64,000 nt of DNA from a virus, in IMG/VR virus record IMGVR_UViG_3300032308_001681, positions 1 through 64,000 of that record; one strand, 5' to 3'. A program made the position numbers and the translations under genes. Below the pieces are notes generated by a model. The model saw only the letters and a program-made list of their open reading frames with translations, was not told the DNA's origin and made no database searches. Shown in pieces: positions 1 to 64,000 of the stretch. How positions within the stretch are numbered: the first letter of the stretch is position 1; each line of letters opens with the position of its first letter.

Positions 1-30
1 ATCAGCAAATGCTGTGCTAGTCTATGCAAC

Positions 31-492
31 ATGAATTCCATGACCGGACCACTTATAGGCATAATCATTGGCGCTGGCACGATTATCGGCAGTGCCGTTG
101 GCGTATCCACCGCTGCACCCGAAGCCCCTGTCGAGACTGTGACAGTAGCTTTCGAGACACCTGCTGCTCCTCCGGTTCCACAACAGGCTTCTGCAACAAC
201 CGTTATTGGCGCAGTTGTAGCGGGGTTATCGACGCAGTGTTCTAACGTAAACGGTTCTATTACAAACCCAGATAACTGGATGCTGTGGGACCCAAATGCA
301 GTTAATCACCTTGGCTATTGGGAAGTTGCCGCAAACAGCACTTCTGGCCTTGTTGTGTTGCGCGTAATGCCACAAGATGGCCATGTGTACATCTATCCGT
401 ACAATGCGCCAGAATACGAGTCGTATGCAGATGCCGAACAGGCTTTTGCGGAATGGCAATGCCCCGAATACCTAGACGTAATAAAGGAGTAA
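31..492 (+). CDS. hypothetical secreted/membrane-anchored protein
   Basis: 153-aa ORF, N-terminal hydrophobic segment (LIGIIIGAGTIIGSAVGV), TAGTCT -10-like hexamer just upstream. Confidence 0.7.
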   Translation: MNSMTGPLIGIIIGAGTIIGSAVGVSTAAPEAPVETVTVAFETPAAPPVPQQASATTVIGAVVAGLSTQCSNVNGSITNPDNWMLWDPNAVNHLGYWEVAANSTSGLVVLRVMPQDGHVYIYPYNAPEYESYADAEQAFAEWQCPEYLDVIKE

Positions 493-494
493 CG

Positions 495-770
495 ATGTCC
501 GGAAAGAACCAGCAAAAGCGGATTGCTAAGAACCTCGCGCACGTAGAGATGGTGTGGGAGCGCGAGCAAATCCAAGCAGCAAAAGCAAAAGCTTCTTTGG
601 ATGAGGCTCTTGCCACCATCCGAAAGAACATCGCCGAACTTGATGATGAGAAAATGGCAACTATTGAGACACAGGCCGCTCGTCGTTACAAGGAAATCGA
701 AGAGTTCATCATGTCTGCCCGGGATAAGTACGTCGCAAAAATGAAGGAACTGAACCCAGACTTTAAGTAA
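495..770 (+). CDS. hypothetical coiled-coil protein
   Basis: AAGGAG RBS before ATG 495 (MSGKNQQ...); helical charged sequence; start corrected from ORF track 318. Confidence 0.75.
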   Translation: MSGKNQQKRIAKNLAHVEMVWEREQIQAAKAKASLDEALATIRKNIAELDDEKMATIETQAARRYKEIEEFIMSARDKYVAKMKELNPDFK

Positions 771-791
771 AGCTTCTGTCAAACTGTATGT

Positions 792-977
792 ATGGGAGCT
801 AATAACGAAGACTTCGGCCTTGGAGCCATACACGCGCGTCTAGGCATGCTGGGTACTCAGCGCAATGACCCTAAATACTCGGGGCCTGACACTCAGACGC
901 AGGAGTTTGAGGGCAGCAATGTCGAGGACACTACTGATGAGAACAAGTTTGCTGGAAACGCACACCGTCGGTTCTAG
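792..977 (+). CDS. hypothetical protein (probably leaderless)
   Basis: 61-aa ORF, CAAACT hexamer 6 nt before ATG. Confidence 0.6.
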   Translation: MGANNEDFGLGAIHARLGMLGTQRNDPKYSGPDTQTQEFEGSNVEDTTDENKFAGNAHRRF

Positions 978-983
978 GAGTAA

Positions 984-1064
984 ATGCTAATGGAAAAAGA
1001 CAACTACGAGTTTATTGTCATCGAAAATGACGAGTACGACGAGTACGACGAAGAAGACGAGTAG
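984..1064 (+). CDS. 26-aa highly acidic peptide (MLMEKDNYEFIVIENDEYDEYDEEDE)
   Basis: AGGAG RBS upstream; stop overlaps GTG start of next gene; not in ORF track. Confidence 0.55.
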   Translation: MLMEKDNYEFIVIENDEYDEYDEEDE

Positions 1065-1354
1065 TGTTTCCGTACATTGACCAAAATCAGCTGGCCCCGT
1101 ACTACGAGGCCGAGATGCGTAGATATGGTCGTCAAAACATTGAGCGCGGGTATACCGGAATAGGGTACTGGTTTTACGGGTACCCCACGTATATTTCCGC
1201 TATGCAAGGAACTTCAGGCATAACTACAGCAGCGCCACCACAGGGCGACCAAGCTCAGCCAGATGCAGACTCAAAGATGGCTGGGGCTATTCTTGAAGCC
1301 GGTGCTGCAACCTCGGGGGTAAACTCCGGCGCGTCAGGAACTGCCGCCAGCTGA
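1064..1354 (+). CDS. hypothetical protein
   Basis: 96-aa ORF coupled to previous stop codon. Confidence 0.6.
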   Translation: MFPYIDQNQLAPYYEAEMRRYGRQNIERGYTGIGYWFYGYPTYISAMQGTSGITTAAPPQGDQAQPDADSKMAGAILEAGAATSGVNSGASGTAAS

Positions 1355-1391
1355 GGCTGTGTAACAGCCATTTTTTTGTCATCATAGAGAC

Positions 1392-1628
1392 ATGGTTTAT
1401 ATGGTGCCTCGCAAGCAAGTCTTGCCATTTCCGCAACGAAACCTACGCGTAGAGTTTACTTCGGCATCGTTTCCAAAATCGAAAGAACGACCATCTATCA
1501 TTGGGTCTAACGGGCAAGGCCGGGGTGTTCAGGGCGAGCACAGCAACGGAGGAAATAACTCCGGAGGAAGCGATGCTTCCGAGCTGTGGCGGTCAATAAA
1601 CGCTCGCCGCCAGTGGGGCGTCAAGTAA
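1392..1628 (+). CDS. hypothetical protein
   Basis: 78-aa ORF, CATCAT hexamer 6 nt before ATG. Confidence 0.6.
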   Translation: MVYMVPRKQVLPFPQRNLRVEFTSASFPKSKERPSIIGSNGQGRGVQGEHSNGGNNSGGSDASELWRSINARRQWGVK

Positions 1629-1661
1629 CCTGTCCTCGGCTACCATTAGGAAAATTCAGCC

Positions 1662-2036
1662 ATGATAACAATCGACTTAAGCATACTTACCTCTATTGCA
1701 GTCATTACGAGCTGTGTGATAGCGGTCCTTTCGGCGGTGGTATTCCCTATGGCTCGAAAATTTAAGACGTTTAGTAGTGGCTGGGATGACTTTATGCGCG
1801 ATTGGAAGGGCGAAGACGCTGAGCCCGGGCGCGACCACGCCCCCGGTGTCATGGAGCGTCTGAATGACATTGATGGCGAGTTTAAAAAGAATTCTGGCTC
1901 CACTTTGAAGGACGCAGTAGCCCGCATTGAGAGTAAGCTTGATGAAGGCGAGACGCGCATGGCGCGCATAGAAGACCGACTACGAAAAGGCGACGAAAAG
2001 ATGAGTCGCATTGAGGAAAAGCTTAACGATGGCTGA
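1662..2036 (+). CDS. membrane protein with one TM helix and C-terminal coiled coil (lysis-accessory-like)
   Basis: N-terminal hydrophobic helix; PGVMERL...GSTLKDAVARIE resembles actinophage lysis-cassette membrane proteins. Confidence 0.65.
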   Translation: MITIDLSILTSIAVITSCVIAVLSAVVFPMARKFKTFSSGWDDFMRDWKGEDAEPGRDHAPGVMERLNDIDGEFKKNSGSTLKDAVARIESKLDEGETRMARIEDRLRKGDEKMSRIEEKLNDG

Positions 2037-2742
2037 CAACTTCGCAATGCCGAATCAGCAAGTCCCTATTGGAGCTAAGCCAGCAGAGTACAACTATGGC
2101 ACGGGGAATGAGCTAGTCGAACGGGGAGTACAACTTGTAGGCTCCGTCCTTAACAAGTTTGGCAGTTCATTGGAAAAGCGCCGGGATGAGATTGCTAAAG
2201 GCCGTAAAGAACACATGGACGAAGCAGCGGCCAATGCTCGCGGAGACGCCCAAACCGAGTGGAACAAGATTGCTGCAAAAGGCGCCATGAAGTTTGCCAC
2301 TAAAGCCATGATGGCCGATATTAACACAAACAACATTCTTCGAATCGGTGAGAGTGGGCTGGCGTCTAGCGCAAAAACCGGAAGTAAAAACGCGTCTGCA
2401 ACATTTAATCCCCCTCCTGCTAATGCACAGCCTTCAGCAGTAGCGTCTCCTGCAGCAAAGCCTCGTATTAAGCGGACAGAGAGTAGAGTAGACAAACTTC
2501 CTAACGGCGGAACCGTTAGGACTACTGTGCCGATTGGTACAAAGAACATTGACGAGTTGCACAAGGCATCTTTACAAGGTCACAGCACGGCAACTCCAAC
2601 CACGCCAACTCGGGCTAAGGCAACAACGCCTAAGTCCACCACACGCTCCACCGCGCCCAAACCCACTGGTAACAAGGCTCCCACAGCTAAAGCTCCGGCA
2701 GCTAAGCCTCCCGCAGCTCGCAAGCCTCGGCCACCTAAGTAA
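2029..2742 (+). CDS. hypothetical protein with histone-H1-like K/A/P/T-rich C-terminus
   Basis: ATG 2029 overlaps upstream stop region; C-terminus KAPTAKAPAAKPPAARKPRPPK. Confidence 0.7.
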   Translation: MADNFAMPNQQVPIGAKPAEYNYGTGNELVERGVQLVGSVLNKFGSSLEKRRDEIAKGRKEHMDEAAANARGDAQTEWNKIAAKGAMKFATKAMMADINTNNILRIGESGLASSAKTGSKNASATFNPPPANAQPSAVASPAAKPRIKRTESRVDKLPNGGTVRTTVPIGTKNIDELHKASLQGHSTATPTTPTRAKATTPKSTTRSTAPKPTGNKAPTAKAPAAKPPAARKPRPPK

Positions 2743-2774
2743 CTCTCACCAACATCAATTAAGGAAGTACCACC

Positions 2775-3038
2775 ATGTCTAAATGCGTCAACTGCACTCG
2801 CGAAGCCAACATCGTTTGGGCCGCTCCCGGAGCGGAAGAAGTGCTGTACTGCACTCGGTGCCGTCCGTCTTTTACATACAAAGAGGAGTACGTACGCTAC
2901 GCTCAGCCGGTTCCTCTGGTTGAAGCACCTGTTGAAGAGCCTGCCCCCAAAACGTCAAAGAAGACGTCTAAGGGAGAAGCCCCCTCTGAAGCGCCCGCCG
3001 AAGAGACAACTGCTCCCGCAGAGGAGCCCACACCCTAA
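2775..3038 (+). CDS. small zinc-finger protein with acidic/Pro-rich tail
   Basis: CxxC...CxxC; AAGGAAG RBS. Confidence 0.7.
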   Translation: MSKCVNCTREANIVWAAPGAEEVLYCTRCRPSFTYKEEYVRYAQPVPLVEAPVEEPAPKTSKKTSKGEAPSEAPAEETTAPAEEPTP

Positions 3039-3053
3039 GGAGATACCCATCAA

Positions 3054-3134
3054 ATGAAAGAAACAGACAACGTAGACGGCTATGTCGTCGCAATTGACCC
3101 AATGGACCTCCTGCAGTGCGATTCTTGCCAGTAA
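3054..3134 (+). CDS. 26-aa peptide MKETDNVDGYVVAIDPMDLLQCDSCQ resembling the C-terminal CxxC redox tail of ribonucleotide reductase alpha subunits
   Basis: strong RBS AAGGAGA at 3037-3043, ends CDSCQ-stop, followed by terminator hairpin; below ORF-track length cutoff. Confidence 0.7.
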   Translation: MKETDNVDGYVVAIDPMDLLQCDSCQ

Positions 3135-3153
3135 GTTAGTCTCATCATGCCTT

Positions 3154-3176
3154 AGCCCTCCTTTTGGAGGGCTTTG
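3154..3176 (+). terminator. intrinsic terminator
   Basis: AGCCCTCC-TTTT-GGAGGGCT stem followed by T-rich bases. Confidence 0.6.
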
Positions 3177-3191
3177 TGCTTATATGAGGGT

Positions 3192-3428
3192 ATGCCTGTT
3201 ATCCGTAAGTTTGCCATTCAGGGCCACGCTATTCCTAAAACGGCGCATGCTCCCAGAGGCCCCTTCCCCCCAGAGGTTATGGCGCAACCAAAAGTTTATA
3301 ATGACGACTCTCAAGGGGACTCTCTTCACGAAGCTCTTGACGACGTTAGGCTGTTTCGTTGCAAGGATTGTGGGACGATTTTATATGAGGCAGAGCTTTC
3401 TGACCACGACTGTGATAAGGAAGACTAG
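3192..3428 (+). CDS. small zinc-finger protein
   Basis: C-terminal CKDC...HDC; likely start ATG 3192. Confidence 0.65.
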   Translation: MPVIRKFAIQGHAIPKTAHAPRGPFPPEVMAQPKVYNDDSQGDSLHEALDDVRLFRCKDCGTILYEAELSDHDCDKED

Positions 3429-3481
3429 CCTTTCCCCGACGCGTAGGGGACAATCCACTCTCTAGAGAAAGAACAAATATT

Positions 3482-4138
3482 ATGGCAGTAAATGAAAACG
3501 GAAACCTGCTCGATGACGCAGGTAACGTAGCCGTAGATTTCGTGTGGGGCAACATCCCGCTCCAGCCGAATGACGAACGACTTGAAAATGGCGGCGCACT
3601 CCTTGACGCCACTCTCGACAGCCACGAAATTGCCTACCAAGGCTGGAATGGCTACCCCATCTACACCCCCAACGCCGCAGGTGCTGAAGGCTTGGGCTAC
3701 ATCGTAGTTCCTAGCGTTCTTGGCGTGGCTACAGCACTTGCAAGCCGCATCCTTACGGATGATGGGCTTACGGTCACCACAGCTGCTGGTGCAACCAACA
3801 CCGCTACTCAGCCCACTCGCATTAACGTCACGACGACGACTGCTGCAACGGTTACCGTTGCTGGCGGAACTGACACATGGGCAGTTGGCACCAAGGTCAC
3901 CATTACGGCTGGTACGGGTATCCCCGCAGCACTCGTTGGTACTTGGACGGTAACTGGCGGCTCAGGAAGCACCCTCGTTATCTCGGGTACTGGCTGGACT
4001 GTTGCTGACACGGGAGCTATCACGCCCGGAACTCAGCTTAAGGGTGCTGCTGCAACCATCAAGGCTCAGTCGGTCGCTGCTGGTGCTAACACGATTGCAG
4101 TCGGCGCAGCTATCACCATCACGCCTTGGGCTGCTTAG
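3482..4138 (+). CDS. putative virion structural/decoration protein (PASTA-like and beta-rich segments)
   Basis: T/A/G/V-rich, VVPSVLG...QSVAAG PASTA-like bracket, highly biased codon usage. Confidence 0.6.
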   Translation: MAVNENGNLLDDAGNVAVDFVWGNIPLQPNDERLENGGALLDATLDSHEIAYQGWNGYPIYTPNAAGAEGLGYIVVPSVLGVATALASRILTDDGLTVTTAAGATNTATQPTRINVTTTTAATVTVAGGTDTWAVGTKVTITAGTGIPAALVGTWTVTGGSGSTLVISGTGWTVADTGAITPGTQLKGAAATIKAQSVAAGANTIAVGAAITITPWAA

Positions 4139-4153
4139 TCTCTTAGGTAGCTA

Positions 4154-5023
4154 ATGGCTAACGCGTCTCAACGCATGCCTCCATCTCGGCCGTCACAAGC
4201 TGAGATGGAGGCACGCATGGCTGCCATCAGTGCCGGTGACCCCCGGAACAGGCTGTATGGATTCGATAGAGGAAGTGCTAAAGAGGCATACCAAATCGGG
4301 CGAGTTAGCCGCGTAACACCAACTGGCGTTCCTCGCCAAAACCCGTCAGTAAACCCCGACGTTATTGACGAGTCGTTTGCAGCTGCTTTGCCAATTGCTG
4401 CTCAGGGCGGTGAGTTTGCCCGTACTCGAACATACGGCGGGACTCTTCGTAGGTACGGTCCCTCGAGCTTTGTAACTGAAGCTTACGCCGTCCTTACGGA
4501 CCAGCCCGATTCGGCAAACTACGGGCACGACGTAACCGCGGGCACGTACTACAACCCCCAGACGTATGCCAATTACGCCAAGGACCCACGCGATAATGAC
4601 CAAGGTCCGGCGGCTATTACGGTACGCCCGACATCAACGTCAAACCCTCGGCGGCCACGAACTATTGCGGCAGGCTATGACCCTGACCGGCTAACTTTGA
4701 CCGTCATTTTTAGAGACGGAACGTTTTACAACTACTACAACGTGGGCCGAGCAGCGTGGGATGGGTTTAAGGCGGCCACATCTAAAGGACGGTACATCCG
4801 GCAATTCCTTGACCGAAAACCTCGAGGATATGCACAAATGTCTTACTTGTCCCAGCAGGCACAAGAATTGTTCTATAGAGTTGCTCGTGCCAACCAAATT
4901 CTGTTTTCAGGAAATCAAGGGATGCGCCCACTGCGTCAACCTAAGGGCACTTCCCCTAAAGCAACTTTCGGTAAAAATCCTGCTACTGCAAACAAGAACC
5001 CCGCAAAACGACGAAAGCCATAA
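4154..5023 (+). CDS. KTSC-domain protein
   Basis: TSTS...AGYDPDRLTLTVIFRDGTFYNYYNV...WDGFKAATSKGRYI is the KTSC signature. Confidence 0.75.
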   Translation: MANASQRMPPSRPSQAEMEARMAAISAGDPRNRLYGFDRGSAKEAYQIGRVSRVTPTGVPRQNPSVNPDVIDESFAAALPIAAQGGEFARTRTYGGTLRRYGPSSFVTEAYAVLTDQPDSANYGHDVTAGTYYNPQTYANYAKDPRDNDQGPAAITVRPTSTSNPRRPRTIAAGYDPDRLTLTVIFRDGTFYNYYNVGRAAWDGFKAATSKGRYIRQFLDRKPRGYAQMSYLSQQAQELFYRVARANQILFSGNQGMRPLRQPKGTSPKATFGKNPATANKNPAKRRKP

Positions 5024-5024
5024 C

Positions 5025-5372
5025 TTGCCTCAAGTACACAACATCGGTAAAACTCGGTTCACTCAACTTCTTCGCAACTACCGCGCTCAATGGGGCTGGC
5101 GAGTAGTTGTCCGCGGCTGGACTCAGGAGATTGAGGAGCCCTTTAGAACCGCAGAGCCCTTTATTGTGAGACTTCCGTTTCATAACGCGTTAGTATTGGG
5201 GCGTTGGACCGGCAGTCAGGAAACTGAAGAGGCCGCATTAAGTAACGCAATTCAAGGACGGGTGTTAACAGACGATGATTTTTCAGAAGAAAAAGGATGG
5301 GTCCCAGCCCCAGACCAAGCTCCAGAAGAGAGTTGGTATGATATCTACTCCAGAACTGGTGACTTGGGCTGA
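5025..5372 (+). CDS. hypothetical protein
   Basis: likely TTG start at 5025 directly after KTSC gene stop; same frame as ORF track 4761..5372. Confidence 0.6.
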   Translation: MPQVHNIGKTRFTQLLRNYRAQWGWRVVVRGWTQEIEEPFRTAEPFIVRLPFHNALVLGRWTGSQETEEAALSNAIQGRVLTDDDFSEEKGWVPAPDQAPEESWYDIYSRTGDLG

Positions 5373-5514
5373 AAACTCCCTGTTTGTAATTGGCAAAAAC
5401 GTTACCGGGTGGATGAAGACAAAAGAAGGGTTTCTTTTGGATGAGGCTGACCTTGGGGCTGAGGCGTTGTACGCAATTACGCAGGAATTGAAGAAGCGGG
5501 CCAAGTATGACTGA
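5275..5514 (+). CDS. hypothetical helical protein upstream of terminase
   Basis: 79-aa ORF overlapping terL start; overlaps previous gene by 98 nt. Confidence 0.6.
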   Translation: MIFQKKKDGSQPQTKLQKRVGMISTPELVTWAENSLFVIGKNVTGWMKTKEGFLLDEADLGAEALYAITQELKKRAKYD

Positions 5515-7096
5515 CGACGAGCTCGAGAGTAAATTTGAAGAGATTACTCCCGAGTTTTATCAGGAAAACTACGAGACTAATGAGTTTGACGACGTCGATG
5601 ACGACATGGATGAGCTCAGCCAAGAGTTTGTAAATAAACTTATTGAAAAGATTATGCACTTTATGGTGGTGCTGGTAGGCCACGACCTGCACAGCTACCA
5701 AAAGCCTTTGGCACGAAGAATCATTGAATCTGTAATCATCAACGATGGCGAAGAAGTTACCGCTCTAGCCTCTCGTCAGTCTGGAAAAACTGAGACTGTT
5801 TCAGACACCTTGGCAACTCTGATGGTCATTCTTCCGTTGCTCGCAAAGCTGTACCCGGACCTACTGGGTAAGTTTAAAGGCGGTTTGTGGGTCGGCATGT
5901 TTGCCCCCACAGAGTCACAGGCAGAAACCCTGTTCAGTCGAACCGTTACGCGGCTTACCTCAGAGCGTGCTATTGAGATTCTTGGCGACCCAGAGATTGA
6001 CGACTCTGCCAAACGTGTTGGTGGCGTTACCAAAATGATTAGGCTACAGCGTTCTGGGTCCACACTGACCATGATGACGGCCAACCCTCGCGCCAAGATT
6101 GAGTCTAAGTCGTTTCACGTTGTTGTTATTGACGAGTGTCAAGAGGCCGACGACTTTACGGTATCTAAGTCAATTTCTCCCATGCTGGCGTACTACGCCG
6201 GAACCATGATTAAGACCGGTACCCCAACTACAAGCAAAAACAACTTCTACAGGGCCATTCAGCTAAATAAACGCCGAGCTACTGGCCGAGGGGCACGACA
6301 GAACCACTTTCAGTGGGACTGGAAAGACGTTGCTAAAGTAAACGAAAACTACGCCAAATTCATCAGCAAAGAGAAACTTAGAATTGGCGAAGACTCAGAC
6401 GAGTTTCAAATGTCATACAACTGCAAGTGGCTGCTTGAACGAGGAATGTTTGTTACGCAGACTCTCATGGATGAGCTTGGGGATACCAGCCAAGAGCTTG
6501 TAAAGATGTGGCACAAAACGCCCGTGGTTGTCGGCATTGACCCGGCCCGTAAAATGGACTCCACCGTGGTGACTGTCGTTTGGGTCGACTGGGATAGGCC
6601 AGACGAGTTCGGGTACTTTGACCACCGCGTGCTTAATTGGCTCGAGATTCAGGGCGATGACTGGGAAGAGCAGTACTTCCAGATTGTCAACTTCTTGAGT
6701 AACTACGATGTTCTTGCCATTGGTGTAGACGCTAACGGTGTCGGTGACGCCGTGGCCCAACGACTCAAAGTGCTTATGCCCCGAGCAGAAGTCATTGCGC
6801 TTACGTCTAGTCAGTCCGAGCAGTCCAAGCGCTTCAAGCACCTCCAAGCGTTAATGCAACGCCGCATGCTGTCGTTTCCTGCCCATGCAAAGACCCGTCG
6901 ACTTCGACTTTGGAAGCGGTTTACGCAGCAAATGACTGATGCAGAAATCCAGTACAAAGGGCCAAACTTTACAGTGGCTGCTCCAGATGAAACGTACGCG
7001 CACGATGACTACGTAGACTCACTGGCCATTGCTTGCTCAATGACAGTCGATTTGGTCATGCCAGAGGTTCAGGTAAGTTCTAGTGCATTTTTCTAA
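5507..7096 (+). CDS. terL: terminase large subunit
   Basis: Walker A SRQSGKT, Walker B VVIDE, motif III GTP, RNase H nuclease GIDPARKMD and HDDYVDSLA. Confidence 0.95.
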   Translation: MTDDELESKFEEITPEFYQENYETNEFDDVDDDMDELSQEFVNKLIEKIMHFMVVLVGHDLHSYQKPLARRIIESVIINDGEEVTALASRQSGKTETVSDTLATLMVILPLLAKLYPDLLGKFKGGLWVGMFAPTESQAETLFSRTVTRLTSERAIEILGDPEIDDSAKRVGGVTKMIRLQRSGSTLTMMTANPRAKIESKSFHVVVIDECQEADDFTVSKSISPMLAYYAGTMIKTGTPTTSKNNFYRAIQLNKRRATGRGARQNHFQWDWKDVAKVNENYAKFISKEKLRIGEDSDEFQMSYNCKWLLERGMFVTQTLMDELGDTSQELVKMWHKTPVVVGIDPARKMDSTVVTVVWVDWDRPDEFGYFDHRVLNWLEIQGDDWEEQYFQIVNFLSNYDVLAIGVDANGVGDAVAQRLKVLMPRAEVIALTSSQSEQSKRFKHLQALMQRRMLSFPAHAKTRRLRLWKRFTQQMTDAEIQYKGPNFTVAAPDETYAHDDYVDSLAIACSMTVDLVMPEVQVSSSAFF

Positions 7097-7181
7097 TACT
7101 TAGAGTTTGATAACACTTTGGAGCTAAAACTTGTCAGACTTGTAATTGAAATGCGCATTTCAACATACTAAGGAGTTTCTC

Positions 7182-7577
7182 ATGGGTATTGGACCCGCAC
7201 CCGTTTTCCCGGAGCGTTCGCCTCAGTCTTACGACATGAAGGCCGCTGGCAACCTTGAGCGTCGTGGACCTCTTCGTTTCGAAGAAGGTATTGCGACTGA
7301 CACGGATGTCCCCACCGATTTCCAGAAGGGAATCATGAGCGGCTTTGCTTCCGCTCCCGGTCGTCCGAACCGGAATGCCCCCGTATGGCAGAAGCCTGCC
7401 GCTGAGACCCTTGGCGAGCGTGCTCACGTTGGTTCTTGCTCTTGGATTGAGGCCCCGACGTTCCTCGGAGAGTTTGCTCACGGTTCGTTCTCGAACTACG
7501 CTGAGCAGACTGTTGAGGTCGTTGCTCGCTCGGGTGCTCGCACTCAGCGCCTCAACCCGACTGTCGTAAACGACTAG
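7182..7577 (+). CDS. conserved head-module protein of unknown function
   Basis: AAGGAG RBS before ATG 7182; codon bias like the capsid gene. Confidence 0.75.
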   Translation: MGIGPAPVFPERSPQSYDMKAAGNLERRGPLRFEEGIATDTDVPTDFQKGIMSGFASAPGRPNRNAPVWQKPAAETLGERAHVGSCSWIEAPTFLGEFAHGSFSNYAEQTVEVVARSGARTQRLNPTVVND

Positions 7578-7579
7578 AC

Positions 7580-7645
7580 TCTGACGAAAGGCTCCACCAC
7601 AGCCCCCGTCGTTACGGCAGTGGTTGTAGTGGAGCCTCTCTCAGA
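7580..7645 (+). other. long imperfect stem-loop in intergenic region
   Basis: TCTGA/TCAGA, AGGCTCCAC/GTGGAGCCT, ACAGCC/GGTTGT, GTCG/CGGC nested pairings. Confidence 0.65.
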
Positions 7646-7656
7646 TTGGAGAGCAG

Positions 7657-7959
7657 ATGTATTCGCGTAACGAACGCGGGAGCCTAGTTCACAAGGGTGA
7701 CCACTCTGGTGGACACAAGGTTCCGACTAACGAGCGTCTTTGGAGCATGATTATCATGCAGGCCAAAGCTCGTTTTTCTAAGTACCCGTCCCCGGGCGCA
7801 AGCCACTGGGTGCACGACCAGTACATTAAACATGGCGGTCAGTTTGCGGATGTGTCGGTAAAGACTCGTCAAGAAAAGATGGCAAAAAAGCACTTCGAAG
7901 AGAAGAAGCGCGAACAACTCGCACGGCGGGTTAACAAACAAAAAGAAAAAGGGCGATAA
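7657..7959 (+). CDS. small basic protein (DUF5872-like)
   Basis: PTNERLW...AKARFSKYPS...YIKHGGQF, Lys-rich tail; similar to the 17636 protein. Confidence 0.65.
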   Translation: MYSRNERGSLVHKGDHSGGHKVPTNERLWSMIIMQAKARFSKYPSPGASHWVHDQYIKHGGQFADVSVKTRQEKMAKKHFEEKKREQLARRVNKQKEKGR

Positions 7960-7962
7960 GTA

Positions 7963-9696
7963 ATGTCATTTGCAGATTTTTCGCCGCCTAGTTATAGGGC
8001 GGCATCTTCTGACCTAACCATCAGCATCTCGCCCCTTGGGCTTGTAGAACTTGCTGATGAAGAGTTTGAGGTTCACGGGCCTCGCCTAAATCGCTACTCG
8101 CTCAACTGGGCAATGTACCTCGGCCACCACTGGGGCTACCGCCGCGAGCAAGGAGAGATGCAGGTATCGTTTAACTACTACCGTGCATTCATTGACTACT
8201 TGACTCGATTTACTTTTGGTAAGGGAATCCACTTCCGCTCTCCCAAGGCAACCGAGGCGATTGTTCCGGACCGTCTCGCGCGCGTGTGGGAAGTAGACAA
8301 TGACAAGCAGCGAATCTTGTTTGAGATGTCTCAGATTGGTTCAATCACTGGTGACTGCTTTGTAAAGATTGCTTACGAAGAGGCGTGGACCGACTCTATT
8401 GGGAGGTTTCACCCCGGGCGTGTCCGTATTCTCCCCTTGAACAGCGCGTTCTGTTTCCCGGAGTTTCACCCCCACGACCGGACTCGTCTGCTACGGTTTA
8501 AGCAGAAGTACCGCTTTTGGGGAACCTCTCTTGAGGGAACCCGTCAAGTTTTTACTTACACGGAGATTTTGACTGATGACATCATTGAAGAGTACATCAA
8601 CGACGAGCTCATTGACTCGCGGCCTAATCCGCTTGGTGAGATTCCCGTTGTACACATCCCGAATATCCCTGTAGCTGGCTCACCGTGGGGACTCGCAGAC
8701 GCCCACGACATCATCACGCTTAATCGGTCGTACAACGAAATAGCTACCGATGTCGCAGACATCATTAACTATCACGCGGCACCCGTTACCGTAATCATTG
8801 GTGCCAAGGCGTCCAATCTTGAAAAGGGTGCCAAAAAGGTTTGGGGAGGTCTGCCCAAAGACTCGAGTGTGTTTAACCTTGAAGGTGGTTCTGCTGGGCT
8901 GTCTGGTGCTATGCAGTACATGGAGACACTCAAGCGCTCAATGCACGAGTTGATGAACATCCCGGAAACCGCTCTGGGTCAAGTTCAGCCCATCTCTAAC
9001 ACCTCGGGTGTTGCTCTGTCTATCCAGTACCAGCCTCTTATGAACCGTTGGTCTCAAAAGACCGCACAGTATGGTGCTGGTCTTGAGAAGATTAACGAGA
9101 TTATCATGCTTAATCTTGCCGTTAAAGAGCCCGAGACATTCCTGTGGAACCCGGACGAGGACGGACCCCTCAAGGAAGGCCAGTTCGACCGGCTAGACCC
9201 AAACGACCCTCTTTCGTATCAAACGTACGCACAATTTCCTCCGCCCCTACCGCTTGACAAGCTGGTTCTACTCAATGAACTTCAGCAGAAGATGGGAATG
9301 GGACTGGAGTCAAAGGAGGGCGCCCTCCGGGCTCTTGGCGAAGAATTCCCCGAAGAGAAGCTGGAAGAGATTCGTCTTGAACTTATTGAGGATGCTGAGG
9401 CCGATGGTGCACTCAACCTCATTAAGCTTCAGGTTCAGAAGCAAATCATGGACATGACAGGAATGATGTCTGGCCCCGATGGCACGGCCATTCCTATGGA
9501 CCCGACCATGCTTGGCGACGGCGACACTATGGGCGATGGTATCCTCGGCCCCTCTACTACGGAATCGCAGCAAGACCCACTTACAAACACTAACGGTGTT
9601 GAGATTCAGGGTGAAGCAGAAATCCGAAACAAGCTTGTTACTGATGCGTACGGAACAAAGCTTCCGTCTCGTCGAGCAGTTGACAGGGACAAGTAA
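7963..9696 (+). CDS. portal protein (SPP1 gp6-like)
   Basis: position between terminase and scaffold, IPVVHIPN...G motif, SGVAL motif, 577 aa. Confidence 0.9.
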   Translation: MSFADFSPPSYRAASSDLTISISPLGLVELADEEFEVHGPRLNRYSLNWAMYLGHHWGYRREQGEMQVSFNYYRAFIDYLTRFTFGKGIHFRSPKATEAIVPDRLARVWEVDNDKQRILFEMSQIGSITGDCFVKIAYEEAWTDSIGRFHPGRVRILPLNSAFCFPEFHPHDRTRLLRFKQKYRFWGTSLEGTRQVFTYTEILTDDIIEEYINDELIDSRPNPLGEIPVVHIPNIPVAGSPWGLADAHDIITLNRSYNEIATDVADIINYHAAPVTVIIGAKASNLEKGAKKVWGGLPKDSSVFNLEGGSAGLSGAMQYMETLKRSMHELMNIPETALGQVQPISNTSGVALSIQYQPLMNRWSQKTAQYGAGLEKINEIIMLNLAVKEPETFLWNPDEDGPLKEGQFDRLDPNDPLSYQTYAQFPPPLPLDKLVLLNELQQKMGMGLESKEGALRALGEEFPEEKLEEIRLELIEDAEADGALNLIKLQVQKQIMDMTGMMSGPDGTAIPMDPTMLGDGDTMGDGILGPSTTESQQDPLTNTNGVEIQGEAEIRNKLVTDAYGTKLPSRRAVDRDK

Positions 9697-9822
9697 ATAA
9701 TTTCCTGAAATCATTGATTTTAGGAAGACAAGTTAATCTTTCGTAGATTGACTTGTGTTACATCAGTCAGGTCATGTGTCACTAATTCGGAAAACGACCA
9801 AGAGAATGAAAAGAGAATCATA

Positions 9823-10593
9823 ATGGATGAAAACACAGAGGTTGCGGCCGACCCCGCCACCGATGCACCGCTCATTACCCCGGAATTGACTCCCGAAGAG
9901 AATCCCTTCCCCGCCCAGTTCACAGCAGAAGATATCAAGAAGGCTCGTGAGCAGGAAAAGCAGAAGGTGTACTCCACAATGGAGAAGATGAAGGAAGAAC
10001 TTGCTCAGCTCAAGCAGCAGGAGCAGGAACGCGCGAGCAGGGAAGCTGAGCGTCGTGCACAGCGTACCGCCCGTGAGGCCGAAGCAGCCAAGAAAAAGGC
10101 TGAAGAGGCTGAGCAAGAGATGGGTATGAAGGAACTTCTTAAGAAGAAAGAAGAAGAACTTCAAGCTCAGATTGACGCCGAACGCGCAGCGCGTGAAGCA
10201 GCACTTGCCCTTCTTGAGCGAGAGCGTGAATATCAGGACTTGCAGGCCTACCGCCAGCAGCGTCTTGAGCAGGAGCGCGAAAATATTATTCCTGAGTTGA
10301 TTGACCTCATTCAAGGAAACACCAAGGATGAAATTGAATCCAGCGTTTCTCAGTTGAAAGACAAGTCAACTCGAATTTTCGAATCAGTGGCCTCAGCGTC
10401 ACAGCAGACTCGGAAAGAAATGGTCGGAGCACGCATTACCGTTCCGGCAAACGGACCCCTCGATAATGACTCGGACTCCCAGACGGCTTCTCCGGATGCA
10501 CTTCGGAATATGTCGATGGCAGAGTATGCCAAAAACCGAGACAAGCTTCTCGGCTCTACCGGTACAAATCGCGGTCAGGGATTGTTCGGTTAA
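9823..10593 (+). CDS. capsid scaffolding protein
   Basis: long E/K/R/A coiled coil, C-terminal MSMAEYAKNRDKLL, directly upstream of capsid; likely ATG 9823. Confidence 0.85.
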   Translation: MDENTEVAADPATDAPLITPELTPEENPFPAQFTAEDIKKAREQEKQKVYSTMEKMKEELAQLKQQEQERASREAERRAQRTAREAEAAKKKAEEAEQEMGMKELLKKKEEELQAQIDAERAAREAALALLEREREYQDLQAYRQQRLEQERENIIPELIDLIQGNTKDEIESSVSQLKDKSTRIFESVASASQQTRKEMVGARITVPANGPLDNDSDSQTASPDALRNMSMAEYAKNRDKLLGSTGTNRGQGLFG

Positions 10594-10625
10594 TCCACAA
10601 CCTCTAACCTCTTAAGGAGAAAACT

Positions 10626-11759
10626 ATGGCATCCGCCATTACCGGTTCTGGGCAGCTCGCTTCTGCTCCTACCGCTTACTCTGGCTCCAACAGCCAGCTC
10701 TCGCAGGCCATCCAGACCATCTGGTCCAAGGAAATCCTGTTTCAGGCAATGCCCATCCTCCGCTTCGAGCAGTTCGCTGTAAAGAAGACGGAACTTGGTG
10801 TTGCTCCCGGTCTCCGCGTGAACTTCCTGCGTTACAAGAACTTCTCGGTTGACCCGACCCCCCTCACTGAAGGTGTTCGTATGACCACGAACGCACTGAC
10901 GGCTGAGCAGATTGCCATCACCGTTGCTGAGCACGGCTACGCAGTTGCAGTTTCCGAGCTGCTGCTGAACGCCTCGTTCGACGACATCATGGCTTCGGCT
11001 TCGCGTCTTCTCGGTCGCCACATGGCTCAGTACCTCGACGTACAGGCTCGTAACACCCTGTCGGCTGCCACCTCGGCTGTCTTCGGTTACGACCGCTCTG
11101 GCTTCTCGGCATCGACCACCTTCAACACCTACGCTGAAGGTACGGTTGGTACGGGTATCTCGAGCCTCGACGGTAACCACAAGCTGACGACCGGTACCAT
11201 CAAGGACGCTGCTCTTACCCTCGCCGGTAAGAACATCCCCCGCATTGGTGAGACCTACGTCATGTTCATTCACCCCAAGCAGTCGCGTGACCTCCGCTCA
11301 AACCCGGAGTTCATTGAAGTCACGAAGTACGCCGCCCCCGGTAACTTCATGCTTGGTGAGATTGGTCGCCTCTACGACGTTGTGTTCATCGAGACCACTC
11401 AGGTCAAGCTGCTCGCTGCGAACGGCACGTACACCACTTCGACCAACGTTGGCGTTCCTGCTAACGCTGGCGTGGTTCCGGTCAAGGCGAACACCGCCCC
11501 CGGTCAGGGTGGTAACCCTACGTCGGCTGACTTCACGGCTGAGGCTGGTTACCTTACCTCGGCTACCGGTAACACGGCTGACGTGTACGAGTCCATCATG
11601 ATTGGTGACAACGCGTTTGGTCACGCCATCAGCCTTCCGGTTGAGCTCCGTGACGGTGGCGTTCTCGACTTCGGTCGTGAGCACGCTCTCGCATGGTACT
11701 CCATCTGGGGCCTCGGTGTCATCACCGACCAAGCTATCGTTAAGGCTTACACCAACTAA
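10626..11759 (+). CDS. major capsid protein (N4 gp56-like HK97 fold)
   Basis: LTEG, EHGYAV, YVMFIHP, GEIGRLYDVVFIET, DFGRE...AWY motifs; strong RBS and codon bias. Confidence 0.93.
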   Translation: MASAITGSGQLASAPTAYSGSNSQLSQAIQTIWSKEILFQAMPILRFEQFAVKKTELGVAPGLRVNFLRYKNFSVDPTPLTEGVRMTTNALTAEQIAITVAEHGYAVAVSELLLNASFDDIMASASRLLGRHMAQYLDVQARNTLSAATSAVFGYDRSGFSASTTFNTYAEGTVGTGISSLDGNHKLTTGTIKDAALTLAGKNIPRIGETYVMFIHPKQSRDLRSNPEFIEVTKYAAPGNFMLGEIGRLYDVVFIETTQVKLLAANGTYTTSTNVGVPANAGVVPVKANTAPGQGGNPTSADFTAEAGYLTSATGNTADVYESIMIGDNAFGHAISLPVELRDGGVLDFGREHALAWYSIWGLGVITDQAIVKAYTN

Positions 11760-11772
11760 CGACTGCTTCATC

Positions 11773-11798
11773 GGGGGGAGGGCTTCGGCTCTCCCCCC
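11773..11798 (+). terminator. UUCG-capped GC-rich hairpin after capsid gene
   Basis: GGGGGGAGGGC-TTCG-GCTCTCCCCCC. Confidence 0.6.
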
Positions 11799-11830
11799 AA
11801 CACAAAATTAATACAAGGAGAAATGAAATC

Positions 11831-12205
11831 GTGGCAAACCTTCCCACCAGCCCGTTGGATGCAACGGGCGCAGCTGCCGAGAAGGCAGCTAAACAAAACG
11901 CAAAGGCCATTAAAGAGCGTGCAGACGAGATTTCTATCAGCCGCGCTCAGGAGGCCATTGAGTTGGAGACTCAAGTCTTCGACCCTAAAAGGCCTGACCA
12001 GCCCATCCTTATTGATGAGGTTGTAGAAGTTGGCGTATCGGTCAACAACGATAAGGTCATTATTCGGACCATTACGGATATTGAAGAAATGACCTATGGT
12101 GTAGGAAACCACTACACCTTCAAGGCTGGAGTAAAGTACTCCGTCCCTCGAGATTTGGCAGCATATCTGGAACAGCTCGGATACGTCTGGGCTCCCGGAG
12201 GCTAG
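11831..12205 (+). CDS. capsid-associated hypothetical protein
   Basis: 124-aa ORF with AAGGAG RBS following capsid gene. Confidence 0.75.
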   Translation: MANLPTSPLDATGAAAEKAAKQNAKAIKERADEISISRAQEAIELETQVFDPKRPDQPILIDEVVEVGVSVNNDKVIIRTITDIEEMTYGVGNHYTFKAGVKYSVPRDLAAYLEQLGYVWAPGG

Positions 12206-12217
12206 TCCTACCAAACG

Positions 12218-12257
12218 GTCCCCCTGCAGGTTCTCGCCCTCCTCCCTGCAGGGGGAC
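12218..12257 (+). other. 13-bp perfect hairpin with 14-nt pyrimidine-rich (anti-SD-like) loop
   Basis: GTCCCCCTGCAGG-TTCTCGCCCTCCTC-CCTGCAGGGGGAC. Confidence 0.7.
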
Positions 12258-12262
12258 TTCTC

Positions 12263-12300
12263 TTTGCCCTGTATTTGCGCGCATAATCCGGGAACATAGA
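12263..12300 (+). promoter_or_regulatory. putative late promoter, copy 1 of 38-bp motif
   Basis: 27/38 identical to 34012-34049; both lie immediately upstream of structural-gene RBSs. Confidence 0.6.
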
Positions 12301-12322
12301 TACAGAGGAATACGGAGATTTT

Positions 12323-13663
12323 GTGGCTGACATTAATGGTTTGATTAGCAAGGTCCGCCTAGAACTGGGCGACCTAGGCAAGTCTTTTGCAACCCAGTTT
12401 GTTTCTGATGGAACAACTGGGCGCTTTCAGTTGCACTACGCACCGTGTGACCCGGCAAGCGTCACGGTGATTGCCGACGGGATTGACGTATCTTCAGATT
12501 CGTACGTAGAGGCCTCTACCGGAGCTTTGGTAGTGACACTCACTAACGCAGAGTACCCCGCGCTGGTTAACTCCGGAGAGACTGTGCCGAAGTCGGGTGT
12601 TGAGTTTCTTGTTAGTGGTACGTATTTTAGGTATTTTACAAACGCAGAACTTACAACACTTGTCACGGACGCCGTTGAGCAGCACAGCGCAAAGCACGTT
12701 GATGCTATTGGTCGTAAAATCGTAGTCAGCAACTTGCCCACCATTGAAGAGTACCCAGTGGCTGTGTACGCCACTACCCTAGCGCTGTATACGCTAGCTA
12801 CAGATGCAGCGTTTGACATTGACATTCAAGCTCCCGATGGCGTGACCATTCCTCGAGCCGAGCGTTACCGCCAGCTCATGGAGATGATGCAAACTCGTCA
12901 ACAGCAGTACCGGGACCTGTGTGTGCACCTCGGCGTTGGTCTGTACAAGATTGACGTATTTTCTTTGCGTCGAATCTCCAAAACCACAAACCGGTATGTC
13001 CCCGTGTACAAGCCACAAGAGGTGGACGACCGGTCGTTTGCCCAGCGTGCGAGAATGTCTCTGCCTACGTATGGTGCTCAGCCAATTCCTTTCCCAACAG
13101 AAAACGGAGAGCTCACGGCTTACCAAGGACGCGCTTTCACTACCGACCTTACTCTTACAGCCAAAAACTACGCAGGAAAGACGTTTGTTGCAAACATCGT
13201 TTTGCAACGAGGTTCTTTGCAAATTGTGCAGGGCTTTGAGCTTAACGTTAACTCTAGCCTTCCAAACTTTGCGATTACAAATGCGGCTCGAACAGCAGGC
13301 AGCACAAACATCACGCTAACAACACCATACACGCACAATCTTACGGTTGGCACTTCCGTAGTAATCACTGACGTAGATGGAACCGTAAACGGAACACGGA
13401 CGATTACGGCAGTTACCTCTACAACATTCACGGTAACGGGAACCGCAACTACCGTATTGGCGTTGAGTGCTCTTACCGGAACGGTAGATGTAAACGCCAA
13501 CCAAAACTACATATTTACGATTTCTCTTACTGCGGACCAAACGCGCTACCTTGCAAACCGCACTTGGTGGGAAATCCGTGCCATTGACCCATTCACTGAC
13601 GAGAGTCTCGTTATTTACGAAAGCAACTTCTTTACAGTCAGGGCAAGCGAGGTAATCCTCTAA
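12323..13663 (+). CDS. head-to-tail connector/neck protein with C-terminal beta domain
   Basis: LISKVRLELGD N-terminus and YFTNAEL motif typical of head-tail adaptors; position after capsid. Confidence 0.7.
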   Translation: MADINGLISKVRLELGDLGKSFATQFVSDGTTGRFQLHYAPCDPASVTVIADGIDVSSDSYVEASTGALVVTLTNAEYPALVNSGETVPKSGVEFLVSGTYFRYFTNAELTTLVTDAVEQHSAKHVDAIGRKIVVSNLPTIEEYPVAVYATTLALYTLATDAAFDIDIQAPDGVTIPRAERYRQLMEMMQTRQQQYRDLCVHLGVGLYKIDVFSLRRISKTTNRYVPVYKPQEVDDRSFAQRARMSLPTYGAQPIPFPTENGELTAYQGRAFTTDLTLTAKNYAGKTFVANIVLQRGSLQIVQGFELNVNSSLPNFAITNAARTAGSTNITLTTPYTHNLTVGTSVVITDVDGTVNGTRTITAVTSTTFTVTGTATTVLALSALTGTVDVNANQNYIFTISLTADQTRYLANRTWWEIRAIDPFTDESLVIYESNFFTVRASEVIL

Positions 13664-13788
13664 TGCCAGAATTGCCAAAAGACATATTTCTATTAAAGTT
13701 TGCCCCGAGTGTCGACTACCCTACCCGTCCTGCGGTGGTGCTTCCTATAAATGGTCCGCGCTATCCTGACAGTGCAGAATACCAGTAA
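13663..13788 (+). CDS. 41-aa hypothetical protein
   Basis: TAATG coupling to upstream gene, fills gap to next RBS; not in ORF track. Confidence 0.5.
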   Translation: MPELPKDIFLLKFAPSVDYPTRPAVVLPINGPRYPDSAEYQ

Positions 13789-13796
13789 GGATAACT

Positions 13797-14762
13797 ATGC
13801 CTGCTCCTACAAGAACCATTATTCAGCTTCGTCGCGATTTGGCGGCAAACTGGACAACCAATGGCCCAACTTTGGCTGCCGGAGAAGTTGGCTTTGAAAC
13901 CGACACTAACAAGTTCAAGCTTGGTGACGGAACTACGGCATGGGCCTCGCTGCCGTATGCCCCCGCGGGACTGACTTACCTAACTACCTCAGGAACTACG
14001 TCAACAGTAGCTGTGGCCCGTGCCACTAACCTTGCTGGCGGAGGTGCTGGACAGGTGCCGTACAACACAGCTGCAAACACCACAACCTTTTTGGCTGCAG
14101 GAACTTCTGGACAGGTTCTTCTGTCAAACGGAGCTGCTGCCCCTTCGTGGGGGCTTCCTCGACTTGACCAGCTGGCAACCACTACAGCAACTCAACTCCG
14201 CGGGATTATTAACGGTACAACGGGAACCGGTAACGCGGTGTTTGCTTCGGACCCAGCACTCACCTCTCCAGTCATTTCTACAAGCCTTATTGTAAACGGG
14301 GCATCTGCTGGTGTAACCACAATTACAGCAAACGCTAGCGGCACTGTCGCGCTGGCCCTTCCCGCAACTAGCGGAACTGTAGCGCTTGCCGGAGATGTCA
14401 CCACCAACTTTGTTTCTAAGACAAGCGCAACTACACAGACTCTCACTGCAAGTTTGACGGTGCCTTCTGGTAAGGTCCTGACAACCGACGCACTAACAGC
14501 TTCTGGCACAGTTACTCTGTCTGGCTCGAGCGGCGCGTCTACTGGTGTGGCTAAGATTAACGCTTCCGGAGTAGTTACTGGCGGTAACTTGGTTACTCTA
14601 AGCGCTGCTGGACAGGAAGTAACTGGAATTCTTCCGCTTAACCGAGGCGGAACTGGTGCAGACACCGTGGCCGGTGCCCGTGAAGGCCTTCGTATTTTTG
14701 TACAAGCCACTACACCCACACCTGCTGGCGGAGCTGCAGTAGGCGACCTCTGGTTCTGGTGA
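13797..14762 (+). CDS. fibre protein (Mtd_N/hyaluronidase-type N-terminal anchor)
   Basis: IQLRRD...NW...LAAGEVGFETDTNKFKLGDGTTAW; LPLNRGGTGA; C-terminal GDLW. Confidence 0.8.
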   Translation: MPAPTRTIIQLRRDLAANWTTNGPTLAAGEVGFETDTNKFKLGDGTTAWASLPYAPAGLTYLTTSGTTSTVAVARATNLAGGGAGQVPYNTAANTTTFLAAGTSGQVLLSNGAAAPSWGLPRLDQLATTTATQLRGIINGTTGTGNAVFASDPALTSPVISTSLIVNGASAGVTTITANASGTVALALPATSGTVALAGDVTTNFVSKTSATTQTLTASLTVPSGKVLTTDALTASGTVTLSGSSGASTGVAKINASGVVTGGNLVTLSAAGQEVTGILPLNRGGTGADTVAGAREGLRIFVQATTPTPAGGAAVGDLWFW

Positions 14763-14767
14763 TTTAG

Positions 14768-16408
14768 GTGGTTGCATACTCAGGCACTAATTCATCAACA
14801 ATAAACAACTACACCCTTCAAGTAGATGTATCCTCGGACTCTGCTTTTTACAACGCAACAACCAACACGAGTACCGTGTATTACACGGTATACCTTAGCT
14901 CAGGAGCAAACTCTTTCAGCGACTATGCTTCTGCGGCAGTTCGCGGCAGTGGCAACATCACGCAACGTTTTGACGACCAGTTACGCTCATTGGGGCAAAA
15001 CAGCAGCACTGCCATATTTTCTTCGGCGTATACGGTAACTCATAACTCAGACGGTTCGGCAATTGCCACTGTAGACGCATACTATGTTACTGCGGGTCAA
15101 ATTCCATCATACGCAGTTAGGTTTACTTCATACACTGCGGCAGCGACAATAACTCTATTTAATGCGGTCCGACAACCCACCACTCCTACGCTTACGGTAA
15201 CTCGCCCGAAGGCCGGAACCGCCGCTACTGGAACAACAATCAGGCTTGAGTGGACTGCCTCAACGCCGCCATCGGGAACAGCAGCGAATGGAACTGGGAA
15301 TGGGACCTCAGCCATCAGTTGGTACGAGTACCGATACAGTACCGATAACGCAACGTGGACTACCTACAATCTGAATAATGTTAATGGTCTCGGCACGACT
15401 AGAACTGCAGATTTTGGGCCAACAGCCCCTATTACTGTTGTTCCGGGAACCGTGTACTATTTCCAAGTACGCGCCTATGCTAGCAACTCCGAGGGGTACG
15501 GCCCTTGGTCGGCAAGCAGGGTAGCTTACGCGGCCCCAACTATTACTTCGGTTACCTCTGTGGGAACTACAGCCTCCGTAGTAGTGGCTGCACCGTCTTC
15601 AAATGGCGGCTCTGCGATTAGTTCGTACACAGTAGAGTACAGCACTGACTCTGGGTTTGGTGGGACACCCAGCTCAGTAACGATAGCAAGCCCGGGTACA
15701 GCAACCATTACCGGTCTTCTTCCGGGAAGAACCTACTACTTTCGTGCAAGGTACACTAACGCTGCATCGGTGACTTCGCCATATACTGCCACAAGCTCGG
15801 CTTTTATTTCTGCGTATGGACGCCGTTACGCTACTTCTGGCTCAATTACTAATGTCACAACTACTGCACGAACTGCAACAATAACTAGCGTTTTTGGAAC
15901 TGAGTTTGGTACTGATTTTACAACTAGCGCTGCTCACGGTTTTTCTACTGGACAGACCGTAATCGTCTCTGGAATTGCAGCCCCTTATGACTACCTGAAT
16001 CAAACGTACACAAACGTTAGCGTTTTTGGCGTCGATTCGTTTAGCACGGGGGCAAATAATGAAGGACTAGGAACTGTTTCTATTAGTGGCACAGCTGTCA
16101 GTGTTGGGGCTGCCACCTACACTGCTTCAAACGAGTTTTCAGCAGGTAACACAGTGACCATTACGGGCGTAAATCCAAGTGCATACAACTTGACCAACGC
16201 AACAATTACATCAGCAACTGCTAGCCAATTTGTAATTACAAGCTCTGCCCAAGGAACTTACTCCAGCTCTACTGGTACGGCAGTTGGTTGGGTGAGAATG
16301 CTTACGGGGCAGAGATATGTGGCAGACACCGGAAGCGGCAGCCCGGGATGGGTAACGATTGCTACTGCCCAAAAGTTTACCGCAGGTGCATGGACACCGT
16401 TTAGTTAG
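14768..16408 (+). CDS. fibronectin type III domain virion protein
   Basis: LEWTAS...YEYRYS...VPGTVYYFQVRA and GLLPGRTYYFRARY Fn3 signatures. Confidence 0.8.
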   Translation: MVAYSGTNSSTINNYTLQVDVSSDSAFYNATTNTSTVYYTVYLSSGANSFSDYASAAVRGSGNITQRFDDQLRSLGQNSSTAIFSSAYTVTHNSDGSAIATVDAYYVTAGQIPSYAVRFTSYTAAATITLFNAVRQPTTPTLTVTRPKAGTAATGTTIRLEWTASTPPSGTAANGTGNGTSAISWYEYRYSTDNATWTTYNLNNVNGLGTTRTADFGPTAPITVVPGTVYYFQVRAYASNSEGYGPWSASRVAYAAPTITSVTSVGTTASVVVAAPSSNGGSAISSYTVEYSTDSGFGGTPSSVTIASPGTATITGLLPGRTYYFRARYTNAASVTSPYTATSSAFISAYGRRYATSGSITNVTTTARTATITSVFGTEFGTDFTTSAAHGFSTGQTVIVSGIAAPYDYLNQTYTNVSVFGVDSFSTGANNEGLGTVSISGTAVSVGAATYTASNEFSAGNTVTITGVNPSAYNLTNATITSATASQFVITSSAQGTYSSSTGTAVGWVRMLTGQRYVADTGSGSPGWVTIATAQKFTAGAWTPFS

Positions 16409-16416
16409 GATGCAGG

Positions 16417-17034
16417 ATGCGTGGGATTAAGCTTCAAGGCCGATTCAACATGGATTACGAAAGTAAATCCATGTATGAAGGTATTGCTGACGACCTTGGC
16501 GGCACTGTCGGTCAAGAGGTTGACTGGTACGAATGGTCCGAAGAGTACTTTGAGCAGAACTACTCGACTGTTGTAGATGACGTATACGATGTATCCAATG
16601 CGTCTTTTGATACCAATAACCGGGCCAATGGCCGCCGCTGGGCAAAGCCATTCAAGTTGCCCACTGTTATGGCGCAGCTAATCCGTTCAAGCAACGTAAT
16701 GAATGAACGCGGTTTCTATGTCACGGATACTCTTCGGCTGGTGGTTAACGTTGGAGACATTGAGCGCCTGATTCCCGGAATGATGACTGTGCCCAGCACG
16801 CACATTAAAGACCGAGTGATTTACCGCAACCAAGTGTTTGTCCCGACCCGCGTTCTTCCACGCGGCTCTTTTGGTTACCAGTACGCCGTTGTCACCATTG
16901 ACTGCAACCAAGTCAATTCCGAAGAGCTGGTCAACGACCCGCAGTTCCAAGCGTATGCTCTGCCTGCAACTACAGAACCCCGTTTGTCAATTTATGGAGC
17001 CGGAGAATACGGTTCCGGAAAATATGGAGATTAG
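16417..17034 (+). CDS. head closure/neck protein
   Basis: 205 aa, beta-rich, KDRVIYRNQVF; neck-module context. Confidence 0.55.
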   Translation: MRGIKLQGRFNMDYESKSMYEGIADDLGGTVGQEVDWYEWSEEYFEQNYSTVVDDVYDVSNASFDTNNRANGRRWAKPFKLPTVMAQLIRSSNVMNERGFYVTDTLRLVVNVGDIERLIPGMMTVPSTHIKDRVIYRNQVFVPTRVLPRGSFGYQYAVVTIDCNQVNSEELVNDPQFQAYALPATTEPRLSIYGAGEYGSGKYGD

Positions 17035-17037
17035 AAA

Positions 17038-17430
17038 ATGCCTCTTGTAAAACCTACTATTGGTCAAAGTAACTGGGGGGCTGCCCTCAACACTTGCCTT
17101 GACTACTTAGATAAAGACACCGCACTGTCGGTAGCCAATGTCACGACTCCCGTCACGACCGCCACCTTTACCGTGCCACAAACTGCCAAGTTTGTTACGT
17201 TTAACTCTGCTTCGGCGATTGCAGTGACACTGCCAAGTGCCTCAGCATTTCCCGGTCGCACGTTGGGTTTGAAAACGATTAACACAGGCGCAGTAACCTC
17301 GGCCTCTTCTAACGTAATCCCGTTGGCAACCACCACTGCTGCGGCTACGCTCTTCTCCGCCAACACAGCCGGTAAGTGGACAACCATAGTTAGTAACGGA
17401 ACTAACTGGGTAATTATGGCGCAGAACTAA
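17038..17430 (+). CDS. small virion fibre/decoration protein
   Basis: PTIGQSNWGAALN N-terminus, VTLPSA...GRTL and IVSNGTNWVIM tail-fibre-type motifs. Confidence 0.65.
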   Translation: MPLVKPTIGQSNWGAALNTCLDYLDKDTALSVANVTTPVTTATFTVPQTAKFVTFNSASAIAVTLPSASAFPGRTLGLKTINTGAVTSASSNVIPLATTTAAATLFSANTAGKWTTIVSNGTNWVIMAQN

Positions 17431-17431
17431 A

Positions 17432-17602
17432 GTGCCGTTTAAATCGCAACGCCAACGAGCGTGGATGTACGCAAACAACCCAAAGATGGCGGCACGTTGG
17501 GAAGCCCACACTCCAAAAGATAGGCCGCTTCCTGAGAAGAAATCAGGCGGCCAAGAAACAAAGAATACCCGGACAAAAAAAGGGAGAAGAAGTAGTGTGT
17601 AA
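17432..17602 (+). CDS. 56-aa small basic protein (MPFKSQRQRAWMYANNPKMAARWEAHTP...)
   Basis: GTG start after upstream stop; PFKSxxQRxWMYA motif recalled from other phage small proteins; not in ORF track. Confidence 0.7.
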   Translation: MPFKSQRQRAWMYANNPKMAARWEAHTPKDRPLPEKKSGGQETKNTRTKKGRRSSV

Positions 17603-17636
17603 CGGTAACTGCACTTGCGGAAAAGGTAAACGGTAA
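17595..17636 (+). CDS. 13-aa Cys-rich micropeptide MCNGNCTCGKGKR
   Basis: GGGAGAAG upstream, TAATG coupling into next gene, fills the only gap in the operon. Confidence 0.4.
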   Translation: MCNGNCTCGKGKR

Positions 17637-17824
17637 TGGTTGAAAAAAAGAAGGCCAAGTCTCGAGTCAATGAGGCGGGTAACTATACGAAACCTGCTCT
17701 TCGAGAGCGCCTGTTCAAAAAGATTAAAGCCGGTACTAAGGGCGGAGACCCCGGAGAGTGGTCTGCTCGCAAAGCCCAACTGCTGGCCTCAGAGTACAAG
17801 AAAGCAGGAGGTGGCTACAAGTAA
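17636..17824 (+). CDS. small basic protein (DUF5872-like)
   Basis: YTKPALRERL...GEWSARKAQLLASEYKKAGGGY. Confidence 0.75.
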   Translation: MVEKKKAKSRVNEAGNYTKPALRERLFKKIKAGTKGGDPGEWSARKAQLLASEYKKAGGGYK

Positions 17825-18075
17825 TGGCTAAAGCAGCCTCTCAAAAGTCCCTAGATAAGTGGACAAGAGAAAAGTGGACTACGTCTGATGGTAGTCCCTC
17901 TAAAGGTAAGAGACGGTATCTTCCTGCAAAAGCTTGGGACGCCCTAACCCCCGCAGAAAAAGCAGCCACTAATCGCGCAAAGGCGAAGGGTGACGGAGGA
18001 AAGTCGGGTAAGCAGGTTGCTCCTCAACCTAAAAAGATTGCTGAAAAAACCGCCAAGTATAGAAGGAGCAGCTAA
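17824..18075 (+). CDS. small basic protein (DUF5872-like)
   Basis: SQKSLDKWTREKWTT...RYLPAKAW; TAATG-coupled start at 17824. Confidence 0.75.
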   Translation: MAKAASQKSLDKWTREKWTTSDGSPSKGKRRYLPAKAWDALTPAEKAATNRAKAKGDGGKSGKQVAPQPKKIAEKTAKYRRSS

Positions 18076-18389
18076 TGGCAAGTGAAGCATGGCAGAAAAA
18101 AGTTGGTCAGAATGCTAAGGGTGGCCTTAATGAAAAGGGCCGTAAGTCCTACGAACGGGCTAACCCCGGCTCTGACTTGAAAGCCCCGGTAAAGTCTGGC
18201 GACAATCCTCGCCGAGCGTCGTTCTTGGCCCGCATGGGTAACATGCCCGGTCCAGAGCGCAAGCCCAACGGGGAACCCACACGTCTTCTCTTGTCACTTC
18301 AGGCATGGGGAGCATCCAGTAAAGCTGACGCCAAAAGTAAGGCCGCAGCAATAAGCAAGCGTCTTGACGCTAAGAAGGGTAAGAAATAA
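18075..18389 (+). CDS. small basic protein (DUF6321-like)
   Basis: KGGLNEKGRKSY...LKAPV...RRASFLARM...LSLQAWG. Confidence 0.75.
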   Translation: MASEAWQKKVGQNAKGGLNEKGRKSYERANPGSDLKAPVKSGDNPRRASFLARMGNMPGPERKPNGEPTRLLLSLQAWGASSKADAKSKAAAISKRLDAKKGKK

Positions 18390-18556
18390 TGGCAATGTGC
18401 AAGTGTGGCAAATGTGCTGCGTGTAAAGCCCGTGCAAAGAAAGACGCCCCCACGGGAAAGAACGCAAAGCTTGCTTCGATGTATGGAGACAAAAAGAAAA
18501 TCACCCGTGGCGATGTTATTACTGCCGCCAAGATGAACAAGAAAAAAGGTAAATAA
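18389..18556 (+). CDS. 55-aa Lys-rich protein with N-terminal CKCGKCAAC motif
   Basis: TAATG-coupled at both ends; N-terminus paralogous to next gene; not in ORF track. Confidence 0.7.
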   Translation: MAMCKCGKCAACKARAKKDAPTGKNAKLASMYGDKKKITRGDVITAAKMNKKKGK

Positions 18557-18807
18557 TGGCAATGTGTAAGTGTGGTACGTGCGCGGCTTGTAAGAAGCGT
18601 GCAGCCGATAAAAAGAACAAGCCCTATATTGGTTCATCTGCTGATAAGAAGCAGGATGCCAAGACGACGAAGGGCATGACCCCTGCCCAGAAGGCAAAGT
18701 TCAACAAAGAAGACGCCAAGATGGACAGGAACACCAAGCTCACCAAGGCGCAAGACACTAAGAAAGACAACGCTCTTGCCAAGAAGATTAAGGCTGGTAA
18801 GAAGTAG
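18556..18807 (+). CDS. Lys-rich protein with N-terminal CKCGTCAAC motif
   Basis: 83 aa, very Lys-rich, TAATG coupling. Confidence 0.75.
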   Translation: MAMCKCGTCAACKKRAADKKNKPYIGSSADKKQDAKTTKGMTPAQKAKFNKEDAKMDRNTKLTKAQDTKKDNALAKKIKAGKK

Positions 18808-18825
18808 TTTTAAGTAAAACGAGTT

Positions 18826-18850
18826 AGCCCCGCTAAATGCGGGGCTTTTC
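18826..18850 (+). terminator. intrinsic terminator
   Basis: AGCCCCGC-TAAAT-GCGGGGCT followed by TTTC. Confidence 0.75.
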
Positions 18851-18862
18851 TCTATCCTTAAA

Positions 18863-18986
18863 GTGTAGGTAATCCGTGCGGACCCTATACAGCTTCGGCT
18901 GGCTTGCGTGCCTCGAAAGGGGATTTGAATGTTTACCGCTACTTGTCATGCAGGCGTCTCAACATTCATCCCCGTTAGTGCAGGTG
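18863..18986 (+). ncRNA. putative structured RNA (sRNA or cis-regulatory leader)
   Basis: TATCCT -10 at 18853-58; multiple helices, UUCG and GAAA tetraloops, long GGGGAT..TGAATGTT/AACATTCATCCCC duplex. Confidence 0.6.
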
Positions 18987-18990
18987 CCAA

Positions 18991-19302
18991 GTGAAGCGCA
19001 TACAAGAAGGCCTTAAACGAGCCGCGCATGAAACTGCCGTGTACATGACCGCAGACTTGCAAAACCGCGCGCACGAGCACGGCTGGGACGAAGACGTTGC
19101 CAGCAGTATTCGCGTGCACTACGAGGACGGCAAATTTAAAGCAAAAGTCTCACCGGAGCACAGTGACCGTGCGTTCAGGCACGAGTACGGGGATGAGAAC
19201 AACCCCCCAAAAGCTACGGTGCGTAGGTATGACAACTCATCCTCTGCCGAAGAGGCCTACCTAATTAGCCTGCACAAGCATGTTCTGGGAGGGTTGTTTT
19301 GA
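18991..19302 (+). CDS. neck/tail-completion protein
   Basis: 103 aa, HEYGD motif, position before tail terminator. Confidence 0.55.
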   Translation: MKRIQEGLKRAAHETAVYMTADLQNRAHEHGWDEDVASSIRVHYEDGKFKAKVSPEHSDRAFRHEYGDENNPPKATVRRYDNSSSAEEAYLISLHKHVLGGLF

Positions 19303-19973
19303 CATTTCTAATCTCTGAAGATGAGGCCCTTCGAAAGAAGCTTCAAGGAATGACGGTAACTGACCAGAAGTCAGAGGGGGACGGCAATCCTCGCTCGGTA
19401 GGCGTTTGGTTTGGGCAGCCTGACCAAGAAATTCGTTCACAGGGGTATCCGTACATTACGATTGATATGTTGGATATTCAACGTGACCAAGCCCGTGAAA
19501 TGCGTGGAATTGTGTCGCCGTGGTACCTCGACCCAGAAACCCCTAATGCTGATGGCTTTGACATCCAGCTGCCTATTCCGGTAACTATCGATTACCAGAT
19601 TACGTCGTATGCGCGACACCCGCGCCACGACCGAGCTATCGTGAGCCAGTTGCTTCACGAGAAGTTCCCCATAAGATTCGGCTACCTATCTGTAGACACA
19701 GGAAAGGTAGACGGGGAGGGCAACCCCCAACACACACTTCGTCGTTTGGACATCATGGATGTCAATAAACGCGATGTCACGGAACAAGCAAAGCGGTTGT
19801 TTGTAAATGTAATAACCGTACGTGTTTCTAGTGAGGTATCGGTAGATGCAGCACGACGAATCTACGAAGTCACATCTATCGACATAACTACTCCATCATC
19901 GTACCTGTCGCTAAATGGCGGCCGTCCCGGCGACCCGTACTGGGTAGGTATTGATGAAATCCACATCGCCTAA
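19299..19973 (+). CDS. tail terminator/completion protein
   Basis: YPYITID, PVTIDYQIT motifs; immediately upstream of sheath. Confidence 0.65.
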   Translation: MTFLISEDEALRKKLQGMTVTDQKSEGDGNPRSVGVWFGQPDQEIRSQGYPYITIDMLDIQRDQAREMRGIVSPWYLDPETPNADGFDIQLPIPVTIDYQITSYARHPRHDRAIVSQLLHEKFPIRFGYLSVDTGKVDGEGNPQHTLRRLDIMDVNKRDVTEQAKRLFVNVITVRVSSEVSVDAARRIYEVTSIDITTPSSYLSLNGGRPGDPYWVGIDEIHIA

Positions 19974-20015
19974 TATTTGGTCCCCCCACAATACTCATCT
20001 AACTAAGGAGAAACA

Positions 20016-21515
20016 ATGGCCGCATATGGTCGCCCCGGCGTTTACATCACGGAACGTCTTCTTCCTGCCCCCATCTCGTCCGGAGGTGGCACGGCTGCGG
20101 CTGGAGCCGTCATCTGCAGCTTGGGACAGGGCCCCACGGATATTACTCTTGTAAATTCGTGGTACGAATTCACTCAAACTTTTGGTGGATACGACCTCAA
20201 CTACCCCGCAACTTTTGGCATTGGGCAGTTCTTCAAAAGCGGTGGAAATGAGCTTTACGTCCGTCGCGTTCTTGCATCGGATGCAGTTGCTGCCAGTATG
20301 ACTATTGCGGCTTCGGCAGGTACTGTAGGTACCATCACTGCTCGCGCCAAGGGTGTTGACGGGAATAAGCTTGCTGTTCAGTTTATTCAAGTAGGGTCTA
20401 GTGCCTACTACAATGTCATTGTCAGCAAGGACGTTGGAACAACTGCCGATGTAGTTCTTGAGCAGTATGACAATGTCATGTTCGATAACGACCCTGTTAC
20501 AGGCGACTTTATTGTAGATGTCATTAACAATGCCTCGGCCTACATTACGGTGACTGTCAGTGACCAGACCAAGGTTCCTAGCGTAACAACTCCGGTTGGC
20601 TTTACAAGCGGCGCTAATGGTGCGGGGCTTGCAACAGCCGACTTTACGTCTGCGCTGGCCGACTTTAACGCGCTTGACCGTCCTCTTGTTATGTTTAGCC
20701 CAGAGCTTCACCGCCAAACGTTTGCTGCGGGTGGCGCAACTACGGCAGCAACTGTCTTAGACACGATAATTTCGTATGCTGCAACTGCAACCAACGTATT
20801 TGTGGTTGCCGAAACGGCGCCAGACTTGTCGGTAGCTTCCGCAATTACTTACGCCGATGGCCGTGCAAACCAGAGCAATGTCGCAATGTACTACCCCAAC
20901 GTTTTCATTGCTGACCCGTTTGGTCGGAATGCTACGTCGGTCCGTAAGTGCGGTCCTGCAGGTTCTGTGGCTGGGTTGTACATTGCAACTGACCGGGCTC
21001 AAGGGCCGTTCAAATCGCCTGCCGGTTTGCGCACCGAGCTTGGTGGCGTAGTTGCTCTTGAACGCCGCTTTACGTCAGCAGAGTTGGATACCCTTAACTC
21101 CAGCAGCTCGCCGGTAAACGCAATTCGCGATATCCCCGGCGCAGGTGTAGTGGTTATGGGTGCTCGCACCCTGCTGCAGGATGGAACGGCTAACCGTTAC
21201 GTCTCTATGCGACGCTCGCTTATTCACATCCAAAAGCAGCTCAAAGACCTTACGCAGTTTGCTATGTTCGAAAATAACGACTCCAACCTGTGGGGCCGGA
21301 TTCGCACAACGCTGAGTGTGTTCTTGAACGATTACCGCAATATTGGCGGCCTTGCTGGAACCACCCCTGATGAGGCTTTCTTTGTCAAGTGTGACCGGGA
21401 AAACAACCCGGACTCTGATATTGCACAGGGAATCGTAAACATCGAGGTTGGGGTTTCGCTTGAATACCCTGCTGAGTTTGTTGTCATCACTCTCAGTCAA
21501 AAGACTGCAAACTAA
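20016..21515 (+). CDS. tail sheath protein
   Basis: RPGVYITE N-terminus, GARTL, RYVSMRR, FENND, AFFVKCDRENN, PAEFVVI. Confidence 0.95.
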   Translation: MAAYGRPGVYITERLLPAPISSGGGTAAAGAVICSLGQGPTDITLVNSWYEFTQTFGGYDLNYPATFGIGQFFKSGGNELYVRRVLASDAVAASMTIAASAGTVGTITARAKGVDGNKLAVQFIQVGSSAYYNVIVSKDVGTTADVVLEQYDNVMFDNDPVTGDFIVDVINNASAYITVTVSDQTKVPSVTTPVGFTSGANGAGLATADFTSALADFNALDRPLVMFSPELHRQTFAAGGATTAATVLDTIISYAATATNVFVVAETAPDLSVASAITYADGRANQSNVAMYYPNVFIADPFGRNATSVRKCGPAGSVAGLYIATDRAQGPFKSPAGLRTELGGVVALERRFTSAELDTLNSSSSPVNAIRDIPGAGVVVMGARTLLQDGTANRYVSMRRSLIHIQKQLKDLTQFAMFENNDSNLWGRIRTTLSVFLNDYRNIGGLAGTTPDEAFFVKCDRENNPDSDIAQGIVNIEVGVSLEYPAEFVVITLSQKTAN

Positions 21516-21533
21516 CCGAAGGAGAAATAAATA

Positions 21534-22232
21534 ATGGCAACCATTATTAACAACCGGTCAAATCTTGCGACCGACCCGATTAGGAACTTTCGGTTCCTCG
21601 TCAGCTTCAAACCGCACAACTCCAACCAACTGAACTTGTACGGTGGAGCAGTGCCGATTGGGTTTACCTCAATCTCTGGTCTGTCAGTAACCACTGACAG
21701 CATCCCCTACCGTGAAGGTGGGTACAACACGACGGTTCACCAGATTCCGGGACAGACCACGTTCTCACCAATTAGCTTGCAGCGTGGTGTAATTCTTGGT
21801 TCAAACCAGAACTGGGAATGGATGCGTAAGTTGTTCCGTACGGTACAGGCTGGTGGAAGCACCGACCTCATCACGGACTTCCGCGCTGACCTCGAGATTC
21901 AGGTTCTTAGTCACCCCATTGCGGGGGCTAACCCCGGAGACCCGACAGCTACGCCCTACGGCGACCACGTTGCCCTTCGTTTTCAGGTTTACAACGCATG
22001 GATTACCTCCGTTGCGTACTCTGACCTTAACGCGGGTGACAACGCCATCTACGTGGAGCAGATGACTCTGGTTCACGAGGGCTTTGATGTCAACTGGGCT
22101 CCGGACTTCAACACCTCGGCACCTGACTTTGACACTAACTCGTCAGCCGCAGTAACCCGGGTAGCCACAACTCGCGCGAAGGCTAACCCCCGCGCCCGGG
22201 CGACCCAGCTCCAGCGCACAACAATCGGCTAA
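21534..22232 (+). CDS. tail tube protein (T4 gp19-like)
   Basis: DPIRNFRF, YREGG, PGQTTFSPISLQRG, YSDLNAG...EQMTLVHEG. Confidence 0.93.
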   Translation: MATIINNRSNLATDPIRNFRFLVSFKPHNSNQLNLYGGAVPIGFTSISGLSVTTDSIPYREGGYNTTVHQIPGQTTFSPISLQRGVILGSNQNWEWMRKLFRTVQAGGSTDLITDFRADLEIQVLSHPIAGANPGDPTATPYGDHVALRFQVYNAWITSVAYSDLNAGDNAIYVEQMTLVHEGFDVNWAPDFNTSAPDFDTNSSAAVTRVATTRAKANPRARATQLQRTTIG

Positions 22233-22256
22233 CACCTAAACCAAAAGGACTAAATA

Positions 22257-23078
22257 ATGGATACAAATAGTTTAAAAGCAACTGACAACCCAACACTGGC
22301 CAATGAGCTGGTTGCGCAGGCAATTGCTGACCCGACACAAGATGAGCCACAAGAAGTAACTATTGAACTTCCTTCGGACACTCTGGTAGACCTTCCCGGT
22401 GGGTACATCACCACAGAGGGGGAGGTCTACCAGACCGCAGAAGTTCGAGAGCTCAACGGGCGCGACGAAGAGGCGTTGGCCAAGGCGTCTACCTTGGGAC
22501 GCATGCTCAACATTGCCTTGAGCCGCGGCGTGGTGTCTATTGGCGGCAAGCCCGCTACCGAGAACATGTTGGACGGCATCCTCTCGGGTGACCGAGACGC
22601 TCTCTTGCTGGGAATCTACAAGGTAACTTTTGGAAACCCAGCAAAACTGGCTGCGTACTGTGGCGGATGCTCAGAGTACAAAGACATTGAAGTAGACCTA
22701 AATGCGGATATTAAAACTCGTATTTTGGTTAACCCCAAAGAAGACCGCGAGTTTACGGTACAAGGATTGAAGAGCACGTACACCGTTCTGCTTCCTAGCG
22801 GAGCTGTTCAAAAAGAAATGAACATGCTTGAGGATGCAAACATCCCTGCACTAAGCTCCATTCTTCTTAAAGGAACGGTAATTGCTATTAACGGTTCCCC
22901 GGTGTATAGCCCTGAACAAGTGCAGAGCATCGGTATTCGTGACCGTCGAAAAATCAGTGAAGAGATTGCTGAAAGAAACCCCGGCCCAAAGTTCGAAGAC
23001 ATCACAGTAGTGTGCCCGGACTGCGAGTCCGAGGTGGTGGTTCCGATTAGCATCGGAGCTTTGTTTCAGCTCTCGTAA
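22257..23078 (+). CDS. tail assembly chaperone (G-like; T4 gp26/gp51-like region)
   Basis: VRELNGRDEE, GDRDALLL, two CxxC pairs; between tube and tape measure. Confidence 0.8.
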   Translation: MDTNSLKATDNPTLANELVAQAIADPTQDEPQEVTIELPSDTLVDLPGGYITTEGEVYQTAEVRELNGRDEEALAKASTLGRMLNIALSRGVVSIGGKPATENMLDGILSGDRDALLLGIYKVTFGNPAKLAAYCGGCSEYKDIEVDLNADIKTRILVNPKEDREFTVQGLKSTYTVLLPSGAVQKEMNMLEDANIPALSSILLKGTVIAINGSPVYSPEQVQSIGIRDRRKISEEIAERNPGPKFEDITVVCPDCESEVVVPISIGALFQLS

Positions 23079-23211
23079 TAAGTCTTACGGAGAAATACTT
23101 ACGGAATGGGTAGCCCTTACTCGGGCCTTTACCGGGTGGACTCTCACAGAAATTCAGAACCTGTCATTCCGCGAACGTAAAACGTGGTTAGACATTGCCA
23201 AACATAGTTAA
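23065..23211 (+). CDS. frameshift-accessed C-terminal extension of tail assembly chaperone (GT-like)
   Basis: +1 frame ORF without a good start, encoding GWTLTEIQNLSFRERKTWL; overlaps TTG TTT C at 23061-67. Confidence 0.7.
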   Translation, partial: FSSRNKSYGEILTEWVALTRAFTGWTLTEIQNLSFRERKTWLDIAKHS

Positions 23212-23225
23212 GGATAAGTACGCAC

Positions 23226-25928
23226 ATGGCGGATGAGGTCACTAACGGGCTAAATAAGGCCAGTGCGGCCATTGACAAGCAGACAGTCAAGGTAGAAAAG
23301 CTTGTCAAAGAGTATGAAGAGCTTGCTCAAGCTGTCTACAAGGCTATGGGCGGTAGCGGAAAAATTGGTGGCGGAGGAGGCTCCACTGGGCCCATGATGC
23401 CCGGGGGCACTTTTGCGAACATCGCTCCGCCTTCCGGGGGTTCTGGAATGGGCGGCATGGGCGGCATGGGAAGCCTCCTCCCGGGGCTACTCTCAGCCGG
23501 TATTGCCGCAGGTGTAGGAGTTTACCAAGGACGGTTTATGGGAATGCCTGACGTTCAGGCAACCATGAACAGGGCCACCTCGTCCTATAATGCCGGTATT
23601 TCAATGGGCATTGGCGGAAGTGGAATGCGAGGCATGCAGTCCTCAACCCTTTCTGCAATGTCAGGCGGGTTGACTGCCAAAGGCAATGACGCCATGGTTT
23701 CAGAGTTCCTTGGTTCTCGAGGCATGAACTACAATGCCAACCCTAACTCGACGTATATGCAAACTGTTCGCGGAGTTAGCAACTCGGCCAAGTACTTGAA
23801 CATGAGCAACGAACGTTCAATGGCGGCCATTGAAGGCCTTACCAGTGGCGCTACATCTAGGTCTTTGCTTAATAACCTTGGTATTTATACATCAGATGTA
23901 TCTACTGGTAAAGAAAAGGGTCAGGCGCAAATCTTTAATGAGATTTCAAACCGACTTACTGCTGGTAGGGGCGCCTTCTCTGTAGAAGATGTAAACGACT
24001 CATTCCGCAGAGGAAACCTTGGGGCATCTTTGTCAGGCATGGGCCTGTCGGATGACCAACAGCAAATGTTCAAACAGTTCATGATTGCCAAGGCTCAGGG
24101 CAAAACCATGGACTTGTCTGACGATGCGGCTATGGCTGATTTGGCCAAAACTTCTGGGTTAAACCCCGCAACTATGGGCTACAAAAGCAATACGTATGAT
24201 ACACAAGCAATGGCTGTTGCCCAAGAAAACTACACCAAAGCAATTCAAGACATCCTTCCGCATTTAGAAAGTCTTAGCAAGACAGCCGGTGAAGCTGCTG
24301 CGGGGGTTGAGGGCCTTGCAAAAGCCACACTATCCTTTATGCAGGGCAACCAAGCTGGCGCAGGAGATGTCTTTGGAAAAATGGCCATGCTTAGCGCAGG
24401 CGGTGATGTTCTATCCACAGCTGTTGGTACCGCTATGGGCGGCGGATTCGGTGGCGGTGGCGGTGGCCGCCGCGGTGGTGGCGGTGGGGGTGGAGGCCGA
24501 CGTGGCAGCAACAAGCTTCCTCCGGGTTACACCGAGGTAAGCCCCGGTAGATTTCGAAACGATAAAACCGGCCAGTTTGCCGCTGACCCGCGTACCGGAG
24601 CTAGTAACTCTAAGTACTTGGCTCCGGCCGACCAAACACCTAAAGATGGTGCGCCTAAACTTGGAGCGGGTCGTCAAGTCCTTAAAACAGCGGGCCAGCT
24701 CGGTAAGGGCATGGGAATTGCTGGCGCTGTCATTGGAGGCTTGACGCTTGCTGACGACATCGCAAACGGACACGGCTGGGGAACCAAGCAGTTCAGCACT
24801 GATATGGGCTCAACTATCGGCGGAACTGCCGGTGCAGTACTCGGCGGTGCGCTCGGCACGTTTCTTGGTCCTGTGGGTACTGTTCTTGGTGGTATGGCAG
24901 GCAGCTACGTAGGTAGCTGGCTCGGCGGTACAATCGGCGGCATGTTTGGTACAGGTGGAACTAACAGCACCATTAGTGGCAGTCAACCCACAGGCAGTGG
25001 TGCTGGAAACAAGCTGAGCTTTATTATGCCTGTTAATGGCAACATCTCTAGCGGGTTTGGGCCGAGGACTCCTCCGGCTCCGGGGGCTAGCAGTTTCCAC
25101 GATGGAATTGACATTGGCGCTGCTGAGGGCGCGGCCATCGGTGCGTCAGCCGAGGGTGTTGTAACTGTCGCGGGGGACAAGGGCGCATACGGTAAGTACA
25201 TTGAGATTAAACACCCCAATGGTTACATCACCTTTTATGCTCACCAGTCCCGCTTTGCTATTGGTGTAGGCGCAAAAGTTCGTCAAGGCCAGTTGATAGG
25301 TTACGTAGGAAACACTGGAGTGTCTACAGGCGCACACCTTCACTTTGGTATGCACGACGAAAAGGGCGCAAAGATTGACCCCTTGAAGGTTATTAGTGGC
25401 GGTGCTCCAAGTAGCATGAGTGGCGCTGAGGGCAGCAAGGGGTTTGTTTCCGGTGGAGGCGCAGTAGCCAAGGACTTAAACTCGCTGATTGACTCTCGAG
25501 CCAAGGTGGGTGCTGAACGAGTCGGCGGAATATCTGGCGCTAATGGTGGAATGGCAAGAGGCGCTGCTCCCGGTGGCTCGGCTGGTGGCAACAACCTCAT
25601 GGTAGGAAATAGTCAGCAAAACCTTGTGAGCAACAACCGCATGGGAATCTACCTGCCCGGAGCACCTCGAGCCAAGCAGGGAGACTCTTATGTCGCCCAA
25701 GACGGCCCCGTCAACGTGCACGCTGGTGAGGCCATCCTTACCTCACAACAGGCAGACACATGGCGCAAAGCTCTCCAAAGCGGAAAGCTTGGCGGAAGCG
25801 GCGGGAACAACGTCACAATTAACGTTACTGTTCAACAAGCCTCTGAAGCAGAGGCCAAACGATTGGCAAAGATGGTTAAAGAATACATTGACCAAGATGA
25901 CATGTTTAGTCAGATGGGAAGTTCATAA
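23226..25928 (+). CDS. tape measure protein with M23 peptidase domain
   Basis: 900 aa Gly/Ala-rich; HDGIDIG...YAH...STGAHLHF M23 motifs (~25020-25390). Confidence 0.88.
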   Translation: MADEVTNGLNKASAAIDKQTVKVEKLVKEYEELAQAVYKAMGGSGKIGGGGGSTGPMMPGGTFANIAPPSGGSGMGGMGGMGSLLPGLLSAGIAAGVGVYQGRFMGMPDVQATMNRATSSYNAGISMGIGGSGMRGMQSSTLSAMSGGLTAKGNDAMVSEFLGSRGMNYNANPNSTYMQTVRGVSNSAKYLNMSNERSMAAIEGLTSGATSRSLLNNLGIYTSDVSTGKEKGQAQIFNEISNRLTAGRGAFSVEDVNDSFRRGNLGASLSGMGLSDDQQQMFKQFMIAKAQGKTMDLSDDAAMADLAKTSGLNPATMGYKSNTYDTQAMAVAQENYTKAIQDILPHLESLSKTAGEAAAGVEGLAKATLSFMQGNQAGAGDVFGKMAMLSAGGDVLSTAVGTAMGGGFGGGGGGRRGGGGGGGGRRGSNKLPPGYTEVSPGRFRNDKTGQFAADPRTGASNSKYLAPADQTPKDGAPKLGAGRQVLKTAGQLGKGMGIAGAVIGGLTLADDIANGHGWGTKQFSTDMGSTIGGTAGAVLGGALGTFLGPVGTVLGGMAGSYVGSWLGGTIGGMFGTGGTNSTISGSQPTGSGAGNKLSFIMPVNGNISSGFGPRTPPAPGASSFHDGIDIGAAEGAAIGASAEGVVTVAGDKGAYGKYIEIKHPNGYITFYAHQSRFAIGVGAKVRQGQLIGYVGNTGVSTGAHLHFGMHDEKGAKIDPLKVISGGAPSSMSGAEGSKGFVSGGGAVAKDLNSLIDSRAKVGAERVGGISGANGGMARGAAPGGSAGGNNLMVGNSQQNLVSNNRMGIYLPGAPRAKQGDSYVAQDGPVNVHAGEAILTSQQADTWRKALQSGKLGGSGGNNVTINVTVQQASEAEAKRLAKMVKEYIDQDDMFSQMGSS

Positions 25929-27076
25929 TGGTATTTTTAAAACCGTGGGAAAACCCAAGACTGACATTCGTCAATTATCGAATGAATACGGGCAAACCGC
26001 CGCCGCCCAAATACGACCCCGCTAAAGGCACAGGGTTTCGCCCCGACGGAACCGCCGTTGGTCGAGGCGGCACGTACTTTAACGGCATCGGCGTCGCCGG
26101 GACCGGAGCCGACATTGAGGCTTGGAAGAAAAAGTGGAACGCTGCTGGCGCGGCCTTGAACGCCGCCGGACCAGCGTTGACCGAGCTGTATAACCAGCGG
26201 GTTGCCGCCGCGGGTGGTGGTGGTGGTGGTGACTCGGCTCCGGCCCCCGCACCCGTTGTTTTGAACTACGACGACAAGAAGTTTTCGTACAATATTGGGT
26301 GTGTACGGGATGCGTACTTCAGTAAACGACAGTCTTTTCATCAAGCATTGACTCCCAACGCTAAGGGTTCGATTAAAGACAGCCCAGTGACAATAGCTTC
26401 TTCTGAAGAACTCTGGTCAAGAGCAGGGACCAATAAAGGAATGATTACCCTGTTTATGCCCAAGGATACGGGCATGGGGCTAGACGCCGTGACGCCCGTT
26501 GAGGGAAGCCCATATTCGCCTAAAGAGTGGGAAAAGTACGGATTTCAATTTCACTACAACCCAACCAGCATTGACATGGTGTACTCTGGCGCGCCAAACA
26601 CAGACGCTGCTTTGGAGATGTCTGGTCAAGAAAAGTTTAACCTTATTGGTGCGCAAGTCAGCCAGAGTACGCTTGCGCTAGACATTGTGTTGAATCGTGT
26701 AGCGGACATGAAGTATTACGACGAAAAAGGAAGAATTAAAGCGAGTGTACCCGACCGCAACAATTTGTATGCGCCCAGATTTCCCAGCCCTACTGAACAA
26801 CTTGAAATATATAAAAAAGGCACAATGTACGATGTAGAGTTTCTGCTTTCTACGGTTATTGGCTACAAAATAGAAACCAAGTACCGCGGCCGAACGGCAG
26901 ATGTTGGTTGGCTCAGTGGCCGACCAGTGACTCTAAATCTTGGAAAAGGACTAAAGTATCTTGGGTATATTAATGCTTTTAGTGTAAAGCACGTTATTTT
27001 CAATGAAAAGATGGTTCCTGTGTTTTCTACACTTAGCCTAAACTTTAACCGTATTCCAGACTATGCAGGAATTTAG
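25928..27076 (+). CDS. baseplate/tube initiator protein
   Basis: YGFQFHYNPTSI motif and HVIFNEKMVP C-terminus; follows tape measure. Confidence 0.65.
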   Translation: MVFLKPWENPRLTFVNYRMNTGKPPPPKYDPAKGTGFRPDGTAVGRGGTYFNGIGVAGTGADIEAWKKKWNAAGAALNAAGPALTELYNQRVAAAGGGGGGDSAPAPAPVVLNYDDKKFSYNIGCVRDAYFSKRQSFHQALTPNAKGSIKDSPVTIASSEELWSRAGTNKGMITLFMPKDTGMGLDAVTPVEGSPYSPKEWEKYGFQFHYNPTSIDMVYSGAPNTDAALEMSGQEKFNLIGAQVSQSTLALDIVLNRVADMKYYDEKGRIKASVPDRNNLYAPRFPSPTEQLEIYKKGTMYDVEFLLSTVIGYKIETKYRGRTADVGWLSGRPVTLNLGKGLKYLGYINAFSVKHVIFNEKMVPVFSTLSLNFNRIPDYAGI

Positions 27077-27082
27077 ATAACT

Positions 27083-27361
27083 ATGATATTTACAGACAGC
27101 AGGTATGCTACGGGAGTTCTGTTTAAGGCGTTTAACCAAAGAAAACAGGACTACGACGTCACCGTATTTAGAAACTTCCCCTCAGGTAAAGCCCAATACT
27201 TTCTATACGTTTGGCAAGAGTCTGACCGAATTGATTTAGTATGCAAAAAATTTCTCAATACAGCAGGTGCATGGTGGAAAGTTATGGACTACAACCCCGA
27301 GATTCTTAACCCATTCGATATTCCTGTTGGAACAGTTTTGAGGATTCCTAGTGTTGAATGA
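27083..27361 (+). CDS. LysM-like baseplate protein (tail X/gp53-like)
   Basis: DRIDLV...WWKVMDYNPEI...IPVGTVLRIP. Confidence 0.85.
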   Translation: MIFTDSRYATGVLFKAFNQRKQDYDVTVFRNFPSGKAQYFLYVWQESDRIDLVCKKFLNTAGAWWKVMDYNPEILNPFDIPVGTVLRIPSVE

Positions 27362-28646
27362 CCCTGCTCACCGGAATAACCCGGCGTTTAAAGCTCGTAG
27401 AAATACAAGCTTTAAGTTGTCGTTCCCCACGATGCCTTCGTTAAAGCGAACCCCCCGCAAAGTAGAGCTTCGGCAAGTACAGAACCACCACGACATTTTG
27501 ATAATCAGCTTCCCTATCACAGGCAAAGTATGGTTTGACGAAATACCGACTGGTCTTCCTGTTCAATTTTCATGGGCGCAAGAAAATAATAGCGCCACAT
27601 GGTATGGCTATGTTTCTTCAGTATCCAAGCTTGTTGCGCAATCTCAACGTGAGCAGACCATGGAAGTTCAGTGTATTGGGGCATCCTTCCCCCTAAAAGA
27701 ACGTGCAAATAGAGTTTTTTCTGATTCAACTATTCCCGAAGCTGTCGAAACTATTGCTAAACAACACGGGTTAGCCTTTGTTGGTGACCAACATCCTCGA
27801 AGGTTTCCGCAGCTAACAATGGCGGGGCATTCTTATTGGGAATGGATTCAAGAGCAGGCAAAAAGAATTGGGTTTGCCGTGGTCATGCACAACACCACGT
27901 TGTACTTTAGAGATTTAGATTCGTATATTAATCAAAAAATTACCCAAGTTCCTCTTCTCTATGCAGGAAATACGCCAAGCCAATATCGAGGCCAGCTACA
28001 CGACCGTACGTTGGATTCCTTTGAAGTTATTAAAGGCGACTTAATTGAGCAAGGGGTAACTCGACGTTCTGAAAAAACAGTTGGTGGGGTGGACCCTTTA
28101 ACAGGACGGGCCAACACATCGACCGCATCGCCAAAAGACGTGGGAGATAGCCTACGAACTACCGCTAATGACGTTTTGTTTTCTGAGTATCGTACAGACC
28201 AAGTTGTTTCCAGCTATACAGACTCCGTACAAATGTCTAAAGGCGCCGCGCAAATGGGTCGCTTTAAACTCCCAGCCAAGGTAAAATGTCAAGGAGACCC
28301 TCGGATACATCCGTACGGTACAGTGCAAATACTTGGCACCGGAGAGAAGACGGACGGGTATTGGCTCGTAAAAGACGTTACCCATATTTTTCAAAAGTTT
28401 GGAGACTACAACATCACTATGACTGTAGTCACAGACGGTACTGGGCAAAATGAAAAAACAGCATTTCGTGGAACTCAAAATCTATTTACTAGTATTTTGA
28501 ATATTCCAGAACTAGTTTCTCGACCAAGCTCTCTTGCACAATCTGCGCAAAACATAACAACAAGGTTAATTCAAACGGTACCGCCAACGGTTAGCTCTCA
28601 ACAAGGGTTTAACCAAACACCCACTCGATGGAAGGCCACGACATGA
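27351..28646 (+). CDS. baseplate hub protein (gpD/gp27-like)
   Basis: SYWEWIQEQAKRIGF, GDPRIHP...GYWLVKDVTH. Confidence 0.8.
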   Translation: MLNDPAHRNNPAFKARRNTSFKLSFPTMPSLKRTPRKVELRQVQNHHDILIISFPITGKVWFDEIPTGLPVQFSWAQENNSATWYGYVSSVSKLVAQSQREQTMEVQCIGASFPLKERANRVFSDSTIPEAVETIAKQHGLAFVGDQHPRRFPQLTMAGHSYWEWIQEQAKRIGFAVVMHNTTLYFRDLDSYINQKITQVPLLYAGNTPSQYRGQLHDRTLDSFEVIKGDLIEQGVTRRSEKTVGGVDPLTGRANTSTASPKDVGDSLRTTANDVLFSEYRTDQVVSSYTDSVQMSKGAAQMGRFKLPAKVKCQGDPRIHPYGTVQILGTGEKTDGYWLVKDVTHIFQKFGDYNITMTVVTDGTGQNEKTAFRGTQNLFTSILNIPELVSRPSSLAQSAQNITTRLIQTVPPTVSSQQGFNQTPTRWKATT

Positions 28647-29062
28647 CCGCCCCGAACAAAATCTCAGAAACGGCTATTAAGTTGCCCTTTTCTTTTGGAG
28701 CAAACGGTGCAGTAAAAACCACCACAGAACAAACAGAAATTTGGGGAGACAGGGTACGCGGAGCAATTGGGACTGCCATTGGAGAGCGTGTAATGCACTC
28801 CGATTTTGGTACTAACATTCCCTTGTCCGAGTGGGACACCGCCTCTGTCATGGAGGAAACCATCATGGAGGAGGTGTCGTCTATGTTCAATATTGCATTT
28901 CCAACCCTAACGTGGACAAACATAACCACTGAGGTTGACCCTTACACAAACATTGTTTCTGCTGAGATTGAGTACACACTTCCCAATCAAGACGGCGTGT
29001 CAACCGAAGTTGGCATTGCAACCATTTCTAAAAACACACTACTAACTGAGGCAAGCCGATGA
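28643..29062 (+). CDS. baseplate wedge/sheath initiator (gp25-like)
   Basis: IKLPFSF...TAIGERVMHSDFGT. Confidence 0.88.
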   Translation: MTAPNKISETAIKLPFSFGANGAVKTTTEQTEIWGDRVRGAIGTAIGERVMHSDFGTNIPLSEWDTASVMEETIMEEVSSMFNIAFPTLTWTNITTEVDPYTNIVSAEIEYTLPNQDGVSTEVGIATISKNTLLTEASR

Positions 29063-30966
29063 CTACTGACCCAACAACTACGGGGACAAACCCAGTTCCC
29101 CTTTCTATTGATTACACAAACAGAGACTTTTACTCCCTTAGGGAGGCCCTTATTGCGCAGGTAAAAGACCGCATAAATACGGGAAATGACTCCAAATGGT
29201 ACGGAAATGACACCTCTGACTTTGGGGTAGCTCTGATTGAGGCCTTTGCGTACATGGGCGACGTAATGAACTACTATGTCGATAGAATTGCTAACGAAAC
29301 GCTACTAAGAACAGCAACACAGCGCGACAGCGTGTTCAACCTTGCCAAGTCATACGGGTACACTCCCGGGGGTTATCGCGCAGCGACTACTACGCTGACG
29401 TTTAGCAACGCGACACTTACTTCTGGACTTTCTACCCTTCCTGTTGGTACGCAAGTAGTTGGCTCAGTGACTGACGGAGACGTCATCCGGCAGATTAGGT
29501 TTACCACCACCCAACCAGCCATACTTACTGGGAGCCCTGTACCGGCAACCGTGTCAGTTACCGCACAACACGGGTATAACGTAACGTCAGTTTACCCCGC
29601 GGCTAATGCGCAAGATGTTGCCGGAGAAATACTCGGCACTTCGGACGGAACAGCCAACCAAGTCTTTAAACTTGCAGAGAACCAAGTTGTCGATGGAAGT
29701 ATTAAGATATTTGTTCAGGTGGGTGACTCGTACGGTGAGTGGGAGCAGACGCTCCACCTTGCAGACTACGGCCCGGTTGACTCCGTGTATCAAACGGCTA
29801 CTGATGGAGCGGGAAACACGTATGTCCAATTTGGAGACGGTGTATCAGGAGCTATCCCTAATACGTACGCAGCAATAAAGGCGCAGTATGTTGTTGGTGG
29901 CGGTTCTTTGGGTAATGTTGGAGAAAACACGCTTAAAGAATTTGAGTACATTCCCGGCTTTAACAGCACACAGCTTAACGCTGTAAGAGCAGCTCTACAA
30001 ATTTCTAATACAATCGCTACGGGCGGAGTTGAGCCCGAATCTCTAGAGTCAGTTAGGCAAGCGGCTCCGCAAGCGTACTCCAGCACAAACCGAGCAATTA
30101 CATTAGAAGACTACAACGGCCTAGCGCTTCAAGTTGATGGCGTTGGAAAATCCAATAGTTCCGCCAGCATCTGGAACAACGTAACCGTGTACATTGCTCC
30201 TCGCCGCGATGGCACGTTGGTTTCGCTGACCGATGTTTATCCCGGAAAAAACTCGACAAATACCGCAGTAACCCCTGCATGGACAACGCTACAGACTGCT
30301 GTACAGAACGAGCTGGAAACAAAGAAGCTCATTGGTGCAAACGTTACCGTCTCACCCCCGCTGTACACTGATGTGTATTTAAACGTAGTGTACAAATTGG
30401 CGCCCGGATTTGACGGTAGTCAGGTGGAGCTTTCTATGCGCCAGTTCTTAAATACGTATTATTCATACAATCAAATGGAGTTCAACATGGCGTTGTCTCC
30501 TCAAAACATAGAACTATTTTTGCAGTATGTCCCCGGAGTAGAGACCGTTAAAGTAAACAAGCTTTACCGTACTGGTGGGGCAGAAATCCCAGCCACTCTA
30601 ACTGGAGCCGTAAATGAAATCTTTGTGCTGCGGGGAGCTGACGCAGCAAAGGTTACCTTTAACGTTGCGAGCCCCGTTTCTACGTTGTCTGGATTGACAA
30701 TCTTTAACGGAACAACCGCAATTACTCTGAGCCCCTCGTTTAGCGGAACAACCACCAGCTACACCGCAACTGCAACGGGTGCGACCACCTTGCTGGTAAC
30801 GCCAACAAGCGGTTTCAACTCCAGCATTGCGGTCGGCAACGTCCTCACTAGTTCGGGAGCAACGCGGCCGGTAGCGGTGTCTGGGGCAACGTACAACCTT
30901 GTAGTTACCAGCGTTTCCGCGGACGGGTCGTCTACGACTACTTACACAGTCGTTGTTACCCTCTAG
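29059..30966 (+). CDS. baseplate wedge protein (gpJ/gp6-like) with C-terminal cadherin-like domain
   Basis: IDYTNRDFYS, DFGVALIE, QFGDGVSGAIP, GGVEPES...RAITLEDY. Confidence 0.9.
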   Translation: MTTDPTTTGTNPVPLSIDYTNRDFYSLREALIAQVKDRINTGNDSKWYGNDTSDFGVALIEAFAYMGDVMNYYVDRIANETLLRTATQRDSVFNLAKSYGYTPGGYRAATTTLTFSNATLTSGLSTLPVGTQVVGSVTDGDVIRQIRFTTTQPAILTGSPVPATVSVTAQHGYNVTSVYPAANAQDVAGEILGTSDGTANQVFKLAENQVVDGSIKIFVQVGDSYGEWEQTLHLADYGPVDSVYQTATDGAGNTYVQFGDGVSGAIPNTYAAIKAQYVVGGGSLGNVGENTLKEFEYIPGFNSTQLNAVRAALQISNTIATGGVEPESLESVRQAAPQAYSSTNRAITLEDYNGLALQVDGVGKSNSSASIWNNVTVYIAPRRDGTLVSLTDVYPGKNSTNTAVTPAWTTLQTAVQNELETKKLIGANVTVSPPLYTDVYLNVVYKLAPGFDGSQVELSMRQFLNTYYSYNQMEFNMALSPQNIELFLQYVPGVETVKVNKLYRTGGAEIPATLTGAVNEIFVLRGADAAKVTFNVASPVSTLSGLTIFNGTTAITLSPSFSGTTTSYTATATGATTLLVTPTSGFNSSIAVGNVLTSSGATRPVAVSGATYNLVVTSVSADGSSTTTYTVVVTL

Positions 30967-30975
30967 TAGGTTCTT

Positions 30976-32922
30976 ATGCAGGTAGACAGTTATGGGAACC
31001 GCAGGTTCTACGGCCTTTACCGAGGCGTAGTAGTTGAAAATGCCGACCCATTAAGCCAAAACAGGGTCAAGGTACGGGTTCCGCAGGTCCTGTTTGACGC
31101 CACTACTGACTGGGCTTGGGTTCAACAAGCCCATGGAGTTCAGGTAGACCCGCCAGAAATTGGCCAAGGTGTCTGGGTACAGTTTGAGGGGGGCGACCCG
31201 TCATTCCCTGTCTGGGTTGGTACATTTGCCGATACGGCTAAGTTAAAACTTGCGTTAAATGACCTTACAGACGTCAACACTGCTGGAGTTACTAACGGGC
31301 AAACCATTGTTTACCAAGCTTCGTCTAGCTCTTGGATTCCCGGAGCGGGGGCTCAAGGTGCACAGGGTCCGCAGGGGGCTCAAGGTGCACAGGGTCCGCA
31401 GGGTACCCAAGGCACACAGGGGGCACAAGGTGCCCAAGGAGCCGCCTCTACGGTAGCCGGACCGCAGGGCTCACAGGGACCGCAGGGGACTGTAGGACCT
31501 CAAGGTACGCAAGGCCCACAAGGTGCTCAAGGTGCGACGGGTACGCAAGGACCTCAAGGTGTTCAAGGTTCTCAGGGTGCTACTGGCTCTCAAGGTCCCC
31601 AAGGAACACAGGGGGCACAAGGCTCTCAAGGCTCACAAGGTCCTCAGGGACCTCAAGGAACGCAAGGTCCGCAGGGAAGTCAAGGAGCAGCATCTACAGT
31701 TGCCGGACCTCAAGGACCGCAGGGGAGTACTGGACCTCAAGGTACGCAAGGTCCACAAGGTTCGACCGGTTCTACGGGTGCTGGTGGTGCGCTTGGTTAT
31801 TGGGGCAGTTTTTGGTCTACAAGCACTCAAACAACAGCCAGCTCTTCAGCCGTAAACGCGGTTACGCTAAACACAACTGACCCAGACTCAAACGGCGTTT
31901 CTATAGCATCGTCTTCTCGTGTGACGTTTGCGTACTCTGGAACGTATAACGTACAGTTTTCTGCTCAAGTACACGAGCCTTCAAACGGCTCACCTAGTAT
32001 TGACTTCTGGCTACGGCTTAATGGGACAAACATTCCAGAAACAACCGGAACAGTAAACCTCAGTAATCAAATGCCGTATGCGATGGCCGCGTGGAATTAC
32101 ATCTTAGATTTATCTGCTGGTGATTACCTTGAGCTTATGTGGGCCGCGGATTCGACGAATCCTCGTCTGGAATACAAAGCCGCTCAAACAACCCCTCATG
32201 TGGCTCCTGCTACTCCTTCAGTCATACTTACTGCTCAACAAGTTATGTACACTCAGCTTGGACCGCAGGGGGCGCAGGGGTCTCAGGGTCCTCAAGGAGT
32301 GCAGGGTTCTCAAGGAACACAGGGGGTGCAGGGGTCTCAAGGAACACAAGGAACACAAGGACCACAAGGTGCACAGGGTCCGCAAGGCTCACAGGGTCCT
32401 CAAGGAGTGGGAGTACCCGCAGGAGGTACTGCGGGTCAATTTCTTACAAAAGTTAGTGCGACAAACTATGACACTCAGTGGTCGAACCTTCCCACGGGCT
32501 CCGTTATTCAAGTTCTCTCCACCGCAAAGACGACCGTTTTTTCTACAACGTCCACGTCTATTGTAGATGTGACGGGTATGTCGGTGACCATCACGCCAAA
32601 GTCAACAAGTAGCACTATCCTCGTTATGGTGAATTTTCTACAGAGCACCAACAACACAGCTACTACAAACTCATTTCGCATCATTCGTGGTTCAACCAGT
32701 ATCGGCGCAACTGGTTCAACGTATTACTCAAGTCCCTTTCAGGGCGGTCTTACAGGTTATTGGATGGCACTAACTTTTCTTGACTCACCAGCGTCAACTA
32801 GCGCACTTACTTACAAACTTTCTATGTTGACCGGTGCCTCAACCACCGGCTATGTAGGCGCGTACTCCCAAAACACGGGCTTGCCGTCAACGTCAACAAT
32901 TACAGTTATGGAGGTTGCATAG
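30976..32922 (+). CDS. baseplate spike gp5/VgrG OB-fold fused to collagen-like repeats and beta-sandwich domains
   Basis: [10 protein letters not shown]...DP...RVKVRVP...[16 protein letters not shown]-terminus; two (G-X-Q)n tracts. Confidence 0.85.
31348..31788 (+). repeat. collagen-like (Gly-X-Gln) coding repeat 1
   Basis: [12 protein letters not shown]... 9-nt periodic repeat. Confidence 0.9.
32261..32412 (+). repeat. collagen-like (Gly-X-Gln) coding repeat 2
   Basis: [15 protein letters not shown]... Confidence 0.9.
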
Positions 32923-33203
32923 TGGTCGACATTCAGACCGTCCTAAACCGAATTCGCCCCGGTGCTGAGTGGACATTGGACGGGGACTCTTATGAAGGCC
33001 TTACTTGGCTAGATGACTCACCTAAGCCAACCGCAGAAGAAGTCGACGAGGCTTTCCCCGTTGTCGCTGAGCAAATTGCCGCAGAAGAACAGGCTGCCAA
33101 AGATGCCGCCCAAGAACTTGAAGAGCAGCGCGCTTCTGCTATGGCAAAACTAGCTATGCTTGGTCTAACCCCCGAAGAAGTCCGCGCTGTAATCGGTTTG
33201 TAA
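32922..33203 (+). CDS. fibre assembly chaperone (XkdW-like)
   Basis: IRPGAEWTLDGDSYEGLTW...KPT...KLAMLGLTPEE; follows fibre gene. Confidence 0.7.
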   Translation: MVDIQTVLNRIRPGAEWTLDGDSYEGLTWLDDSPKPTAEEVDEAFPVVAEQIAAEEQAAKDAAQELEEQRASAMAKLAMLGLTPEEVRAVIGL

Positions 33204-33241
33204 GGCAAAAAGTTTAGCTAACCCACTAGGCTGGTCTTACT

Positions 33242-34009
33242 ATGATATCGGTCATTACACCCACATATAACACACCGCCAGATGTACTTGCCCGCACATG
33301 GGCATCGCTTAAGTCTCAAACCTATAAGGATTGGGAATGGGTTATCTGGGATGACTCTACTGTTCCAGAGACATGGGCGCAGATTTACGGTTTCGCTTCT
33401 GATGAGCGCTTTAAGATAACTGCGCATCGGTCCCACGTCCACTCCGGCTCTATCGGGGAAGTCAAGCGCCGAGGCTTTATGGTGGCGGAAGGCGACATTC
33501 TTGTTGAACTTGACCATGACGACGAATTGACCCCCGATGCTCTTGAGTTAATTGCCAAAGAGTTTGAGGCAGAAAATATCGGGTTTGTCTACTCTGACTG
33601 GACAGAAATACTTGCTGATGGTCAATCTGGAAAATACCCTGACGGCTGGGCTTTTGGCTATGGGCAGCACTATTGGGATGACGACCTACAGCTGTGGGGC
33701 TCCCGTGTTGCGGAGATTAACTCGACTACCTTAGGGCACATCGTGTCCGCGCCCAACCACGTCCGTGCATGGCGCGCATCTGTTTACCGCGAACTTGGCG
33801 GGCACAACCCGCAGTTGGAGATTGCCGATGACTATGAGCTGGTTGTACGTACAGCCCTTGTGACTGACTTTTCACATATCCCCAAGGTAATTTACAAGCA
33901 GCACGTAGGTGCGCACACTGCTCAACGTAAGCAGAATGAAAAAATTCAACAGTATGTTGCAGAGATTTCTGCCCAGTACAAGGACGCCATTGAAGAGGCT
34001 CTTGCCTAG
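33242..34009 (+). CDS. glycosyltransferase family 2
   Basis: ISVITPTYN, WVIWDDS, LDHDD (DxD), ADDYEL motifs; own TAGGCT -10-like hexamer. Confidence 0.92.
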   Translation: MISVITPTYNTPPDVLARTWASLKSQTYKDWEWVIWDDSTVPETWAQIYGFASDERFKITAHRSHVHSGSIGEVKRRGFMVAEGDILVELDHDDELTPDALELIAKEFEAENIGFVYSDWTEILADGQSGKYPDGWAFGYGQHYWDDDLQLWGSRVAEINSTTLGHIVSAPNHVRAWRASVYRELGGHNPQLEIADDYELVVRTALVTDFSHIPKVIYKQHVGAHTAQRKQNEKIQQYVAEISAQYKDAIEEALA

Positions 34010-34011
34010 CC

Positions 34012-34049
34012 TTTGCCCTATATCTGCCTAGGTATTCCGGCAGAATAGA
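34012..34049 (+). promoter_or_regulatory. putative late promoter, copy 2 of 38-bp motif
   Basis: 27/38 identical to 12263-12300. Confidence 0.6.
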
Positions 34050-34071
34050 AGTAAGACTTTAAGGAGACACT

Positions 34072-34518
34072 GTGGCTAATTACCCCGCTGGGCCAATTTC
34101 GTTTACCAATAAGGTAGACGGTGTAGACGCGGTTGTTGCGGCGGATGTTAACGTTGTCTACGGTGAGGCGGCTGCACTTGGCCTTGAACTTGGGCTTAAC
34201 CCAAGGCAGAGGTCTTCAAGCACATGGCTAACTACATGGACGTCGAGCGGAAACGCCGCACACACTGACGTAAAGTCACGGTTAGATAACGTAGAGAATG
34301 GCGCATTTCGAGCCAACACACTCCTTGTCAGCAACGTAGGTGGCTCAAGCATTGTTGCCTCGGCCGCAAACGTCAAGGGGCTCGTCATTGCCGGTGCAAC
34401 TAGCCAGTCCGCTAATCTTTTGGAGCTCAAAGCAACTTCAGCCGGAGACCCTGTGACACTTGTTACTCACGAAGGCAAGTTCATTACGCAAAACATCGAT
34501 GGCGGAACATCTGCCTAA
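34072..34518 (+). CDS. virion structural protein (fibre-base-like)
   Basis: ANYP...FTNKVDGVD.V.AADVN N-terminus; AAGGAG RBS. Confidence 0.65.
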   Translation: MANYPAGPISFTNKVDGVDAVVAADVNVVYGEAAALGLELGLNPRQRSSSTWLTTWTSSGNAAHTDVKSRLDNVENGAFRANTLLVSNVGGSSIVASAANVKGLVIAGATSQSANLLELKATSAGDPVTLVTHEGKFITQNIDGGTSA

Positions 34519-34533
34519 TAGGAGCACGCCATA

Positions 34534-36909
34534 ATGGCACGGTATAACTCATTTATATACAACACGAGTGTTCTTTATGGAGACACCTCAGGAACAACCT
34601 ATGGGATTGAGCCCTTTGAAGTTCGCGCAATTAATTACGACAATATAGTCGTTTCTTGGCAGCAACCTGTAAACGTTCCTGTTACTAGTCCGTATACCCG
34701 CTTCCGTATTGTTAGAAGCCATACGCATCCTCCGGAAACACAAGAAGACGGCATCATCATCGTAGACGTCGAAGCCCCGTTTAACTCTGGACTTACGCGA
34801 GTTATTGACGGTGTGTCTAGAGAGGGGACTGCTTCAAAGACGGTTTATTTTACGGACCATCGTGAAAGTGTTCCTTTCTCTACAATAAACACCCGTGCCA
34901 TTGCTCCGGGTAGAATAATCTACTACGCTGCATGGATTCTTCGTACAGATGGCGGGAATACCCTGTGGTACCGTGCAGGTGTAGCGCAAACTCTTCTTGC
35001 TAAATCGCACGATACACTTTTGGCCAACACCGACGATGAATTACTAAACAGCACGTCACGTACGCGTACACGTACGACACATGAAAAAATGATGGAACTG
35101 CTTCCACGAGTGTACACAACCGCCAGTCAAAGTCCGCTCGATGTTGTAGATGAAGGAAGCGACCTGTACTTGTTTATGCAAGGGCTGGCTTACTCTTACG
35201 ATGAGGCGATGACCTACGCAGATTTGCTTTTGCCAAACCATACAGCAGAAAACTTCTCTAAAGAGATAGTTGACTCAAAAGCTTACGAGCTTGCACTTAT
35301 GCCTGATAGTCAAGGCTCGCTTAAAACACAGCGCGCTCTTGTGCGAGAGTCTCGGTATATTTACACTCGAAAAGGAACTGCCCTAGCGTTAGGTACTTTG
35401 ATTGAGGCAATGACGGGGTATAACGCCTCCATTATTGACTTCACAAACTACATGGCTAATCAACAAGACAGCACATTTCGTGGAGGAATTGGTAGTTGGG
35501 TAGCGGGAGCAGGGGTGACTTTAACCGCCGACTTTGCGGAAGCGCCCCCTGTTCCAGAAGATTTTGACGGCGACCTGTCCAATGCTGCAACGTCTAGTGA
35601 GTACGCGTTAGACCGGTCATACTGCGGAAAAGTAGTCACTACAGGTTCTAGCCAAGTTATCTCAAATGGAGTAACTGCACCAACTACTTTGGGTGTTCCG
35701 GTACGTGCGTCTACAAAATACCGTTTTTCTTTTTACGCAAAAAGGCTTTCTAGCTCAGCAAACATTACGCCAACCATAACTTGGTACGACTATAACGGAA
35801 CGGTTATAGGAACTCCGGCAGCCAGTACTGCTGTTTCCGCCACTACTAGCTGGGCCAAAAAAACTACGGACCTAACATCTCCGGCAGGTGCTGTATATGC
35901 GTCTATTAGTCTGTCTTTTGCATCCGCTGGAACGTATTATTTAGACGCAGTAATGTTTTCTCCTCGGTATACCGTGACTGCCGCATCGGCCAGCGGGGGA
36001 ATCGTGACGTACACGTCAACCAACTCTTTAGTTTCTGGACAACGTGTCTCTATTTCTGGGTTGTCTACCGCGGCGTTTAATCTAACAAACGTATTTGTAG
36101 AAGACGCTACAGCTACAGGGTTTACTGTACGAAACCCCGCTACTGGAACCGCCGTTAGTGGGGCCACGGCAAACTGCGACCACCCTTACGAAGAGGCTCG
36201 AGTAGCCAATGTTCGAGTATCGGCGAATAAGGTTAACTATATCTACAACCCGTCATTTGAAGCGAGCAGCACGGGATGGACAGCAACAAGCTCTAGTAGA
36301 CCAACCGACAGTCCTCTTGGCCTTGTCGGTGGGACAAAATGTCTTCAAGCAACACTGTCTTCGGGCAACCCCATCAATACAACGACAACGGGTGGAGTAA
36401 GCTACGGGGGAGCACTTTTGGCGGGAAAATGGTACACATTTTCTATTTACGCCAAATCAACCGGAAGCACAGTAAACGCAAGCGTTTACTTAAAAGCAAC
36501 TAGCGGAGCCAACTCCGTACAAACCCCAGCAAACCCTACGGCCGCGTATGCAACCGCGATAACTTCTTCTTGGGCAAGATATTCAGTTACTTTGTTTGTT
36601 CCCAGTAGCTACACAAACATTACCTTAGAAGCAGGAATTGTAGGTACTACTGGAACCATCCGCGTAGATGCGGCTCAACTAGAGCCGAGTTATCTGCCTA
36701 CGGATTACTTTGATGGCAACTACATCATTGGCGGTGCAGAGTGGGAGGGAGGCAATGCAAACATCCACAATGCAATCTCTTACCTGTATGTCAACAAACC
36801 GTTTAGATTCCCACGACTTGTTGAAGAAATGAAAATGTACTTGCCTTCAAACACCCCCTATACGGTTGAAACCGTAGAGGGTGTCGAGTTTTCTGGATTT
36901 TCATCGTAG
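34534..36909 (+). CDS. baseplate wedge/tail protein with carbohydrate-binding-like domains
   Basis: LLPRVY, YTRKGT...TGY (gpI-like), NYIYNPSFE and YTFSIYAK...DAAQLE CBM4/9-like repeats. Confidence 0.75.
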   Translation: MARYNSFIYNTSVLYGDTSGTTYGIEPFEVRAINYDNIVVSWQQPVNVPVTSPYTRFRIVRSHTHPPETQEDGIIIVDVEAPFNSGLTRVIDGVSREGTASKTVYFTDHRESVPFSTINTRAIAPGRIIYYAAWILRTDGGNTLWYRAGVAQTLLAKSHDTLLANTDDELLNSTSRTRTRTTHEKMMELLPRVYTTASQSPLDVVDEGSDLYLFMQGLAYSYDEAMTYADLLLPNHTAENFSKEIVDSKAYELALMPDSQGSLKTQRALVRESRYIYTRKGTALALGTLIEAMTGYNASIIDFTNYMANQQDSTFRGGIGSWVAGAGVTLTADFAEAPPVPEDFDGDLSNAATSSEYALDRSYCGKVVTTGSSQVISNGVTAPTTLGVPVRASTKYRFSFYAKRLSSSANITPTITWYDYNGTVIGTPAASTAVSATTSWAKKTTDLTSPAGAVYASISLSFASAGTYYLDAVMFSPRYTVTAASASGGIVTYTSTNSLVSGQRVSISGLSTAAFNLTNVFVEDATATGFTVRNPATGTAVSGATANCDHPYEEARVANVRVSANKVNYIYNPSFEASSTGWTATSSSRPTDSPLGLVGGTKCLQATLSSGNPINTTTTGGVSYGGALLAGKWYTFSIYAKSTGSTVNASVYLKATSGANSVQTPANPTAAYATAITSSWARYSVTLFVPSSYTNITLEAGIVGTTGTIRVDAAQLEPSYLPTDYFDGNYIIGGAEWEGGNANIHNAISYLYVNKPFRFPRLVEEMKMYLPSNTPYTVETVEGVEFSGFSS

Positions 36910-36921
36910 ACTGACTACATG
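36907..36921 (+). promoter_or_regulatory. leaderless promoter -10 (TAGACT-N6-ATG)
   Basis: GTAGACTGACTACATG, nearly identical to GTAGACTGGTTACATG at 60602-60617. Confidence 0.6.
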
Positions 36922-37194
36922 GATATACTTATTAGCATTTTCATTTCTAGTTTGGCCGTCGGTTTTTTTGTAGAGGTTATTGCAACTGCATTAAACGGAT
37001 ACGTGACAATTCCTGCAGGCATTAAAGGAATTATTGCCGCTGGCCTGTCTGTTCTTTCGTGCTGGATTTTAGGTGTTTCTGGATGGACACTTGTAATCGG
37101 CGGGTTTGCTTCAGCCTTTATTTACATTTCAATACTGCGTTGGCTTGACCGTCCAGTACAAATTCAGCAAGTCATGTCGCGCAGACTTCAGTAA
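36919..37194 (+). CDS. small membrane protein, holin-like (3 TM)
   Basis: three hydrophobic segments, basic C-terminus. Confidence 0.6.
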   Translation: MDILISIFISSLAVGFFVEVIATALNGYVTIPAGIKGIIAAGLSVLSCWILGVSGWTLVIGGFASAFIYISILRWLDRPVQIQQVMSRRLQ

Positions 37195-37224
37195 TGGTAT
37201 ACGCTTAGTGCCGCGAGGAGGCAT

Positions 37225-38211
37225 ATGCAATTACCATCTGAATTTTTCAGTGCAGAGCTGACCCCAACGGAGTTCCGTGTGGCGGTTGGTATGTTCCATT
37301 TGTCAACACCTACCGGAAAGGTAGATGTCACCATGGAAGAGCTTGGCGTGCTCACAGGTTACGGCCGTGAAGCACTTCGTCGCGCCATTCGCCGGATGGA
37401 AGAACTCGGCTTTCTGGAGACTACTCGTACCAAACGTAATCTTGGAAAGTATCACAAAAACGCGTACCAGTTCTTGTTACCATGCCTCCAGCCAGAGGCA
37501 TCAGAGACTGTACCATGCCTCCCACCAGAGGCATCAACAGCTGATGAGGTGACAGCTGGTACAGATATACCAGTAAGTACTAGTAATACCAGTACAAGAA
37601 ATACTTCGTATTTCTTGGTACGCGCCGGGGGCGCGACTCGAGAGGAGATTGTTGTGGGCCGATGGAACCCTGAGGAAGACGAAGGCATTGCCGGATTTGG
37701 TTTGTTCGAAGATGAGATGGAGGCTGGTCAGCCAAAGCCCAAAGCGGATAAGCGCGACAGCAAGACTCGTGGGCAGCGGACCCGCTCTGAATGGACTGCG
37801 AATGACGTGGCTACGGAGTTTTCCCAAAAGCTGGGACGAAAGCTGCCCTACACCGCTGGCATGGTCAACGTCGGTAAGATTCGCGGTGCTTTAGCGTCTT
37901 ATCGAAAGAATTATCGAACGAATGCCGACATTGAGTTGGAAATTATGGAAATGTTTTTCGATGACGCCCACATCATGCGGGTCGTTGATAAAGACCCCTA
38001 CAAAGCCTCTAACATCTACCTCGGAATGTTCAAGTCCCATTTGCCAAAGGCCCTTGAAAACCTTGGTCACACAGGCTCTGCCATGGAAGTACACGAGCCT
38101 TCCGACACGCCAGAGTACATCTTCGCCAGCGATGGTCGCCGGTTTGACAATACTCTGGTTGGACGTAAGCTTGCCGAACGGCATGAAGAGCGCCTGAAGG
38201 GGAAAGTATGA
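37225..38211 (+). CDS. replication initiator (N-terminal winged HTH)
   Basis: TMEELGVLTGYGREALRRAIRRMEELGFL HTH, internal iteron-like repeats, followed by DnaC-like gene. Confidence 0.75.
   Translation: MQLPSEFFSAELTPTEFRVAVGMFHLSTPTGKVDVTMEELGVLTGYGREALRRAIRRMEELGFLETTRTKRNLGKYHKNAYQFLLPCLQPEASETVPCLPPEASTADEVTAGTDIPVSTSNTSTRNTSYFLVRAGGATREEIVVGRWNPEEDEGIAGFGLFEDEMEAGQPKPKADKRDSKTRGQRTRSEWTANDVATEFSQKLGRKLPYTAGMVNVGKIRGALASYRKNYRTNADIELEIMEMFFDDAHIMRVVDKDPYKASNIYLGMFKSHLPKALENLGHTGSAMEVHEPSDTPEYIFASDGRRFDNTLVGRKLAERHEERLKGKV
37478..37617. promoter_or_regulatory. putative replication origin (iterons plus AT-rich region and hairpin) inside initiator gene
   Basis: two TACC-ATGCCTC-N6-GAGGCAT-CA palindromic repeats 33 bp apart; ATACCAGTA x2; CAAGAAATAC-TTC-GTATTTCTTG. 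Confidence 0.65.
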
Positions 38212-38924
38212 CCTACCAAATTGGAGAGCTAGTCCCAATAAAGCGTTACTGGATAGCGCGCAACGGAAACATACCGGAGCGATTCTGGGGCCGCAATTTT
38301 GCAGACATCCAAAGAGACACCGGGCAAGAACTGCCGGATGTCAAGGACTGGGTGTCCGACCTGCTGGCCGGAAAGATTATCAAGAACCCCGGTGGCTTGG
38401 GCGAGACTGGTGTGGGAATCCTGCTGGAAGGTGACCCGGGCCGCGGTAAAACCACCACCGCAGTAACAACCATCATGGAGATTGTCCGACAGTTACCTGA
38501 CGCTCCGGCCGACATTGCTAAAGTGTTTCACTACGCACCTACTGACTGTGGGTTCAACACCCGTGGAGTGTACTACTTGACCATGCCCGACTTCATCAAC
38601 CAGAAGAAGGCAGTATGGGATGCAGACCCTGATGAGAAGCGGGAGCTTCAGCGCGAGCTAGACGGGTTCTACGGGCGAGCCAAGGAGGACTGGCTAAACG
38701 TCCGCGTGCTTATCCTTGATGACCTTGGCAAGGAATATGGGTCGGAGTTCAACAAGGTTACCTTCGACGACATTCTCCGCGCTCGATACGACAAGGGAAT
38801 GCCCACCATCATCACCACCAACAAGCCCTTGGCCCAATGGAAGAAAGATTATTCGGAGGCAATGCACTCTTTTGCCCGTGAAGCTTTTCGACGCGTTACA
38901 CTAGAAGGTAAGGACCAACGCTGA
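38208..38924 (+). CDS. DnaC/IstB-like AAA+ helicase loader
   Basis: GDPGRGKT, LILDDLGKE, RARYD...PTIITTN. Confidence 0.9.
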   Translation: MTYQIGELVPIKRYWIARNGNIPERFWGRNFADIQRDTGQELPDVKDWVSDLLAGKIIKNPGGLGETGVGILLEGDPGRGKTTTAVTTIMEIVRQLPDAPADIAKVFHYAPTDCGFNTRGVYYLTMPDFINQKKAVWDADPDEKRELQRELDGFYGRAKEDWLNVRVLILDDLGKEYGSEFNKVTFDDILRARYDKGMPTIITTNKPLAQWKKDYSEAMHSFAREAFRRVTLEGKDQR

Positions 38925-39232
38925 TGAAAGGCTCAACCTCAATGCCTGACTGGCGCACTATTCAAATCTTCCTTGAGGATGACGGTGTGTACGAGCTTGA
39001 AGCCGACTCAGAAGATTACCAAAAGATGCGCTGCAGTTGCTCCTTTTACAAAACCGGTAGACGGTGTAAGCACATACGCCACGTTCGTCGCCGTATTGAA
39101 GAGAACGACGGAACGTACGCCATTCAGATTCCCTCGACTGTAAACGACGAAGAAGTCATTGCGGCAATGAAAGACCGCGAACTCTTTCGAAAGTTTTTAA
39201 TTGACAACGCCAAGATTGAAGTAATCGAGTGA
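38924..39232 (+). CDS. SWIM zinc-finger protein
   Basis: CSC...CKH. Confidence 0.8.
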   Translation: MKGSTSMPDWRTIQIFLEDDGVYELEADSEDYQKMRCSCSFYKTGRRCKHIRHVRRRIEENDGTYAIQIPSTVNDEEVIAAMKDRELFRKFLIDNAKIEVIE

Positions 39233-39648
39233 TAAATGGGGACATCTCCAATGAGACTCCTCCCCGCCTCATTGTCAATATTGACACCGTAGTAACTTCG
39301 GAAATTGCCGAAGAACGTCGGCTTCTTGTTTCAACCAAATTAACTCGCCGTGTCCTTGGCCTAAACAACCCCGCATTGTCGTTTCTTTGGAATAAGTCAG
39401 CTAAGTTTGGGTTGTCCGTAGAACTGGCTGCTTTTGCAACTGACTTGTGGACACAGGAACACCTCGATAAGCTGATGGCTCGGCTGGATAGCCGTGGGGC
39501 TAACCCCTTCAACTATGCAGAACTGTACGACAGTATTGAAGATTTCATCGGGGAACTTCCATATCGACCAAATCTAAAGGGTGTCATAGACATTCGAGAC
39601 CGAGTTGCGCGGTATGGTTCTTGGGGCATTGAACTAGAGAACTTGTAA
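39229..39648 (+). CDS. HAD-fold-like protein (degenerate motif I)
   Basis: LIVNIDTVV resembles HAD DxD motif; weak. Confidence 0.5.
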   Translation: MINGDISNETPPRLIVNIDTVVTSEIAEERRLLVSTKLTRRVLGLNNPALSFLWNKSAKFGLSVELAAFATDLWTQEHLDKLMARLDSRGANPFNYAELYDSIEDFIGELPYRPNLKGVIDIRDRVARYGSWGIELENL

Positions 39649-39662
39649 AAAGAGGGAACAAC

Positions 39663-40928
39663 ATGGCACACGATAACGAGTACCGACTAATCAGCAAGGT
39701 CATTGCAGACCGGCACATCATACCTGTCATAGAGGCCGGACTTAAAGATGACTGGATTGTCGACGACGACCTACGCCGTGTCTGGAAGTTCACTCGCGAG
39801 CACTATGCAAAGTACCGCGAAGTTCCTACGTACACTTCTGTCAAAGATAACTTTCCCAACTTTCAAGCGCTCAATGTCGAGGACACCATTGAGTACCTTA
39901 TCGACAAGATGGTGGAGTTTCGTCGACGTACCTTGACGCTTTCCGGCGTCAGTAAGATGGTCGACGAGTTGCAGGGTAACGACCACGAGTCCGCCATTCT
40001 GGAGATGTCGAAAACAGTAACGCTCATTAATGAGCAGGGCGTTATTGGTACACACCACATTGACTTGTCAAAAAACCCTGACGCTCGTTTTGAAGAGTAC
40101 GAGAGTGTACAGAATCAAACACTGCTTGGCATACCTACCGGGTTTGCAAAGATTGACGACGCCACTGCCGGGTTGCAGGGCGGTCAGCTGATTACAATCA
40201 TCGCTCCACCCAAGACTGGTAAGTCACAGATTGCCTTAAAGATGGCTATCAACGTACACGAGGCCGGTAAGACTCCCATGTTCCAATCTTTTGAGATGAA
40301 CAACCACGAGCAGGCTCAACGGCATGACGCAATGCGTGCGCATATCTCTCACAAAAATCTTCGTCTAGGAAAGCTTCCCATCGTGGAGGAGCAGCGTTAC
40401 CGCGACATGCTCAAAGCAATGGCCACGCGACACCCCTTTCATCTCGTCGACGCCATCAACGGGTTGACCATTGACTCTTTGGTAGCCAAAGCAGAGCAAC
40501 TGAAGCCCGACATCCTTTTCGTAGACGGCGTCTACCTGATGCTTGACCAAGTAACTGGTGAGGCCAACACACCACAGGCTTTGACCAACATCACCCGAGG
40601 TCTGAAGCGCGTAGCCCAGCGGTTGGACATTCCTGTGATTATTACTACTCAGACTCTGCTGTGGAAGATGAAGGGCGGAAAGGTAACCGCGGACTCCATC
40701 GGGTACTCCTCGTCATTTTTCCAAGACTCCGATGTAATTCTTGGCCTCGAGCCGACTGCGGAAGAAGACGCTATGTCCCGAATCCTCAAGGTAGTCCAGT
40801 CTCGAAACTGTGGTCCGGTTGACGCCCTTTTGGTTTGGGACTGGGAACGCGGGTGCTTTCACGATGAGGATGAGCGCAATACCTGTAAGTTCTGCGTTCC
40901 TTGGTCACCTACCATAGGAACCCCGTGA
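39663..40928 (+). CDS. dnaB: replicative DNA helicase
   Basis: GIPTGF, APPKTGKS, SFEM, FVDGVYLM, FQDSDVI. Confidence 0.93.
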   Translation: MAHDNEYRLISKVIADRHIIPVIEAGLKDDWIVDDDLRRVWKFTREHYAKYREVPTYTSVKDNFPNFQALNVEDTIEYLIDKMVEFRRRTLTLSGVSKMVDELQGNDHESAILEMSKTVTLINEQGVIGTHHIDLSKNPDARFEEYESVQNQTLLGIPTGFAKIDDATAGLQGGQLITIIAPPKTGKSQIALKMAINVHEAGKTPMFQSFEMNNHEQAQRHDAMRAHISHKNLRLGKLPIVEEQRYRDMLKAMATRHPFHLVDAINGLTIDSLVAKAEQLKPDILFVDGVYLMLDQVTGEANTPQALTNITRGLKRVAQRLDIPVIITTQTLLWKMKGGKVTADSIGYSSSFFQDSDVILGLEPTAEEDAMSRILKVVQSRNCGPVDALLVWDWERGCFHDEDERNTCKFCVPWSPTIGTP

Positions 40929-41902
40929 GCGTAGACATAGAGCAAGTTCTAGACGAACTGGGATTTGACTACACCGTTCGCGGTTCGGAGGCCAACGCCC
41001 TGTGCCCCATGCACAAAACTCGGACAGGTAAAGATGACAACTCACCTTCTTGGTGGATAAACCTAGACAGCGGACAGCACATCTGCTTCTCTTGCCAGTA
41101 CAAAGGTAACTTGTTCCACCTTATCGCTGACGTAAAACAGTTCTATCTGCCGTCATGGGGAGACATCGTTGACCACGACATCGCTGCCGCGCACGGTTGG
41201 CTGGCCTCTATTGCGGACATTTCTCCGGATAAACTTGCCGTAGCTTTCCAGCGGATACCCTCCAGAGTAGAGCAGTACGCTCCTCTTCCAGAGATGTCGG
41301 AGGCCCGCCTTGCTGTCTTCGGTTCCCCACCCCCGGACAAGCTAGAAGAACGAAATGTTTCTTGGGAGTCGGCAGCAGCGTATGAAGTTATGTGGGATGC
41401 TTCACGAGAAACTTGGGTACTTCCTTTTCGTGACCCAATTACTGGACGCCTTCTTGGGTGGCAGGAAAAGGGGACTAAAGAGCGAACGTTTATGAACCGT
41501 CCTCCCGGGTTACCTCGTTCAAAAACGTTGTTTGGGTTATCCCAACTTCGAGACGATGTGGCGTACTTGGTCGAGTCTCCGCTTGATTGCTTACGGTTCC
41601 ACACCGCGGGGTTCCCCGGGGCCCTTGCTATTTGCGGAGCCACAATAAACGAAACCCAGATAAAGCTGATTCGTAACGCCTCTCGTATTATTGTTGCCTT
41701 TGATAACCCCAAGGTAGACGCCGCGGGTAAAGCCGCCTCCGCACAAATCAAAGAGTACGCCTTGAAATACGGACTAAACATGTCGTACTTCAACTACGGA
41801 GATACTGGCAAGAAAGACCCGGGAGACATGACCAACGAAGAGATTGCTTGGGGCGTTGAGAACTCACAGTCCTTTTTAAAGGGAGAGTCCGCCTATGTTT
41901 AA
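40925..41902 (+). CDS. DNA primase
   Basis: CPMH...CFSC zinc finger, LVESPLD and AFDN TOPRIM, KDPGD; likely GTG start 40925. Confidence 0.9.
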   Translation: MSVDIEQVLDELGFDYTVRGSEANALCPMHKTRTGKDDNSPSWWINLDSGQHICFSCQYKGNLFHLIADVKQFYLPSWGDIVDHDIAAAHGWLASIADISPDKLAVAFQRIPSRVEQYAPLPEMSEARLAVFGSPPPDKLEERNVSWESAAAYEVMWDASRETWVLPFRDPITGRLLGWQEKGTKERTFMNRPPGLPRSKTLFGLSQLRDDVAYLVESPLDCLRFHTAGFPGALAICGATINETQIKLIRNASRIIVAFDNPKVDAAGKAASAQIKEYALKYGLNMSYFNYGDTGKKDPGDMTNEEIAWGVENSQSFLKGESAYV

Positions 41903-43478
41903 GGGAACGCTAAAGCCGTACCAAGTAGATGCCGTACAAGAGATGGTTGACAAGAAGAAGATGCTTGTGGCGTATGAGATGGGCCTCGGAAAGACGCCAA
42001 TGACTATTGCCGCCATAGAGTCTTCTGTACATACATTACCGTACGATGTGTACAAAACAACTGTTCTGGTACTCTGCTTGGCCAGCCTAAAGTACCAATG
42101 GAAGTCTGAAATCGAGAAGTTCAGTGACTCGACTGCGCTTGTCATTGACGGTACGCCCAAGCAAAGACAGGCGTTCTACGATTCGTATTACGAATACGAC
42201 TACATCATCATGAACTATGAGCAAGTAGTTAATGACTGGGATACCATAAAAACACTTGACATTTCTGCAATTGTGTGCGATGAGGCCACGGCCATCAAAG
42301 GGTTTAGAGCCAAGCGAGCTAAGAAGGTAAAAGAGCTCGCCAAAAAGATTCCAATTAGGTTTGCACTTACAGGAACTCCCATTGAGAATGGCCGTCCTGA
42401 AGAAATCTTCTCCATCATGCAATTTGTTGATGCCGATGTTCTGGGTAGGTTTGACCTCTTTGACAAGACGTTTATTGTACGTAACCACTTTGGCGGAGTT
42501 CAGCGTTACCGCAACTTACCCACGCTGCATAAAACGTTGTCTGAGTCAACCGTTAGGAAATCGCAGAAAGACCCAGACGTAGCACCGTATCTTCCTGACG
42601 CAGTGTACCGAGCCCCGCTAATGGTTCCTTTAGACAGAGCCAGTAAGTTGCTCTACAACTACATTGCCAATGACCTACAGGAGTTGTTGGTGGAGGTTAG
42701 CCAGTTGTTTGGTTCTGGGTTTAGTCTTGAACACCACTACGGTCAGGGTGGAAGTTTTGGCGACCCAGCCAATGAATACCGCGGGAAGATAATGTCACGA
42801 ATCACCGCTCTTAGGATGCTCTGCTCCAACGCGTCCTTGCTAACAACCAGTTACGCGGAATTCAGCAAACAAAATGGCAAGGGAAGCGCGTATGTTCATG
42901 GCCTAGGCACAGAGGGGTTGTTAGACGGGTTAACTAAATCTCCTAAACTCGATGCCACCGTCTCATATTTAGCAGAGCACCTAGACATTGACCCTACGTA
43001 CAAAGCCGTTGTGTTCTCTTCGTACCTTGGCTCCGTTGACCAGATAGTTAATCGACTAAACGCCAAAGGCTATTCAGCCGTTGCTTACACGGGAGAGATG
43101 AATGCCAAAGAAAAAGAAGCAACCAAAGTCAAATTTCAGACTGAGGCAGAAGTACGCGTTCTTGTATCTTCGGACGCAGGGGGCTATGGAGTCGACTTGC
43201 CGCAGGCCAATCTTTTGGTCAATTACGACCAACCTTGGTCAGCAGGTCTATCTGTACAACGAAACGGAAGAATCAACCGAACGTCCTCCACTTGGCAAAC
43301 AATAACTATTCAAGACATTCTCATTCAGGGTTCGATTGAACAACGTCAATACGACACGCTTAAGCAGAAAAAGAACGTGGCCGGTGCAGTTATTGACGGT
43401 AAGGGTATAAACTCCAAAGGAGGAGTTGACCTGACAGTAGGCAGCTTGATAGAGTTTCTTAGTATCAAAATGATTTAG
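41895..43478 (+). CDS. SNF2-family helicase
   Basis: MGLGKT, CDEA, LTGTPIEN, GGYGVDL, QRNGRINR. Confidence 0.92.
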   Translation: MFKGTLKPYQVDAVQEMVDKKKMLVAYEMGLGKTPMTIAAIESSVHTLPYDVYKTTVLVLCLASLKYQWKSEIEKFSDSTALVIDGTPKQRQAFYDSYYEYDYIIMNYEQVVNDWDTIKTLDISAIVCDEATAIKGFRAKRAKKVKELAKKIPIRFALTGTPIENGRPEEIFSIMQFVDADVLGRFDLFDKTFIVRNHFGGVQRYRNLPTLHKTLSESTVRKSQKDPDVAPYLPDAVYRAPLMVPLDRASKLLYNYIANDLQELLVEVSQLFGSGFSLEHHYGQGGSFGDPANEYRGKIMSRITALRMLCSNASLLTTSYAEFSKQNGKGSAYVHGLGTEGLLDGLTKSPKLDATVSYLAEHLDIDPTYKAVVFSSYLGSVDQIVNRLNAKGYSAVAYTGEMNAKEKEATKVKFQTEAEVRVLVSSDAGGYGVDLPQANLLVNYDQPWSAGLSVQRNGRINRTSSTWQTITIQDILIQGSIEQRQYDTLKQKKNVAGAVIDGKGINSKGGVDLTVGSLIEFLSIKMI

Positions 43479-43488
43479 GAGGGTATCC

Positions 43489-43932
43489 ATGGCTAACGCA
43501 ATTCCAGAGGAGCAGGTCCGGTTTACCGACCCTGACAGCCTTGAAGCGCAGGTGCGCGAGTACGTAAAAGTCAAGTCTACAATTGAGACGATGGAGGCTC
43601 GACAGAAGGTTCTGCGCGAAGCCTTGTTTGCCCGTCTTGATGAGGATGGCTACGAAGACGACAAGGGTAACGTCCTTATTGAGTTTGACGCAGAGATTGA
43701 CGGCGTTGTTCGGATTGAAAAGAACCGCCGAGTTCAACGAAAGCTAGATGAGAGCATTGCTGACGAGATTATTGCTGAACACGGCCTCGAAGATGCGGTT
43801 TACGAGATGAAGCGCGTAATCAATGAAGACGCGCTTATGGCTTCTATGTACGATGGCAAGGTAACCGAAGAAGAAATTGACCGGATGTTTCCGGCCAAGG
43901 TTATCTGGGCACTCGTTACAAAGAAGAAGTAA
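43489..43932 (+). CDS. hypothetical protein (acidic, N-terminal coiled coil)
   Basis: AGGAGG RBS, 147 aa. Confidence 0.75.
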   Translation: MANAIPEEQVRFTDPDSLEAQVREYVKVKSTIETMEARQKVLREALFARLDEDGYEDDKGNVLIEFDAEIDGVVRIEKNRRVQRKLDESIADEIIAEHGLEDAVYEMKRVINEDALMASMYDGKVTEEEIDRMFPAKVIWALVTKKK

Positions 43933-44414
43933 TGGCTGGCTTACGTAGCGAAGAAGAGATTCTCAAAGCATTTGAGGGTCTTGACAAGGTTCCGGGGTCA
44001 AAGAAACCTCGACGAAGCAGCACTGAAGCTGCAGACCGTCGACGGGCAAAAGCCTACGGAGAATCAAACGGTTGGGATGAACGTCCTACCATCAAGGTTC
44101 TTCAAGGAGTGGAGACTGAAATCTTTACCATCGGCGCGTTAGCACACGCGTTGGAGAAAAAGATTGTCACAATCCGCTTGTGGGAGAATAAGGGGTATAT
44201 CCCTATCGCTCCTTATCGTTTGCGTTCAAAGACGCTTCAAGGTAAAAAGGTAAACGGGAATCGCGTGTATACTCGTGACCTGATTGAAATTGCCATTGAA
44301 GAGTTTAACCGACGTGGACTTCTTGGCTCTTCTCGTATAGAGTGGAGTCAACACGGGGACTTGACTGAGACGCTAGTGCGTCGCTGGAAAGAGTCCGTGC
44401 ACCGAGAGCAGTAA
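43932..44414 (+). CDS. MerR-like HTH DNA-binding protein
   Basis: FTIGALAHAL...TIRLWENKGYIP...RVYT. Confidence 0.8.
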   Translation: MAGLRSEEEILKAFEGLDKVPGSKKPRRSSTEAADRRRAKAYGESNGWDERPTIKVLQGVETEIFTIGALAHALEKKIVTIRLWENKGYIPIAPYRLRSKTLQGKKVNGNRVYTRDLIEIAIEEFNRRGLLGSSRIEWSQHGDLTETLVRRWKESVHREQ

Positions 44415-44462
44415 TGCCTCACATCCAACCGAGTGCGTAAGCCTCATTACCAAAGGAACAAA

Positions 44463-45128
44463 ATGCAGAACCCCACCATGGATGCCACAGATTACGACAT
44501 CCCCATCGCCCTTGCGGAGGACGCGCCTGACGCGGCTCCCAAGCACGGCACTTCCGTCCAGTCTGGATGGGGAGCAGCCGACGCTCTTCTGAAGCCCGCG
44601 CGGGACAAGGGAGACTACCCGAACGATTTCCGTTTCAGCGACTCGGCCCAGTTGGTCCGTTTCCTTGAGAACGAGCCGTTCTCTGTGTACTACCAGCACT
44701 GGCTTGACCGCACTGAGGGAAAGCGTTCGTTCGTTTGCCTCGGCGACCAGTGCCCGTTGTGCGACATCCTTGGCGACAAGCCTCGTGGCAAGTTCGCCTT
44801 TAACGTTCTCGTTGTAAGTGACGAGAATCCAACTGTCCAGATTCTCACTGCTCCGCCGATGTTCGCTCGTCAGCTCCGTGCTGCAAACGACGACGCTCGT
44901 CGCGGTCCTTTGAGCAAGTACTACTGGTCAATCTCTCGGCAGGGAACCGGGCCCCAGACCACGTACGGCCTTGAGCGTGTACGTGCGACCGACCTTGCCG
45001 ATGAGTGGGAGCTCGATGCTGAGAAGCTCGATGCGCTCGCGCAGGAAGCCGTAATGTACGGCCCTGAAACAGTCTACGTAACCCCTCGCGAAGAACTGCT
45101 TCAGATTGCGCGTTCGCTCGTAAGCTAA
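44463..45128 (+). CDS. single-stranded DNA-binding protein (gp32-like)
   Basis: VRFL...YQHW...C...CPLC, GTGPQTTY; upstream of polymerase; likely ATG 44463. Confidence 0.75.
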   Translation: MQNPTMDATDYDIPIALAEDAPDAAPKHGTSVQSGWGAADALLKPARDKGDYPNDFRFSDSAQLVRFLENEPFSVYYQHWLDRTEGKRSFVCLGDQCPLCDILGDKPRGKFAFNVLVVSDENPTVQILTAPPMFARQLRAANDDARRGPLSKYYWSISRQGTGPQTTYGLERVRATDLADEWELDAEKLDALAQEAVMYGPETVYVTPREELLQIARSLVS

Positions 45129-45138
45129 CCCACTCCAC

Positions 45139-45178
45139 GGGGGCTGAGATGTCTTATCCTTTCTTCATCTCAGCCCCC
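45139..45178 (+). other. 13-bp perfect hairpin with 14-nt pyrimidine-rich (anti-SD-like) loop
   Basis: GGGGGCTGAGATG-TCTTATCCTTTCTT-CATCTCAGCCCCC. Confidence 0.7.
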
Positions 45179-45201
45179 CCTTCATCATCTGAGGGGATGG
45201 T

Positions 45202-47205
45202 ATGAACATAATTACAACTGAAGCTCAGTTGCAGGAATTCGTCGACGCCTATTCAAAGGTCGACGCATTTGCATTTGACGTAGAGACCATCGGCGAGAAC
45301 CGCATCTACCCCATCATCAATGACGTGTGCTGGATTTCGTTTGCCATTGAAGGCCGTGTAGACGTCATTCCAATGGGACATCCTAACGGTTCGTTCTTGT
45401 TTCACACCAAGCCCGTCTTGCTTGAGGGCAAGCGCCGAATTGCTGCAGGCAAGCCGTTAACTGACGCGCACTATTCAAAGAACTCTAAATTGTGGGTACC
45501 TGTCTTTGATGATGCTCCGGCGCAACTTACTCCAGCACAGGTATTCCGGGCGATTGAACCGCTCATGTTTTCTGACGCACTCAAGATTGGTCATAACGTA
45601 AAGTTTGATTTGAAGTCTGTTGCCAAGTATTTCCGTGGACGAGTCCCTACAAAGCCCTTCTTTGACACTCTCATGGCCTCCTTTATTGCCAATAACCTCA
45701 CAAAGAATAACCTTGGCCTTGCCGCGTGTGTTAAGCGCGAACTCAGCATAGATGTAGAGAAAGGTGTAGGAGCCAACGTGGCTGAGCACTCCTTCGAGGA
45801 TGTTGCGAAGTACTCCGGCATTGATGCAGAAGTTACGTGGAAGTTGTACAAAAAGCTTGCCCCACAATTGGTGGGTTCACTGGCCCGTGTTTGGAAACTC
45901 GAGATGGATGTCCTTGCGGCCCTCTGCGACATGGAGCAGGCCGGAGCTTACATTGACGAGGCTCAGCTAGATTCTCTGGCGGAGCAGATTAGCGCGGATA
46001 AGCAAGCTGCAGAAGCTCGGGCTTACAAGATTGTTGGCAAGGCTTTCTCGATTAACTCCATACCCGAGAAGCAACGTCTTTTGTTTACAGAGATTGACGG
46101 AAACAAGCCTCGTATTAAACCAAACGTAAACATCCCGACATCGCTTACACCAAAGGGCAAGGATGCCAAACGTGCCGGAGAAGAGTTGGTTCCGGCGTAC
46201 TTCTCAGTATCAGCAGACGCGCTTGAGTTTCACCGGGGTAAGGACGCTCTTGTTGACGCTCTCTTAGAATACCAAGACCTCAACAAGTTGATGACTACGT
46301 ACGTTACTCCGTACAAAGGCGGTTCGGTTAAGCACGTCACTAACGGTAAAGAAAAGATTACTGAGCGTAAGAGCCTTCTCATCAATGGGCGTGTCCACAC
46401 AAACTTTAAAGCTCATGGGGCAGAGACTGGCCGGTTCTCTTCTAGTGAGCCCAACTTGCAAAACATCCCCTCATCAGGGAAGTACGGCAAGTTAATCCGA
46501 AACCTGTTCATTGCTCCTCCGGGGTGCAAACTTATTGTTGCCGACTACTCGCAGATTGAGCCGCGAGTTATTGCCGCATTTTCGCAAGACCCAATCATGG
46601 TAGAAAACTACCTTAATGGTGGGGACATCTACACCACCATTGGTGACACTATGGGAGTCGACCGTAAGGCTGGGAAGGTGCTTGTGCTTGCCATCTCGTA
46701 CGGCGTAGGCCCAGACAAGATTGCCTCCAGCATTGGGTGTAGCGTAACGCAAGCGCGTGACCTGCTTAAAAACTTTGAGCAGCGGTTCCGCAACATCCCT
46801 CTGTACAAGGCTCGAGTAGTCGCACTGGCACGTAACCGTTCTCCAGTACCTTTTGTCGAAACTATCTTCGGACGTCGTCGGTATATCCCCGAGCTGACCA
46901 CCGCCACTGAGCGTGGACTAATCTCGCGTGCCGAACGGCAGGCCTTCAACACGGTCATCCAAGGTTCGGCTGCAGACATCATGAAGTTGGCCATCGCCCG
47001 CGCACACTCTTGCTTTATAGACGAGCCGGATATAAATGTTGTACTTACTGTACACGACGAGTTGGTTACTATTTGCCCCGAGGACCGGGCCGAAGAGGCG
47101 GCAGAGGCTATCCGCGTGTCCATGGAAGGAATACATCTTAAGGAGATTACACTTCCATTAAAGGCAGAAGTATACATTGTAGACAAATGGGGAGAGGCAA
47201 AGTGA
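45202..47205 (+). CDS. polA: DNA polymerase family A with 3'-5' exonuclease
   Basis: FDVET, HNVKFD, TGRFSSSEPNLQNIP, ADYSQIEPR, RKAGKVLVLAISYG, VHDE. Confidence 0.95.
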   Translation: MNIITTEAQLQEFVDAYSKVDAFAFDVETIGENRIYPIINDVCWISFAIEGRVDVIPMGHPNGSFLFHTKPVLLEGKRRIAAGKPLTDAHYSKNSKLWVPVFDDAPAQLTPAQVFRAIEPLMFSDALKIGHNVKFDLKSVAKYFRGRVPTKPFFDTLMASFIANNLTKNNLGLAACVKRELSIDVEKGVGANVAEHSFEDVAKYSGIDAEVTWKLYKKLAPQLVGSLARVWKLEMDVLAALCDMEQAGAYIDEAQLDSLAEQISADKQAAEARAYKIVGKAFSINSIPEKQRLLFTEIDGNKPRIKPNVNIPTSLTPKGKDAKRAGEELVPAYFSVSADALEFHRGKDALVDALLEYQDLNKLMTTYVTPYKGGSVKHVTNGKEKITERKSLLINGRVHTNFKAHGAETGRFSSSEPNLQNIPSSGKYGKLIRNLFIAPPGCKLIVADYSQIEPRVIAAFSQDPIMVENYLNGGDIYTTIGDTMGVDRKAGKVLVLAISYGVGPDKIASSIGCSVTQARDLLKNFEQRFRNIPLYKARVVALARNRSPVPFVETIFGRRRYIPELTTATERGLISRAERQAFNTVIQGSAADIMKLAIARAHSCFIDEPDINVVLTVHDELVTICPEDRAEEAAEAIRVSMEGIHLKEITLPLKAEVYIVDKWGEAK

Positions 47206-47654
47206 GCTTAAGAAGAAGACCACCATCTCCTAATTTTTCTTTGACCGAGATTACTTCCCGCATCCGAGGGTTTATTTTAGATTCCCAAGTTAATGAGGCC
47301 GACCACATAAGCGGTCTTCTCGGGTGCCCACCAACTAGCGATGAGGTTGCCGACAAAGAATCCGATGAAAGCAATATCCGGATGTCTCGTGTAGAGCACC
47401 TTATTCCCATCATGTACATGTACGCAAAGACAATGGCTGATGGCGTTGTAGACCACCAGCGCACCCACGCTGAAGCCGAACTCGATGACGAAGACCTCAA
47501 CGGAATGAACGCTGCTGCTTGGGCAGCAACTCGGAAGGCGTTTACCCACGTTGCTTTGAATACCCTTATGGGAGCCGTATCTCAAATGGTGGATATGGGA
47601 TACCTTAACCTCGAACCGGAAAAGAAGAGGAAGTCAAGATGGAAGAACCGTTAA
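47202..47654 (+). CDS. hypothetical protein
   Basis: ORF overlapping polA stop, likely GTG start 47202. Confidence 0.65.
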   Translation: MSLRRRPPSPNFSLTEITSRIRGFILDSQVNEADHISGLLGCPPTSDEVADKESDESNIRMSRVEHLIPIMYMYAKTMADGVVDHQRTHAEAELDDEDLNGMNAAAWAATRKAFTHVALNTLMGAVSQMVDMGYLNLEPEKKRKSRWKNR

Positions 47655-47908
47655 AGAAGACTATGACTTACGAGGAAAAGTTTGACATTGCTATTGCCAA
47701 ACTAAAAAAGATGTCAGACAAACATCCCGCTATGGTCTGGTACTCAGAGGCAAAGTTTTTGTACTCATTGCTACCGGAATTGGTTGCAATGCTTGAGCTG
47801 GGTAAGCAGTACAACATCGATAGTTTTACTTTTGAAGAAGACATCGCTGCTCATTGGGAGCACATTCAATTTGTCAATAAAGTTGTAGGAGAAAAAATCA
47901 GTGAATAA
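47639..47908 (+). CDS. hypothetical protein
   Basis: 89-aa ORF in operon. Confidence 0.6.
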   Translation: MEEPLKKTMTYEEKFDIAIAKLKKMSDKHPAMVWYSEAKFLYSLLPELVAMLELGKQYNIDSFTFEEDIAAHWEHIQFVNKVVGEKISE

Positions 47909-48278
47909 CGCAGACTGGTGGGCTAAGAAGTTAGGTCAACAGGCTCCAACACCACAACCCCGGCAAGACCCAACTCCCCAAGCGCCCATAAGCCAGCAAC
48001 CCATGGCGCAAATGCCGCAGCTCCAACGACCTTCGAGTGAAAGGGCCCAAAGTGCAGCACAAACGGCTTCATGTCCTGATTGTGGGTCTGGTAACTACAT
48101 GTCAGTGGCTAATACTGCTCCCCGTTGTTTTGATTGCGGTTACCCTCTGGAGCAGTCTGGCTCTCGTTACGGCTCTCTTGCTGGCGCTCACGTCGAAGGG
48201 GCTGCGCGCTCGGCGGCAGGAAACAACCCCGTTAGTAACTGGAACCCCCAAGGCATCATTGGAAGGATTGGCGAATAA
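47901..48278 (+). CDS. zinc-ribbon protein
   Basis: CPDCGSGNY...RCFDCGYP. Confidence 0.75.
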   Translation: MNNADWWAKKLGQQAPTPQPRQDPTPQAPISQQPMAQMPQLQRPSSERAQSAAQTASCPDCGSGNYMSVANTAPRCFDCGYPLEQSGSRYGSLAGAHVEGAARSAAGNNPVSNWNPQGIIGRIGE

Positions 48279-48685
48279 TGGGTAAGGCATTTTCAAACTT
48301 TGACATTGACTTAAAGTTTGGTCAACTCGGCGAAGCGTATGTTGAAGAGGTTTTTACCGGCGGGTTTAAAAGTGAAGTAAAGACTGACCGTCGTTGGAGA
48401 GACACCAACAATATTTACGTTGAAACCCGTTGCTGGAAAAACGCAACTCGAACATGGGAAGCTTCAGGGGTATACGCCCCGACGCTCGAGGCAGAGATTT
48501 TTACGTACAATCTTGATGGCATGTTAATCTGTGTTCCAATCGAGTCGTTTATTTATACCGTAGAAAATCACGGTCGACCGATTACTTGCGACATCGAGCC
48601 CAACCCAAGTGAGGGCGTTTTGCTTACGGTTTCTGAAATTGCACGAGGACACCGAGAATGGATTAGGGATAATGACAATGATTAA
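48278..48685 (+). CDS. PD-(D/E)XK-like nuclease-domain protein
   Basis: FDIDLKFG..GE, EVKTD...TNNIYVE...SGV. Confidence 0.65.
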   Translation: MGKAFSNFDIDLKFGQLGEAYVEEVFTGGFKSEVKTDRRWRDTNNIYVETRCWKNATRTWEASGVYAPTLEAEIFTYNLDGMLICVPIESFIYTVENHGRPITCDIEPNPSEGVLLTVSEIARGHREWIRDNDND

Positions 48686-49724
48686 CGCTGAAGCACGAAA
48701 GATTATGCTTGCCATCAATAAGCGGTTTGGCGAGAATGTTGTAGTAGTTGGTGAAGACATCCGTGCGGGTCTTATCTCCAAAATTACAACAGGGTCTACG
48801 ACGTTTGACTATGTTCTCGGTGGAGGATTCCCCGGCAACCAGTGGAACGAACTCATTGGAGAAGCCAGCCACGGAAAGACCGCCATTGCGCTCAAGTGCA
48901 TCGCCGCTAATCAAGCGTTGAACCCTGAGCACACCACGGTGTGGGTCGCGGCTGAGCAGTGGGTTCCTGAGTACGCCGCGATGTGCGGTGTCGACACCAG
49001 CCGCGTCATTGTTGTTGAAACTAACATTATGGAAGAGGCATACCAAGCAGTCATTGAGTTCGCCAAGTCCAAAGCAGTGGACGCCATTGTTATTGACTCG
49101 CTTCCGGCGCTGGTTCCTCAGCCCGAGATGGACAAGACAATGGATGAGATGACTGTTGGTCGTGGAGCCCTGCTTACCAACAAGTTCTTCCGTGTAGTGG
49201 GGGATGCCATGAAGCGCAGTCTCATTGAAGAAGAGCGCCCAGTTCTGGGACTTATTATTAATCAGTACCGTATGAAGATTGGCGTCATGCACGGCGACCC
49301 TCGTACGACACCCGGTGGACAGGGCAAGGACTACGCTTTCTTTACCCGCTCTGAGATTCGTCGCGATGAGTGGATTGAGACGGGTTCCGGAAACAACAAA
49401 GTACGCGTAGGTCAGCGAATCAAGATTCGTACGATAAAGAACAAGGTCGCCCCGCCTCAGCAGGTTGCGTACATTGACTATTACTTCAAGAACCACAGCA
49501 TCTACTCCGCAGGTGATTACGATTTTGCCAAGGAAATTGCGGCAATGGTGATTGTCAAGGGAATTGTAGACCGCAAGGGCGGTTGGATATACTACGGTGA
49601 GCGCAAGTGGAATGGCCAAGAGGCATTGGTATCTTCTATTCGTGAAGAGGTAGACTTCATGGAAGAACTTCGTGAAAAAATTCTAGATACACCCGACAGC
49701 ATTATGGAGGCAGTTAATGACTAA
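48672..49724 (+). CDS. recA: RecA-like recombinase
   Basis: TTGS..FD..LGGG, GEASHGKT, IVIDSL, INQYRMKIG...TTPGG, KNKVAPP. Confidence 0.93.
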   Translation: MTMINAEARKIMLAINKRFGENVVVVGEDIRAGLISKITTGSTTFDYVLGGGFPGNQWNELIGEASHGKTAIALKCIAANQALNPEHTTVWVAAEQWVPEYAAMCGVDTSRVIVVETNIMEEAYQAVIEFAKSKAVDAIVIDSLPALVPQPEMDKTMDEMTVGRGALLTNKFFRVVGDAMKRSLIEEERPVLGLIINQYRMKIGVMHGDPRTTPGGQGKDYAFFTRSEIRRDEWIETGSGNNKVRVGQRIKIRTIKNKVAPPQQVAYIDYYFKNHSIYSAGDYDFAKEIAAMVIVKGIVDRKGGWIYYGERKWNGQEALVSSIREEVDFMEELREKILDTPDSIMEAVND

Positions 49725-49956
49725 AGACTTTGTAATCAACGATGTTGAGTGGGCAAAGGTACTCGAATTCCAGTACGAGGTGTACATGGAGGCTTGTTTT
49801 GAATCTTTAGACGCGGATGCTGATGATGAGCCTTTTGAGACTCTTTCTGGAGAACCGTTTTGTGGTTGCAACACCTGCACAACCCGAGAGACGCTGTTCT
49901 TTTTTACCCCCCGCCTTCTTAAGGCAGCCGATGAGGGCAAGGTTGAGCTTGCGTAG
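49717..49956 (+). CDS. hypothetical protein with CGCxxC motif
   Basis: PFCGCNTC; GGAGG RBS. Confidence 0.7.
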   Translation: MTKDFVINDVEWAKVLEFQYEVYMEACFESLDADADDEPFETLSGEPFCGCNTCTTRETLFFFTPRLLKAADEGKVELA

Positions 49957-50263
49957 CGAAGGCCAAAAACAATCACAGGCGCACGAGAAACGTATTGCCA
50001 AAGCAATCGGAGGCAGCACTACTGCTGCCTCCGGTGCTTTTTGGAGCCGTAAAGGCGACGTGCGCAACGCTGATTTGTTGATTGAGCATAAGTGGACAGG
50101 CAAAAAAACTAAAACAATTAGTTCTGTTGAATTAAAGAAGATAACTCTTGAAGCCATCATGGATGGTCGGTTACCTGTATTTGGCATCCATCTAGACGGA
50201 GAAGACTACGTCATCCTTCTGGAAACTGATTTTCTAGAAATGTGGAACAAGCATGAAGGATGA
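49931..50263 (+). CDS. Hjc-like PD-(D/E)XK Holliday junction resolvase
   Basis: HEKRIAK...SGA...KGDV...IEHK; start 49931 or TTG 49949. Confidence 0.7.
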   Translation: MRARLSLRSEGQKQSQAHEKRIAKAIGGSTTAASGAFWSRKGDVRNADLLIEHKWTGKKTKTISSVELKKITLEAIMDGRLPVFGIHLDGEDYVILLETDFLEMWNKHEG

Positions 50264-50567
50264 AACGTGGCGCGAACGCGCACGGTGTTCTGGAATAGAC
50301 ACGGAGTTATTCTTCCCTCCTAGGGATAAAAATAAGTACAAAGACATTGCTACACAGGCCAAGGCCTACTGCTTTGGCGCAAATGGGAACACCCCCTGCC
50401 CAGTTCTTAAAGAGTGCTTGTGGTATGCGATAGACTCAGACGAGGTTCATGGCATCTGGGGCGGCATGAGCCATAGGGAAAGAAACGCTCTTGTAAGAAA
50501 GTGGAAGAAGTCTCCACAAGGAATGACCTTGCAGGAGTACATCATGAATCCAGAAAGAGGGAAATAA
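50253..50567 (+). CDS. whiB: WhiB family transcription factor
   Basis: W..RARC...FFP...AKAYC...CPV..EC..YA...GIWGG. Confidence 0.95.
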   Translation: MKDETWRERARCSGIDTELFFPPRDKNKYKDIATQAKAYCFGANGNTPCPVLKECLWYAIDSDEVHGIWGGMSHRERNALVRKWKKSPQGMTLQEYIMNPERGK

Positions 50568-51421
50568 TGCCAGAGCCAAAGTCAGACTTGCGTAAATTCT
50601 TAGACGCAAAAGCCCGCCCATCTCGAGTTATGGGGGACATTGAGCGCCACCTTATGGCAAAGCCACCGGGTGACCGGTCTACCACCGTCCTTCACCCCTC
50701 CGAAATTATTAAGCGAGACTGGTGTAAGCGTGCTTCGTACTTCTTGCTGAACGGTGTACCAAAGGTACACGAGAAGATTCCTCTTCGACTTCAGTCCATC
50801 TTTGATGAAGGACACGCCATTCACTCTAAGTGGCAACGCTGGTTTCAAGAAATGGGTGTACTTCACGGACAGTTTCTTTGTTTGGTGTGTGACAAGGTAA
50901 CTTTGGGAACTTCCCCAAAAGAGTGCGTGCACTGTGACGCCCCATGGGCAAAGTTGATTTACAACGAAGTAACCCTCCGCGACGAAGAACTGCGCATTGC
51001 AGGCCACACCGACGGCTGGCTAAAGGGTATGGGCGATGATTGTCTTATTGAGATTAAGTCCATTGGTCCGGGCACCATCCGCGTAGAGGCTCCCAGCCTG
51101 ATGCAGGATGCTGGCGGAGACTTTATGAAGGCATGGGGCAACGTCCGTCGCCCGTTCTCTCCGCACATTCTTCAGGGGCAGGTGTACCTCGAGCTTATGC
51201 GTCGAATGGGTAACCCTGTAGAAGAGATTGTGTTTATCTACGAACTCAAGGCCGACCAGTCCTCGAAAGAGTTCACTATAAAAAGAGACTATGAACTTGT
51301 TCGCCATGTGTTTGATGGCGCAGAGAAAGTTCTAAAAGCAATCGACGCTGGAGTTGCCCCCGTATGTTCTAACAATTTGGGAGGAACCTGCAAGCAGTGC
51401 GCTCCCTACGAGGAGGTCTGA
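50567..51421 (+). CDS. Cas4-like exonuclease
   Basis: HPSE...WC, GHAIH, GHTDG, IEIKS, QGQVY, C-terminal C..CKQC. Confidence 0.85.
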   Translation: MPEPKSDLRKFLDAKARPSRVMGDIERHLMAKPPGDRSTTVLHPSEIIKRDWCKRASYFLLNGVPKVHEKIPLRLQSIFDEGHAIHSKWQRWFQEMGVLHGQFLCLVCDKVTLGTSPKECVHCDAPWAKLIYNEVTLRDEELRIAGHTDGWLKGMGDDCLIEIKSIGPGTIRVEAPSLMQDAGGDFMKAWGNVRRPFSPHILQGQVYLELMRRMGNPVEEIVFIYELKADQSSKEFTIKRDYELVRHVFDGAEKVLKAIDAGVAPVCSNNLGGTCKQCAPYEEV

Positions 51422-51882
51422 TGTCTGCTTTGGATAAGTTTGAAGAAATGGGGCTGGTGTTTACCAAGCCTTCTTTAGAGCAAGTAACCCTGCCCCCAGA
51501 CATCACCATGCTGAGCAGTGAGCAGCTGGCGGAGAAGTTTACCGCGTTGACCGCATGGGCAGACTACATTGCCTCTCAACTGGCCGTGGCTCAAATTGAA
51601 GAGCGAGCTGCGCAGCGAGCCCTTGACTTTGAAGAGAACAAGCAACTCGTTACCAAGATGGGTTCCGCAGCTCGGGGCGAGCGCATCACCCTTGTCAAAG
51701 CACAGATTTCTGTTGATGATAAAATTGTTAGCCTGTCTCAAAAATACGAAGACAATTACGCATATCGCAAGTTGATGGAGATGCTTCTCAACAACCACGA
51801 AAGAGACCTGTCTTTAGTTTCTCGTGAGATTACTCGACGTGGCAGTGACCAACGTGCTTTGCGTAAGGACTGGGGAGTTTGA
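51421..51882 (+). CDS. coiled-coil protein (possible recombination mediator)
   Basis: helical 153 aa, ends VSREITRR; AGGAGG RBS. Confidence 0.6.
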   Translation: MSALDKFEEMGLVFTKPSLEQVTLPPDITMLSSEQLAEKFTALTAWADYIASQLAVAQIEERAAQRALDFEENKQLVTKMGSAARGERITLVKAQISVDDKIVSLSQKYEDNYAYRKLMEMLLNNHERDLSLVSREITRRGSDQRALRKDWGV

Positions 51883-52076
51883 TGGGTGACCGTAAACTTA
51901 CAGACGCTTACTGGATGGAAATAGGCGCAAAAGCAGAGCGCGCAAAGATACTTGCAAGTCTGCACCAACTGCTGTCAGACGAAGTCAAAGATGTAGCAGG
52001 AGACATGGACCGCGCACGCGGTATTGAAATGGCGATTGAACTGATTAATGGCAAAACGCCCAAAACATATACATGA
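51879..52076 (+). CDS. hypothetical protein
   Basis: GAKAERAKIL motif shared with 52172 gene. Confidence 0.6.
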   Translation: MMGDRKLTDAYWMEIGAKAERAKILASLHQLLSDEVKDVAGDMDRARGIEMAIELINGKTPKTYT

Positions 52077-52161
52077 ATTTGAAGCGTGGGCTTGGTGGAT
52101 AACCATACTTATCGTGGTTATCGTTTCACCAATAGCTGTAATTATTTTATTAAACCTTTAG
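52048..52161 (+). CDS. 37-aa single-pass membrane peptide
   Basis: MAKRPKHIHEFEAWAWWITILIVVIVSPIAVIILLNL; fills gap; not in ORF track. Confidence 0.5.
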   Translation: MAKRPKHIHEFEAWAWWITILIVVIVSPIAVIILLNL

Positions 52162-52171
52162 GAGAACTCAA

Positions 52172-52375
52172 ATGAAGGAGAAAAGCCCTCTTCGCCAGCA
52201 CGACATCCGAACTGGCGCAAAGCAAGAGCGGGAACGCATCCTTGCGCTACTAGAAGCCGAGGTGTGGGATGCACCCGAGATTGCTGACCCATACGTGCGA
52301 CACATTATTGGGCTTATCACTGGAGAAAATAAGGTAAAAGAAATAAACGATTTGTTAGGAATCATAGGCAAATGA
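52172..52375 (+). CDS. hypothetical protein
   Basis: GAKQERERILALL; AGGAG RBS. Confidence 0.65.
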   Translation: MKEKSPLRQHDIRTGAKQERERILALLEAEVWDAPEIADPYVRHIIGLITGENKVKEINDLLGIIGK

Positions 52376-52575
52376 CTGCTCGCAAGTACTTTCTTATTGC
52401 CGACAAAGCACTGGAGTTGCGTTTCGACGGGTGGACTAAATCTCAACGGTTGTCGTACTTTTTAGGGTTTATATCTGCCGAAATAGGAGACGCTCAATTC
52501 TCAGTAATTGTAGATAGGTTAATCCAAAAACAAGGTAGACAATTGGCAGAGTTTGCAGAAGAAGGAAACAAATGA
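52372..52575 (+). CDS. hypothetical protein
   Basis: 67-aa ORF with ATGA overlaps at both ends. Confidence 0.6.
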   Translation: MTARKYFLIADKALELRFDGWTKSQRLSYFLGFISAEIGDAQFSVIVDRLIQKQGRQLAEFAEEGNK

Positions 52576-53159
52576 CTGCCGGTAGAGAAAAGCACTTTGG
52601 TCCCGGAGTATCCAAGACCAAGTTCATTGCCATCGGCATTGACCAGTCACTTACCGGATTTGCCCTGTCAGCGGTCAGTTTAGACGACCCTAGCCATCAC
52701 GACACATGGGTGTACAAGTCCCCGTACAACGGCGTACAGAGGCTGTACGACATATCCCAGTGGATGCGTGGAAAGTTCATGCTGATGTCTGGCCACAAGA
52801 TTGTAGACGTTGCCATGGAGGGTACGGTTCTGGCGTCTCAGTCCGCGTTGGTGCTTGGTGAGCTGTCTGCTGTTGTCAAACTGACACTGTGGGTAATGCA
52901 CGGAAATCAGCCAGAACTACGTACACCATTGCAGATTCCGCCCATGACACTAAAGAAGTACGCGTCAGGTAAGGGCACCTCCAAGAAGCAAGAGATGCTA
53001 CTTCAGATTTACAAGCGGTGGGGCATCGAGTTTAACGACGACAACGCGGCCGATGCGTACGCCCTCGCCAGATTGGCTGGAAGCGTGCACATTGACGCCA
53101 TAGAAAAGGCGATTGTCGAACAAGTTTCTGACCCAAAGTATAGGGACCAAATACAGTAG
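52572..53159 (+). CDS. ruvC: RuvC-like Holliday junction resolvase
   Basis: IGIDQSLTG, AMEG, PMTLKKYASGKG..KK, DDNAADA. Confidence 0.85.
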   Translation: MTAGREKHFGPGVSKTKFIAIGIDQSLTGFALSAVSLDDPSHHDTWVYKSPYNGVQRLYDISQWMRGKFMLMSGHKIVDVAMEGTVLASQSALVLGELSAVVKLTLWVMHGNQPELRTPLQIPPMTLKKYASGKGTSKKQEMLLQIYKRWGIEFNDDNAADAYALARLAGSVHIDAIEKAIVEQVSDPKYRDQIQ

Positions 53160-53215
53160 GACTTCTGTACCCTGAGTATGAGGACGGGCATCGCTAATAT
53201 TAAGGAACACTACCC

Positions 53216-53509
53216 GTGTCAGAAGACATCGTTATTAATTCGTCAGAAGAGCCGTTTCTCCGAGTGAGTGCAGGCTCCAATCCCCAAAACGTGGCATCAG
53301 CAATCGCTCACGCAATCTACGACACTCACGCCGTAAAGGTTAGGGCCGTAGGTGCAGGCGCTGTAAATCAGGCTGTTAAGGCCATCGCCATTGCTCGCGG
53401 GTACGTAGCCCCTCGTGGCCTAGACCTCACGTGTAAGCCGGGGTTTGCAACAATCTCGTCTCGAGATGGCGATATTTCTGCAATTGTTTTTGCCGTTACA
53501 GCGAGTTAA
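53216..53509 (+). CDS. spoVS: SpoVS family (Alba-like nucleic-acid binding) protein
   Basis: LRVS..SNP..VASAIA...RAVGAGAVNQAVKAIAIARGYVAPRGLDL...PGF. Confidence 0.9.
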   Translation: MSEDIVINSSEEPFLRVSAGSNPQNVASAIAHAIYDTHAVKVRAVGAGAVNQAVKAIAIARGYVAPRGLDLTCKPGFATISSRDGDISAIVFAVTAS

Positions 53510-53547
53510 ATAACCTCTACTCTTGATATAAGAGCTAAGGAGTTCTC

Positions 53548-53961
53548 ATGGCAAATTGGTCCGACATGGGTCACGGTATGCGCCGCCGCATGAGTGCGCC
53601 ATCAAACCACCACGAATCGGCAGGTCACGAAATGGCAGAACGTAATCACATGACCTCTGACGAGGCAATGGAGCAGTCCGCATACATGGGCAGCGCTCGC
53701 GTCCCCGTTGGAGCCACGCCCGAGTTTCAGGGCACTATGATGCCCCGGAACAACACGCAGGCCGCTGACCCATCAGACCCCGGTTCAAAGCAGAACCGCG
53801 TAAACATTGAGCGCCTTGGTGCTACCTATCGCGTTACTGCAAAGATGGGCGTATCCATTGACCCTGCTGCAGGTGCCACGATGGCTTCTGCTCGCATTGT
53901 CCCCTCGATTCAGGGCCGCGTTAACCCGAACTTCGATTCGGGTATGCAACAGAGCTACTAA
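53548..53961 (+). CDS. hypothetical protein
   Basis: AAGGAG RBS, TACTCT -10-like hexamer upstream. Confidence 0.75.
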   Translation: MANWSDMGHGMRRRMSAPSNHHESAGHEMAERNHMTSDEAMEQSAYMGSARVPVGATPEFQGTMMPRNNTQAADPSDPGSKQNRVNIERLGATYRVTAKMGVSIDPAAGATMASARIVPSIQGRVNPNFDSGMQQSY

Positions 53962-53972
53962 GGGGCAAAGCC

Positions 53973-54266
53973 ATGTCAGTAGGCAACTTGTCTTCTGCTG
54001 CGTTTGGTGCTGGGAAGTACTTGGGGACAGCCGGTCCTCCAAGCAACTACGGCATTAAAGGCATGCACGAAAACAACTTTGATGACCGTGCGGCTAAAGA
54101 TGCCACGTCGTTTGCCTCTCACTCCTCAGCCACCAACACGTCAATGGGTTCCATGACTGCGTGGAAAGCCCGTAATCCAAGCCACGTTGTCGGTCAGGGC
54201 GCTTGGAACAAGGGTTGGAGCGTTTCGTTTGACAACCCCGCGGCCACACCGCGTCCGCCGGTATAA
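53973..54266 (+). CDS. hypothetical protein
   Basis: 97-aa ORF in operon. Confidence 0.65.
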   Translation: MSVGNLSSAAFGAGKYLGTAGPPSNYGIKGMHENNFDDRAAKDATSFASHSSATNTSMGSMTAWKARNPSHVVGQGAWNKGWSVSFDNPAATPRPPV

Positions 54267-54268
54267 CG

Positions 54269-55060
54269 ATGGCCCGGAACGTTCGTGACCTTCAAGAAGG
54301 CGCCTCTGTAGGACGGGATGCCTCGGCTCCAAATGCAGCGCAGGGAGCCGCTGAGTACGCGCGACAGATAGGCTTGGTACGACCTAACCGGTTTGACAAT
54401 GTTCTTGTTAACGAACCTCAAGCTCGACGCATTGCCCAAGACTATCTTACCGCACCGGAATACGACCCGGCAGCCGAGCCACACTTCCGTGCAATGGCTG
54501 AAGAGACAAAACATCAATTTGACTACATGACTCGTCCCCGTAATCGCGGTGGAATGGGGATGTCGTTTGAAGTGTCTGCTACTGACCCGTACACCAAACC
54601 GTCTATTCACCCAGACTCTGAGTACGACGCACCGGACCCCGCGGCAATGATGCGGGACGTTTCGGAAAACAACCGTATTAAAGTGCTTTCTACCCGTACA
54701 ACAGGTTCGCATCCGTATTTTACAGACGATGAGAATGACATGTTTCGTGGTGTGCACGACGTGTTTGGGCACGCAGCAATAGGTAGAGGGTTTGACGCTC
54801 ACGGTGAAGAGGCCGCTTTTCGAAGCCACTACGCTATGTACGGACCATTGGCGCGTCAAGCCATGGCCGTTGAAACTCGTGGCCAGAATTCAACAAACAA
54901 TTATGGTGGATTGACCCGAGGTGCGTATGCCCCAAACAAAGTGATAACATTGCCTTCAACGCAATTAATCACTCCGATTGGTCGTCGTACTGTTTTTGAA
55001 ACAGCATTTGCGCAGGCCAAGCGGGCACACGAGAGGGCATTTGGACCAGTAAATGAATAA
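54269..55060 (+). CDS. HDxxGH zincin-like domain protein
   Basis: NDMFRGVHDVFGH...GEEAA...H..MY...ETRGQNS. Confidence 0.6.
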   Translation: MARNVRDLQEGASVGRDASAPNAAQGAAEYARQIGLVRPNRFDNVLVNEPQARRIAQDYLTAPEYDPAAEPHFRAMAEETKHQFDYMTRPRNRGGMGMSFEVSATDPYTKPSIHPDSEYDAPDPAAMMRDVSENNRIKVLSTRTTGSHPYFTDDENDMFRGVHDVFGHAAIGRGFDAHGEEAAFRSHYAMYGPLARQAMAVETRGQNSTNNYGGLTRGAYAPNKVITLPSTQLITPIGRRTVFETAFAQAKRAHERAFGPVNE

Positions 55061-55256
55061 GAAAACTGTAGGAGTAGACATTCCTACCGCAGAGTATATG
55101 CTTGACCTTCCTGAAGGAACGCGGATTCTTTCTGCCTCGGTTTCCGGAGGAAAGCTCATGCTTACGTTGGATACAGTGCATGACTTTCCAGATGGAAGTA
55201 CGTTGGTTTACCAGCGAGATGACTACGGTAACACGGCATTGATTGGCGCTAACTAA
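55053..55256 (+). CDS. hypothetical protein
   Basis: 67-aa ORF overlapping upstream stop. Confidence 0.6.
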   Translation: MNKKTVGVDIPTAEYMLDLPEGTRILSASVSGGKLMLTLDTVHDFPDGSTLVYQRDDYGNTALIGAN

Positions 55257-55304
55257 CCGCCAGTTTACTGGGATATTACATGTTCTATACGGGAACATGG
55301 ATAT

Positions 55305-55784
55305 ATGACCCGCCTTTCTGCCGCAATCTGGGACAAGGCACTCTCAGACTCAGATAAACAAACAAAGTTTTTGGGCAACCCCGTTATCAGCGCCGTTGCG
55401 TTTGGTGCTGCCATTCGCAATACCGGCGGAGCTTCAATCAATCTGAAGACAAACGAGTTCCTTAAAAAGAATGAGCCTGTGTACATGGTTGGTGGCGAAG
55501 AGGGTGTAGCCCCAGCAGAGTTGCCCCCTATCGCAGGTTCAAATGAACCTCCTTTGAGCGATATTGTTAACCAGTTGCATCGAGTAAAGACTTCTGTTGG
55601 AAACTCCGGAGAGGTTTACCTTGGAGCATGGAATAACGAAAGAGGAAACGTAGTCTTCGACGCTTCTCGTAAATACGAGGATATGGGTCAAGCTATGGGG
55701 GTTGCCCGTACTCGTCGTGAAGACGCTATTTATGATGTAAAAAACGAACGTGATATTCCCGTAGATTACTCGAAGGACAGCTAA
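55305..55784 (+). CDS. hypothetical protein (YLGxW...DxS...AIYD domain)
   Basis: 159-aa ORF; motif recalled from large phage proteins. Confidence 0.65.
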   Translation: MTRLSAAIWDKALSDSDKQTKFLGNPVISAVAFGAAIRNTGGASINLKTNEFLKKNEPVYMVGGEEGVAPAELPPIAGSNEPPLSDIVNQLHRVKTSVGNSGEVYLGAWNNERGNVVFDASRKYEDMGQAMGVARTRREDAIYDVKNERDIPVDYSKDS

Positions 55785-56317
55785 TGGCCGGTGGATTTAA
55801 TAACATGTCCCCGTCCCAAAACTGGCAGTCAATCGGTGCCGGGGGACTGAACGGGTACAACAACCAAGGTGGCTCTGGTACGCCGATTGCGCGTTCAGAC
55901 CTAGACGCCGTTCGCATTGGTACCGGCCGCGTTCCCTCGGCCGAATACCCCGACGGTTATCTTGGCACCATCCGCTCGCGCCGTGATGACCGCATTCTTG
56001 ACAGCATTAAAAACCGTGTCAACCAAAAGTCGTACCAACGTGGTGTACACAAGGGTGAGCGGATTGAACCCTCGTCATACTTTTGGGCACCAGAGTTTGG
56101 TGCAGAGGACGGAATCCGTCGCCAAATGAAGGCAAAACCTGTTCGGGTTAATGGCGTCATGTCTTACCAGATTCCTCGATTTACGCAAGATATTCGACTT
56201 ACTCCTGCACCGCACCTTGTTAACGACGGAAAAGCCAACACGCGAGCCGGAGAACCGGGAACAATCAACGTCCGCCGCGCGGATATGCTGAACTATCTCA
56301 AACCGGTTTGGAGATAA
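55784..56317 (+). CDS. hypothetical protein
   Basis: 177 aa, AEYPDGYLGTI..RRDDR, YQRGVHKGERI; TAATG coupling. Confidence 0.75.
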   Translation: MAGGFNNMSPSQNWQSIGAGGLNGYNNQGGSGTPIARSDLDAVRIGTGRVPSAEYPDGYLGTIRSRRDDRILDSIKNRVNQKSYQRGVHKGERIEPSSYFWAPEFGAEDGIRRQMKAKPVRVNGVMSYQIPRFTQDIRLTPAPHLVNDGKANTRAGEPGTINVRRADMLNYLKPVWR

Positions 56318-56318
56318 C

Positions 56319-57251
56319 ATGGCCGAGCGGTTTGTTGCGGGTCGTCAGAAGAACAGCGCTGTGTTACGTATCTCTAACGGAGATATTAGCCAACAGGTTT
56401 TGCATAACGCTGGAATTGAAGCAGTTAATTTTGGGAATACCAGCACGACTAACACCATTCCCCCTAAGCAAGCTGGGCTGTACTTGCTACCCCATGGACG
56501 TAGGACTCTAGACCTAAGCCGTCAGTTTGACACCATGATAGGGAATACAAACGCGCTCATGGATTACGCTTCTTCTCGGGGAAAAACCCGGGAGTGGAGC
56601 CAGTTTTATGTGCATGCCCATGATTACGCTCACGAGTTGTCTCACCGTTACCGCATCTCTCACGAACAGGCTTCGGGAATCATCGCCTCGATGTCTGGTG
56701 GTGGTGGTGAATGGGAAAAGAATAAGGCAAATGCAGAGAAGTTTTTGTCTGCTTACGAAGCAGGGGTTGTTATCAAGCCGTCTCAGCTTAAGGGTGTAGA
56801 ACGCAGCCGAATTGCAAACGCTCACAGGATTTTGGCTGGTGAAGACCCTCAAGAAGTTCTTGGAGACTTGAAGGAGGGTAACTTCATGCGAAGCATCCAT
56901 AACCCTTCTGGTGATTCAATTACTGTAGATACCCACATGCACCACGGAATGACCGGTTGGGTGCGTCCGTGGAAGGTTGAGAACAACCCATCCCTTGGGC
57001 GAGTCAATACAGGGGGTGGAGGTGCCCCCGGACTTCAGCATAAAAATGTATACCACTTTATGGCAGAGGCTGTACGAAACGTAGCAAACGAACACGGCCT
57101 TAACCCTAATGAAGCCCAGTCCACCATTTGGTACGCAAAGAAGACATTGACTAACAATGTTTTAGGCTCACCTCCGCCACACCACCCCAACTTTGAAAGC
57201 TATTACCCCAAAGTCCGTCCCGGAGTTCGCTATAGAAAGCCGACACAGTGA
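56319..57251 (+). CDS. DUF7178-like protein, HhH DNA-glycosylase superfamily-like
   Basis: FY..AH...IIASMS...W..N, K..NF, ITVDTH, EAQSTIW motifs. Confidence 0.6.
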   Translation: MAERFVAGRQKNSAVLRISNGDISQQVLHNAGIEAVNFGNTSTTNTIPPKQAGLYLLPHGRRTLDLSRQFDTMIGNTNALMDYASSRGKTREWSQFYVHAHDYAHELSHRYRISHEQASGIIASMSGGGGEWEKNKANAEKFLSAYEAGVVIKPSQLKGVERSRIANAHRILAGEDPQEVLGDLKEGNFMRSIHNPSGDSITVDTHMHHGMTGWVRPWKVENNPSLGRVNTGGGGAPGLQHKNVYHFMAEAVRNVANEHGLNPNEAQSTIWYAKKTLTNNVLGSPPPHHPNFESYYPKVRPGVRYRKPTQ

Positions 57252-57640
57252 CGACTAGATTCGATGGAAACTACGACCAGACTAAGCCGTGGGCAGGTCC
57301 GGGCGATAGTGGTGCAAACGCCACTAATCGTTATGCCCCAACTTCGGCAGAAAAGTCTTGGTCGTACCTTGGCCCTTGGGCATCCAACGAAGAACGGCTA
57401 ACTCAGCAGGCTTTGGTGGTTGCAACCCTACCGGGAATTACCATTCAAGACATTGTTCGACCTAATCTGCCCCAGTTGCGATTGTTTCCCGACCGTTTTG
57501 GATACGGGCCCCGTACTCAACCCGACATTGAAGACGTTGTAAGTATCGACCGTGTGTACACCGAGCCTCGCGTATCATGGTACTCGGGGGGCGTTGGAAG
57601 CTACTCCGGTTCTTCCCGCAACAGTTTGGAAGGAAACTAA
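57248..57640 (+). CDS. hypothetical protein
   Basis: 130-aa ORF coupled on both sides. Confidence 0.7.
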   Translation: MTTRFDGNYDQTKPWAGPGDSGANATNRYAPTSAEKSWSYLGPWASNEERLTQQALVVATLPGITIQDIVRPNLPQLRLFPDRFGYGPRTQPDIEDVVSIDRVYTEPRVSWYSGGVGSYSGSSRNSLEGN

Positions 57641-57840
57641 TGGACGACGGCGACGGCGCGTACACTATGGAGTTGCAGGCTCGTACAATTGCGCAAAATG
57701 CAATGGTTTACAGGGGGTCTGCACCCTGCCCGCAGTGCGGTGTAGTTATGAACCCTGTGGAGTACATGTACAGCAAGGGATTGTGTACGGTTTGTCACGC
57801 TGACCGTATGGCCATGCGGGTTCGGAAACGATTGGCCTGA
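57640..57840 (+). CDS. small zinc-finger protein
   Basis: CPQC...CTVC; TAATG start 57640. Confidence 0.7.
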   Translation: MDDGDGAYTMELQARTIAQNAMVYRGSAPCPQCGVVMNPVEYMYSKGLCTVCHADRMAMRVRKRLA

Positions 57841-58217
57841 TGGAAAAGACTCCGAAACCACCCCTGACTGGTGAGCCTGCCTCGGCACAAACTCAGGAAG
57901 AGATTACAACGACCGTACGGTCTGGCAGAGCAGCTGCTCGCTCTGGCGCAATGACCCCCGCTGAACGTGCCCTAAAAGACCAGACTTTTTTAGGACGTCA
58001 ATTTCGTAAGACTGTTGCTAAAAACCCAAATGCAATTGAAGAAGTTCCGGACAAGTACGAGATTCAAGTAAATAAAGAAGACAAGGGTTGGAAAACCGTT
58101 AAGGTACACAACAATGAACGCGCCGCGGCGGCACACTACCGTCGAACTCAAGTTGGTCCGAAAATTTCAAAGAGGATTCTTGTAAACGGCAAAGTTGTTC
58201 ACGTAGAAAAGGGTTAA
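57840..58217 (+). CDS. hypothetical basic protein
   Basis: 125-aa ORF coupled to upstream stop. Confidence 0.7.
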   Translation: MEKTPKPPLTGEPASAQTQEEITTTVRSGRAAARSGAMTPAERALKDQTFLGRQFRKTVAKNPNAIEEVPDKYEIQVNKEDKGWKTVKVHNNERAAAAHYRRTQVGPKISKRILVNGKVVHVEKG

Positions 58218-58219
58218 GC

Positions 58220-58807
58220 ATGCCATCATCAGACGCTCGAAAGGCACGTCGTGCCGCCAGTCCACAGGCTGGGCTTCCTAAAGCCACGCCTACAATTGGC
58301 GCTGACATCGGAGACACTGATGTCACTCGACGCAAAGTTGTTGCTACGCAGACCAGTGACCCAGAAAACCCAACAACGTACACGCCTGTTCAGGAAGAAA
58401 GTTCTGACCAGCTGTACTACGCAACTCCCGGCGCATCGCCAGAGGCGGTTACCCTTAGCACGCCTAACCTGCCTCCTCACCACACCGTTATGTCAAACTT
58501 AATTAGCGCACTGCATTCCGCAAATTCTGCTCTTGTTTCAGACGAGTCTGAGCGTAACGGTGTAGAGACTGCTTTGAATAGGTCACTAGAGCACTTGCAC
58601 GAATCCGCACGGTTCCACGTAAATGGGCAACGCAATGAGGCTATTCCGGGAATGGTTGCTGCGGGGGTTGGTGTACGTGCAGCTATACGTACAATACAGA
58701 AGGGTGCCGCCGATACTCGCCGTCGTGGTCACCTCGAACGAGGGTTCCCAACTCCACCCACCAAAATCTTAGACAGCACAATCAAGGCTTACCTAGAAAG
58801 CGACTAA
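58220..58807 (+). CDS. hypothetical protein
   Basis: 195-aa ORF in operon. Confidence 0.7.
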   Translation: MPSSDARKARRAASPQAGLPKATPTIGADIGDTDVTRRKVVATQTSDPENPTTYTPVQEESSDQLYYATPGASPEAVTLSTPNLPPHHTVMSNLISALHSANSALVSDESERNGVETALNRSLEHLHESARFHVNGQRNEAIPGMVAAGVGVRAAIRTIQKGAADTRRRGHLERGFPTPPTKILDSTIKAYLESD

Positions 58808-58871
58808 CACGCTAAGCGTGCGCAACTACCTACCAACTGCAATACTAGAAGTATCGTTTTAGGAGAAAACA

Positions 58872-59078
58872 ATGGCAGTCAACACCTCTCGCTCAATGAA
58901 TCAGGGCCTCAATGAGGGCGCCACCGACGGTAAGTACCGCAAGGCTCGCCCCGACACCGAGGTAATCCCCGGAGTTAGTTCAGAAGAAACCCTCGACAAC
59001 AAGCAGACCCTCCACCCTTTCTACGGCTACGGGTTTGCCACTTCTGAGTACCCAAATCCTGTAATTCCCGGCAAGTAA
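58872..59078 (+). CDS. hypothetical protein
   Basis: AGGAG RBS; 68 aa. Confidence 0.75.
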   Translation: MAVNTSRSMNQGLNEGATDGKYRKARPDTEVIPGVSSEETLDNKQTLHPFYGYGFATSEYPNPVIPGK

Positions 59079-59083
59079 GGTAC

Positions 59084-59112
59084 TTGCGCTCCCGCGTCTA
59101 AGGCGGTAGTCT
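59084..59112 (+). promoter_or_regulatory. sigmaA-type promoter
   Basis: TTGCGC-17 nt-TAGTCT. Confidence 0.55.
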
Positions 59113-59151
59113 TTCTTTACTGGCTTCGGCTAGCTAAGAAAGAGGGAAAAC

Positions 59152-59712
59152 ATGCACGTTCCAAATTGCTATTTATGCAATCGCCAAGACGGCTTACAGT
59201 TTATTGGCACAATACTAGACGCTGGAACCACCAACACTCGAGGGCAAGGCTACACGTATATGTTGGGAGCCCAAAATGGGATGGCGTTTACGGCGTACAA
59301 CTCCACAAACGTTTCGGGACTTGCCCAACGGTTTGCTCACCCCGCAGTCCCCGGTAATCCAACTCCATGGAAGCTGCTTGGGTGGTGGCTGGTCATACTC
59401 TTTGTTTGGATTTTTGTAGAAGCCATTCCATTTTCTGACTCTTGGGTAACCGGCTTAATTACAGTATTCCCTTCAGCGTTTTTTGTCTCGGGGATACTGG
59501 CTTTTGGACTAACCCTGCTGATAGGGTACCTTGGCCGAAAAACAAGCCGTGCCAAACGGTGGCTGTATGCAGTGAATACTCTGCGTAATTCACTATACTG
59601 TTCATGGTGTGACGTTGCTTTCAGCCGAGATGCTGTGGCCATTCCTGAAGAGTTTGTTCAGCATGTGTTTTACAACAACGTACCCTACGAATACCACGAA
59701 ATTGCTCGCTAA
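59152..59712 (+). CDS. two-TM membrane protein flanked by CxxC motifs (moron-like)
   Basis: CYLC at N-terminus, two hydrophobic helices, CSWC at C-terminus; own promoter. Confidence 0.7.
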   Translation: MHVPNCYLCNRQDGLQFIGTILDAGTTNTRGQGYTYMLGAQNGMAFTAYNSTNVSGLAQRFAHPAVPGNPTPWKLLGWWLVILFVWIFVEAIPFSDSWVTGLITVFPSAFFVSGILAFGLTLLIGYLGRKTSRAKRWLYAVNTLRNSLYCSWCDVAFSRDAVAIPEEFVQHVFYNNVPYEYHEIAR

Positions 59713-59726
59713 CAAAAGGACAACAA

Positions 59727-60290
59727 ATGGCGGACGCACCCCTTATCGGTAAACGCGAGTTTGAGCACGATGGGCCAGTTATTCGGTTGTTGATGTGTTT
59801 TGTATGCAACTCTATTGAGGAACTTCCGTCGTACAACGGTCCAAGCGACCAAGACTACTTGCTACAAATTTCTGTTGAGAAGCACGTATTCCCGTCAGGA
59901 GAGCCGCACAAGGGTAAGCTCTTTCTTCTTCCGGTAAAAACATGGGCAAATGAAAGCTCTCGTAAGGAAATCATCCAGCAACTGCGTGGAGGGGCTTCTG
60001 CCGGTCTTGATGCGCTTTCCCCCGAGGGAAACTACTACGCCACCAAGAGCCAGTTTGCCGAAGACGCCATGACGTGCTACGAACGGCATAACCGACCGCA
60101 AGTAGGCTGTCCTGATTATGGCACTCCCGAGAAGCGCCTGCTGCCAAACACGGCAAAAGAACGTGCTGACGTGGGTATTGAAAGCCCAGAGAACGCCCCC
60201 GGCCCAAAGATTTATCTGTGCAACTTCTGTCCTATGCACAGCATCGTAACCAGCAACAAGCGTATGGCGAAAGGGTTGTACAGTGCCTAA
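59727..60290 (+). CDS. Cys/His-rich putative zinc-binding protein
   Basis: CFVC...H...H; C..RH...C...C..CP. Confidence 0.75.
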   Translation: MADAPLIGKREFEHDGPVIRLLMCFVCNSIEELPSYNGPSDQDYLLQISVEKHVFPSGEPHKGKLFLLPVKTWANESSRKEIIQQLRGGASAGLDALSPEGNYYATKSQFAEDAMTCYERHNRPQVGCPDYGTPEKRLLPNTAKERADVGIESPENAPGPKIYLCNFCPMHSIVTSNKRMAKGLYSA

Positions 60291-60570
60291 TACTCGATTC
60301 CAGTTCACAGTGTCCATGAATGTAGATGGGTCTGCTTCTGTAGACCCCAACATTCCGGAAGGAAAAGAGTCAGAGATTGAACGAGAAGCAAACATCTTTG
60401 ACATCATAGACGCCTCTCGCAAACTCGTCAGTGACCTTGAACGTCAACTTATTATTGAGCGAGTTGAGCAGATGCTCTTTGCACTTGCCCCAAAACCAGT
60501 TGCTACTCCCGCGGACATGGTGAAGGACGCTTTGAACAAACGAGGCATCGAGCCGTCAGAGACCGTCTAG
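60283..60570 (+). CDS. hypothetical protein
   Basis: 95-aa ORF overlapping upstream stop. Confidence 0.7.
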   Translation: MPNTRFQFTVSMNVDGSASVDPNIPEGKESEIEREANIFDIIDASRKLVSDLERQLIIERVEQMLFALAPKPVATPADMVKDALNKRGIEPSETV

Positions 60571-60602
60571 TATTAGCCCAGAGATAACGGGCGTACACCA
60601 AG

Positions 60603-60617
60603 TAGACTGGTTACATG
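60603..60617 (+). promoter_or_regulatory. leaderless promoter -10 (TAGACT-N6-ATG)
   Basis: no SD; matches 36907-36921. Confidence 0.6.
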
Positions 60618-61502
60618 TACGAAACGTCGTATTTTAGTAAGCCAGCAACTAGCCTTGACCCCACCCTCTTTGAGGGCCGAACGATAAAGTCGTGGGTTCG
60701 TCAAGGTATTTTGTCGTTGCTGTACGACTTTCTAAACAGGTACTACCGACACCCAGAGTTGTGGGCACACGCATGGCTTGCCGGGTCGGGTGTGTCTTAC
60801 CAATGGTCGGCCGCTCGCTCTCCCGGAGACTTAGATTGTCTAGTGGGGGTTGACTACATCCAGTTTCGTAAAGCAAACCCTGAGTTTGCAGGGCTTTCCG
60901 ACACCGAGATTAGCCAGCAGATAAATGAAGGCTTTCGCTCTGACCTCCAGCCCGGTACAGAAGACTGGAATGGCTACGAGCTGACGTTTTACGTCAACCC
61001 CGGTGCAACAGACATCCGTACAATAAAGCCGTATGCTGCATACGACTTGACGTATAACGAGTGGACAGTCACACCTAACCCAATGGCCAGTGCTCCGGAA
61101 GATGCCGATTGGGAACACTCTGCCGAGTCGGATGCGACTATGGCTAAACAAATAGGCCTTAGGTTTGCGCAGGCTACGCAAGACATCAAGTATTCTCAAA
61201 GCGATGCGCATCGACGCAACGCCGAAGCACGTTTACTGGCAGCGCTTCAACAGGGCAACGCATTGTTCGATGAGATTCACGCAAACAGAAACCTTGCTTT
61301 CTCTGGTAGCGGAGAAGGGTACTCGGATTTCAACAACTATCGCTGGCAGGCCGGAAAGCGTCTTGGTACTATACAAAAACTTAGGCAGATTAGAGAGTAC
61401 AGCGACACTCTAAAAACAAAACAAGAGGCTTCTACTTATGGGGTAGAACTCCCCACCGCGGACACACTTATTCGACGCGCTGCTTTATACGGGAGAAACT
61501 AA
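60615..61502 (+). CDS. DNA polymerase beta-superfamily nucleotidyltransferase
   Basis: LAGSGVSY...GDLDCLV and third acidic residue in YELTFYV. Confidence 0.8.
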   Translation: MYETSYFSKPATSLDPTLFEGRTIKSWVRQGILSLLYDFLNRYYRHPELWAHAWLAGSGVSYQWSAARSPGDLDCLVGVDYIQFRKANPEFAGLSDTEISQQINEGFRSDLQPGTEDWNGYELTFYVNPGATDIRTIKPYAAYDLTYNEWTVTPNPMASAPEDADWEHSAESDATMAKQIGLRFAQATQDIKYSQSDAHRRNAEARLLAALQQGNALFDEIHANRNLAFSGSGEGYSDFNNYRWQAGKRLGTIQKLRQIREYSDTLKTKQEASTYGVELPTADTLIRRAALYGRN

Positions 61503-61516
61503 CTTCGGAGAACTAA

Positions 61517-62002
61517 ATGTACATACTTGTAGAACTTGATACCGTGCTAAAAAACCAAGAAGACAAACCGATTCCTGCAGGAGTCATTATGGCCTCCACG
61601 CTTACGGCGTACAACAGGCTTACATATATGACTTCATCTGCTGAGGATGAGGCTATTCGTTGGTTAGACACACACAAAATTGTGGACTTTGACAACATCA
61701 TCGACAGGTCTGTTGGTCTTGTAGACGAGCCTTTGGCTAAACGTCAACTAATCTTTGCTCGGGCTCGAGGCCCTGTCGAACTGTTCATAACAGGTAACCC
61801 CAGCATGTGGGTCTTTGCGTTTGAGCAAGGCATTCCTTCGGTGCTGTTTGGTGCACCGGAGTACTCTCGCCCAGAGTTCCGTCCAGACGCTCCAAAGCGG
61901 GTACGCTCATGGGATGAGGTGCAGGCGGCCATAGACAAACAAAACGCGGTTCGTACACAAGACCTGCGTCTAACCCGTACAGAAAGTCTCCCCTTCGAAT
62001 GA
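61517..62002 (+). CDS. HAD-fold-like protein (degenerate motif I, ELD)
   Basis: ILVELDTVL...MTS...WL...GIPSVLF resembles PNKP-type HAD domain. Confidence 0.6.
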   Translation: MYILVELDTVLKNQEDKPIPAGVIMASTLTAYNRLTYMTSSAEDEAIRWLDTHKIVDFDNIIDRSVGLVDEPLAKRQLIFARARGPVELFITGNPSMWVFAFEQGIPSVLFGAPEYSRPEFRPDAPKRVRSWDEVQAAIDKQNAVRTQDLRLTRTESLPFE

Positions 62003-63495
62003 AGTTGATTTTTGGCGGAGTAGAGATTCCCAGTAACAGGACTCTTCTTGAGCGCAACGGCGTTGAGCAAGTCATGCTTTCTTACTGGGGCTTGCGCAAA
62101 CGCGGGCTTCCTAAAACCAAGTTGTACCTCATTGACGAGCACTTCTTTCCCGGCATGAAAGTCTGGGTTGACTCTGGTGCTGTACAGGCCGACAAATCTA
62201 ACTTGTCTGAACGTGAACTTGAAGAGTACGCTGCAGATTACGAAGATTTTATTGCTGTAAACCATGACCGCATTGAGGGCTGGGTTGAGTTTGACAGCCA
62301 GAAATTTGGGTTGCCCAAGATTCAGCAGAACCGTGCAGCCTTTGAACATGACCCCAAGATGTGGGTGGTCTGGCATGAGGCGTACGGCACAATGGTGCTC
62401 CAGCGATGGGCAGCGGAGTACTCCAACATTGCTATTCCATCTTCTACCATCGAGTCGGTGACTTCTTTGGCTGGCCTGACTCGAGGCTTGTTGAGCAAGC
62501 ACCCCGTCACGTTCCATGCACTGGCTACGGCCAAGCCAGACAACCTTCGTCAGATTCCTTTTGCTTCTGCTTCTACTCTGTCTTACTTGTCGCCTATGCG
62601 ACGCGGAGAAACCATCGTATGGGATGGTACAAAACTCGTACGTTACCCCAAGAAGATGAAGGCTCAAGCTCGTCCTCGTTACCGAGCGGTAGTGACAAAC
62701 GCCGGACTAGACTTCGATAAGTTCATTTCAGACGACACTCTTGAGGCCACCCGCTTAGCAATCTGGTCATATTTACAGTTGGAGAAGACCATGGATAAAG
62801 ACAAACCAGACTTGAAAGCCATCAAAGGTGGCAAGATAGTAGACAACAGTGACGACACCCTATACACCGGTTTGATGGATTTGATAGGGGGTACTTCTAC
62901 TAACAGCGGTGTTGAGATGCGGAAACCCGAACGGGCAGAGGTAATTCAGCGAGACCCACAAGAAGTCACTTCCATGCCTGTCTTTGGCTACCAAATGAAG
63001 ACTATTGTGGACACCGACGATGCGGGCAACGACATCCTCAAACAGGTTCCTGTTGTACACACAAATGCAACATCTATCCGCCAGTGCGACACTTGCTTTG
63101 TGGCCTCTACATGCCCTGCTTTCAAAGAGAATAACACCTGTGCTTTCAATCTTCCAGTAGAGGTAAAAACCAAAGAACAACTCAAGTCTCTGCTCACTGC
63201 AATAATTGAAATGCAAGGGCAAAGAGTGGCTTTTATGCGTTTCTCTGAAGAAATGAATGGCGGTTACGCCGACCCAAACACCTCGCAAGAAATCGACCGG
63301 TTGTTCAAACTTGTCCAGTCTGTAAAGGAGTTGGAAGAGAACCGGGAGTTTGTACGAATCACCGCAGAACGACAGTCTGCTGGAGGTGTGCTCTCGGCTA
63401 TATTTGGCGACAGAGCACAGGCACTTAGAGAAATGGAACAACCGCTCAACGAAGAGCAGACGACGACAATTATCCGCCAGTCAATCGAAGACTGA
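61999..63495 (+). CDS. TGT/DpdA-like TIM-barrel protein with C-terminal Cys cluster and helical domain
   Basis: MLSY, WVDSGA, EFD, VVWH, FHAL motifs in order; CDTC....TCP......C. Confidence 0.6.
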   Translation: MKLIFGGVEIPSNRTLLERNGVEQVMLSYWGLRKRGLPKTKLYLIDEHFFPGMKVWVDSGAVQADKSNLSERELEEYAADYEDFIAVNHDRIEGWVEFDSQKFGLPKIQQNRAAFEHDPKMWVVWHEAYGTMVLQRWAAEYSNIAIPSSTIESVTSLAGLTRGLLSKHPVTFHALATAKPDNLRQIPFASASTLSYLSPMRRGETIVWDGTKLVRYPKKMKAQARPRYRAVVTNAGLDFDKFISDDTLEATRLAIWSYLQLEKTMDKDKPDLKAIKGGKIVDNSDDTLYTGLMDLIGGTSTNSGVEMRKPERAEVIQRDPQEVTSMPVFGYQMKTIVDTDDAGNDILKQVPVVHTNATSIRQCDTCFVASTCPAFKENNTCAFNLPVEVKTKEQLKSLLTAIIEMQGQRVAFMRFSEEMNGGYADPNTSQEIDRLFKLVQSVKELEENREFVRITAERQSAGGVLSAIFGDRAQALREMEQPLNEEQTTTIIRQSIED

Positions 63496-63521
63496 TAGTA
63501 GACAATAGGACTACATAGGCT

Positions 63522-63893
63522 ATGAAACAACGGACTCTCGAAAACAGCGAAGTAATTATCATTGACGAACCTGTCACTACCCGTGTTAGGCGAAAGGCTT
63601 TTAGCCAAAAACGTTATCTGTACGGAATTGACGAAGACCAGTACATGGCTATCGCCAAGGCTCAAAACTATAAGTGTGCTTCCTGCGGAGACGACGCGCG
63701 AGGATACGAGCATACGCTTTGCCTTGACCATGACCATGTTACTAATGAAGTTAGGGGGCTCTTGTGTTCGGGCTGCAATACAGCTTTGGGGTGGCTTGAA
63801 GATAGCCCGGAACGAATCACCAAACTTGCACGCTATATTCGCAAAGGTGGCCTTGGGGTTTTTGTAACCGACAAGCACGCTGAGCGCATGTAA
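63522..63893 (+). CDS. recombination endonuclease VII-like HNH nuclease
   Basis: YGI...Q..KCASC...DHDH....VRGLLC..CN..LG. Confidence 0.9.
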   Translation: MKQRTLENSEVIIIDEPVTTRVRRKAFSQKRYLYGIDEDQYMAIAKAQNYKCASCGDDARGYEHTLCLDHDHVTNEVRGLLCSGCNTALGWLEDSPERITKLARYIRKGGLGVFVTDKHAERM

Positions 63894-63930
63894 AAGAGGA
63901 AGCCCCACCCTTCTGGTAAGGCTTCCTCTT
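63894..63930. terminator. probable (possibly bidirectional) terminator
   Basis: AAGAGGAAGCC...GGCTTCCTCTT inverted repeat after last + strand gene. Confidence 0.6.
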
Positions 63931-63944
63931 CTGGTACGGCTTCT

Positions 63945-63998
63945 CTACATGAAGTCTGCTACTGCTTCATGTGCTTTCGATACTTGCTGACGGACTCG
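63945..63998 (-). CDS. possible 3' end of a minus-strand gene (partial, runs off window)
   Basis: open minus frame ...RVRQQVSKAHEAVADFM-stop converging on the terminator. Confidence 0.3.
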   Translation of the reverse strand, partial: RVRQQVSKAHEAVADFM

Positions 63999-64000
63999 GT

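Follow-up and report, generated by a model that had tools for sequence, protein, structure and literature searches.

In phage MS2, the coat-replicase interaction and the 5' leader of the maturation gene gate translation over long distances. The long-distance RNA interactions of MS2 have been modelled (PMC9894550). By analogy, the locus described here would resemble MS2 in that a start site may be shut by a distant segment of the same mRNA and opened by ribosomes or during the nascent phase of the RNA, and in that the genes involved are coupled. It differs from MS2 in belonging to a double-stranded DNA tailed phage, in having no sequence or structural homology to the MS2 elements, and in being known from its sequence and predicted folds. 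Furthermore, the start site is predicted here to pair with the 3' end of its own short cistron and, via a linker, with the next Shine-Dalgarno (SD) sequence, and the pairing persists after the enclosed coding sequence has been lost.

Leaders that sequester the SD sequence, and upstream open reading frames (ORFs) that deliver ribosomes to the next gene by stop/start overlap, are found in bacterial and phage operons. The present locus shares with these systems an anti-SD/SD hairpin (denoted P3 below), the chaining of genes by ATGA, GTGA and TTGA overlaps, and a short ORF with an apparently irrelevant peptide, but it differs from them in containing a family-conserved motif with two additional covarying hairpins and with invariant UGC and RUGC elements, which falls outside Rfam. 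Stem-loops at the 5' terminus act as mRNA stabilizers in the ompA 5' untranslated region and in Bacillus/SP82. Here, too, a stable hairpin would lie within a few nucleotides of the 5' end as it is placed by the putative promoter, but its conserved loop sequence suggests more than protection of the end. In the HK022 put RNA and the lambda PR' late leader, structured RNA directly follows the promoter of a long late operon. The locus likewise contains structured RNA immediately downstream of the putative promoter of a long operon, but differs in the lack of detected similarity to these RNAs, the lack of a terminator within the leader, and the very short second hairpin (P2).

The window, that is, the whole stretch of 64,000 nucleotides that was analyzed, covers the initial 64 kb of an IMG/VR virus record of 94.5 kb (IMGVR_UViG_3300032308_001681) with direct terminal repeats, and all sizeable ORFs of the window are carried by the + strand. 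The leader is located between an operon of small, lysine-rich basic proteins on the 5' side and the overlapping gene chain p103-p224 on the 3' side. We consider it likely that positions 18846-18994 comprise a cis-acting promoter and leader that would gate the translation of a coupled chain consisting of a small ORF, p103 and p224. An earlier note on this DNA had read the segment as a structured non-coding RNA; all the motifs that it named are present at the coordinates it gave. The features of the locus are as follows.

18556-18807, + strand: p83, the last gene of the upstream operon of small lysine-rich proteins.
18826-18846, + strand: intrinsic terminator of 8 bp, with 7 GC pairs, followed by a T run; it closes the upstream basic-protein operon.
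18853-18858, + strand: -10-like hexamer TATCCT, with T18853, A18854 and T18858 invariant in the family.
18863-69/18884-90, + strand: outer stem of hairpin P1, GUGUAGG/CCUAUAC, pair probability 0.83-1.0, beginning at the presumed transcription start.
18873-75/18880-82, + strand: inner stem of P1, UCC-GUGC-GGA, with the loop GUGC, within 18873-82.
18890-18901, + strand: hairpin P2, CAGC-UUCG-GCUG, present in the minimum free energy (MFE) fold, with double changes in relatives.
18902-18910, + strand: linker, with an invariant UGC at 18905-07 (columns T60, G61 and C62 of alignment A1).
18911-18923, + strand: hairpin P3, CCUC-GAAA-GGGG(A), in which the anti-SD CCUC pairs with the SD GGGG(A) (CCUC/GGGG at 18911-22) around the loop GAAA.
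18919-23 and 18926-33 with 18961-73, + strand: long duplex, GGGGA/UGAAUGUU with AACAUUCA/UCCCC, pair probability 0.65-1.0.
18929-18994, + strand: 21-codon ORF (MFTATCHAGVSTFIPVSAGAK) with the SD GGGGA, an ATG at 18929, and a TGA stop that overlaps the p103 GTG (GTGA).
18937-56, + strand: small hairpin enclosed by the long duplex.
18981-18993, + strand: SD (AGGUG) and GTG start of p103, both predicted to be sequestered in the equilibrium fold.
18991-19302, + strand: p103, with a GTG start, the first full gene after the leader.
19299-19973, + strand: p224, with a TTG start and a TTGA overlap with p103 (19299-19302).
20016-21515, + strand: tail sheath gene, next after p224.

Relatives of the locus were collected via p224 and comprised the best 80 of 302 IMG/VR matches together with 80 loci from JGI and ENA metagenomes; searches for relatives with p103 alone and with the sheath protein yielded none. 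About 100 distinct related freshwater phage contigs carry the conserved part of the leader (18853-18928), always before the same operon and always directly upstream of an SD and an ATG. An nhmmer search recovered the leader from 67 of the first 80 related loci, and blastn and nhmmer comparisons showed that nucleotide-level conservation extends from the terminator to ~18928 in almost all loci long enough to include this segment, the flanking proteins in the same loci being merely 27-65% identical. A covariance model (R1) built from 53 distinct sequences gave 56 matches in metagenome contigs outside the model set, some of which duplicate the IMG/VR contigs used for the model. The genome of the window contains a single leader, an HMM of the leader having found no second copy there, and five near-complete relatives of 88-95 kb likewise have one each. 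No match to the locus was obtained by blastn among cultured phage records. A search with p224 against bacterial and archaeal genomes recovered no relatives, so that no prophage-based clue to the host is available.

As the earlier note had held, the leader does not belong to a known RNA family. A cmscan search of Rfam 15, with 4 kb and with a 161-nt stretch alone, returned no family at the gathering threshold in 18853-18993; the best overlapping matches were to miRNA models, with 13-15 bits compared with thresholds of 46-53. No known riboswitch model matches the locus, and conserved unpaired positions are few (the RUGC loop and the UGC of the linker). The scan for tRNA and tmRNA found none.

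The hairpins were named by hand, and their pairs were counted on a MAFFT alignment of 53 distinct relatives (A1) that was not fitted to the structure. In A1, 83% of the cells are paired, compared with 30-48% when the partner is slid, and 114 cells show double changes, compared with 44 in shuffles (none of 500 shuffles reached 114). Such double changes occur in 9 of the 10 P1 pairs and in all 4 P2 pairs. The count was repeated on A2, an alignment of the metagenome matches fitted by the covariance model, which leans towards the structure, with 84.6% of the cells paired, 118 double-change cells versus 33, and double changes in 8 of 9 P1 pairs and 4 of 4 P2 pairs. The structure previously proposed for this segment is thus real and conserved, the covariation among homologs that was to be looked for being present in both P1 and P2. 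On the plain MAFFT alignment, RNAalifold recovered P2 alone, P1 and P3 being displaced by indels. The many G.U pairs of P1 and P2 indicate that the structure forms in the + strand RNA; a minus-strand RNA was considered and rejected, given that these G.U pairs turn into A.C mismatches there and the fold is weaker.

The P1 loop conforms to RUGC in the family, and the UGC of the linker is invariant. These conserved unpaired elements hint at a sequence-specific partner that stands outside the gate model. None of the results suggests that the adjacent basic proteins bind the RNA, a possibility raised in the earlier note. P1 and P2 are also retained in the lineages that lack the small protein discussed below and, accordingly, are not the operator of that protein; their likely role is that of a 5'-terminal stabilizer or a factor-binding module.

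The promoter-like features that had been noticed after the terminator recur across the family. A terminator-like hairpin is found at the same place in 45 of 66 distinct relatives, and the terminator stem is compensated between the window and locus L015. The hexamer conforms to TAnnnT in 66 of 66 distinct relatives, in seven variants, and T18853, A18854 and T18858 are the only invariant positions of the 5' part in A1 (53 distinct sequences). Invariance of positions 1, 2 and 6 is the conservation pattern of a -10 box, with the T1, A2 and T6 that are conserved in -10 elements of the sigma-70 family. No conserved -35 hexamer is present at 16-19 bp spacing in the alignment of the relatives, its place being occupied by the terminator; there is no TG of an extended -10 at -15/-14; and a promoter consensus scan found no sigma-70-type site with both hexamers at the leader. 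When the 94.5-kb genome was scanned with a position weight matrix of the promoter part, a single other good site emerged, and hence this is not a repeated or obvious promoter class. We infer that TATCCT is the -10 box of a promoter and that transcription would start at ~18863-65, 6-7 nt downstream of the hexamer, at the first base of P1. A search of sequencing runs for this sequence returned no RNA run.

In P3, 78-82% of the cells are paired (A1 and A2). The variation in this hairpin is mostly one-sided (U-G/U-A and C-G/U-A/U-G), so that its support is weaker than that of P1 and P2. As in SD-sequestering leaders, the SD is paired in P3 with an upstream anti-SD within a conserved hairpin. The MFE of the whole stretch is -47.8 kcal/mol, which is moderately better than chance (z -2.19; 5 of 200 shuffles as good). 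The long duplex pairs the SD and AUG region of the 21-codon ORF with the sequence just before p103; for this pairing of the translation-initiation region with the downstream segment in the window, z is -2.8, and 11 of 1000 shuffles are as good. Furthermore, in the MFE fold, the linker and the anti-SD pair with the SD and start region of p103 (18982-92) through GCUUG/CAAGU and GUGCCU/AGGUGC. A pairing of GCUUGCG with UGCAGGU over the SD of the next gene had been proposed; linker-SD pairing is indeed present, but the register in the MFE fold is slightly different. Locus L002 has a perfect AACCUGC/GCAGGUU linker-SD pairing at the same place.

The proposal that the RNA adopts mutually exclusive folds is borne out for this genome, where P3 and the long duplex compete. 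In the nascent RNA, before the 3' arm is made, the computed probability of P3 is 0.27, and in the full RNA at equilibrium, the long duplex has a probability of ~1.0 and P3 of ~0. The closed form has an energy of -54.1 kcal/mol compared with -44.0 kcal/mol for the best fold in which P3 is forced, so that forming P3 costs 10 kcal/mol. In L002, unlike the window, P3 and the long duplex coexist.

In most relatives, the 3' part of the locus is occupied by a gene for a protein of 58-73 aa, which is located at a fixed distance after the leader and mostly shares an ATGA-type overlap with p103. The members of this small-protein family (for example, L042:3508-3696, L022:3505-3702, L034:1614-1808, and ~80 other loci) share the motif KPWWE.VNDY..F.ER.EF.RG...RPN...AGYV, followed by ...GKK. 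The small protein of the relatives belongs to no Pfam or PHROG family and has no copy elsewhere in the genome of the window; wherever it is present, it heads the neck/tail operon.

Judging from its sequence, the 21-codon ORF of the window is a shrunken remnant of this gene. It still begins with the residues MF, as some of the intact genes do, and contains, in frame, an SAG equivalent to the AGY of the family. The segment had been taken to be non-coding; this description has to be amended, as 18929-18994 holds an ORF with an SD, an ATG and a GTGA overlap, and a match to a small coding sequence, which the earlier note had named as evidence against its own reading, applies to the 3' half. The closest relatives (L002, L003/6, L004/5 and L015/18) have ORFs of 21-37 codons that encode unrelated peptides, in different frames relative to the homologous nucleotides. 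In L057, the C-terminal half of the small gene alone is kept, and a third clade has 10-13 codons in its place. Thus, the small gene was lost or truncated separately in at least three lineages, the genome of the window among them, and replaced by ORFs of 10-37 codons.

Each of the 100 distinct loci has an ORF that opens at the conserved start and closes between -8 and +20 nt of the estimated p103 start, and all homologs have the SD, the start, and a stop overlapping or abutting the next start that characterize a coupled upstream ORF. The probability that the five longer remnants stayed open by chance is roughly 0.001, an estimate that uses a stop frequency of 3/64 and treats the remnants as independent. 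A frame that is open in all loci, even where the short versions encode unrelated peptides, points to an ORF that is kept as a ribosome conveyor, and this appears to be the function of the short ORF, its peptide being dispensable. The persistence of the frame and the geometry of its start and stop further suggest that the 21-codon ORF is probably still translated. Another ORF, of 46 aa (18876-19016), was considered as a gene and rejected: it would start at a GTG inside the conserved loop of P1, lacks an SD, and is not preserved as a frame in the relatives. This ORF overlaps p103 and could be called wrongly by an annotation pipeline.

The start assigned to p103 agrees with the alignment of its N-terminus from residue 1 in the relatives. 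The short ORF, p103 and p224 are chained by stop/start overlaps of 4 nt, GTGA at 18991-94 and TTGA at 19299-19302, and translation of both p103 and p224 probably depends on a single start site controlled by the leader. Both genes use non-ATG starts. The p224 protein is 34-36% identical (E 1e-17) to proteins of Streptomyces phages that carry the annotation tail terminator or minor tail protein.

The pairing of the initiation region with a distant downstream arm is not confined to the window. Independent folds of L002, L003 and L005 have the same architecture, with the AUG region paired downstream through different matched sequences; examples of such arms in clade A are UUUUGCGAAAUGG with CCAUUUCGACAAAAU and GCGGAAUG with CAUUCCGC. 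The long-range pairings of four clade-A sequences each beat 97-99% of dinucleotide shuffles. In many of the lineages with an intact gene, the same complementarity spans ~200 nt, with the final codons of the small gene matching the anti-SD, the loop, the SD, the spacer, the AUG and codons 2-4. The differences between the arms are matched by lineage, with CCUGUA/UACAGG versus CCUCGAUU/AAUCGA and UCUUCUC/GAGAAG versus UCUGC/GCAGA. Cognate arms also pair more stably than swapped arms, with -28.1 versus -24.7 kcal/mol for 46 sequences (0 of 10000 permutations) and -24.2 versus -21.8 kcal/mol for 52 representatives with less than 75% identity (0 of 20000 permutations). Complementary and co-varying distant arms, as expected of a long-distance gate, are present in the clade of the window and in roughly half of the lineages. 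In about half, cognate arms have no advantage over swapped ones, and there it is the GYV codons to which the P2/linker region is complementary. The G.U asymmetry of the long-range arms, in the subset that bears the duplex, indicates no strand.

A related signal is seen in codon usage. At the Ala position of the AGY motif, GCA is used in 46 of 64 cases (72%), compared with 34% of all Ala codons in the small genes, which suggests an RNA-level constraint inside the small gene, via pairing with the CCUG of the leader linker. The wobble A before GY persists even in genes that have Ser (TCA) in place of this Ala.

These pairings, and the persistence of the ORF, bear on the alternative that only the 5' part (the promoter and P1-P3) is functional, 18929-18990 being neutral debris of the deleted gene and the duplex accidental or left over. 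The presence of different matched arms in four independent clade-A sequences, all of which outdo 97-99% of their shuffles, the same pairing across ~200 nt in the intact-gene lineages, and an ORF open up to the p103 start in every lineage render this explanation unlikely, even though the small gene is clearly lost here, the short-ORF peptides are unrelated and differ in frame among close relatives, and the z score of the whole-stretch fold is merely -2.19. The conservation of the stretch in two of the relatives argues in the same direction. The cassette 18812-18993 is 92% identical over 187 nt to L015:1587-1773 and L018:629-815, whereas the flanking proteins are far more diverged (45% identity for p83, 37% for p103 and 59% for p224); the shared stretch begins behind the stop codon of p83 and breaks off at the start codon of p103. 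This pattern suggests that the control cassette was recently exchanged by recombination between diverged phages.

RNase III-type sites are found in intergenic leaders of T7 and lambda. The long duplex of the present locus might similarly be a processing site (for example, for RNase III), with P1 and P2 as stability elements, in which case the region would control mRNA half-life or the separation of the leader from the tail mRNA instead of directly gating the entry of ribosomes. The equilibrium fold in the window contains roughly 26 bp of stacked, interrupted helices with bulges, and the hairpin at the 5' end fits the known 5' stabilizers, but the helices are short, and cleavage of the duplex would cut the start site of the intact small gene from its body; we regard this explanation as improbable.

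The favored explanation, that of a promoter and leader gating translation in cis, builds on what the comparisons and folds show: the anatomy of the locus and its conservation, covarying pairs in P1 and P2, long-range arms that change together, an ORF that persists, and the computed energetics. To these, the model adds, as suppositions, promoter activity, the transcription start, translation of the short ORF and the gating mechanism. Transcription of the upstream operon would end at the terminator, and a promoter with a TAnnnT -10 element and without a conserved -35 would restart it at ~18863-65. The new mRNA would open with P1, followed at once by P2, as a stabilizer or factor-binding module, and P3 would hold the SD of the first cistron. 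All that would be left for the remnant ORF to do is to deliver ribosomes to the p103 GTG, which it overlaps, and then, via TTGA, to p224. The full-length untranslated RNA would close both start sites, through the long duplex and through the pairing of the linker with the p103 SD. Ribosomes that load on the nascent RNA, where the weak P3 would be the sole competitor, or that cross the short ORF, would keep the gate open, and the gate would thereby set the output of the coupled neck and tail-terminator genes. The suggestion of a switch controlling the tail operon, made in the earlier note, is compatible with this model, the position and anatomy of the element fitting such a role.

The main reading of that note, a free-standing phage small RNA of ~130 nt that has a promoter of its own and acts in trans, is very unlikely. 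The promoter-like hexamer after the terminator, the stable conserved hairpins and the lack of an Rfam match would all suit such an RNA, but there is no terminator or other 3'-end signal between 18847 and 18991, and the structure runs into the SD and start of p103. Moreover, the conserved part ends at a fixed distance before an SD and ATG and, in most relatives, runs directly into the small protein gene, and the downstream genes, p103 and p224, have no promoter besides the putative one of the leader and are chained by overlapping stops and starts. The leader is an uncatalogued regulatory RNA motif of a familiar functional kind, not an RNA gene. It is equally hard to accept that P1 and P2 act on RNA polymerase in cis, in the manner of put RNA, making transcription of the tail operon resistant to terminators: two adjacent conserved stem-loops do directly follow the presumed start, and a + strand operon tens of kb long lies downstream of the leader, but P2 has merely 4-6 bp, no similarity to known antiterminator RNAs was detected in Rfam, and P3 and the long-range pairing would be left unexplained.

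A more far-reaching version of the gating model can be put forward only tentatively. The leader of the neck/tail operon might 'circularize' the first cistron, by pairing its ribosome-binding region with its own 3' end and with the next SD. The RNA device itself would then be the selected unit, which survives with matched arms after the independent loss of the enclosed coding sequence in several lineages and moves between phages as a cassette, and the RUGC loop and UGC repeats would be a docking site for a phage or host factor that times the expression of the tail genes. Should this reading be true, such a regulatory RNA design would be new among phages.

With the leader, a large family of freshwater myophages, uncultivated and with genomes of ~90-95 kb, gains a well-supported cis-regulatory RNA motif, which would mark the start of the tail transcription unit of these phages. 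The intact, truncated and 10-37-codon versions of the small gene form a natural series in which the RNA pairing and the delivery of ribosomes are kept and the protein is lost, and which should be useful for studying the evolution of translational coupling and of long-range mRNA structure. For phage annotation, it is relevant that an apparent 'ncRNA gap' may be a decayed small gene.

The second-best match to the promoter part of the leader in the genome, at G000:C1:94056-94104, lies outside the window, near the right genome end. At this site, a terminator hairpin (GGGAGAC...GTCTCCC) directly precedes CTTATTCTTAAAGTAG, and the arrangement of a terminator followed by TAnnnT-TAAAGT matches that of 18826-18865.
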